Assembly: GCF_009914755.1 (NCBI RefSeq)
Contig: NC_060941.1
From: the human T2T-CHM13v2.0 reference genome, Homo sapiens
Direction: 5' to 3' (one strand)
Length of the DNA: 64,000 bases
Positions 1-64,000 of this stretch are shown piece by piece (positions within the stretch are counted from its first letter, which is position 1; each line of letters opens with the position of its first letter). The position numbers and the translations under genes were made by a program. Below the pieces are notes generated by a model. It saw only the letters and a program-made list of their open reading frames with translations, searched no databases and was not told the origin of the DNA.

Positions 1-1052
1 GGCTGCTAAGTTGCCAGCAAGAGGCAGCCTCTGAAAATCTCTGGAAAGACCAGCATGTCCTTGGGGTGGGATTCAGAGCACAGTGGGGTGGGGGAGGGTT
101 GAGAAGGGGTCTTGATCCCCCTTCTCTTCCTCTAGGGGAGCCGAGGCTTGGGACCAGGGAAGCAGCGGTACCCCATGTGGGGAAGGGCGGGCCTGACTTA
201 CTGTAACTTCCTGGCCCAAAGCCTGATTGTCCTGTGGTTGGGCTGCCCGGCCAGAGAGGCCCCTGGTGTAGGGAGGACTCAGAGAGAACTTGCCTCCCGT
301 TGCCAGGGCCCAGTGTGTGTGTACTGGGGGGCGGAGGGGCTGTGCTGTCACTGATTTCCTGAGACAGCTAGTAGACCAGATGAGGCTGCCTGGAAGGTGG
401 CTCCTCTTCCCTAAGCAGGTTGGGCCACTACCTAAATGCCAGGTTATTTACAAGAAAAAAAAAAGGCTGTCCAGGGGCTCAGCCCCTTTTGGAGGGCATC
501 AGAGCCGCCAGTGTTGACTGAGCACTCACCATGTACTACGCCATATGGGCGTTTGCTCACTGAACTGTCACAACCACCCAAGAAAACGGGAACTGTTGTT
601 ATCCCCATTGTACAGATGGGGAGCGGATTTAGAGTCCTGGGATGCAAACTGGGTTTCCCCGCTGGCTCCCGATCCCCACTCCATCTGGCCTATGAGCGTG
701 GGAACCAGTGTGGCCCGGAAGAGTGGTGGATGGCCCAGCTGACTGCCCAGGTGCCCCCACCCCCCAGCCACATGGGCATGCGGCTTGCTCGGTACTCAGC
801 TGACTTCCTGTCCCTGGAAGAGCAGCTGCCGGTATGCTGGGGCAGGGCGGTCCCCTTCCTGTGGTTCAGGTAAGGGCATAACCCCATGCCTTCTTGGCAT
901 CCTCCCTCTCTCCTTTCTCAGGCTCTGCAAGTCCGACCTGGGTGCCCCAGAGAGCTGCTCCGGGAAAGACGTTTACCTGCTGCCCAGAGCTGGGACTGCA
1001 GACCCTGATTGGCGAGGGCTTGGAGAGTAGCTGAGAACCTTCCCTTCAGCTA

Positions 1053-1571
<519 letters not shown>

Positions 1572-2062
1572 CTAGGTGACGCTGCCAAGGAACTGTGGCA
1601 CTGTCCCTACTTCCCACATCCAGCTCCACGGTTCCACCTCCCACCCCCCTTGCCTGTGGAAGCTCAAAATAAGCTTTCTAGAGCATGATGTTTCTTGTGT
1701 GAGGGGTCATCTGAGGTTGTAAAGACTGAAGCTCTTCACCAGAGAAACGCAGGAAGCATCCCGCAGCTAAGTGAGGCAATGTCTGGGGCACGCCAGGCCA
1801 CGCCAGGTAGCTCAGAGGGGAGGAACGCCCCTGGCTACACAGCCTGCGTCTGAGCCCTGCTGGTGGCCAGGCCATCTGCTGGGCTCCATCCCTGGGCGTC
1901 TTTCCAGCCTGTCTTCAGTGCTCAGGGCGTCTTTAGCAGAGCATAAAGTGGCATTTCACTTGTCCCTCTACCCAACAGCAAGGAAGTGGACCTCTCTTAG
2001 GCTTTTCTTGGAAGACGAAAGGAAAGAAAGAACGTTCTCAATGTGAGATCCTACAGGACCAC

Positions 2063-2534
2063 TGTACTGGGTCGAATGGCGTCCCCCCCCACCAAATTCA
2101 TGTCTGCATGGAACCTACAAATGTGACTTTGTTTGGAAAGAGGGTCTTTGCAGATGTAATTAAGATGTACTCCACAGGCCTGGGGAGATCAAGGCTAACA
2201 GCATGTTGTATGAGGATGGCCCCAGTCCAATGACTGATGCCCTTATATGAGGGAAATCTGGACACAGACACACAGAGAAGGCCACGCGGTGGTGGAGGCA
2301 GAGATGGGAGAGATGTGTCTACAAGCCAAGGAGCGAGCAGGACCGCCGGCCACCACCAGGAGCTGGCAGGGGCAAGGAAGTCATTCTTCCCTGGGGGCTT
2401 CAGAGGGAGCACGGTCCCAGTACACCTTGAGTGTTGGCCTTCTGGCCTCCAGAGCTGTGAGAGAATCCATTTTGGTTGTTTGAAGCTGCTGAGTTTGTGG
2501 CGTTTTGTTACGGCTGTCCCAGGAAAGGAATACA
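2063..2534 (+). mobile_element. MaLR solo LTR (MLT1-type)
   Basis: TG...CA ends; hallmark AATGTGAC..TTTGGAAA.AGGGTCTTTGCAGATGTAATTAAG and GCCTCCAGAGCTGTGAGAGAAT...TTTGTTAC segments. Confidence 0.75.
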
Positions 2535-3758
2535 ATCACCAAATGTCAAACACAGGGCAGCTGGGAAAAACAAGAGGGAAATGCATGAGGCACGTAAAGA
2601 AAAGACTTGGAAGAGACCAAGGAGGGACAGGAAGGAATGCTTCCTCAACTTCCTCCTCGCACCCGGACAGGAAGCCGGAGACCTAGTGGCTGAGCCTTGG
2701 AAGAAGCGGCTACCTATTCCCCCCCACAAGAGCGGGTGAGCTTGGATGTCGGATGAATGAGAAGGGTCTGAATCTTGCTGGGTCCCAGGGAGACCCTGTT
2801 AATAATAACAAACTCAAGATATGGTCTCGTCTCATCCTCACCACAGTGCCTAAAGCAGGTTTTATTGAAATCCCCGTGTATAGATTAGGAACAAGGCAGG
2901 GCGGTTGGGTGCCTGCCCAGGGTCATAGGCAGCAGCAGTGATCTGGAACTGGAGCCCAGCTTTCCCACACCCTGCCCTTACCACTTGTCCTCTCCTGATC
3001 CAGGGCTCCAGTGCCCATGTCCAGTGCCTTGGTGGGGCTGGGCCAAGAGGCACAGCGAGGGCCCTGGCCACAGGCAGGGGCGTTGGAGCCCTGCTGCCTA
3101 GGTTTGGATCCCAGCTCTACTCCTGGTGAGCTGTGTGACCTTGGGCAAGTTACATTACATCCCTGTTTTGCAGTTTCACCCACTGAGAAAATAGGGACAA
3201 GAATAGTACGTAACTCATGGAGTTGCTGGAGACCTCCATGGGTCAGTACGTTTCAGGTGCTTAGAATAGTGCTTGGCACACTGGAAGCACAGCCATAAAA
3301 GTGTTGTGAAATAAATAAAACCCGCTGGGCGAGAGAACTCTTTCTTTCATAGCTGGGGCCAAGGAGAGGGCTTCAGGATGGTGACCTGTCTTATTCTTAC
3401 TCCACAGACATGGAGATATCAAGGCCAATAGCATTCTCATGCAGTTCTCTTCTATTTCCCATAGAACCCTCAAGACCAGCAAGGGGGACACCTGAGAGCA
3501 GAAAGCAGAGTTGCACCCACATTCTGGGCAGGCTGACTCAGTTGCTAGAATCCTGCCTCTAGGGCCAAGATTACTGTTTGATCCTGATCTGGGCCAGCTT
3601 TGTCCTACTGGAGGAAAGCTTGGAACCCTGAATCCTACTTGGTTGGTCTCCTGCTTGGCTGTTTTGCTCACAGTGGGAACCTGGTCTGGGGTGATTCACT
3701 ATCACTCATCGCTCCACAGAAGGATGGTGCCCGGTGCACATCCCCAGGATAGTGTTAA

Positions 3759-4397
<639 letters not shown>

Positions 4398-5878
4398 TGA
4401 CTCCTCTCCAGGCATCTCTCCTTCCAGCCACAGAGCCTGGCCTGATGGTCCCAGGGCCCCAGGGCCCCAGGTGAAGCCCTCTCTCCTCCCCCACTCAGGT
4501 CTGACCAGCTCTGTTTCCATCCTGGTGTGGGCACAAGGTCTCTTGCTGCAGCTGGGCCAGTTTGCTGACCTTCTCAGCTCCTTCTCTTAGACTGGAGAGG
4601 CCTGGAAGGGTGCCCGAGGGAGGGTCTGGGCTGCTCTCCTGGGCTCCTCCCCTCCACTCCAGGACTCTGGCTGGAGCCTGGTCAGGGTCCTTACTGAGTT
4701 CTCAGCCAAGCGCCAGCCCTGTGATGGCCTGAGGGGTCTGGTGGGGAAGCCCCAAAGTGAGGGCTCCATAGCCCTCACTGTCCCTCCCCCAGCATTGGGC
4801 AGTGCCGGCGGTCTCTGAGTTCTTCTGGGTAGCCTTCCTACCACATCCTCTTGCCTACTTTCACCAGGTGGCCAAGGGACACTAAAAAAGGCAGTGAATA
4901 GCTAGAGGACCACTCTTGAAAATCAGCCTGCCTTCCTCCTGGTGCCAGCTCCTGTCCCTCCGGCCTCCTTTTCATAGAATTCTACAACAGGAGGAAACAG
5001 AGAGGTCATCTCCTCCACCTTCACCAAGTTTCCAGAACGGATGGGTTAGAGGGATCTGGCGTTCTCTGAGGCTTCGGGCCAAACCTTGGACATTGGGCTG
5101 GCCAGAGATCTTGCTGGGGTTGCCTTGGGAATTGTATATCCATTGGGAGCACTAGCCCTGAACACCTGGGGCTCCCCACCTGCTAGGAGCTGGGAGGACT
5201 CTGGTGTTCCCTGCAACCCCCCAGGGTCTGGGTGGACGGAATGGCAGCCCAGGACTGTTCCCCAGGCTGACCTGGACTCTGATGAGAGCCAAGAGTGGAC
5301 CTAGCTGTCATTTAGATCCCTGGGGGAGCCTTCACAGTAGCTGCCAAGCAGAGGTCCTGGCACTGGGGAGGGTTCTCACACGTAGGAGGGGCAGTACTTA
5401 AGCAAGTAACAGTGGAGAGGGCACTGGATTTGACATCAGCTGAGAGGTGGTCCGTTTCTGCTTCTCTCACTGCTTATCTGTGATCTGAGGCAAGCCTAAA
5501 CTCCTCTACAGCTTAGTTTACTCATCTGGAAAGTGTGGTATATTTTATTTTACCTGCCTTACATCTGAGGCATGGAGGAAGGACGGAATGAGATCACCTA
5601 TTAAAATGCATTTTGAAAAAACAAAAGTGCTATTTATGCAAACACATGGTACTAAAAATAAAAGATGCCTGTTTGCTTCTGGAAGTAAAAGTTGTGAATG
5701 ATGCCGGGCGCTGTGGCTCACACCTGTAATCCCAGCACTTTGGGAGGTCAAGGCGGGTGGATCACAAGGTCGAGAGATCGAGACCAACCTGGCTGACATG
5801 GGGAAACCCCATCTCTACTAAAAATACCAAAAAACTTAGCTGAGCACGGTGGCACACGCCTGTAGTCCCAGCTACTCA

Positions 5879-6013
<135 letters not shown>

Positions 6014-6198
6014 TTATGAATTAAGTGATATTTTAATGATCCAGGAACCCCATTATTTAAAGAACATTTTGTCTTTTGTACAGCCACAGAGCCAGTGTTT
6101 GATGAGTTTCCAGCAAGCATCACCCATTCTGCTAGATTTTGTGAGGAACATAAAAAAGCAGAAGATATAGGGCCTGGTACGGAGTTGGCATTCAATTA

Positions 6199-6553
<355 letters not shown>

Positions 6554-7543
6554 TCACAGTCCAGTTTGGACGGGGACAGTCATGTGACCGGGTGATGAAT
6601 GAGTGGTGCAGGCTGTACATATAATATGCATTTGGAGGGAGGAGAGGTCTCCAGGGTGTGGGAGGCTTCAGGGAGGAGGCAGGAAGGGAGAAATCCTCAG
6701 CAGAGAGGGAGAACTAGAAGAGAGAATTGGAGGGGCTGGCTGGGAAGAAGGGCTAACCCCAACATGGGCTCCTAATCCCAAGTGAGCAGGGAAGTGATGA
6801 ATATGGTGGGCAGGGAAGAAGACCACCCTGATGGGAAGAAGTTTGCCTCCTAGCGTGGGGTGGAGTGGGGGCAGAGTAAACTTCCCACTGGGGCTACAGT
6901 TGAAGGGTTTTGGAAACCCAGCTTAGTGGAAAATGCCAGGGGGAACCAGTATAGATCCTACAGGGATGGGCTGCCTGTGTGCATGACATCATGAAAACAA
7001 TATTTTTAGAAGATGAGTCTGGCATGGATGGGCCCATGGGGACATACCAAACTTCTTGAAGTTCCCCAAAGTTTCCCTTTTCCGGGCTATTTCCCTGTTT
7101 CTGAGAATGCCCCATTCTCCCAAGCCTGTGGAAGGAACACCTGCTGTTTCACCTTAACTTACGCATCACCTCTTCTGGGAAGCCACTAGAGGTCATTTCC
7201 TCCTGGGCACCCCCAGCTGTACCCTGTCTACCACTTTATTTTTACACCCATTCCTTTTTAGGATACTTCTTGGTTTTCACATCTGGTTCCCCTTTCAGAC
7301 TGTGAGTCTCTTGAAGCCTGGAATATTTCCTGATTGTTATTTTTGTCCAGCAACAGGCATGGTGGCCAGAGCCGTGTTTCCACCTATGTTGGTATCACCT
7401 GGGGCACCTGGGTCCCAGGTGACACCTGGGTCAGGCAAACATCAGGTGCTGCTGATACACCCTAAAGTTTAGGAACACTGCAGCTCCACCTCTCTCACAT
7501 GGCCTCATAGGACAACATCTACAAAGAGCATATCATGATATAA

Positions 7544-8047
<504 letters not shown>

Positions 8048-8197
8048 TAACATTTTCTGTAGGAAAATACTATGATTGGAGATTTGGGGGAGGGGAGGTG
8101 AAAGAGAGGAAATATATCGTCTTGTGTAATGTAAATAATGAGCTTGCATTCTGTTTTTTATTTTTTTTGTTATTTTTTTTTAAATTTTTTTTTTTGA

Positions 8198-8799
<602 letters not shown>

Positions 8800-8974
8800 T
8801 GTTTTTTATTTATTTTTATTTTTTATATCTGGGTTTGCAGTCTCTTCCTGAGGCTGGGCCTGAATAGTGCTGTGAATACCGGCAGTGATGGTGTTAACTG
8901 GAAGAGCCCAACGTCTTAGCATTCAGAACCCTAATTTCTTTTCTGAAAAAAAGCCTGAAGCCTACAACCCAGTG

Positions 8975-9046
8975 TTCCAGCCTGCAGCGCAGCCTTCCTT
9001 CCAGGCTGCATCCCAGCCTTCCAGCCTGCAGCCCAGCCTTCCAGGC
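8975..9046. repeat. Degenerate 20-bp tandem repeat (~3.4 units)
   Basis: TTCCAGCCTGCAGCGCAGCC / TTCCAGGCTGCATCCCAGCC / TTCCAGCCTGCAGCCCAGCC / TTCCAGGC. Confidence 0.75.
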
Positions 9047-10229
9047 CGCTACTGTTGCTTAAGGCTGTGCTGCAATCAGAGCGCTCAGGAGTGGGAAGTC
9101 CAGAGTTCTACCCGCTTCTGGGAACAGCCCCCCATCCCCCTCCCGGCACCAGCTTCCACAGGCAAGTCCTCATGACAGTGGGTCAGGCTCACCCGAGGAT
9201 TTCACAAACGCCTGGCCTGTTCCCAGCACAGCACAGCTGGGAGGGCTCAGTGCCGGGGGGAAGGAGCATCCTCCTCCTCCTCTTCCCTTGGCCCTGCCGT
9301 CCTCCAGCTCAGGGAGAGGGAAGGGCTGCACTTGTCCATGCTTGCCGCCTACAGGCCCGCGAGCTCGGAACCTTCCCTCCCTGCTGATTTCCCAGCTTTG
9401 GCTTAGTCAAGGTACAAAGAGGAAATGCGCTGTCTCACGACAAAAGGAGCATCCAGGCTTGTCTGCCCTGAAGGCAGCTGCAAGAGGTCTCAGAGTCACC
9501 TGAGGAGGCGGTTATTCAGATTCCAAGGCTGTCTTCAGGCTTTGGATTCAGAAGAGCTGGGTCACAGTCCGGGAGTCAGCAGTTTCATGCACACCTCGGG
9601 GGACTGGCCGTAGGTGGTCCTCTGTGCTTTCAGAGGCCTTGAGGGGCAGAGAGGTGGAGCTCCAGGCAATGAAAAGCGTTTAGCTCATAGAACCCAGGAT
9701 TCTAAGTTAGGGCCACCAGCTCTTTCTCTAGCTCCATGACAAGGAAAGAGCTGTCCTTGGATTTGGGGCCTCAGTTTCTCCATCTCTGAAATGGGTGTGT
9801 TCGGACCTGAGGGTACAGAGACCAACTGTCCTAGTTTGCCAGACTTTCAGAACTAAACTGGGACAAGCTGGCCACCCTACTGAGGGTGGATGCATGCTGT
9901 AATGGGAATGTGATTTGAAGATGCGTCTTCAAGGCACAGGCTATATTTATTTAATTTACATATTTACCCGTTATTGTCTGGTTGCTCCCACTTAACCTCT
10001 GGAGGGCAGGGTGAGCAGGGCCTTGTCTTGCTGGATATAGAACAGTCCTTGACCGTGGGATGTGTTCCACAGAGATTTGCTGAATGAATGAACGAGTGAA
10101 TGAATGAGTGACTAGAAGGGGAGAGGGCTGAGGCTCCAAGAACAGGCTCCCTGAATAGAGCGTGTGTTGGGGGTGGGTTTGCTCCGCTGACCTGAAGGGG
10201 GTTCTCGGCTCCCCTGGGACAAGAAAACT

Positions 10230-10900
10230 TGACCCACTCACGGCCGGGAAAGAGTCCAGGCTTTCTGAGCAGCCGCCCCTCGGAGGGGTCAGTGACCCCC
10301 GGTGACGAACGCCTGACTCCCCCCTTCCCCCACGCGCCCAGCGCGGCCTGGTCCACCCTGTCTCCTCCCTCTCCCGCCCCCCACCCCAGGGAGGTGCGCC
10401 TGGCAGCCTCCCGGCCGAATTTCCTGGCACTGGGCTGAGAATAAACAGCGCTCTCCGCCCGTAATCCCGTTGCCCCGGCGACCGCGCTCCGCGGGCGGGG
10501 GCGTGGCGGGGGCGTGGCGTGGCGGGGCCGTACCCGAGGCGCAAGCTCTGCAGGGCGCAGCGGCGGCTGCGGCCGCGGCGATGCGGGCCCGGGAGGTGCC
10601 ACCCCCCGTACTCGGCGCGGACATTCTTCGCATAGCTCCGCCAGGGCTCCCGCGGTGTCCGGGAAGTGACTCTTCCTGGCAGAGGGCGGCCTCGAGGCGA
10701 CGCGCCTGCCCGCCCGCCAGCCCGGCGGCCGCCAGATCTGGAGGGGAGTGGGGGCGGGGCGCAAGAAGGTGCTCCCAGCACTGGGGCTCCTGTCACCCTC
10801 GGCCTCGATCATCCCGCCCCGCGCTCCTGGGACCGGAGTCCCTTACTCCCATAGACTCTCGACTGCCTCTCCGCCCAACCCCCGCCCGGTACCCTTGCGG
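10230..10900. promoter_or_regulatory. Orphan CpG island about 3.5 kb beyond the SOCS3 poly(A) site
   Basis: Dense CpG/GC; tandem EGR/SP-KLF motifs GCGGGGGCG (10495, 10506); CGGGAAGTG at ~10660; TTCCTGGCA at 10421 and 10673; no credible coding ORF. Confidence 0.75.
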
Positions 10901-11388
10901 TGCCCCCTCCCAAACATCCTTACTCATTCCTAAGACTAGGACACATCGTGCAGGCTGATTTTCCATCGCTGGCTCCCCTGTCTGAGGCCTCCTTCCCCCC
11001 CTCCCCCAGAGCAGGACTTAGATTTCCCATTCTTGGCTCTAGCCTCAGGAGGCCTGCCCTAAAACAGCACCACCGGAGAGAGGATAGGGCCTCTTGGGGT
11101 GGAGTCTTACAGCTCTAGAAGCAAGGTAATAGGGCACAGGGCTGGGAGCGGGGATTTCTCCCCTTTCTGTTGGCCGGGGACCCTCAGCCTTGTTTTTAAC
11201 CAGGCCGAGGCACGAGTGCCTGCCCAAGCCAGGAGAAGCTGCCCACTGCCTGCAGGACACTTGTCAGCACATCTGGGAGCCAGGAATACCCCTCCTCCCC
11301 CAGCCAGGCCAGAGGGCCCCCGACTAAGTCCCTTAGAGGAGGGTGTCTTCCCTTCTGAGGATTGAGAAGTGCAGAAAGACTTCTGTTA

Positions 11389-12006
<618 letters not shown>

Positions 12007-14299
12007 CTACTTCCTCCCTGGCCAGAGAAGATCAAATTCTTTTGCTAGCATTCTGTGAACACTGGACAACCTGGCTAAACAGCTGCCTTCTGGGTCAAGC
12101 ACAGGGACCCAGTGGCTGGGCACAGTGGCTCATGCCTGTAATCCCAGCACTTTGGGAGGCTGAGGCTGGCAGATTGCTTGAGTTCAGGAGTTCGAGACCA
12201 GCCTGGGCAACATGGCGAGACCCTGTCTCTACGAAATATACAAAAAAAAAAATTAAAAATTAAAAATAACTGGCCGTGGTGATAATGTGCCTGTAGTCCC
12301 AGCTACTCAGGAGGCTGACGTGGGAGGATTACCCAGACGTGGGAGGTTTACCCAAACCCGGGAGTTCAAACCTGCAGTGAGCTATAATAGCGCCACTGCA
12401 CTCCAACCTGGGTGACAGAGTGAGACCCTGTCTCAAAAAACAAAAAAGTACAAGGACCCCAGGTTCACGGTTCCCTCATGGCTGTTATTCCAGTGAAAGG
12501 GGAACTCTGTGCAGCTGAAGGCAGTGGTGGCTGACCAGCAGACCCCAGGGCGAGGAAGACTCATCATCCTTCTGGAAGGCACTGGGGAGCCACACCCCAC
12601 TGGGCCCCCTCACCTGCACTTGTGCTTTGGGAAGGTGGCCCTACCTGGGTTTACATTGCCAGTCTGGAGTTCCTTCATGATGCCTGTGGTGTGGCTCCCA
12701 TATGCTCTGTCCCCTCAGCCGCCTCGTGCCTGGCCTGGCCCCTTCTCGTCACTTCAGGTCATTTTCTCCAAAAGTCCCAGGAAATAGGAAAGAAAAACGA
12801 CTTTGTTTATTTACTCTCTGTTGCCTTTTGGACCCCGATTCCTGGAGCAGTATATTGGGTGCAAGGGGGCCAGGAAGAGGCTCTGGTATTTGTGTCATCT
12901 GAGAGAGATAAGGGCCCCTGACTTGGGGTTAACACTCATTTCCCAGCTGTCAGGTCACGGGGATCAGAGAAGGAAGCATGAAAGGAGAATACCTCAGAGA
13001 AGGTGGTTTTGTTTTTGTTTTTGGTTTCTGTTTTTTAAATGGAGACAGGGTCTCGCTATATTGCCCAGGCTGGTCTTGAACTTCTGGGCTCCAGCCCTTA
13101 GCCCACCTCGACCTCCCAAAGTGCTGGATTACAGGAGAGAAGACGTTTTTTGCTATTAGAAGAACCCTAGTGCTGAAACCCCAGAGTTGGGGGGAAGGGT
13201 ACTAACCTCTTGGCTTTTAAGGAGGGACTCACTCCGGGGGCAGGTATATGCTGAGTGTATAGAGAGGCAGAGAGGCATGGGCTTTGGAAATCAAATGCTC
13301 CTGGGTTCCAATCCTGTTTTCCCCATATTCCCAAGTGGTGTGCCCTTGGCCAGGTTGCTTAACCTCCCTGAACCTGAGTTGCTGCCCCTACTTAGTTGAC
13401 AAATATTTACTGAGCACCAATCTAGGCACCAGAAGTGACCAGTCCAAGTCCTGGCTCACATGGGGCACGTGGCCATGTCTGAGAACATGGGGATGAGAAT
13501 GCCTGCCTTGTGGGAGCAGGTGGGATGCTTAATCCAGGTAACCTCTAAGTGCCCCTTAGTGTTTAAATGAGAGTGACTAAAAATAGATGGGCTGAGGGGA
13601 GGATACCTTCAGCCCGGGAGCTGGAGACCAGCCTGGGCAACATAGCGAACCCTGTGTCAAAAAAAGAGAGAGATGAATAGATGGGTGCTTTTTGGGAGGA
13701 GGGTGATCCTGTCCGCTGCTCAGGTTGGGGCCCCTAGGAACGGGGAAGGGAAGCAGGCATGGGGAGCAGTGGCCAGGAAGCCCCTGAATGCCTGGGGTCC
13801 TGTGGTGGGGGAGGGGGTGGGGCTCCACCTGCATGCAAGATTTGCTTCAGGACCACCCCTCCCCCCACTTCCAGTGAACCTGGCTAGACTGAGGTCATAG
13901 GTCACCACTAGGACCCCATGTCTGGGCTTTCTCGGAACGACTCCCTGCCAAGGAACCAGAGCGCCTCTAATAGCCTGGAGCCTCTAAAAGCTTTGACCAC
14001 AGCTCAGCTTGCTCCCTGCAAGCCCTTTGAAGCGCTTCCTTCGAACTTGCTTTGCATATTCTGGTCAGATCTGAATCAGACTTGCAGGAATTACCCCTCT
14101 CGGTAAGTCTAGGTGGCTGCCTTAGCTTGTCAGTGACACACGAGGCAGGCGTGCTGACGTAAGGCTGAGACGTATTCGATTCCACCCTCTGCGGCTCTCT
14201 TCCTCCTCTCCGATGCAGAGTGTGGGTGTGGGTGAAAGAGAAAGCAAGGCACGGGGCGGGGGGCGGGGGGGCAGGGGTGCAGAAAAGGCTCAAGTCATG

Positions 14300-15939
14300 T
14301 TTTTCATTAAAAAATAGTGCTCTTTATTATAAATTACTGAAATGTTTCTTTTCTGAATATAAATATAAATATGTGCAAAGTTTGACTTGGATTGGGATTT
14401 TGTTGAGTTCTTCAAGCATCTCCTAATAGCCTCAAGGGCCTGAGTAGGGGGGAGGAGAGAGGACTGGAGGTGGAATCTTTATAAAAGACAGAGTGATTGA
14501 GGCAGATTGTAAACATTATTAAAAAACAAGAAACAAACAAAAAAATAGAGAAAAAAACCACCCCAACACACAACTGCCCTGTCCAGCCCAATACCTGACA
14601 CAGAATACTTTGTGTTTGTTTAGTTGCCCCCCCCCACAAAAACAAAAACAAAAACAAAAACAAAAAACTGTTCCAGGTAATTCCATCGCTGCTACATTCC
14701 TGTAAATTGTCACTGATCAGTGCTATGGCAGAGCGGGAGCACCCGGGGTGGCAGCAGTCCAGCCTCTCCAATGACCTCCAGCCTCCCCCACCCAGGCAGG
14801 AGGGAGGGCTGTGCAGGGCTCGGGGCAGTGGGACCTGGTGGCTCTGCTCTGACCACGAGGCGCCTGACTGGCCAATACTTACTGGGCTGACATTCCCAGT
14901 GCTCAGCTGGGAGGCATGGGTTTCCGCCCCCCCTCCCCACTTCCCTGGCTGTGGGCTGGCTTGGTGCCCTCCAGTGAGTCCCTCAGCCTCTCCACCCATC
15001 CAGGCTGAGTATGTGGCTTTCCTATGCTGGGTCCCTCTCCATGGGACAGGGAGCATTTAAGGCGAATCTCTTAGCCAGACATAGTCAGGAGGCACAGAGT
15101 AGAATCCCCTGTCTTCTCTACCAGGAGCCTGAGGTGAAAGATGTCCCGTCTCCTCCATCCTCCCGCTCCATCCACCCAGGTACAGGAAGGTATAGTATGA
15201 GTAGGAAAAGGAGACCAGCTGACCAGCCCATCCGTCCCCTCCAAATGTTGCTTCCCCCTTAAAACGGAGGAAGGGCCCTGGGCTCTCAGGCACCAGGTAG
15301 ACTTTGGAACCTGTGTTTTCGGTGACTGTCCCGGAGGAGAGGATGTGGGGCACCAGGATGGTTCCCTTCAGGTCACCCCAAGCCCTTCTCCCCGGAGCCA
15401 GGGAGAGGAGCATGTCACCAGGATCCTCGCCTGGGGTGGGCGGGGGGTGTGACCATTTCCTTCGCCAGCCCGCAGCCCTGGGGCCCTCAGGACCTCTCTC
15501 TCTTCCACCTTTCCCAGGCTCCACAACCAGCTCAGGTTTAAACCAAATCAAAGAGCAAACAAGTTCCGTTGGAAAGTTTGAAGATTCCCTGGCAGTTCTC
15601 ATTAGTTCAGCATTCCCGAAGTGTCCCCTGTTTGGAGGCAGAGGGGAAGCTGAGGAATTGAAGGAGAATCCACTTGTGGTTGCTATCGTCCCACCAGGAC
15701 AGCTGGCTCCTCCGGAGAAGCTGGAGACTCAGGTGGTACTCCCCCTTCCCTCCAACACATTCCAGGTCCGCCTGCCACATTCTGCAGGGAGAGGGCAGAG
15801 GGAGGGGCCTGTCCGCCCTCTTTCCCCCCAGAGCTACAGGACTCTCTCCTGGTTGGCTTCTTGTGCTTGTGCCATGTGCCACGGAGGAGAGGGGCCTGCG
15901 TCCCCTCTCCCGACCCATGCCCTTTGCGCCCTTTACCCC
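14300..15939 (-). other. SOCS3: SOCS3 3'UTR (~1.6 kb) with AU-rich elements and miRNA seed matches
   Basis: AUUUA pentamers (plus TAAAT at 14330, 14360, 14366, 14703). 8mer seeds for miR-30 (TGTTTACA, 14508-14515) and miR-19 (TTTGCACA, 14372-14379); miR-203 seed CATTTCA (14338-14344); U-rich (TTTTTG)n tract ~14637-14667. Confidence 0.85.
14323..14328 (-). terminator. SOCS3: SOCS3 polyadenylation signal AATAAA
   Basis: Plus-strand TTTATT at 14323-14328, at the distal end of the AT-rich 3'UTR; cleavage expected near 14300. Confidence 0.85.
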
Positions 15940-16617
15940 TTAAAGCGGGGCATCGTACTGGTCCAGGAACTCCCGAATGGGCCCCGGCAGCTGGGTGACT
16001 TTCTCATAGGAGTCCAGGTGGCCGTTGACGGTCTTCCGACAGAGATGCTGAAGAGTGGCCACGTTGGAGGAGAGGGGCCGGCTCAACACCAGGGGGATCT
16101 TCTCGCCCCCGGAGTAGATGTAATAGGCTCTTCTGGGGGGACTCCCAGGGAGTGGCTGGGCAGACGGCTGCTCGGGCACCTCGGAGGAGGGTTCAGTAGG
16201 TGGCGAGGGGAAGGAGGGGGCTCCAGGGGGCGGCATGTAGTGGTGCACCAGCTTGAGCACGCAGTCGAAGCGGGGCACGGGCTGCGTGCTCCGGGGATCG
16301 CTCTGCAGAGAGAAGCTGCCCCCCTCACACTGGATGCGCAGGTTCTTGGTCCCAGACTGGGTCTTGACGCTGAGCGTGAAGAAGTGGCGCTGGTCCGAGC
16401 TGTCGCGGATCAGAAAGGTGCCGGCGGGCTCGGCACTGAGCAGCAGGTTCGCCTCGCCGCCGGTCACTGCGCTCCAGTAGAAGCCGCTCTCCTGCAGCTT
16501 GCGCACTGCGTTCACCACCAGCTGGTACTCGCTCTTGGAGCTGAAGGTCTTGAGGCGCAGGCTGGTGTCCAGGGGGCGGCTCATCCCGGCGGCGGGAAAC
16601 TTGCTGTGGGTGACCAT
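15940..16617 (-). CDS. SOCS3: Suppressor of cytokine signalling 3 (225 aa; KIR, SH2 with PEST insert, SOCS box); single coding exon
   Basis: Translation MVTHSKFPAAGMSRPLDTSLRLKTFSSKSEYQLVV...GFYWS...FLIRDSSDQRHFFTLSV...VATLQHLCRKTVNGHLDSYEKVTQLPGPIREFLDQYDAPL. ATG (plus-strand CAT 16615-16617) in strong Kozak context GCCATGG; TAA at 15940-15942; 678 nt. Confidence 0.99.
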   Translation of the reverse strand: MVTHSKFPAAGMSRPLDTSLRLKTFSSKSEYQLVVNAVRKLQESGFYWSAVTGGEANLLLSAEPAGTFLIRDSSDQRHFFTLSVKTQSGTKNLRIQCEGGSFSLQSDPRSTQPVPRFDCVLKLVHHYMPPPGAPSFPSPPTEPSSEVPEQPSAQPLPGSPPRRAYYIYSGGEKIPLVLSRPLSSNVATLQHLCRKTVNGHLDSYEKVTQLPGPIREFLDQYDAPL

Positions 16618-16705
16618 GGCGCACGGAGCCAGCGTGGATCTGCGCGGCGGCGGCTGCAGCTGCTTCGCGGCCTCCGCACAGCGGCCGCTACCGCATCCCG
16701 GGGGG

Positions 16706-17271
16706 CTGCGGAGAGGAAGGCGCGAGCGCGTTGAGTGCCCGGAACCCTCCAGCGCGCCCGGCCCGCCCCGGCTCCCCTGCCTTCGCCGAGCGACTGGGGC
16801 ACCCACTGCCCCGGGGGCCCTCTCCTGGGCCCGCGCTCCGATCCAGGCGCCTCACGGAGCCCGCACGGCTCCCGCCCCTGCCGGCAGGGTGGCCCCGGGC
16901 AGCCCCTTCCCAGGCGCGCACTGCAAGGGCGCAGCGTGGGAAACTCGCGCGCGGAAGTTAGGTCTCCAGGAGTGTGGCCGGGTGGGGAGCAGGAGAAGGG
17001 CCCCCGGGACTGCCTGGGCGCCGCTCAGTCCAGTAGCCCCGGGCGGTGTGGACGGAGGGAGAAACCCGAGGCACGGGGGTAGGGAGGGGACAGGAGAAGC
17101 CCGAAGGCCCCAGCCGGAGTATTCCGGGAACCTGGGATCTCCGGCTTCCATCCGCTCTGCCCCTACCTCGTCACCTCCCTGCCGGGAATGACCCGGGAAG
17201 GGGAGGGGAAACCGGGAAAAGCTCCCGGGACTGAGCGAGACCCCTCCCCACGCCGCGCTCCTCCTTCCTAC
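16706..17271 (-). other. SOCS3: SOCS3 intron (566 nt, in the 5'UTR)
   Basis: GT donor at 17271; acceptor CCTTCCTCTCCGCAG| ending at 16706; branch-point-like CACTCAA at 16737-16731. Confidence 0.9.
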
Positions 17272-17600
17272 CTGGTCCCGAATCGAAGTCTCCGTCCTTG
17301 GGGCTGAGCCCCCTCGGGTCCCCAAGGCGACGCGGCGGCGAGACGGCCAGCGGTGGCCCGCGCTGCGCCCAGATGTTGGCGGCCGTGAAGTCCACAAAGG
17401 AGCCTTCGCGCGCGCGTCCCTCGAGCTTCCCCTGGGCGCCCGCCCTGCCCCCTGCGCACCCCCGGACCAACCGGGAGGGGACCAGGAGAGGGACCGCGGC
17501 AAGGGGCCGCGGCGGGAGCTGGGCCGGGCGGGCGGCGGGCGGCTGGCTGCGTGCGGGGCCGAAGCGGCAGCAGCGGAGCAGGGAGTCCAAGTCGGAGCCG
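17272..17600 (-). other. SOCS3: SOCS3 non-coding exon 1 (5'UTR); 5' end approximate
   Basis: Begins about 25 nt downstream of TATATA (17623-17628) and ends at donor CCAG|GTAGGA (GT = 17271-17270). Agrees with the recalled SOCS3 mRNA 5'UTR. Confidence 0.9.
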
Positions 17601-17622
17601 CCGCGGAGGCCGCGCTCGCGGG

Positions 17623-17696
17623 TATATAGGCGGCCGCCGCGCCCCGCCCCCCGATTCCTGGAACTGCGCGGCCGGCCTTCTTGTAATGTTTAGTCA
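17623..17696 (-). promoter_or_regulatory. SOCS3: SOCS3 proximal promoter: TATA, GC box, proximal and distal STAT sites, AP-1
   Basis: TATATA 17623-17628; GGGGCGGGG 17642-17650; TTCCAGGAA 17655-17663; TTACAAGAA 17678-17686; TGACTAA 17690-17696. This is the established cytokine-responsive SOCS3 promoter layout. Confidence 0.93.
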
Positions 17697-18466
17697 CTAC
17701 TCGCAGCAGAGAAAGGCTGAGCGCGGAGGGTGAGGGAGGGGCCGCGGGCGCCGAGGGCGGGCCGCGAGCAGGGGCAGGGACCGGGAGGGACGCGCGCGGA
17801 GACAAAGCGCGACGAGAGGCGGCCGAGGCGGCCGGTGGGCGCGGCGCCAGCCCCGGCGGCGCGTTCCTGGCAGCGGCCCCTCCCCGCCGCGCGCTCCGCC
17901 CCCAACTTCTCATTCACACTTTCCCCCCACCCCCCTCCCTTCTAAGAAGGCTGATTTCTGGCAGAGGCGGGGGCGCCGCTTCGGGAGAGCGGGCAGTTCT
18001 AGGAGGCCGACCTGGAGAGCCTCCCGGTTCCCCTTCCCCTTTTCCCGGACCCCGCGGGGACACCCCCTCGCCGCCACCCGGGCCTCCCCGAGGGCCCAAC
18101 TGCGGGTCAGGCGGCCCGGGCCAGCCGAAAGGGAAGTGGGGCTACCCCACAGCCAGGCAGCGGGGCTGGGGTCAGACCCGGGAGCCGGAGGTTGGAGACG
18201 TGCGACAGTCACCTGCGGGCAGATTCCAGAGGGGAGACCCAGGGCTGCAGGGGACGCCCCTTCGTGGCAGCTACCCAGCCTCGGCCCACTGCCAGGTTCT
18301 TTGCCAACCCTGACGCGAGTGTGGAGCCCCCCTCCCCTCCCCTATGAAAACGCTTTCATGCACTGGGGTCTGCAAACCTGGTTGGTCCGGTGTGGGTTGG
18401 GCCAGGTGCTCTCGGCCGGGCTGGAGAGCTCGAGGTGGAACGATGGCCCCAACCTACGGCCCGCGT

Positions 18467-18480
18467 CCGCCAGAGGGCGC
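18467..18480 (+). promoter_or_regulatory. CTCF-like motif
   Basis: CCGCCAGAGGGCGC closely matches the CTCF core and lies at the CpG-island edge about 0.87 kb upstream of the SOCS3 TSS. Confidence 0.6.
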
Positions 18481-19527
18481 CCTGGGGTCTCCTAGGGGAG
18501 GGCAGTTTGGTGCTGCGCGGCCCAGGCCTTGGAATAGGCACGCCAGGGATCTGCGGGAATGGCTGTCTCCGGAGCTGGAAAGGTGGCCGAGAAGGGGGCA
18601 TTCACACCCCAGGCTGGGGTCAGACCTGGGAATAAAATTCTAGCAGGAGAGAATTTCCGGAAAGCAGTTTTCCGGGGTTCAGGCTACTGCCAGATGGCCC
18701 ACACCCCCTGGAATGTGACCCCCTGCCTCTCTTGGGGTGGGGGAGGACTTGATCACTGGCGGGGAGGGGGTAGAGGGGAGGAGAGGAAGTGATTGAGGTG
18801 AAAGATTGGTTTGCTGCTAGTCACGTTGGCACTGACGTAGATAGTTTGGGCTTGGAGACCCGGGGCCAGCCTTATGAAGGATGGCAAGTTTTGTCATCTT
18901 GTCCCCAAATGGGCTGTGTGGTGCTGGGGACACCCGAGAGCTGCCTCAGTGGCATTTAGATTTTCACCTCTCGGGATGCAGACGCTGTGGGCCTGGGGCC
19001 CTGCGCTCTTCCTAGATACCAGGATAATGAGGTGCTGAAAGGGAAGGAAGAGACTGCCGCCAGGGACAGGGAGCTTGGGATGCCAGAACCCAGAACTGGC
19101 CCTTTTGCCGGCCCTGGAATTGATAGGTGCGCACTGCCTTTGCCACTGTATCCTCAGTCCGTGCCATCACCTCTCCCCAGCATGTGCTGGGGACTCAGTG
19201 AGATTTGGACAAGACACACAGTTTCTCTGGGCTTCCGTTTTGCCACCTGTAAAACTGGAGCCAGAACCTTTTCCTTCCCTTTGGCAGGCGGAGGCGAGAG
19301 GATCACTTGAGCATAGACATTCAAGACCAGCCCGGGCAGCAAAGTGAGCACCCCCATCTCTGCAAAAAATAGAAAAAAGTTAGCCAGGAGTGGTGGCCTG
19401 TGCCTGTAGTCCCAGCTACTTGGGAGGCCAAGGTGGAAGGATCGCTTGAGTCAGGGAGGTCAAGGCTGCGGTGAGCCATGATCGTGCCACTGCACTTTAG
19501 TCTGGGCAACAGAGTGAGACCCTGTTA

Positions 19528-19617
<90 letters not shown>

Positions 19618-19830
19618 TCACGAGGTCAGGAGATCGAGACCATCCTGGCCAACATGGTGAAACCTCGTCTCTACTAAAAATACAAAAATTAGCTGAGTGT
19701 GGTGGCACATGCTTGTAATCCCAGCTACTTGAGAGGCTGAGGCAGGAGAATCGCTTGAACCAGGGAGTCAGAGGTTGTGGTGAGCCGAGATCGCGCCATT
19801 GCACTCCAACCTGGCGACAGAGCTCTGTCT

Positions 19831-19872
<42 letters not shown>

Positions 19873-20539
19873 AAGAAAGAAAAGAAAAGGAAGAAAGAAA
19901 AAGAACCTTTTGCCATAAGAGATTTGAAATTAAAAAAAAAAAAGATTCTGCACATCAAAGCGTGATAGAAATAGAAGTAACCCAGTTAGTTCAACTCTCC
20001 CTCCAGCCTATCAGGAGAGCAGAGGAGGAAACTGGTTTATTCAACACATTTCACAAATATTGAGCTCCATGCACCAGGCACTGGGCTGGGCATTGATATA
20101 TAATGATGAGTAGGACCTGGTCTTTGCCCTCACAATGCTTGCAGGGTAATGAAATGGATTCTCCTTCTCTCTGTAATCAGTTCATTCTTTTTCTCATCCA
20201 TTCAGTGTTACGTGGCTGCATGACCATACACTTCTGGGTAGAGCCCAGTGGAAGACAAAGAAGACTCAAGGAATAGCCCTTGAGGTAATGGATGAGAAAG
20301 TGCTTTGTAAATTACAATGCTCTGACACAAGTCAAGTTCATTCATCCATTCCATAAACCTCTGCCGAGAGCCTGCTTTTGCCAGGCACAGGGCGAAGTGC
20401 TGGAAGACAGAAGTGCTGGGTGAATCCTGCAGGGGGAGATGGCCAAGGCAATCGGCATGGAGCCCCCAGGTGATGAGTGAGGTGGGAGGTGCGGGGCTCC
20501 CTGCCTGCTCATCTCAGCAGGAGATCCAACTGCTGTTCG

Positions 20540-20720
20540 GGCTCTATCACCCAGTAGCTGTGTGACTTTAGGCAATCTGCCTTACCAGCTGTGCCTCGGT
20601 TTCCTTATTTGTAAAATGGTTGGAGAGTAGTACCTACCTCACTGAGTTGTCTGGAGCTCCCACATGCAAAATGCTTAGAGTGGTGCCTTGCACATAGGAA
20701 GTGCTCAATGCATATTAACT
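20540..20720. mobile_element. MIR fragment (similar fragments at ~3110-3300 and ~5410-5620)
   Basis: MIR core GCTGTGTGACTTTAGGCAA...GTGCCTCGGTTTCCTTATTTGTAAAATG...GTGCTCAAT. Confidence 0.7.
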
Positions 20721-20769
20721 GTCATGATTTTGAAAGCACTGGGGAGGCTTTGAGGAGAGGGAGGAGTGA

Positions 20770-21254
<485 letters not shown>

Positions 21255-21468
21255 TGAATCCAGACTCCTCGGTGCAGTGTGTGTCCCACGCTGCTCCATG
21301 TCAGTTTCATCGGCTGCCACTGCCTCAGCGACTGGTGCCTCGTGCTCTAGCTACATGGAGCTCCAAGCTGTCCAGAAGGTAACGTTCCTCAGTCCTGGGT
21401 TTCTGCACATTTGCTTCCCTGTCTGGGGACAAGGAGGGAACTACCTTCCACACCTTGGCTGATTTCTA

Positions 21469-21609
<141 letters not shown>

Positions 21610-21624
21610 CTACAAAAAATTTTA

Positions 21625-21945
<321 letters not shown>

Positions 21946-23800
21946 TCAAGGATGATGTTGACTTCTTTCCCTTGTTTTTAGAGACCACAGCCTGCTTTCT
22001 TCTAGAGTACTTTTTGGTTTTCCATGCAGGGCTCAGGAGCTATACAGATGGGATAGAGGGTGTGAGTGCTGGGAAGCCCCATCCATGGCTCGCTGGAGAT
22101 TAGAGGCCTGTTAATCTGAAGACAAAGGAATGAAGACGAAAACGTTTCTGAAAATGTGGGTGGAGACACCTGGGCCTTTACAGGGTACGCTCCAGAGCTG
22201 CTTCCAGGCAGGGACCCCGGCTGAGAGAAGCCAGAGCCAGAGAGTCGCAGGCTTGCTTGCTCTTATCTTCCCTCTGCTGGGGGGGTCGAGGGGAGATCTG
22301 GCCCCTCTGCTCTGCCCTCCTGATTTCCCGTCTAAGGGATTTAGGAGACTTTTGCCTTTTCCTAATCTCTCCCTTTGCAGAATTTCTGCGAAGTCACAAT
22401 CCCATTTCCAGGCAAAGGTGCTTGGTCATAAAGATAATAAAGATATTCATTCATGATGGAGGGGAAGTACACAGTGGTTTCAGCTGCCTGTAGGGCTCCA
22501 CTTACTCATGGTGTGTGACAGATGCTGAGCCCTTCCCCAAATCTCATGGATGGGAAGGAAACCTGGCGCCGCGGGGTGGTCGCGGGAAGCCGTGGCATGG
22601 CTTGGTGAACACAGGCTCGCCGACCCGGGGGCGGATGCTGAGGTTGCCATTGTTGGTGGCTGCATCTGCAGTAGACGGGTCGGGATGCCGGCCTCAGACC
22701 ACAGCGTTGCTAAATGCCAAACCCAAGGCCTCCCCGTCTTTAACACTGCTGGGCATTCTACAGCGCAAGGAGGCAGCTGGGGCTGGACTGCCCAGTGCCT
22801 GCCGTTGACTGTGCGTCTTCTGCCTGTGAGCTAGCCTGCCACACCTGGGGATACACGGTGGGGAAATCAATCAGCTTCCCTCCCTTCTAGAGCTTCAGGT
22901 CCGGCGTTGGTGTCTAGAGGCAAGGGGAGGAGGCAGGGAGGCCTCTTCTTTTCTGTCCCCCTTTCTCTTGGCCAATTTGGAGGAGATGGTGGGGGACCTG
23001 TCTCTCATCTGACCTCCTGGAAGCCCTGCCTGCTGCTCCAGTGTGGCTCTCCCAGGGCTGAGGCCTGGAACCTAGGGCTGGGCTACCTGGGGTGCTCAGC
23101 TCTGCCGCACCCCAGCCCTCCTCGGCTGCAGCCCTGGCTTCTTTTCTTACCCACTGGGATGGCCCGTGGGACTAACCTTGCAGCCTGCAGGACTATGGCC
23201 CAGATGACCTTTCCGGAGCAGGGGAAGAGTTCACAGGTCTCAGACCAGGTTGACCCCGAGCCCTCTCTTTCCTGCTTCGCATAGGGGCGGGCCAAGGGAG
23301 GCAGGGACAATGGCATTCCTGTTTGCAGGCCTTTGTTCCCGCCAGGAGGGCCCCCGGAGCTAATAAAAAGGTTTGTGGCTCCGATGTCTAAGAGGCAGTG
23401 GAGGAGTTCTTTCAAGCCTGACATTCCAGGCCCAGCCGGCCTCTGGCATTTCCCAGAAAAACTTCGAGGAGGGGAGGGGAAAGAAAACACTTGAGGGACC
23501 CACCCACCTACCCACTGCCCGCCTTCTCGGATTCCTCGTTCCCTCTGGGGATTGGGCTGGGCCGGAGTGCCAGGACCCCTGCCCTGGGGGGCCCATTCCT
23601 CCACCCACAGAGGGGCCCTGGGAAGTGTTGAGAGGGTGAGAGTGGGTAAGTGGGGGGTGACTCTAGGAGGGTGCAGAGAGGATGAAATGTTGGGGGCGCA
23701 GTGAGAAGAGGAGGAAAGTTTCTTCCCACTTTGTCAAAAAGGAATCCACATCTGCTACAAGTTTGGAGTTGGAGGGTGGGGAGTGAGGAGTTAGCTCCTA

Positions 23801-24541
<741 letters not shown>

Positions 24542-24921
24542 CTAGCCCCTCAGGAGACTGAGGCAGGAGAATCGCTTCAAACTGGGAGGTGGAGATTTAC
24601 AGTGAGCTGAGATTGTGCCATTGCGCTCCAGCCTGGGCGACAAGAGCAAAACTCCGTCTCAAAAAAAAGAAAAATGTAAAAGCAAAAGAAAAAAAGAAAA
24701 TAATACCCTCTCTCTGGCTCCCAAGATCCTGAACCAACTTTGAAGGCAGAGAAGTGGGCTAGAAGAAGTGGGGTTGGAGCCTCCACCAAGGACAAGAAGG
24801 TGAGACTCTAAGGCGTCTAAGGTGAAACTGGGGCAGCTATCCCCACGTGTTCCTTCCTCCCTCCCCCTTGCCGGCACTGTACTCACTGGGCCTTAGGCTG
24901 GTGTTGTTCAGAGTTTCTTAA

Positions 24922-25239
<318 letters not shown>

Positions 25240-26285
25240 TAGGTAGAGACGGTGTTTGCCATGTTGCCCAGACTTGTCTCGAACTCCTGAGCTCAGGCAA
25301 TCCACTGGCCTCGCTCTCCCAAAATGCTGGGATCACAGGCGTGAGCCACTGTGCCCAGCCATAACACTTATTTTATACTACCATTTATTCCTTGAGTAGT
25401 TATTTATTTATTTATTTATTTGAGACAGAGTCTTGCTCTGTCGCCCAGGCTGGAGTGCAGTGGCACAATCTTGGCTCACTGCAACCTCTGCCTCCCGGTT
25501 CAAGTGATTCTCCTGCCTCAGCCTCCTGAGTAGCTGGGACTACAGGCGTCCGCCACCACGCCCGGCTAATTTTTGTATTTTTTAGTAGAGACGGGGTTTC
25601 ACCATATTGGCTAGCCTCCTGACCTTCTGATCCATCCACCTCAGCCTCCCAAAGTGCTGGGATTACAGGCATGAGCCACTACACCTGGCCTTGAGTAGAT
25701 ATTTATTGAGCACCTGCTATGTGTCAGGGATTGAGTTAGGTGCCAGAAATTTATCAGTCTCGGATCTCATGGAGCTTAGATGTTTTTCCAGAAGGACAAG
25801 ATTCTTCCAGAATTATATCGGGATTGATTAATTTTGACTGTGCTGCATACTATGAAGAAGTCCCAGGAGCTATGTGAGCCTATTATGGGGAGACCTAATC
25901 TATTGGGGGGACAACCAAGGGGGATTCCCTGAAGAAGTAACACACGTAGGCTGATGGGAAGCTGAGGTCTAGAGAGGTCCCTGCCTGGTGCGAGGTCTCC
26001 CAGTCAGATCGTGGCAGAGCTCCAGCTGGTGCCCAGGTTGGTTGACTAGACTCCCAGGCTTTCCCCACACACAGGCTCGTCTGGCCTCCCTCCAGGCCAC
26101 TCGGTGGCATACACAGGGGAGGGGAGGACGGAGAGCTGGCAGAGGCAGGGAGGGCCTGCTGGTGGGACAGGCATTCTCCTGGTGCCACATGCCCGGGCCT
26201 CTGCTGCCCACTGTCTTTTCCCATTCACTTCTACTTCACTCTCCCTCTCACTCCCCAAAGGCCTTAGCCCCCTGCTTCCAGCTCA

Positions 26286-26498
<213 letters not shown>

Positions 26499-27979
26499 TC
26501 AGGAGGCTGAGGTGGAAGAATCTCTTGAATCGGGGAGACAGAGGCTGCAGCGGAGCTGAGATAGTGCCACTGCATTCCAGCCTGGGGGACAGAGTGAGAC
26601 TGTCTCAAAAAAAAAAAAAAAAAAAAAAGAGAGAAAAGAACCCATTTAATTCTACCTGTGGGAGGTGGTTCAGGCATTTGTGGAACTTTGCAAATTGAAA
26701 ACATAGTTTGTGAATACCTAAGACAGCCCCATAGGTCAGCATTCAAAAGGTGCAATCAGGTGAGCCAGAGTCTTCCCCTCCTATTCCCTGGCTTCCTGTG
26801 CCACCTGGGGCATTTTTTTTTCTTTTCTTTTTTATAGACCAGAAGATGCAGGCTACTGTGGGCACAATGCCTATGAATTAGCCCTGCTCTGCAAGAAGCA
26901 GCCAAAAAAAAAAAAAAAAAAGATGCAGAGTGGTGGCATGTGCACGGCTGAATGCAGTCTGTAGACGCAGTAGCTGTGTGGCCTATACAGAATTAAAACA
27001 ATTTTTGAGATAACATTAAAAAAATCTGGAAATTTCACATCTACATTTGAATCTGGAGCTTTCCTTGGAAAAACAGGACACTGGTAGCAGTGGACCACGT
27101 TCTGGCACATTCCCGTTGGCCCTTCAGGTGGGGCATGGGCTCCCCAGGTCAGCACAGGCCCACCCTCCAGGGTGACCACCCTCCCCTTCCTTCCCTTCCC
27201 TGCCAGGGTCTGCAGGCATTGAGGCAGCAACTCAGCCTGACCTCCGCCTCTCCCAAGCTAAAGGGCAAGGAAGGCTATGGACTTTGGGGCATTTATTTTG
27301 AGTCTCTTTCCTAAATTCGAGGAGACTGGAAATAAATCAAGCCTGGCCAGGAGGAGGAGTCCAGCTCTTCCTGTCCCACTGGCCCTTCCCTCTTGGACCT
27401 CATCTTAAGCAGGTATGCTTGGCCTCTTCCTCTACTTCACTGTGGGGGCTGGGCAGGGAGAAGCTGCGGGGCGGGGGACCCTGGGATTCCCTGGGACATC
27501 ACTGGGTTCCCCACGCTGTGGGCTGCTGGATCTCGAGGCCTGCAGCTCCTTGCTCGGGTGGCGCTGGCGACCCGCCATGCCACAAAAGGCTGAGATTCCC
27601 CTGAAACCTAGAGCTGCTTTTATCTCTCACTGGTGACAGAGAAACAAACCAGGATGCTCTGCCCAAAAGGCATTTCCAGAAATCTGGGCTCTGGCTTCTT
27701 GTTGATCAAATGCCAGAACGTCCTGGGCTTCTTTGTGGCGAGGGAGCCATTGAGCATGGGTGTTTTGTTTTGCAGATGACAAGATTTTCGACACTGAAAA
27801 GTTTAAATGATGAATGGAAGAGCTTTGAATGGCTCCCACCCCTGCACAGGGAGGTTGCTGATTCGAGCTTCTGTGTTTGTCAAATTTGTTCCTCACAACT
27901 TTCGGCTCTTTTGCACCTCCCCTCGGCTCCAACAGGCTCAGGACCCTAGTCCCAGAAATCCTCATCTCTTCCAGTTTTA

Positions 27980-28670
<691 letters not shown>

Positions 28671-28688
28671 AGAAAACTTTTCTAACCC

Positions 28689-29212
<524 letters not shown>

Positions 29213-29219
29213 ATATGCT

Positions 29220-30549
<1,330 letters not shown>

Positions 30550-30979
30550 TCACTCCAGCACTGGAGCCCGGTTCTGGGGCCAGATCCTATTCACAGTGCT
30601 CAGAGCACACAAAGATTCATGAGCTCGCCTTCTGATGGGGCAGAGACAAAACACAGCACAGCAAACGATTAGGTCACTGTAAGGAAGAGGAAGAAACTAA
30701 AATCCTGTTATCCGGGTTGGAAAGCTGTTTCTAGGGGAGGGTGACATTTGGACAGAGCTCAGGATGAGATGAGCTGAGGGAAGGTGCTTCTGAGCAGAGG
30801 GAAGAGCAAATGTAAAGATGCTGAGGAAGGCCGGGCGCGGTGGCTCACACCTGTAATCCCAGTAGTTTGGCAAGGTCAGGAGTTCGAGACCAGCCTGGCC
30901 AACATGGTGAAACCTTGTCTCTACTAAGAATACAAAAAAAATAGCTGGGGGTGGTGGCAGGCACCTGTAATCCCAGCTA

Positions 30980-31084
<105 letters not shown>

Positions 31085-31217
31085 TTATCTCAACAACAAC
31101 AACAAAAAAGATGCTGAGGAGGACGCGGGCTTGAGAGAAGGCCAGGCCAGTGAGGCTGGACATATGACCAAGGGGAAGAATAGAGGGAGAGGGAGGCAGC
31201 CACTCCCAGGTGGGCTC

Positions 31218-32252
<1,035 letters not shown>

Positions 32253-33989
32253 GTTTCATCCCATCTCCAGCAAGCAGGCTGCATTCCTTTTAACAAAGAA
32301 CAGGCTCCTCACAAACAGCTGAACAGCCCCTCGGGACAGTTTCTCATCTCTGGAGGCAGAAGGTGGGCCGGACAGCCACTTCCTCCCTTTGGAATTTGCT
32401 AACAGCCCTGTGTTTGGGAGAGACCCTCTCTAGGCAAGCAAGCTAGAGGAGGAGGGGCCTTCCTCTTGTGTTACTGTGATTTTCGGTTGAGGGAGTGAAT
32501 CACAGGCAGTGAGGCATGGGCTGTTGGCTCAGGATTTCCTGGTGTTTCCTGCCTGGGAGAGCTGCCCCACTCTCAGGGGCAGCAGCCCACCACTCCTTGA
32601 CGTCAACTCTCCCTCCAATGAATGGGTTTCCTTTTCCGTTTGGGAAGACATGGGATCTGCCGTCAATCCCGTCGACCCTGTCTTTCTAACCCTGGCACCT
32701 CCTGTCTGGGAAGGAGCGAGTGCGACTAACGAGAAGGCAGTGGGTGAGGGCAGGAGGGCGAGGGGGACTCAGAGGACAGATGTCTTCTCGCCCGCAGTCA
32801 TTGAGATGGGCATCCAGAAACCCCATCCACAGCAGTAGTGTCTGACCCAGATTGAGAGCCGGCCACGCAGCTTTGGGACACCCTGAGTGCTCCCAGGCAG
32901 GCTCTCTGGGTCACCTTTGTTGTCTGGGAGGGTCTTATCTCCTCTACTTGTTTTCAGTAACTAGCCCAGATGAGACCTCCTGACACGAACAATGCATGTG
33001 CTGTCATCCTGTAAATGGAATCATTTAAAAATTGCACAATCTCTGAAAACCATTATTTAACATTTTTGCAACCTCAAAATGTATGTGTCCCCAGCAAAGT
33101 CGTGGTTGCCTCACTCTGGTGATAGCTCTGTCTGTTTTAAACTAGCCATGAAGGCCAGAGGCTCTCGATGTGTGGTTTCAGAAGGGACTGGGTCATTCCT
33201 TGATGTTATCCTTAGGGTAAATACTTATTAGTGTGACTTACCATGCTATCAATATTGCTGTCTGTTGCTAGCATTTCTTTAAGGTTGGGAATTCCCAGTG
33301 AGCCTGTACCATGGCTGTTTGTCTCAGTACCTCGCACAGCAAAGCACCCATGCAGAAAAGCTGCCAGCTCCTTCTAGGATGATAACCAGGCTCCCATAGC
33401 CCATGTGGCGCTCACCGCTGAGCATGACGGTGTAGCCATACAGCAAGTGTTTACTCTGCAACAACCGTGGGCCAGGAACAGTGCAAAAGTGGAACCATGC
33501 AATGGATGGCCTCATTCTAGTTACTGGAAGTTAGGAAATTTGATGATTCACCATTTCTAACTTGGAAGGGTTGAATCAAATTCCATGTAGTATTAGTAAA
33601 GCTATCTAAACGCAAAAGAAAACTTTAAGCCAATCTGAAATACTTGTTGATTGTCAACAATTTGGAAACTCCTTAATGGCACCAAATAACCAACATTAAC
33701 ATTTGGGGGTATTTACTTTCAGTCTTTCTGTGTACATACACGCATTTCCTCTTTCTTCCTCTCCTTTAATGAAATGAGATGGTCTCTACGCTACTCCTTG
33801 GTAATTTGGCTTTTACACTTAATGTCATTAAATATTCTTCCAGAACATGTTATTTTTATGATTGTGTGGTCTTCCAACATACCGATGTATCATTATTTAA
33901 CCAACCCCCCTACCCTGAAGATTTGCTTCCACACTTCCGATATCATGAACAAGGCTGAGATGAACATTCTTGTGGGAATGTGTAGTTGA

Positions 33990-34174
<185 letters not shown>

Positions 34175-34514
34175 TAGGATTACAGGCATGTGCCACCATG
34201 CCCGTCTAATTTTGTATTTTTAGTAGAGACAGGGTTTCTCCATGTTGGTGAGGCTGGTCTCGAACTCCCGACCTCAGATGATCCGCCCGCCTCGGCCTCC
34301 CAAAGTGCTGGGATTACAGGTGTGAGCCACTGCGCCCGGCCCACGTGTCCATATCATTTTAACCTCACAACACGGCAGACTATGATTATGTCCTACAGCT
34401 TTTCCAGTTTCCAGGTCCCAGCCTACGTGGGTCAGCCAGGGAGCTGCATATTACAGATCAGAGATCACCTCTCCTGCCTTTTAGAATGCCACAAAGTTTT
34501 CCATTTTAAAATTA

Positions 34515-34956
<442 letters not shown>

Positions 34957-35889
34957 TCACACAGATTTGCTTAGGCTGTTCTGTGCCATGGAGCTGCAGC
35001 CTCTGGGGCTAACAGGGTGAAAAATGATTCCTCTCTCAGTCTGGTGGGGATTTTCCGTGGTTCTGTGCACCTTAGTGAGTCAGCGTTAACCAGGTTACAA
35101 GACTTTGTACAAGAACAGACTTTGTTCAAGTTTAACACCTTAGGGGTGTTGTACAAGTCTAAAGAACACCCTATCAATTAGAGCCTCAAACAGTAATTCC
35201 CTCACTTATCAGTGAGAAGTCCTTTTTTTTTTTTTTTTTTTTTTGACGGAGTTTTGCTCTTGTTGCCCAGGCTGGAGTACAGTGGTTCGATCTTGGCTCA
35301 CTGCAACCTCCACCTCCTGGGTTCAAGCGATTATCCTGCCTCAGCCTCCTGAGTAGTTTGGGATTACAGGCATGGGCCACTGCGCCCAGCTAATTTTTTG
35401 CATTTTTAGTAGAGACGGGGTTTCATCAGGTTGGCCAGGCTGGTCTCGAACTCCTGACTTCAGGTGATCCACCCGCCTCTGCCTCCCAGAGTGCAGGGAT
35501 TACAGGCGTGAGCCACTGCGCCGGCCGAGGAGTCAATCTTGACAGCCAGTGGTCAGGCTCGGTGGCTCATGTCTGTAATGGCAACACTTTGGGAGGCTGA
35601 GGCTGGATGATCTCTTGAGCCCAGGAGCTCGAGACCGGCCTGGGCAACGTAGTGAGACCCCCATCTCGACAAAAAAGTAAAGAATTAGCCGGGCATGGTG
35701 GCACACGCACTTTGGTGGTCCCAGCACTTTGGGAGTGGTCCCAGCACTTTGAGAGGATCCCCTGAGGCCGGGAGGTCGAGGCTGCAATGCGCCAAGATCG
35801 CGCCACTGCACTCCAGCCTGGGACACAGACCGAGACTCTGTCTCAAAACAAACAAACAAAAGCTTTTTTGACAGCTGGTGAGTTGGAGC

Positions 35890-36650
35890 CAAGCGTGACG
35901 GTGCTAGAGCCCCTGCGCCGCATCCTTTCCTCCGCGACCTGTGACGAGTGACTGCAGGAATGCAGGCCACCTGGCGCCCTTACGGATTTAACGGGCCGGC
36001 TTCCGACCCCCTCCTGCGGCGCGACCACTGTTCCTCGCCTGTGTCCCCCAGAGGGGAAACTGAGGCTTGGGGGCGGTGCAGCGCCGCCCTCCCCGAGCCA
36101 GGGGTTCCGCGCCTGCGCGCCTGAGCCGTGTCCGCGCTCGCCTTTGTCAATAAAGTTCGCGCCCGCCGGGAGCGGAAGCGGAAGCGGCGAGTCTCCATGG
36201 CGGTGGCGGCGGCAGCTGCGGCGGGACCCGTGTTCTGGAGGCGACTGCTGGGCCTCCTGCCTGGCCGCCCAGGGCTGGCCGCGCTCCTGGGACGCCTGTC
36301 CGACCGCCTCGGCAGGAACCGGGACCGCCAGCGCAGGAGGTGAGAGGGGCGGCCGGGATGAGAGTGCAGCCCTCGCGGCTGCAGCCCGGCCCCCCGGCGC
36401 TCAAACTCCCGGCCCCAGCGTCCTGGGCATCCGCAGCGAGTCCCTCCCCGGTTTCCGGGCCCATTTCTGCCTCCCGGGGCTCGGCGCCTGACCTATGTGC
36501 TTCTTCACTGGCCTTCTTGAGGGAGGGTGGGCGGCTCGTGCTCCATTATCGGCCGGGTCCAGCCGGCGGGCCTCCTGCGCAGCCCGGCCAGTCCTTGCTC
36601 CCCGTCTACACCGTGCTTGTTGGCGAGCCCCGGCCACCGTGCACTTACAC
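35890..36650 (+). promoter_or_regulatory. PGS1: PGS1 CpG-island promoter with NRF1, tandem ETS/GABP and YY1-like motifs
   Basis: GCGCCTGCGC 36109-36118; CGGAAGCGGAAG 36173-36184; ATGGCGG over the start codon. This combination is typical of nuclear-encoded mitochondrial genes. Confidence 0.8.
36197..36339 (+). CDS. PGS1: PGS1 coding exon 1 (Arg/Leu/Ala-rich mitochondrial presequence)
   Basis: ATG 36197, MAVAAAAAAGPVFWRRLLGLLPGRPGLAALLGRLSDRLGRNRDRQRR; donor AG|GTGAGA; 143 nt, phase 2. Confidence 0.95.
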
Positions 36651-36950
36651 GTTAAAAGAGGGACTGTGTGTGCGTTCAGGGAGCTTCGGTCAAGCTCCAG
36701 AGGCTGTTTATATCATGGTTTCGGCCCCAGGATGTGAGTGTCGGAGAGTTCAGAGGGGTCTTTTCCTTAGGTAAGCCTGGCTGTGAGTGAATCACCGTTG
36801 CTGGGATTTTGTGTATAGAGCGTTTCTCACATCCTGCCAGAAAAAGCTGTGAAGCAATCCTTAGTAACACTCAGGCATGGGAAGAGGAGCCACTCGAAAC
36901 ACTTTTTACACATTTCAAAGGGCCTGTGTTCTGGAAAAGTACTGAAGTTA

Positions 36951-37696
<746 letters not shown>

Positions 37697-38299
37697 GCAA
37701 ATAGGTTTCTTAATTGAGTCTTACACTTGATCTTTAAAAAAAAAAATCTTAGAACTGCTTCCTTTAGTTGAGGTTGCATTGTGTTAGATTTTCTATCTGT
37801 ACGTGTACTCCTCGGGTGAGATTTGACCTCCTGGGGTCAGACATCTAGTACAGAGATCTGGGGTCCAGTCATGTGTACTGATTCTAGGTACAGAAAAGAG
37901 CTTGCTTCATGGTGATCTATGGTGGAAGATTTTCATCGAAAACTCAAGTTTGATTTAGGGGAATTTTTAGGTGATAGAATCAGGGCAGGATGGCGCTCTT
38001 GGAAACCTGCTAGGTTTCACGTTGGTGAACCCAGCAGGACTGGGGCTGTAAAAGAAATGGCCTCTGCATTTTTTGCATTTTCATTTTTTCAGTGTTTAAC
38101 AAAAGACCTGCTCATCTCTGGGTGACGAAGTCAGATGACTTCTACGTCCTGGCATCAAACCACTGAGATTTGGTTTACAGTTTCAAAAAAATGTTCTACC
38201 CTTGAAGACAAGATTTAGGTGACTTTGTCATTTCCCTCTATATGTTTAAACTATATGAAAAACACTTCATTATAAATCATTGTTCAACATTGGAATTGA

Positions 38300-38611
<312 letters not shown>

Positions 38612-40066
38612 TAACCTGCCCACCTCGGCCTCCCACAGTGCTGGGATTACAGGTGTGAGCCACTGCGCCCAGCCACTTTTTTGTTTTTTGGTGGTGGGAG
38701 GGGCAGTGTGGCAGTGGAGATAGTCTAAATTGACTTTCTAATCTCTTTTTTTTGTAAATTGTGTGAGTGGATGCAGTTTGTGTGCCTTCATCCTTCATTA
38801 AGCTGAGAGAGATGATTGTTTCTCTGGGACAACAGTTCAACCAGCAACTCAGTTTCTTGGGCATTAAGACAGAAGTTTTTGCTTTGTAATCCTCGGAAAT
38901 AATGCCTATGGTAGGACTGAGGATAAATGCTGTGACCGGTATTGAGTGGTAGTGTAGGTTTCTGAGCCTTTCTTTGCCTTATTCGGTTTGCAGTTCTTTT
39001 CTGATTCGTTGTGGCCTTGGTGTTCGAGTTATTCATGTTTGTTGTGGCTGCTTACCCTTTATTAGCTGCTGACTTTGCTTTCTTCTCCATTATTCAGTTG
39101 CACCTCCCAATTTCTCATTCCCCGAATGATGTGGTTTCTTGTAACTCGCTGATCATTGATTCATTGATAATAGTTCTGTGCAGTCATGAGCTTGAATTAT
39201 TTTAGGTTTTAGCTTGTCGATCTGAGTCAGCTGTTGGAGGGCCAGTGAACCCTCGTGAGGGGACGTTCCTTTTACTGCCGCGGTTTCCTTTCAGGCATAG
39301 AGACAGCCAGAGAGACAGAGAACTCTACTTAAAATTACTTCTGTTAATGATTTAGAAGCACTGTCATTTCCTCTTAAGCTAGCATCTGACTCATTATCAT
39401 TAGGAACTGCTGGATCCGTTAATTTATTCATCATGTGTGTATTGAGCACTGCTGTGCTGTGCTAGGTACTCAGGAAGCAAAGATAAAGACACAGCCCCAC
39501 CTCCAAGACGCTCAGACCCATAAACAATTACAAGAAGTAGGTAGAAGGTCATGGCAGTACCTTGGAGAGGTCATGGAAGGCTTCCTGGTGCAGTGGCTCA
39601 GAGCTGTTTTGAAGGAGGGGTCGGAGTAGTTAGGCTCGGTGAAGAAGAGGGGGAGTGGATGTTCAAGAAGTGATAGTGACATGGACTGCAGCGAAAGGCA
39701 ATTCTGAGGTCCCACCAATACTGAAACCATTTCCAGGAGCTGACTAGGGGTACCGAGTAGGGGATGGAGGGAGGGAAGAAGAGGAGCTAGGAGCAAGCCA
39801 GTCTGGGCCAGAGACCCAGGAAGACAAGTTCTGAGATTCCATGTATGATTTCTTTTGATTCTGGTTCAGCCTGAGATGGTGGGGGCTTTTATATGAAGTC
39901 GGGGCAGTGGGAGCAGAAAAGAGGGCTGAGTGAGAATCAGTCTTGATGGGGCACATGGATGTTGGTACATTTCACGAAAACGGAGTAAAGAAGAGGCTCA
40001 GGTTTTGGGGATGATGGTAAAGTGCATTTGGGTTATGTTAATCAGTATCCAGGTTCCTCTAGGTGA

Positions 40067-40382
<316 letters not shown>

Positions 40383-40798
40383 TAGCTAGGATGGTCTCGA
40401 TCTCCTGACCTCGTGATCCCCCCGCCTCGGCCTCCCAAAGTGCTGGGATTATAGGCGTGAGCCACCGTGCCCGGCCCACAGAATGGCCTTGTTACTTGGA
40501 GTAGATGAGACCAAGTGGGAAATGTATCATGAAGGCATTAGTTCCTAATCTTGAACTTGCCTACTATACAAGGAAATATTTATCTGTGGCTTACTTTTTT
40601 TCCTTTTTAAACTATTTTTAAGTTTTAGCTATACATGCAGAATCATCTTTATGTTTGAAACTTTTTCACAATTTGAGGAGCTTGTGAGTGTGTGTGTTGG
40701 ATGGGTTAGGGGTTCTTAACTTCTCTGAGTTATAAGAGGGAAACAGGTGTCCAGCAGATTGTTTTCAATTAGATTTTCTTTCCTTTTTTTTTTTTTGA

Positions 40799-40936
<138 letters not shown>

Positions 40937-42519
40937 TAGTAGAGACGCGGTTTCTCCATGTTGGTCAGGCTGGTTTTGAACTCCTGACCTCAGGTGGTCC
41001 GCCCACCTCAGCCTCCCAAAGTGCTGGGATTACAGGGGTGAGCCACCGTGCCCGGCCTAGACTTTCTTACATTGTAGTGGCAGGTCACTTGTTCAACGTG
41101 TAAGTAGTTTTTACTCTGAGGGACCACCAGATTTCCAGAAGTTACTTTTCTTTGAACTTTGTGATGGGATTCGGTCTTCCTTACTCTTCAGAGTTTAGTA
41201 TAACCATCTCTTCGTTTGTTTATAGCAGTATAATGGCTGGGAAGGGGATATTTAGAATCAAAGCATAGTTTTGCCAAATAATTCAGATTTGATTTTGCAG
41301 TGAATTAAAAGATTTACAACGGACTGACTTTCTCAATTGTAGCTTTAAGTGAATATTAATGTGAGTATCCCTGAGCACGTTATAGTTGGTGATGAATTAG
41401 ACTCAATCAGTTGTCTGCTGGTAGGCAAATAGAACCCAGCCTGGGATTAAAATGGTCTGAATGATAATCCCTTTGTAATAGCGTGATCTGATTTATGTAA
41501 ACGGGTCGATTTTGAGGGTGCTGGGAGTCAGGCTGACTGAAGCCCTTTGGAGTCATAGAACATGCGATTGGTTCTCATCAGGCACTTTGATGTGCCTGGT
41601 GCATTTGGCCACCCAGGCTGTATTGTGGGTTATAAATATATTTTGGATTTCTGGCCCCCAATGTAATCGACTTCCTTTTGGCTAAGCCAAGGGGAGAGTC
41701 ATCTAGTCAGCATGTAGCTGCATGCTGGCAGCCTGGGCCTCTCGTGCCGGACTTGTTATGGGAGTTCAGCAGGCCGTTGGTCTTTTGTAACCTACGGGAA
41801 TCCACACTCATTTCCCTTACTCGGGGTTAGGTCTTGCATTAGTCAGGAAGGGCCGCCTGCTGCCAGGGTTGCAGGAAGTACGGTACCTTCTTGTAGTTTC
41901 TGGAGCCTTTCTCAGGAAGTGTTATGACTGTTGCTTTTTCTCATCAGTTCACTTTTTTACATTTAAATATCTGTGACTGAGAGGGTAGGGTGAGTTGTTC
42001 TCAAAAAGTAGTTTCTGAAAATATTGCAATCCAGAGAGCTCAGTTTCTTTTAAAAACTTCTTTTTTCATGGTTTTGTACAGATTTGGATGGGCTCCAGGC
42101 CACAGAGTCTGTACCGTGAATGTACCTTACGGTTAAAGAAGGGCCCCTGGACCTTCAGACCACGCCTCTGAGGGACACTGAATTACCGACCTGTGTTTGG
42201 TATGGAGAGCGCAACTTCTGCCCTGTTCAGTGAGGACAGCCCTCCAGCTTTACCGTACTCTTTCATCAAAGTCCTACATACCCTGTTTTGAAAAAACCCC
42301 AAGAAGTTGGCCTGTTACATGTGTCCCATTGGTAGTGGGTGACAGTCAGTACTGCAGCTCTAGGGGGAAACACGTGTTCTCTGACACCGGGAGAAGATGT
42401 GGAAGGGACGTCTAAAGGTGCAGTGTAGACCGCGGTGTAATTCCCTGGTGTTTGCTTGTCTTCAGTGGCATCCCTTCTCTGAGAAGCGGGCGCCCGGTAG
42501 GGCCTCCAGGCGCTGTTGA

Positions 42520-43255
<736 letters not shown>

Positions 43256-44472
43256 CGGGTTTCTTTTGTAAACAGGTGTGTTCCATAGCTTCTCAGCTGC
43301 TTCCTGCTCTCACTGTTTCAGTTTGGCTGATTATTGTGAGCTCAGTTCCCACTGAGGCCTCTCATGGGGGCAAGTGTGTGCAGGGCGCGTTGTCCTGCCT
43401 GGGGCTGCCTGGGTGGCTAAGCAGGCTTCCCTCTCCTTGCTTGGTGGCGGCCTCAGTCCTGGCTCGCCGCTTGGTCAGAGCGGTTCAGATGTGGGTCTTC
43501 CTCAAGATGATGGGAAGAAACTTTCCTCCTCTCCCCAAGGCACCCTGCTGAGGACCTCTCTCAGTCAGGGGTCCTCAGCACTTAGGCCCAGCCCATTCCT
43601 CAGTTCAGGGAATTTGCCTGCAGATTCCACGGGAAGCCTTAAATCAGGTGACTGAACCTTTCTCCTGAGTCAGGCTTCCTGGGGTGGTGGCTGGAGCCGG
43701 GCCACGGGCTGGTCCTCTGAGAAGATGCTGGTCTCATTTCACCTTTAGAGTGGCAGGCTGAGGATTGTTTTGCATTGTCTGTCATTTGTTTTGGTTGTTG
43801 CTGAGGTTGGTGTGGTGATGTAGTACGGCTGGTTTGATTTTGAATGCTGGAGCACTGGTGCTAGGGGATATCACTGGCTCTTGCCCTGGTCCTGCTCTCT
43901 AAACTTCTCCAATATTCCAGGGTAAAGGAGTGGCCTTCAGAGAGGCAAGGGTGGCAGAAGGTTATTATCTGACTCCCCAGCCCCCACCACTTCCTCCTTC
44001 CCATAACTAGAACTGGGCGCTAGATGGTGTCTAGAAAGAGATGATTCAGGGGAGCCCAGGTCTTGATGTGGAAATTGTGTGTGTACTGGTTTAGTTCTCT
44101 AAATGGTGAATGTGACATGTAACTAGACTTTTTTGGTAAAATAACCACAGCCTCTGCCTCCTCACGTCTCTTGGGGCTTTGGGACTGGGCCATGTGCTTT
44201 CTTGGTAAGTAAGCCTCCCTGGGATGGGGGAATTGAGCTTGTGCAGGTGGTCAGCCCCTGGAGGCTGGGATTATTATGCAGTGGGGGCTGCTTTAGCATG
44301 GGGATAAACCTTTTCTGAGCAAATTCCCAGGAGTTACATTGTGGAAAGCCGGGAACTGACCCCCATGGGGTTCTGTCTGATGTGAAAGAAAAAAATAGGT
44401 CCCTGAGCAGCGAGCAGTATAGTTTCAGAGCAAGAACTGGCTCCTTCTGTCCTGGCTGATGTGTTGCAGTTA

Positions 44473-44550
44473 GATGGTGATGATGGTGATGATGATGATG
44501 ATGATGATGATGGTGATGATGGTGATGATGATGATGATGGTGATGATGAT
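44473..44550. repeat. Interrupted (GAT)n/(GGT) trinucleotide microsatellite in PGS1 intron 1
   Basis: About 26 GAT/GGT units. Confidence 0.92.
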
Positions 44551-44817
44551 TAGCATTTTTGAGACACAGTCTCTCTCCATCACGCAGCCTGGAGTGCAGT
44601 GGTGTGACCTCTGCAACCTCCATCTTCCAGGTTCAACCAATTCTCCTGACTCAGCCTCCCGAGTAGCTGGGACTATAGGCGTGCGCCACCATGCCCAGCT
44701 AATTTTTGTATTTTTAGTAGAGATGGGGTTTTGCCATGTTGGCTAGGCTGGTCTCGATCTCCTGGCCTCAGGTGATCTGACTGTGCAGGCCTACCAAAAT
44801 GTTGGGATTACAGGTGA

Positions 44818-45009
<192 letters not shown>

Positions 45010-45114
45010 TAGTAGAGATGGGGTTTCTCCATGTTGGTCAGGCTGGTCTTGAACTCCTGACCTCAGGTGATATGCCCGCCTTGGCCTCCCAAAGTGTTGG
45101 GATTACAGGTGTGA

Positions 45115-45303
<189 letters not shown>

Positions 45304-47001
45304 TAATTTTTCTAGAGAGGGGGTTTCTCTATGTTGCCCAAGTTGGTCTCGATCTCCTGGCCTCAAGTGATCCTCCTGCCTCAGCCTCCTAAAGCACTGG
45401 GATTATAGGCACATGCTACCGTGCCTGGCCATTTAGTTTTTTTGAGTGACACTAGTCCAGATGTGGTCTCCTTGGCATATGTTGTCATTGTGGCGACCTG
45501 TGTAAAACACTCAGCTCCTTTTTTATGCACCTTCCTTTTTTGGGTATTTAAAATTGCCACTTGAAGGTTGAGTCTCCTCCATAATGTATCCATGAAACGT
45601 AGTTGGCTTTCAGCTCCTTTTCCTCTCTAACAAAAATAAACCTGTCAGTACACAGATTAAACAGGAAGCCAGCATAAAAAAGCCTTCAAGAACTCTTGGC
45701 CTGAGGCCCTCGTGGAACATTCCCAGTGAGAGCTGCCTGGTAAGGAGGAGACCTGCCTAGGATAACTCCAGGGGCTCTGGGCTCATCAGCCCTGTACCTG
45801 CCAAAGTGGGTCTCCGCAGGTAGGACGGAGGTGATAGGTGAACCCTGACACCTGTGTAGGCTCTGTGTATGTGTGTTTTCTCTGGACTACTGAGGCCCTC
45901 TTGGGTTTTTCTGCTGAAAGTGGTCTTGTTCCTGTTTCTTTCTTTCTGCACTTGACCTCTAGGGTCACGCGATCGTCCCCCTCAATCTCCCGAGTAGCTG
46001 GGACTACAGGCACATGCCTCCACGCCTGGCTAATTTTTTATTTTTATTTTTTATTTTTTGTAGAGACAGGGTCTTGCTATGTTGCCTAGGCTGGTCTGGA
46101 GCTCCTGGTGTCAAGTGATTCTCCTGCCTTAGACTCCAGAGTGCTGGGATTACAAGTGTGAGCCACTGCACCCAGCCCAGTTTCTTCTGCTTACGTCCCT
46201 TCACACTTCCTGCCTGAAACACCCTCCCCTCTGAGTTCCTTGTTTGAATCCTACCAGCTTTTTGAGGCCACTGGAGGAGAATGCTGCAGAACCTTCCCAG
46301 TAGCCCAGGCATCACCAGTTCCCCTTTTTGATGCCTTGAAGCACATGCACTATTTGGACATTGATTTAATTTTAGCATCTTTTCTTGTGTTCTTAGATGA
46401 TGTCAGGTGTGTAAGTCTGTGAGGCTACCAAGGTTGTGGGAGGCAGAGACTGCCTGGTTCTTCATTTGTACCCTCCATGGTATGTCATATGTGCTTACAT
46501 GATGGCTTTGTTGAGGGTTAAGTTGAACAAGTTGAACTTGCCCTCTCCTGGGTTGCTATGTGCCAAGGAGTGTTTCCTCTTCTTCCTTTTTTTTTTTTTT
46601 TTTTTTTGCGGGGGGGACAGAGTCTTCCTCTCTCACCCAGGTTGGAGTGCAATGGTGTGATCTCGGCTCACTGCAACCTCTGGCGCCCAGGTTCAAGCAG
46701 TTCTGCCTCAGCCACGGGCGGCTAATTTTTTTTTTTTGAGACGGAGTGTCGCTCTGTTGCCTAGGCTGGAGTGCAGCGGCAGCATCTCAGCTCACTGCAA
46801 CCTCCGCCTCCCAGTTCGAGTGATTCTTCTGCCTCAGCCTCCTGAGTAGCTGGGACTACAGGTGTGTGCGCCACCATGCCCGGCTAATTTTTGTATTTTT
46901 AGAGAGACAGGGTTTCACCATATTGGCCAGGCTGTTCTCGAACTGCTAACCTCATGATCTGCCCGCCTTGGCCTCCCAAAGTGCTGAGATTACAAGCATG
47001 A

Positions 47002-47491
<490 letters not shown>

Positions 47492-48309
47492 TGACCTGGA
47501 GCAGTACAGCGGCACCTGATTTTTGGATGGTCTGAGAGATGGCAGAAATGCTGTGAGGCAGGGGAGACATTGATTTTATGCTGCTGTTGCCTGTTCCCCC
47601 GCCCCCGACCATGTTTCATTAGTGAATATGAGACTCTAGGCCCCTTGGGGCCTCGGGTTGATGGGTTGCTGTGCACCTTTCCCATTGTCCGGTGGTTTCT
47701 GCTGCACTGAAGGGTCCTTCGCTCTCCTCTCTTGAGCTTTGCAGGAGGGTGGCCCAGGATTTGGGAAACCCAGGCAGCGAGCCCTGCGTTACACATCTAG
47801 GCCCTTCATCTGCAAGCTGATGCCTGTGAGTGTCATCACCCCCTCTAGAGACGGGGGTGGGGGGGGAACAGCTGTTTCCCACCTCTGCACTGGGTGGCCA
47901 CGGCCAGTCGCAGACTTCCAGGATCCACAGAGGCAGCACCTTCTGCTGTTGACTAAGGTTTTCTTGGCAGTGAATCGGCAGTGACAGACCGGTGGGCTTT
48001 CTGGGAAGTGCAGCTGTGGGCCATCTGTTGTCTGTGCAGGGACATTTACGAAGCCTGGGAAGATTGAGGGCTTTATCATGAAGCAAGTGAGTGAAATCAT
48101 CTTCCTGGAATTTGTGGCCATTCAGGCCTTGGGATGTTTGAGCATCCTCTCCCCCACGTCCCTCTTGAGGTCACACACTGAAGAGGATTTTCCTGCTGCT
48201 GTTTGCAGGACTAGGATTCATAGTAGGTCAGGTCTGTGTGGGGCTCTGGGTGTGCGGTCCCTCCACCCCCATCTCCCGCAGGTTTTTAGTCATTGAGCAG
48301 CAGAAATGA

Positions 48310-48659
<350 letters not shown>

Positions 48660-48939
48660 TAGTAGAGATGGGGTTTCACCATGTTGGCTAGGCTTATCTT
48701 GAACTACTGACCTCAGGTAATCTGCACGCCTCGGCCTCCCAAAGTGGTGGGATTACAGGCGTGAGCCACCGTGCGCGGCCACGGCTCATCATCACTCTTG
48801 AGAGGAGCTCATTTGCTCCCGTCTCTCCCTGCTCCAGCTTTTCTTTCCGAGTCTGATTTTGATTGATTGAGACAGGGTCTCGCTGTGCCACCCAGGCTGG
48901 AATGCAATGGCATGATCATAGCTGGGAGAACAGCCTTGA

Positions 48940-49338
<399 letters not shown>

Positions 49339-50008
49339 TAGACACTGGGTCCTGCTATATTGCTCAGGCTGGTCCTGAGCTCCTTGACTCAAGCATTCGT
49401 CCTGCCTTGGCCTCCCAAAGTGCTAGGATTATAGGCCTGAGCCACCATGCTCGGCATAAATTGGATTTTTAAAGAGAAAAGTTTCTTTTTCTGGGTGCTT
49501 CCTTGAATAGAAATCTTGTTTATCTCATGAGTCATAAAGCGGGGCATCTGGGCTGTAATCATCAGACTTCTGCCAGACTTACCCTTCTGCTAGGTGTCTT
49601 TTAGTGGTGGCTGCAGGCAAATATTTTTGAGGTAGATTCATTAGAACGTTGCCATGTGGTAGCTAACCATGTGGTAGCTTTTATGAGTTTACTTGTGGAT
49701 GCTCTAAATTTGGTTCCTGAGTTGTTTGGAATTAAAGTTTGGGATTTATCTATAGGTATTGACACTTCTCAAGTTGCTCAGTTAGTAGGCTCTTTAAGGA
49801 ATAAGAGGAAAGGGGGCTGAAGGAAAAATCCTTTAGCAGAGCTTGAGTTGGGCTCACTTTTTAAAATGTTCTAGAAAATCTGACATTCATAACACAAGCA
49901 ACGCACCCATCTCCCAGCCCCTCTTCACTCCCCAGTAACTGAGGGGGGCTTCTGCAGAAGTATTTGAGGTATTTGAGGTGTGACCCAGTTGCATATTTCT
50001 TTAACCAG

Positions 50009-50198
50009 GTCACCATGGCTGTTATTGGCTCCCTTGCTGTCCCCAGCTGTTCCCCAGGTCACCTCCCCACCTTGCTGCCTGTGTCCAGAAGGCGTGCACC
50101 GGTTCCAGTGGATCAGAAACCTGGTTCCAGAATTTGGAGTCTCCAGTTCTCACGTTAGGGTGCTTTCTTCCCCGGCAGAGTTTTTCGAGCTCATGAAG
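50009..50198 (+). CDS. PGS1: PGS1 coding exon 2
   Basis: Acceptor TTTCTTTAACCAG|; SPWLLLAPLLSPAVPQ...AEFFELMK; donor |GTAAGT; 190 nt, restores phase 0. Confidence 0.95.
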
Positions 50199-50476
50199 GT
50201 AAGTGGTATCTAAAGGAAAGAAGTTTGAGTTAGAGCTTTTGGGGGATCAGGTTGGTGAGTCCTGAGTGCTTTCTAGTCTAGAAACTTTGGATAGCTGCTC
50301 AAGCTTATTCCTTCTGGGTTTTACCTGTCAGGTTTCAGCTTCATAGATGGTTGAGCTGAGCCACAGTCAGAAACTTGCCTGTGGGGCCAGCGTCTCAGGT
50401 GGAGAAGCTCTGAGAAGGCAACAGTGAGAACAAGGACCTAGACCTTATTTTTATTTACTAATTTTGTTATTTTTGA

Positions 50477-50798
<322 letters not shown>

Positions 50799-51419
50799 TA
50801 GCCAGGATGGTCTCGATCTCCTGACCTCGTGATCCACCCGCCTCGGCCTCCCAAAGTGCTGGGATTACAGGCATGAGCCACCGCGCCCGGCCTAGACTTT
50901 GATTCTTATGGGCGCACTGATTCCTTTTCCTCCATGGTGAAGTTGTGGACCACGGGAAGGGAGGTTGGTGAGGACTGAGGACCCGTGGGTCACATGGGTA
51001 TGTCCTTGCTAAAGGTGACAGGGGAGGAGGGCATCTTTATCTAGTCTGTGTATGATGGACCCCTAACCCGGGAATCATCTCCAAACACAGTAGTGTCATC
51101 TTGGTAGATGTAGTAGGAAGTAAAAACTCGTGGGTGCGATTTGATATGCATGAAGAGGCCTTTCAAAGTAACTGGGAATCTAGACATCCTGGGTCTAAGG
51201 CTTGTAGTCTTGGTTCTTTAGGGACTCTGTCTTAAGTGTGTGCCTTTCCTCTCCTGGTAGTGATGTAAGTTTTGCATTTGGGGGGTTCAGCTTTCAACAT
51301 GTTACTCAGGTTTACATGCCACATCTGGTTATTCTGGTTAAACTGCTCATTGGAATGAACACTAATCAACACTGATTTTTAACAGCATGAACTCTGAGTT
51401 TGTATTAGCAGTGATATTA

Positions 51420-51700
<281 letters not shown>

Positions 51701-52070
51701 TCAAAAAAAAAAAAAAAAAAAAAAAAAAGAATGAAGGTCTGATGGGGCCAGGCAAGCAGGTAGAATGCTGAGAGACAATAGGAAATCTGGGTAGAGACTC
51801 CCCTTTCACCTTTGTGCAGAAAATGAACTCACTCATTTGAGTGCCTGCCCATTTTCTCTCCTTTTGCGCTTTTGTTCTGTTTGTTGATCCACGCTTAGCT
51901 TGACTGGCTCATTCAGAGTGCATTCTTTGTGTGCACACAGGCGTGTCCTTTTGTTCTCCCCTCTCACCTGCCTCCCTGCTCTGCTCACCTGTCCTTGTTT
52001 GTACCGAATGATGCTGCAACTGTTGGCTCTTTGCTCCTAATTGATTTTCTCCTTGGCTTGAAGAAACAGG

Positions 52071-52101
<31 letters not shown>

Positions 52102-52103
52102 AA

Positions 52104-52262
<159 letters not shown>

Positions 52263-53265
52263 TAGTAGAGACAGGGTTTCTCCATGTTGGCCAGGCTGGT
52301 CTCGAACTCCCGACTTCAGGTGATCCGCCTACCTCGGCCTCCCAAAGTGCTGGGATTACAGGCATTAGCCACCGTGCCCAGCCTGAAGAAACAGGTTTTT
52401 CAAAGGCAGTTTTCTCTGTCCTAATTGACTCTGGGAGGATGACTGACTGTCTTCACATAGTGATCCCCTGGCCAGGAGGTCGGGCCCTGCCTGAGGAGGG
52501 TGGGCTTGCAGAGAGCAGGAAGGGGCAGAGAGGCTTGCCTCAGCAGGCCGAGAAGACCCCAGGGCCTCCTTTCCCTGCCATCTGGGCTGAAGTGTGGGCA
52601 GATTCTTCTGGTTTGTGTCACACCGAGTAGCACGTGTTTCTTCCCAGGGCGCACAGCGAGAAGGGAGGACAGTGCTGGTTTCTGCCTGGTCCCCATGTCT
52701 TCATTATAGCTGTGGGGCCTGGTGTCCTGTAGTAAACAGTCAGATATGCTTCGGTTGCCTGAACTAAATTGTCTTATGCCTTATTTATTTTTTCCCTTTC
52801 TTTATAATCATCACCCCCACAAACATCTGTTTTTATTGGTAACAAAACAAAGGAAATAGCAACCTTGGGAAGTTGCTTTGTTTTTTCCTTGTCCGGAAGC
52901 CTTTCCTAGTGATTGTTCATGTTTCTGTCTAGTCAAGTTGCCTGTCTTCCTGTGTTGACAATGCAGGGTGGGCTGTGTTGTTCCTTCTCATAGGGAAGCA
53001 GGTAGATGTGAAGCTGCCTCCCTCTCACCTGGGTCTCCTATGTATCTTTTGGGGGTTTGACCTATGGTAGCACTGCCATTCTTTGTACCCCTGCCTCCTT
53101 CTCTGGGGTGGGGCTGCTAGGGAGAGGCCCCCTGGCTGTTAGGACTGATTTGGGGTATCATCTTGGGGCACTGATGTGTTCTGCTCATGTGTCTATATAC
53201 CTGTCCATCTATGTTTCAAGAGTGATTCGTGCCCAGTATGGACATTGGAAACTGCAGATGGGTAG

Positions 53266-53505
<240 letters not shown>

Positions 53506-53836
53506 TGATCTGCCTGCCTCGGCCTCCGAAAGTGCTGGGATTATAGGCGTGAGCCACTACACCCAGCCTGCCTTCATTCTTCTTAATGGCCGTGTTGCAT
53601 TTTATAGTTGGCCTAGACTGAGCTTTACTTTTCAGGCTGAGTATTTTCATTTAGGATTGTGGGACCTTATTTGGGAGGTTACCATACACGTTTCGAGCTT
53701 GCTTTAAATATTAATTGGTGAAGACATAGGATAGTTCAGCTTGGAGTGGGATTTGCCTCCCAGGTCAAAGGGTTCTGTTTTCTTAGTGAACCATGAAAAT
53801 GATGAATTTGAATTTTGAATTTTTCTCCTCTCTCAG

Positions 53837-53914
53837 GGGCAGATAAGAGTAGCCAAGAGGCGGGTCGTGATGGCATCCCTCTACCTGGGGACAGGTCCTT
53901 TGGAACAGGAGCTG
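53837..53914 (+). CDS. PGS1: PGS1 coding exon 3
   Basis: Acceptor TTTTCTCCTCTCTCAG|; GQIRVAKRRVVMASLYLGTGPLEQEL; donor |GTAAGG; 78 nt. Confidence 0.95.
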
Positions 53915-54203
53915 GTAAGGTTTATGGGGAGATGGTTGTGGCAGCAATAGTGAATGGGCCCCAACATGCCACAGCTTTTTGTGCCATGCAGTTGGTGTGG
54001 AGCTGCCTTTCCTTGGCCTCCATGTCAGAGCCAGCTCTTGTTTTTGTTGCCCCAGATATGGGCATGTCAGGAGGGCCTGGTGAGGAGAGCATGGGGGAGG
54101 GCCTGGTGAGGAGAGCTTGAAGAGGTCTGGTCTGGGCCTTCTAGGCCTCACTGGCAGTGTCCTCCTACCCACACAGGGCCCCAGGCAGCTCTGTCTGCCA
54201 GTT

Positions 54204-54513
54204 GAGGGCTTGGCCGACTGTGGCCTGCCACCTGTTATGGTGTAGACTGTGAGCTAAGAAAGAATGGTTTTTACATTTTCAAATAATTGGGGAAGAGAAA
54301 AAATAATATTTTGTGACTTATGAAAACTTTAAATTTCTGTATTGGTAAACAAACTTTTGTTGGAACACAGCCACACTCATTCATTTGTGTATTGTCTGTG
54401 GTCACTTTCATGCTGCAGTGGCAGAACGGGGTAGTTGTGACAGTGCCCATTTGGCCCGTAAAGCTCCAAATATTTACTCTCTGGCCGTTTACACAAAAGG
54501 CTTTCTGACCCTG
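54204..54513. mobile_element. MER58B-like hAT DNA transposon fossil
   Basis: Typical segments GAGCTAAGAA..AATGGTTTTTACATTTT, TTGGAACACAGCCAC and AAATATTTACT.TCTGGCC.TTTACA.AAAA. Confidence 0.7.
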
Positions 54514-54893
54514 TACTAGACAAACGGACCTGAGTGCAAGTTGGGCTGGCTGGCTCGTTCTGCCAAGGGCTGGTGTCAAGTGCCAGGGCTGCGGCCAGCC
54601 TTGTTTCCCTCGGACTTGCTGTTGTGCCACACTTGTCACTTACAGTGAGATAGGTGGGTGGGAAGGAGCCAGCAGTCACCAGGTTTATATGAGGTGTTGG
54701 GGCCAGCGCAGGTTCTGGTGCATGGCGGGATCTGAGGCTCAGCTGAAGTGAGTCTGTGAATGAGATCACTGCTTTCTCTTGGGTCTCCTGGGATTGCTTT
54801 CCGCTCGGTATAGTGAAACAGACGGGCCCATTGCCCAGAGTTAGTGCCGTTTCTTGGTCTGTCCTTGTTCAGAGTTACTGGTGGGAGCTATAG

Positions 54894-55142
<249 letters not shown>

Positions 55143-55777
55143 TAGTAGAGACGGGGTTTCTCCATGTTGGTCAGGCTGGTCTTATCCTGACCTTGGGTGA
55201 TGTGCCCACCTTGGCCTCCCAAAGTGCTGGGATTAGAGGCCTGAGCCACTGCGCCCGGCCGCCTCCCTCTATTTTTAGGATATACCCTCCACTCCAAGCC
55301 TGGAAGCCTGTGTGTTCTCATGGGAGAAGAATGGAATGTCCGCACTGCGGAGAGTGGCCAGTGGGCAGGCCGTGTCTTGGATTCATTCATCTGCCAAATA
55401 TTTACTAAGCACTCTTTACGAGGAGGGCACTGTTGGTTGTGTCTGTGAGGATTGTCTGTGTTGAAATGTACGTGAGACCTGGTGTCGTAGCGTTTCCAGG
55501 GTGGCACGGGCTGGCTGTCAGGCAGCACGCCTCTGCCTGCAGGTCCCTTTCCATTCCTGGAGGCCTGGGCCGATCAGGCCCCTGGGTGCTTCTTCTGATG
55601 ATCATGAAGGTGCTCTCAGACAGATAGCTTTTGTGGTGTTGGTGTCCGAGTGCTGATGGCACAAACCTATCTTTGGAGAAGATGACGAGGGCACTAGCCG
55701 ATGGGGCGATTTGTTTTTCTTTAAATACACACACCTCTTTGGGTCTTAATCTTCTTTTCTGTGTTCTTTCTTGGTAG

Positions 55778-55877
55778 GTGGACTGCCTGGAAAGTACTCT
55801 AGAAAAGTCACTCCAAGCAAAGTTTCCTTCAAATCTCAAGGTCTCCATTCTCTTAGACTTCACGCGGGGCTCACGAG
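55778..55877 (+). CDS. PGS1: PGS1 coding exon 4
   Basis: Acceptor ...TTCTTTCTTGGTAG|; VDCLESTLEKSLQAKFPSNLKVSILLDFTRGSR; donor G|GTAGGT; 100 nt. Confidence 0.95.
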
Positions 55878-56873
55878 GTAGGTGGCATGCAAGCCTGGCC
55901 CCTCCTGCTTCCTGTGTCAGATCCTCAGTCCCAAGAGGGGTTACTGTCACCCCCTCATCCCCAGGCAGAGTCAAGGCTATTTGAAGATCATCCAAGCTGG
56001 CCCAGGGCTGCCTGATTGTGTGAGTTAGGATTTTTTTCTTCAGCAAGTGACTGAAAGCCCAACTAAAAACAGCTTAGGCAGGAGCCGAGTGCAGTGGCAT
56101 GCCCTGTAGTCCCACTTGCGTGGGAGGCTGAGGTGGGAGGATTGCTTGAGCCAGGAGTTTGAGTCCAGCCTGGGCAACATAGCCAGACTTTGTCTCATGA
56201 AAAACTGCCTTAGGCAAAAAGACTTTTTGTGGACTCCTGTGACTGATCTGCTTTGGGTGGCTTGTGATTTGGGGTTTGGCCGTGTCACCAGGATTCATCC
56301 CCTAGCTGTTTCCTTTGGGCTGGCTTCCTTCTCAGGCTCTGTGTGGTGGCCCCTGGTGGCTTAGGCTTGTCTCCCCATGACACCTTGTCTTTTGGAAGAG
56401 TCTGATTCCATGAGAATCGGGTCAAAGCTCCTGACTGGCCTGACGGTGGCATGCCCAGCTGGGAGCTTGGAGTGTGCCGAGTAGCCCAGCCCAGGCCTGC
56501 GTGCTCCCTCATGGAGCTGGGGGTGAGGGGCAAGGTGGGTAGGGTCGTCTTCACCCAGAGCAGAAATGCTGCGAGTGGGTGGGGTAGTGCCCCAGGAGAA
56601 GGTTGGGTGCAGTCACCAGGAGAAGGGTGAATGGGTGCTGTGTGGCAAGAAGAGCAGGCGTCTGCCACGCTGAGGACTTCAGGCCTGAGACATGGCCAGC
56701 ATGCAGGACAGAGGTTGGCCTGGAAGTCCTCTGGCTAGGAGTAGCCCCAGCTGGTGTGACTGATTCAGGTGGACGGCACAGGTGAAGGCGAGGCCACGTG
56801 GAGGTGGCTCCTCATTGGGGGCAGGACGCCTTCCTGTTGTGAGTCAGGTGCCGTTTTCTCTGTCCGTGTTCAG

Positions 56874-57063
56874 GCCGGAAGAACTCCCGCACAATGCTGC
56901 TCCCACTCCTGCGGAGGTTCCCAGAGCAGGTCCGAGTCTCCCTCTTTCACACGCCGCACCTCCGTGGGCTGCTTCGGCTCCTCATCCCTGAGCGCTTCAA
57001 CGAGACCATCGGCCTCCAGCACATTAAGGTGTACCTCTTCGACAACAGCGTCATCTTGAGCGG
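56874..57063 (+). CDS. PGS1: PGS1 coding exon 5 (first HKD motif, HIKVYLFD)
   Basis: Acceptor TGTTCAG|; GRKNSRTMLLPLLRRFPEQ...NETIGLQHIKVYLFDNSVILSG; donor |GTGAGT; 190 nt. Confidence 0.96.
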
Positions 57064-57648
57064 GTGAGTGCTTCCCACTGTCAGTGCTTTTGCCCTCCTG
57101 CTCTGCAGGCTGGAGGGCAGTGGAATAGGAACAGTGGGAAACCCGTTCCCCTCAGTCTTGGAGAACCTGCTTGTAGGTCTGGCTGCTGTGCACCCGCGGC
57201 ACCTCCCCGACACTGTCTCTGCCACTGAGGCTAGAATTCCCCGGGGGCTGACTGGAAGCCACTGTTGACAGGGCACTTAGTCTGTGCTGGCCACTCAGGT
57301 ATGTTGTCTGTTTCCACCCTCAGTGACCCTCTGTAGTATTTTCCTCACTGTGTACATGTGGAAACAGATCAGAGAGGATGAGTCACTTTGTCAGGTAGAC
57401 AGAGCCAGAAAAATAAACAAGAGTCAGACCTGGAAGTCCAGGTCCTTAGGCTGATAAATATGGGCCCTTTCACAGGCCCTCCCCTCGGCAGTGGGGCCAG
57501 GATTGGGTTGCTGGTGCTGAGAGAAAGCCCTTGATTGCATCCTTGCTCTGGGACTGTACCAGTGGCAGCTGTCACTTAGTGGGACAGAGAGAACAAACAA
57601 ACATGGGCGCTGATAAATAGCCCTGCATGGGCTGGGCGCAGTGGCTCA

Positions 57649-57906
<258 letters not shown>

Positions 57907-58052
57907 TCAAAAAAAAAAAAAAGCCCTGTGTGGTTAGTTGACTTTCTGTGTCTGCATCTCCTCTTCTCAGCTACACTGTCGGCTCCTTGAGAGGAGGAGG
58001 CTGTGGGTCACTTTGCTGTGTCACCTTGGATCAACTCTGGCTTTGTCTTTTG

Positions 58053-58791
58053 CACGTGTTCATTGCTGAGTAGCTATTTGTTAACTGCATCTTGACCTGA
58101 GTTTGTCACCCCCCTGCTAGTTCACCTGAGACCTGGGTCACCAGGACACGCTGCTGCATACCCTTGCCTGAGTCCTCCTCACCTGCATCTTCCCTCCCTG
58201 TAGTGCAAACCTGAGTGACTCCTACTTCACCAACCGCCAGGACCGCTACGTGTTCCTGCAGGACTGTGCGGAGATTGCCGACTTCTTCACGGAGCTGGTG
58301 GACGCGGTGGGGGATGTGTCCCTGCAGCTGCAGGGGGACGACACGGTGCAGGTGGTGGATGGGATGGTGCATCCTTACAAAGGTAGGGGCTGCCGCTGAC
58401 ACCCTTCTATGGCTGTGGGTGGGGTGGAGTGAGGGCCCGGGAGAGCACAACTCTAGGTGGTTCTGCCACAGGCATAGGGGACTTGGGTGGCAAGGCTTCA
58501 TTCTGCTTTTGTCCTTGAAGCCAGACAGATGTGACTCACTGACCATCAGTCATGCTCTGTGGGTGAGAGAGCCAGCCCAGAAAGGTGGGAGCTTGGGCTT
58601 GGGACTCCTACTCCTTGAGGCGGAGTCACTCAGGTTTGCACTACAGGGAGGGAAGACGCAGGTGAGGAGGACTCAGGCAAGGGTATGCAGCAGCGTGTCC
58701 TAGTGACCCAGGTCTCAGGTGAACTAGCAGGGGGGTGACAAACTCAGGTCAGGACGCAGTTAACAAATAGCTACTCAGCAATGAACACGTG
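58053..58791. repeat. 170-bp inverted duplication (arms 58053-58222 and 58622-58791, 399-bp spacer) bracketing PGS1 exon 6
   Basis: Manual reverse-complement alignment: no gaps and 4 mismatches (58089/58755, 58092/58752, 58142/58702, 58187/58657). Confidence 0.97.
58204..58382 (+). CDS. PGS1: PGS1 coding exon 6
   Basis: Acceptor CTTCCCTCCCTGTAG|; ANLSDSYFTNRQDRYVFLQDCAEIADFFTELVDAVGDVSLQLQGDDTVQVVDGMVHPYK; donor G|GTAGGG; 179 nt; completes the SGAN tail of the first PLD motif. Confidence 0.95.
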
Positions 58792-59815
58792 TGCCTGGGC
58801 GAGTGACCCAGAAGCCTGCCCTGCATCACAGGAAGCAACCAGGCCAGCAGCTGTTCGCCTAGGGCCCATTTCCCCAAGCCTATCACCTGGGCCTGTGGCT
58901 CCCAGCTCCCTTGAGCTCTGTGGCCCCCTGCCTGGAAAATGAAGTGGAAGAGCTCTCAGCTCTGCCCACTGGAACCAGGCAGGTTCTGGCGTGAGTGTTC
59001 TGGGGCATTTGCATTCCTGTGATTCCTGCGGCTGTGGCTCCCCCATGGCCTTTAGAGAGCTGCTGCTGGATTTGCAGCAGTGTCTGAACTTGGGGAGGAG
59101 GAGCTGAAGTTGGAACTTGTTGGGAGAAGAGCTCTCTGCGTCTTGTGGACCTAGAATGGAAGCATTTCAGTGGGCCGTCTGGTGGAAGCCCTGTCCTTGT
59201 GTCAGGGGAGCCCTGGGCCTCAGACCCCGACCGTGATGGTGTGATGCTCTGCCTGCCGCCATGCACTGTTCCTACTGTTGTATTTTGAATTTCATCTGTA
59301 AAGAGCTTGTGGAGCTCTGTATCTCTCTTGCTGAGTGCCTACCTAGCATCCTCAGCTTTGCCTTTTGGCCCAGAAAGCCTAAAATATTTACCATCTGACC
59401 CTTAAAGAAAATGTGTGTGGATCCCTGGTCTAATGTAACGGGCCAGGCATGGATATGAGAGAAAACAGGCCATGCTTAGGCCAGGATGAGAGCCAGCACG
59501 CTCCGAGCAGGAGCGGGGAGACTCGAGCCCAGCTGTGCTTGGGAGAATGAGTCCACAGAGAGGCTCAGGGTGTGCGCAGGGCCCCCCGGTGCTCCTCCCT
59601 CCGGCAGCCCTGTCCAGCATGTGGCAGTGTGACTCCTTTCTCCCCTGGAGGGTGTTGGCATCAACAGGCTAGACTCCTGCATGGGATGGTCCTTCTCTTT
59701 GTTCTGTAGCCCAGCCCTGAAAGGCACTGAGTGTCTGTTCCTGCCCCCAGCTCAGACCATGCAAGCCAGCAAGGATGACCTGGGACAGCCCTCCTTCCCT
59801 GTTTCACTTCCCTGA

Positions 59816-60244
<429 letters not shown>

Positions 60245-61084
60245 TAGGCGTGAGCCACTGTGCCCGGCCTGTTCTTATTTTTATTTTTTGCTTCCCTATA
60301 CTGTATTCTTGGTTTTATTCTGTTGTTTCTTTCCCCTGTCTTCCTGAGTTGGATGCTTAACTCATTAATTTTCAGCTTTGTCTTGTCTGATAATAGCATC
60401 TTTCCCTTCAGTGTGTCTGCATGGTCACCTGTCACCAGTGTCTTGTCCGAATACAAAAGGCACCCCATGCAGAGCCTGAGCCTGCCCGTTCTTCCTCTCT
60501 CTCAGGCACTGTCACTGCTGTGGGAAGCTTTCCCACATGGTGATGTGCTTATCCAAGGTGATGGCTTGCCCTGTGACCCCATCTGTGGAATACGCATGCT
60601 CCTTTTTTGGTTATACTTGCATGTCTTTATTTGACTGAGCTTCCTTATTGAAGTAGAACATGCACCCCGAGCACCAGTCGCAGGTGTACAGCCATGAACC
60701 TGCTGCTAGTGGACCTGCTTCCTGGAGGCCCCCCGTATGTCCCCCCCAAGGAATTATCCCAAAGGTAACCACTATCCTGATTTCTCTCCCTGTCAGTTTG
60801 TCTTGCCTGGTTTTGAGCTTGTTTGTAATTGGAATGATACGTCGACATGCCTTTCACTTCTGCCTGAGTGTGGGCTACTGTGGACCAGGCCCTTGTCTTG
60901 GGCAAACTATATCCCCAGAGGAGCCTCGCTCTGGGCTTGGGGTCCTGGGCCCACTCAGCGAGTGTTCAGTGAACATCCAGTTGTAGCGTCTGCACTTGCC
61001 TATCACATGCCCTGTCCCCTGAGCTGGGCAGAGTCCAGACCCTCCATTTCTCTTCCCTTCACTCTTCTTTCACGTCTTCCCCAG

Positions 61085-61606
61085 GGGACCGGGCCGAGTA
61101 CTGCAAGGCAGCCAATAAGAGGGTCATGGATGTGATCAACTCAGCCAGGACCCGCCAGCAGATGCTGCATGCCCAGACCTTCCACAGCAACTCTCTTTTG
61201 ACCCAGGAAGATGCAGCAGCTGCTGGGGATCGCAGACCAGCCCCTGACACCTGGATTTATCCGCTGATTCAGATGAAGCCCTTCGAGATTCAAATCGATG
61301 AGATTGTCACTGAGACCCTGTTGACTGAGGCGGAGCGCGGGGCAAAGGTCTACCTCACCACTGGCTATTTCAACCTGACCCAGGCCTACATGGACCTGGT
61401 CTTGGGCACTCGGGCTGAGTACCAGATCCTGCTGGCCTCACCAGAGGTGAATGGCTTCTTTGGGGCCAAGGGGGTGGCCGGCGCCATCCCAGCGGCCTAT
61501 GTGCACATCGAGCGACAGTTCTTCAGTGAGGTGTGCAGCCTGGGACAGCAGGAGCGGGTCCAGCTTCAGGAGTACTGGCGGAGGGGCTGGACGTTCCACG
61601 CCAAAG
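61085..61606 (+). CDS. PGS1: PGS1 coding exon 7 (ends inside the second HKD-type motif, TFHAKG); gene continues beyond the window
   Basis: Acceptor CTTCCCCAG|; DRAEYCKAANKRVMDVINS...TTGYFNLT...ASPEVNGFFGAKG...GWTFHAK; donor G|GTGCGC; 522 nt. All seven exons join in one open frame (1402 nt). Confidence 0.95.
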
Positions 61607-62195
61607 GTGCGCAGCGGCTGGCTGGAGGACGTTCCAGTGTGGGACAGCCACAAACATGGGCAGGGGGTGGGGAGCCCTGGCGCCTACCTGTTAGAGTGCT
61701 GTACTTCTCCCTTCCTACCTTCCCAGCAGCCCTTGCAGGCACATCATAGCTGTCCCATGACTTGGGGAGAGGCGAGCATTCATCTCCTCAAGGGAATTTT
61801 TTTTTTTTTTTTTTTTTGTGACAGTCTTGCTCTGTTTCCCAGGCTGGACTGCAGTAGCATGATCTCAGTTCACCGCAACCTCCACTTCCCGGTTCAAGCA
61901 GTCCTCCCACCGTAGCCTCCTGAGTAGCTGGGACTACAGGCGCGTGCCACCATGTCTGGCTAATTTTTGTATTTTTGTAGAGATGGGATTTTACCATGTT
62001 GCCCAGGCTGGTTTTGAACTCCGGAGCTCAAGTGGTCTGCCTGCCTTGCCTCCCAAGAAGTGAATTTCAGTTGTGTAAAATCCGTCTCTTTTATGCATCA
62101 AAGACTGTATATGGTCACATTATTTGGTGGCTGTGGTAAAGATGTGGTGACATAACCTCTCCTAAGAGATGGAGAGGAACATGCCTTAGCTGTGA

Positions 62196-62336
<141 letters not shown>

Positions 62337-62415
62337 TGACTAATTTTTTATTTTTAGTAGAGATTGGGTTTCTCCATGTTGGTCAGGCTGGCCTTGAACT
62401 CCTGACTTGAGGTGA

Positions 62416-62748
<333 letters not shown>

Positions 62749-63613
62749 TGAGCCACTTGTCTCAGCCTTCCACAGTGCTGGGATTACAGGCGTGAGCCAC
62801 TGCGCCCGGCTGGCAATGCCTTTCTCAGGGAGAAAGAAGATTCATTAGGGATCATTTGTTTTGGCATCAGCAGCCCAGTTTTCTTGTCTTTTCCTCACTA
62901 TTGCTATTGTTTTTTTCCCTATATGCCAATGTCTGCCTTTTTTCCCCATAGCTGAGGAAATGGAGGCTCTGTGCACAGTCTTGCTGGTGGGGGTGGTAGG
63001 AAGAGGGTCACACTCTGCAATGCATGTTTATCCCTCTCAGGCATCTGGCGGAGCAGCCGAAATGGGGCAGAATCCCAGGGGCAGCTCTCTAAGACATGGG
63101 TATAACATGCTGGAAACCCTGTGCTTAGCAGTGGGCTTACTGCATGGCCTCTTAATGCTGGGAGGGTGCCCGCCTCTAGCAGCGGGACCATGACTCCTTT
63201 CTGACGCTGGGGACCCCCAATCCTGGAGCTAGTCTGTCTAGAGAAGGGGAAATGGTGCCTGGAGGCCCCTGTGCCATGAGTACATCCCACGGCTTTTCTG
63301 GCTTCTCCCTGGGCAGTCCAGAGGCCTGTTTTGCTCCTTCTCTTGTCCTGGTTCTAGTGGCTTTCGGAAGAGCTGAGTGAGTGGGGGGCCTCCATGGATG
63401 GGGAATCTAGGCTGTGGACTGCAGTAGGCACACAGCTGTGTTGTTGAGACTCGAGGCATCTTCCGGTGCTCAGGTGGTTTGTTTTTGTTTTTGTTTTCTT
63501 TAAACCAATGTTTTTCAATTGGGGGATGCGTTGTAAGAAATACTGAAGCCGGCCAGGCGCGGTGGCTCACGCCTGTAATCCCAGCACTTTAGGAGGCTGA
63601 GGCAGGCAGATCA

Positions 63614-63926
<313 letters not shown>

Positions 63927-64000
63927 CTAGGAGATTCTGATGCCTAGCCTAGCCTTAAGAACCACTGTCCCAGCTTGGAATGGGAAGCTTCTGGCATGTC

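What the first reader, a model, noticed from the sequence alone, without database searches (positions are those of the whole stretch)
58053..58791. Built-in antisense copy of the PGS1 exon 6 splice acceptor: 170-bp near-perfect hairpin, candidate splicing/NMD switch
Seen: 58622-58791 is the gap-free reverse complement of 58053-58222 (166/170). The left arm holds 151 nt of intron 5, including a branch-point candidate (CTCAC, A58181), the pyrimidine tract and the AG (58202-58203), plus the first 19 nt of exon 6. The right arm starts 239 nt after the exon 6 donor. It is not Alu-derived; it copies local intron and exon sequence. Exon 6 is 179 nt, so joining exon 5 to exon 7 shifts frame to a TAA at 61116-61118, about 490 nt before the next junction. 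Established: PGS1 performs the committed step of phosphatidylglycerol/cardiolipin synthesis; stems that bury a 3' splice site promote skipping; such premature stops trigger NMD. Inference: the acceptor must be committed before Pol II makes the right arm about 0.4-0.6 kb later. PGS1 output could therefore depend on elongation rate, helicases (e.g. DHX9) or ADAR. The ~2% arm divergence suggests a recent, possibly ape-specific origin or ongoing gene conversion. I do not know of a published description.
Basis: partly seen in the sequence, partly recalled or inferred. Interest (0 to 1): 0.9.

Follow-up and report, generated by a model that had tools for sequence, protein, structure and literature searches.

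The report
Hairpin burying PGS1 exon 6 acceptor
Human PGS1 carries a unique, near-perfect 170-base inverted copy of its own exon 6 splice acceptor in the next intron, which could hide that splice site in the RNA, but whether it changes splicing is untested.

Summary
58622-58791 is the gap-free reverse complement of 58053-58222, with 166 of 170 positions matching. The left arm is the last 151 nt of PGS1 intron 5 plus the first 19 nt of exon 6. It includes the branch-point candidate, the pyrimidine tract and the acceptor AG.

The arms are the only two copies in the whole assembly, and their flanks are unique, so this is not a transposable element. Homology stops sharply at both ends. All four differences are transitions and two are CpG decay, so the copy is old, not an assembly artefact. 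I infer an age of about 3-60 million years.

As RNA, the predicted stem is about -360 kcal/mol and pairs the acceptor once the right arm is transcribed. Skipping exon 6, or using the annotated alternative acceptor at 58262 just outside the stem, gives a premature stop in exon 7.

The most likely origin is one local inverted duplication by template switching. Its most likely effect is a constitutive, leaky drag on exon 6 acceptor use, not a regulated switch. No RNA data, primate genomes or population variants could be examined. Eight full-text searches naming PGS1 found no description of it.

The parts
58053..58222 (+). Left arm (the original): last 151 nt of PGS1 intron 5 plus first 19 nt of exon 6
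   Evidence: exon table from the hub
58622..58791 (+). Right arm: inverted copy of the left arm inside intron 6, starting 239 nt after the exon 6 donor
   Evidence: the only other copy in the assembly
58223..58621 (+). 399-nt loop: the remaining 160 nt of exon 6, its donor, and 239 nt of intron 6
58178..58182 (+). Branch-point candidate CTCAC (A58181), inside the stem and paired with 58662-58666
   Evidence: sequence; fit to the yUnAy consensus is recalled, not tested
58202..58203 (+). Acceptor AG of exon 6. A58202 sits in a UAG triplet paired with U, a context ADAR favours (preference recalled)
58204..58382 (+). PGS1 exon 6, 179 nt
   Evidence: hub table; frame checked
58260..58261 (+). AG of the annotated alternative acceptor (exon start 58262), 39 nt beyond the stem. 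Its use removes 58 nt and shifts the frame
   Evidence: hub table (exon 58262-58382 in other transcripts)
58659..58667 (+). 5' splice-site-like CAG|GTGAGG in the right arm (8 of 9 consensus positions), the mirror image of the branch-point region. No annotated use
58702..58702 (+). A in a UAG triplet opposite C58142: an A.C mismatch, the best predicted ADAR target in the stem
   Evidence: ADAR preference recalled
61116..61118 (+). TAA reached if exon 5 is joined to exon 7, 488 nt before the exon 7 donor
61133..61135 (+). TGA reached if the acceptor at 58262 is used, 471 nt before the exon 7 donor

Best explanation
A single local inverted duplication copied 170 bp spanning the intron 5/exon 6 boundary into intron 6, 399 bp downstream. 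The most likely cause is a replication template switch in a primate ancestor, and the two copies have since drifted apart neutrally. In the pre-mRNA the copies can form a very stable stem that covers the branch point, pyrimidine tract, AG and first 19 nt of exon 6.

Most transcripts probably escape. Splicing factors can bind the acceptor during the roughly 0.4 kb of transcription before the right arm appears, and the outer 117 bp can fold without touching the acceptor. The fraction that zips up completely is predicted to take one of three routes: the downstream acceptor at 58262, exon 6 skipping, or intron 5 retention. Each gives a premature stop. The stem is also predicted to be edited by ADAR.

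The net effect would be a constitutive, modest loss of productive PGS1 mRNA, not a regulated switch.

Shown here: the repeat, its uniqueness, its sharp ends, the fold energies and the reading-frame consequences. Inferred: the origin, the age, the in vivo folding and every splicing outcome.
For: The repeat is real and matches 166 of 170 positions. Only 2 places in the 3.1-Gb assembly match an arm, and the flanks match only themselves. The boundaries are sharp: flank alignments score 18-21 against shuffle maxima of 22-27. This fits one copying event.

All four differences are transitions. Two are CG in the right arm against CA in the left, which is CpG decay. That shows age and argues against an assembly artefact.

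The duplex is -359.7 kcal/mol. The unpaired probability of 58175-58205 falls from 0.13 with the transcript ending at 58621 to 0.033 from 58680 onward, while the alternative-acceptor region 58225-58261 stays near 0.2. With 58170-58210 forced open, the rest still folds at -446 kcal/mol, and the outer 117 bp alone give -240.6.

Premature stops follow in all four cases: exon skipping (TAA 61116), the 58262 acceptor (TGA 61133), intron 5 retention (TGA 57065) and intron 6 retention (TGA 58397).

The 58262 acceptor is annotated (hub table). An A3SS event of PGS1 exon 6 is reported in RNA-seq (PMC10548223, passage). Long-range stems masking splice sites have been shown by compensatory mutagenesis in Drosophila (PMC2724269, abstract and passages).
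Against: No RNA-level data were seen for this locus, so the hairpin may never form in vivo, or it may have a larger effect than I propose. The alternative acceptor could exist independently of the hairpin.

The older view is that co-transcriptional folding works within about 60 nt behind the polymerase (Eperon 1988, as summarised in PMC2724269). That would predict no effect for a 399-nt loop.

Thermodynamic folding already predicts the acceptor region to be mostly paired locally before the right arm exists (unpaired probability 0.12-0.16). The computed drop in accessibility is therefore less dramatic than it sounds.

No outgroup was available, so the template-switch origin and the age are inferences. 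No microhomology footprint could be shown.

The only PGS1 RNA-editing cluster I found in print lies in the last intron, not here (PMC12622134, passages).
Confidence: 0.5

Rival explanations
1. Regulated switch. The hairpin is a functional sensor. Acceptor commitment races against transcription of the right arm, so elongation rate, RNA helicases or ADAR set the ratio of productive to NMD-targeted PGS1 mRNA, and with it cardiolipin synthesis.
For: All structural prerequisites are met: the stem covers the whole 3' splice-site region. Both alternative outcomes are NMD-type. An sQTL for an NMD-annotated PGS1 transcript that colocalises with an HDL signal shows that unproductive PGS1 splicing varies between people (PMC10284136, passage), although the junction is not stated. 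A3SS of exon 6 differs between conditions in one study (PMC10548223).
Against: There is no evidence of regulation, conservation or selection. One of four substitutions keeps pairing, no better than the one-in-two expected for random transitions (my arithmetic). The arm divergence is what neutral drift would give. A young duplication in a housekeeping gene is more simply a tolerated accident. Acceptor use and most of the stem can coexist.
Confidence: 0.12
2. Inert in RNA. The duplication is real, but the full stem effectively never forms on nascent PGS1 RNA, because bound proteins, helicases and local folding win. It has no measurable effect on splicing and is only a neutral DNA-level scar.
For: The selected RefSeq transcript uses the 58204 acceptor (hub table). 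The classic result is that folding is limited to a short window behind the polymerase (as summarised in PMC2724269). The loop is 399 nt. No editing cluster at this site appears in the papers I could search. The substitutions look neutral.
Against: A -360 kcal/mol, 170-bp duplex is far stronger than the inverted Alu pairs (75-93% here). Those pairs are reported to be enriched around skippable exons and predicted to form stable stem-loops (PMC13019027, abstract and passages). Long-range stems do act in vivo (PMC2724269).
Confidence: 0.25
3. The hairpin's main product is something other than a splicing decision. Candidates are a nuclear ADAR/Dicer substrate giving small RNAs antisense to the intron 5/exon 6 junction, recoding edits in the first codons of exon 6, or help for back-splicing around exon 6.
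For: There are 79 adenosines in the arms, including six in UAG triplets. Five adenosines lie in the exonic 19 nt, codons GCA AAC CTG AGT GAC. A PGS1 circRNA, hsa_circ_0008410, exists in the literature, but its exon content is not given in what I read.
Against: No Rfam family, miRNA or otherwise, matches the arms even at E <= 1. The acceptor needed for back-splicing of exon 6 is inside the stem. No editing or small-RNA report for this site was found. A candidate miRNA from a mouse Pgs1 intron has no counterpart in the window.
Confidence: 0.06
4. Assembly artefact, or a variant private to the sequenced genome.
For: Only one assembly was available, so I could not check the arm in any other human genome.
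Against: An artefactual or newly arisen copy would be identical to its source. Here there are four differences, two of them CpG decay in the constrained original arm. The region is unique sequence.
Confidence: 0.03

Closest known systems
Short-range template-switch mutations in great-ape genomes (Walker, Loytynoja and colleagues, PMC7954356)
   Same: A nearby stretch is copied in reverse complement in one event, which creates a perfect inverted repeat with sharp ends and higher hairpin potential.
   Different: I could not confirm from the passages I read how long those events typically are. At 170 bp with a 399-bp spacer this looks larger than the 'short-range' events studied there. No ancestral sequence was available to place the four switch points, and no microhomology could be shown.
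Loop-out exon skipping by inverted intronic Alu pairs (PMC13019027; earlier work recalled)
   Same: Complementary sequences on either side of an exon pair in the pre-mRNA and loop it out. They are hominoid-age insertions and expected ADAR substrates.
   Different: The arms here are not transposable elements; there are 2 copies in the genome. They are 98% rather than 75-93% complementary. The left arm is the splice acceptor itself plus 19 nt of exon, whereas Alus are depleted within about 100 bp of exons (PMC13019027, passage).
Conserved long-range stems that mask splice sites (Drosophila boxes, PMC2724269; human conserved complementary regions, recalled)
   Same: Base pairing over more than 150 nt hides a splice site or loops out sequence, which changes splice-site choice.
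   Different: Those stems are short (9 nt or more), conserved and validated by compensatory mutations. This one is 170 bp, apparently young, and has neither conservation evidence nor mutational test.
Unproductive splicing coupled to NMD (AS-NMD)
   Same: The predicted alternative events give stops 471-488 nt upstream of the next exon junction.
   Different: No regulation or feedback is known here. Exon 6 skipping was not seen in anything I could read.

Membership tests
Transposable-element pair (Alu or other) | Many dispersed copies in the genome, or a match to a known repeat family | tested here: not met
   The right arm, the left arm with its upstream flank, and the intron 6 flanks each match only this locus in the 3.1-Gb assembly. 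The search skips very common words, but the arms were found intact. Rfam SRP/Alu matches lie at 57631-57910 and 60019-60268, outside the arms. RepeatMasker was not available.
Template-switch inverted duplication | Reverse-complement copy of a nearby sequence, with sharp ends and uniform identity | tested here: met
   170 nt gapless, 166 of 170 matching, no extension at either end.
Template-switch inverted duplication | Ancestral or outgroup sequence lacks the copy, so switch points can be placed | not testable with these tools
   No primate or other mammalian genomes are held; the own genome 'has no relatives here'.
Splice-site-masking RNA structure | Base pairing covers the branch point, pyrimidine tract, AG or donor | tested here: met
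   In silico only. The stem pairs 58053-58222. The unpaired probability of 58175-58205 is 0.033 once the transcript reaches 58680.
Splice-site-masking RNA structure | Disrupting the stem changes splicing and compensatory changes restore it; the structure is detected in cells | not testable with these tools
   No experiment or probing data were available. Eight full-text searches naming PGS1 found none for this site (circRNA search).
Splice-site-masking RNA structure | Covariation or selection to keep pairing | tested here: inconclusive
   Only one genome. Of four arm differences, one is a G.U wobble and three are A.C mismatches, compared with one in two expected for random transitions. This shows no sign of selection, but four sites give no power.
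AS-NMD switch | The alternative event puts a stop more than about 50 nt upstream of a downstream exon junction | tested here: met
   Skipping gives TAA 61116-61118. The 58262 acceptor gives TGA 61133-61135. The exon 7 donor is at 61606.
AS-NMD switch | The event occurs in cells and is regulated | tested here: inconclusive
   The 58262 acceptor is annotated (hub table), and an exon 6 A3SS is reported as differential in microglia (PMC10548223). I found no report of exon 6 skipping.
ADAR substrate | Long, nearly perfect intramolecular duplex | tested here: met
   170 bp, -359.7 kcal/mol.
ADAR substrate | Observed A-to-I sites | tested here: inconclusive
   The only PGS1 editing cluster found in print is in the last intron (PMC12622134). 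REDIportal could not be queried.
miRNA / hairpin small-RNA locus | Match to a described RNA family | tested here: not met
   Rfam search of 56500-61700 at E <= 1: none of the 16 matches overlaps the arms.

The most novel reading that the evidence does not exclude
A primate-specific, self-derived antisense copy of a splice acceptor acts as a kinetic gate on an essential mitochondrial lipid enzyme. Whenever Pol II outruns spliceosome commitment, or helicase or ADAR activity is low, the 170-bp stem closes over the exon 6 acceptor. Transcripts are then diverted to the 58262 acceptor or to exon skipping, and so to NMD. ADAR acting on the same stem can destroy the acceptor AG (A58202 lies in a UAG triplet) or recode the first codons of exon 6. 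This would tie cardiolipin synthesis capacity to transcription speed and the double-stranded-RNA machinery in apes only.
Probability: 0.1. Interest if true: 0.8.

Novelty: new member of a known kind. Interest (0 to 1): 0.45.

Why it matters
PGS1 performs the committed step toward phosphatidylglycerol and cardiolipin (established knowledge, also stated in PMC12622134 and PMC10284136). A built-in structure that lowers productive splicing would therefore be a lineage-specific brake on a housekeeping mitochondrial pathway.

The locus is also a clean natural test of an old question. Can a very stable long-range duplex, transcribed about 0.4 kb after a splice site, beat co-transcriptional commitment of that site in vivo? 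Here the arms are unique sequence and map unambiguously, unlike Alu pairs. The outcomes are distinct junctions: exon 5 to 58204, exon 5 to 58262, and exon 5 to exon 7. Existing nascent-RNA, NMD-inhibition, editing and RNA-proximity data could answer it.

If the answer is 'no effect', that is informative too. It would show that a constitutive exon tolerates a 170-bp perfect antisense of its own acceptor.

Tried and rejected
1. Transposable-element origin. Rejected: whole-assembly searches with the arms and flanks found only this locus.

2. A larger, older inverted repeat with a homogenised core. Rejected: gapped local alignments of the outer and inner flanks score 19-21, within shuffle ranges (95th percentile 20, maxima 24-26).

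3. Microhomology or direct-repeat footprints at the junctions. I noticed GACTCCTACT at 58217 and 58603, CTCCTTGAG at 57983 and 58611, and AGTGACCCAG at 58702 and 58802. Their scores of 18-20 do not exceed the shuffle maxima of 22-27, so I dropped them. A CACGTG palindrome sits at the outer ends of the arms and could hide up to 6 nt of microhomology. That cannot be tested without an outgroup.

4. Known RNA family in the arms. None found.

5. Candidate miRNA reported from a mouse Pgs1 intron (PMC3012074). It has 0 matches in the window with up to 3 mismatches.

6. Confirming that the exon 5/6 junction encodes a PLD-type HKD motif. Pfam gave 0 families for the exon 5 fragment and only a sub-threshold, unrelated match for the exon 6 fragment. 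A PF13091 search of the own genome gave 6 matches, none in PGS1. The motif reading therefore rests on recall only.

7. The PGS1 editing cluster and sQTL in PMC12622134. The cluster is in the last intron, not here.

8. Identifying the sQTL junction of PMC10284136.

9. Earlier findings of this scan.

10. The exon content of the circRNA hsa_circ_0008410 is not given in the two reviews I read.

Full report
**What is there.** The window is human chr17 (T2T-CHM13) and the region lies in PGS1. The repeat finder on 57000-60000 reports one outstanding inverted pair: 58053-58222 and 58622-58791, 170 nt, 98% complementary, 399 nt apart. My script confirms 166 of 170 with no gaps, and shows that gapless extension fails at once at both ends.

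From the sequence and the hub's exon table, the left arm is the last 151 nt of intron 5 plus the first 19 nt of exon 6. It holds a branch-point-like CTCAC (A58181, 22 nt from the acceptor G), a good pyrimidine tract and the AG at 58202-58203. The right arm begins after 239 nt of intron 6.

**More than chance, and not a transposable element.**
- Folding 58033-58811 as RNA gives -538.4 kcal/mol, against -315.9 +/- 9.1 for 20 shuffles (z = -24.5).
- The two arms alone give a duplex of -359.7 kcal/mol.
- Across the whole 64-kb window, the 25 longest inverted pairs within 5 kb are otherwise 75-93% complementary (24 of 25). Their size and identity, and the SRP-like Rfam matches nearby, mark them as Alu pairs. 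This pair is the only one above 93%.
- A search of the entire 3.1-Gb assembly with the right arm finds 2 places, the two arms.
- Searches with 58383-59100 and with 57911-58222 find only the locus itself and the partner arm.
- No Rfam family matches inside either arm at E <= 1; there were 16 matches in 56500-61700, none overlapping.

The copy is therefore made of local unique sequence.

**Origin and age.** Homology is uniform inside the arms and stops sharply at their ends. Gapped alignments of the outer flanks, the inner flanks and three direct-repeat candidates score 18-21, within the range of 200 shuffles each (maxima 22-27). This pattern fits a single copying event of about 170 bp.

The known process that produces exactly this is replication template switching. 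[quoted passage not shown] I could not place switch points or show microhomology, because no outgroup sequence is available.

The four differences are all transitions. At 58089 and 58187 the right arm keeps CG where the left arm has CA, which is CpG decay.

Four differences in 170 sites, with recalled human rates of 0.5-1 x 10^-9 per site per year and Poisson limits, give roughly 3-60 million years, with a centre near 12-24. This is my inference, not a tool result. It allows an ape-specific or a catarrhine origin.

It also argues strongly against an assembly artefact or a private new variant, because either would be identical to its source. The divergence is what neutral drift gives, so gene conversion need not be invoked.

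In RNA the four sites are three A.C mismatches and one G.U wobble. Random transitions in a helix give a wobble half the time, so there is no sign of selection to keep pairing. Four sites, however, have no statistical power.

**Consequences for the transcript, in silico.**
- Exon 6 is 179 nt.
- The hub table lists an alternative exon, 58262-58382. Its AG (58260-58261) lies 39 nt beyond the inner end of the stem. Using it removes 58 nt and gives TGA at 61133-61135.
- Retention of intron 5 or intron 6 stops at 57065 or 58397.
- In partition-function folds of nascent transcripts starting at 57911, the mean unpaired probability of 58175-58205 is 0.13 when the transcript ends at 58621, and 0.033 from 58680 onward. 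The alternative-acceptor region 58225-58261 stays near 0.2.
- A caveat: the acceptor region is already predicted to be largely paired in weak local structures before the right arm exists (0.12-0.16). Predicted accessibility alone is therefore a blunt measure.
- If 58170-58210 is forced open, as bound U2AF or U2 snRNP would do, the rest still folds (-446 kcal/mol). The outer 117 bp alone are worth -240.6 kcal/mol and the 53 bp covering the splice signals -112.4. Hairpin formation and acceptor use are thus not mutually exclusive.

**Other features of the stem.**
- The arms hold 79 adenosines, six of them in UAG triplets. One is A58202 of the acceptor AG. Another is A58702, which sits opposite C. 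From recalled ADAR preferences these are the likeliest editing sites, and editing A58202 would destroy the AG.
- Five adenosines lie in the exonic 19 nt.
- The right arm mirrors the branch-point region, so it carries CAG|GTGAGG at 58659-58667. That matches 8 of 9 donor consensus positions, against 7 of 9 for the authentic exon 6 donor. No annotated transcript in the hub table uses it.

**What the literature adds.** I used all ten full-text searches; eight named PGS1 and none described this hairpin.

| Search terms | Papers holding all terms |
|---|---|
| PGS1 + 'inverted repeat' | 7 |
| PGS1 + 'exon 6' | 8 |
| PGS1 + ADAR | 13 |
| hsa_circ_0008410 | 22 |
| PGS1 + sQTL | 8 |
| PGS1 + NMD + 'exon skipping' | 2 |
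| PGS1 + dsRNA | 14 |
| PGS1 + hairpin + intron | 4 |

For most of these papers I saw only the listing. The remaining two searches, on template switching and on hairpins at splice sites, did not name PGS1. Relevant passages:
- PMC10548223 lists 'A3SS of exon 6 of PGS1' as differential in microglia.
- PMC10284136 reports a hepatocyte-like-cell sQTL for an intron of an NMD-annotated PGS1 transcript, with a credible-set SNP in a canonical splice site, colocalising with an HDL signal.

For mechanism:
- PMC2724269 summarises the older view that folding is limited to about 60 nt behind the polymerase (citing Eperon 1988). It then shows by compensatory mutagenesis that stems spanning more than 150 nt mask splice sites in Drosophila.
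- PMC13019027 reports inverted Alu pairs enriched around skippable exons, especially those with weak acceptors, and Alu depletion within about 100 bp of exons.

**Best reading.** This is a real, old but not ancient, local inverted duplication. It is most likely a template-switch product that happens to be antisense to the exon 6 acceptor.

Because the selected transcript uses that acceptor, most transcripts must commit before or despite folding. I expect a constitutive leak into the 58262 acceptor, exon skipping or intron 5 retention, all of them NMD-type, together with ADAR editing of the stem. I give this 0.5.

The rivals are:
- an RNA-inert scar (0.25);
- a different main product, such as editing, small RNAs or a circRNA (0.06);
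- an artefact or private variant (0.03).

**What is missing.** I had no primate or mouse orthologues, no population variants, and no RNA-seq, editing or structure-probing data. The supplementary tables that might name the sQTL junction were closed.

Noticed in passing
window 57461-57589 (+): An H/ACA snoRNA of the SNORA30/SNORA37 family lies in PGS1 intron 5, about 465 nt upstream of the left arm. Rfam RF00415 scores 119.6 bits against a gathering score of 90. It agrees with the hub's LOC124900399. Its release depends on processing of the same intron whose acceptor the hairpin covers.
   Followed up: partly
window 57631-57910 (+) and 60019-60268 (-): Alu-like elements (partial Metazoa_SRP matches) sit in opposite orientation in intron 5 and intron 6. 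Exon 6 is therefore also flanked by an ordinary inverted Alu pair. Further pairs link 57706-57922 with 62520-62736 and 57750-57893 with 62212-62355, at 83%. Any test of the hairpin must separate their loop-out effects from it.
   Followed up: no
window 58659-58667 (+): The right arm contains CAG|GTGAGG, a donor-like site matching 8 of 9 consensus positions, better than the authentic exon 6 donor at 7 of 9. It is the mirror image of the branch-point region. No transcript in the hub table uses it.
   Followed up: partly
window 57040-57063 and 58204-58222 (+): The end of exon 5 encodes HIKVYLFD... and the first 19 nt of exon 6 encode (G)ANLSDS. From memory this looks like the first HKD motif of phospholipase-D-type enzymes split across the junction. 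Any ADAR editing of the exonic part of the stem would then hit codons next to a catalytic motif. Pfam on the separate exon fragments and a PF13091 genome search did not confirm this.
   Followed up: partly
window 58053-58058 and 58786-58791: The outer ends of both arms are the palindrome CACGTG (an E-box sequence). The exact outer breakpoint is therefore ambiguous by up to 6 nt, and microhomology could be hidden there.
   Followed up: no
window 58085-58093 and 58183-58191: The two CpG-decay differences fall in the same 9-mer, CTGCATCTT, which occurs twice in the left arm. The right arm has the CG form at both positions. Probably a coincidence.
   Followed up: no
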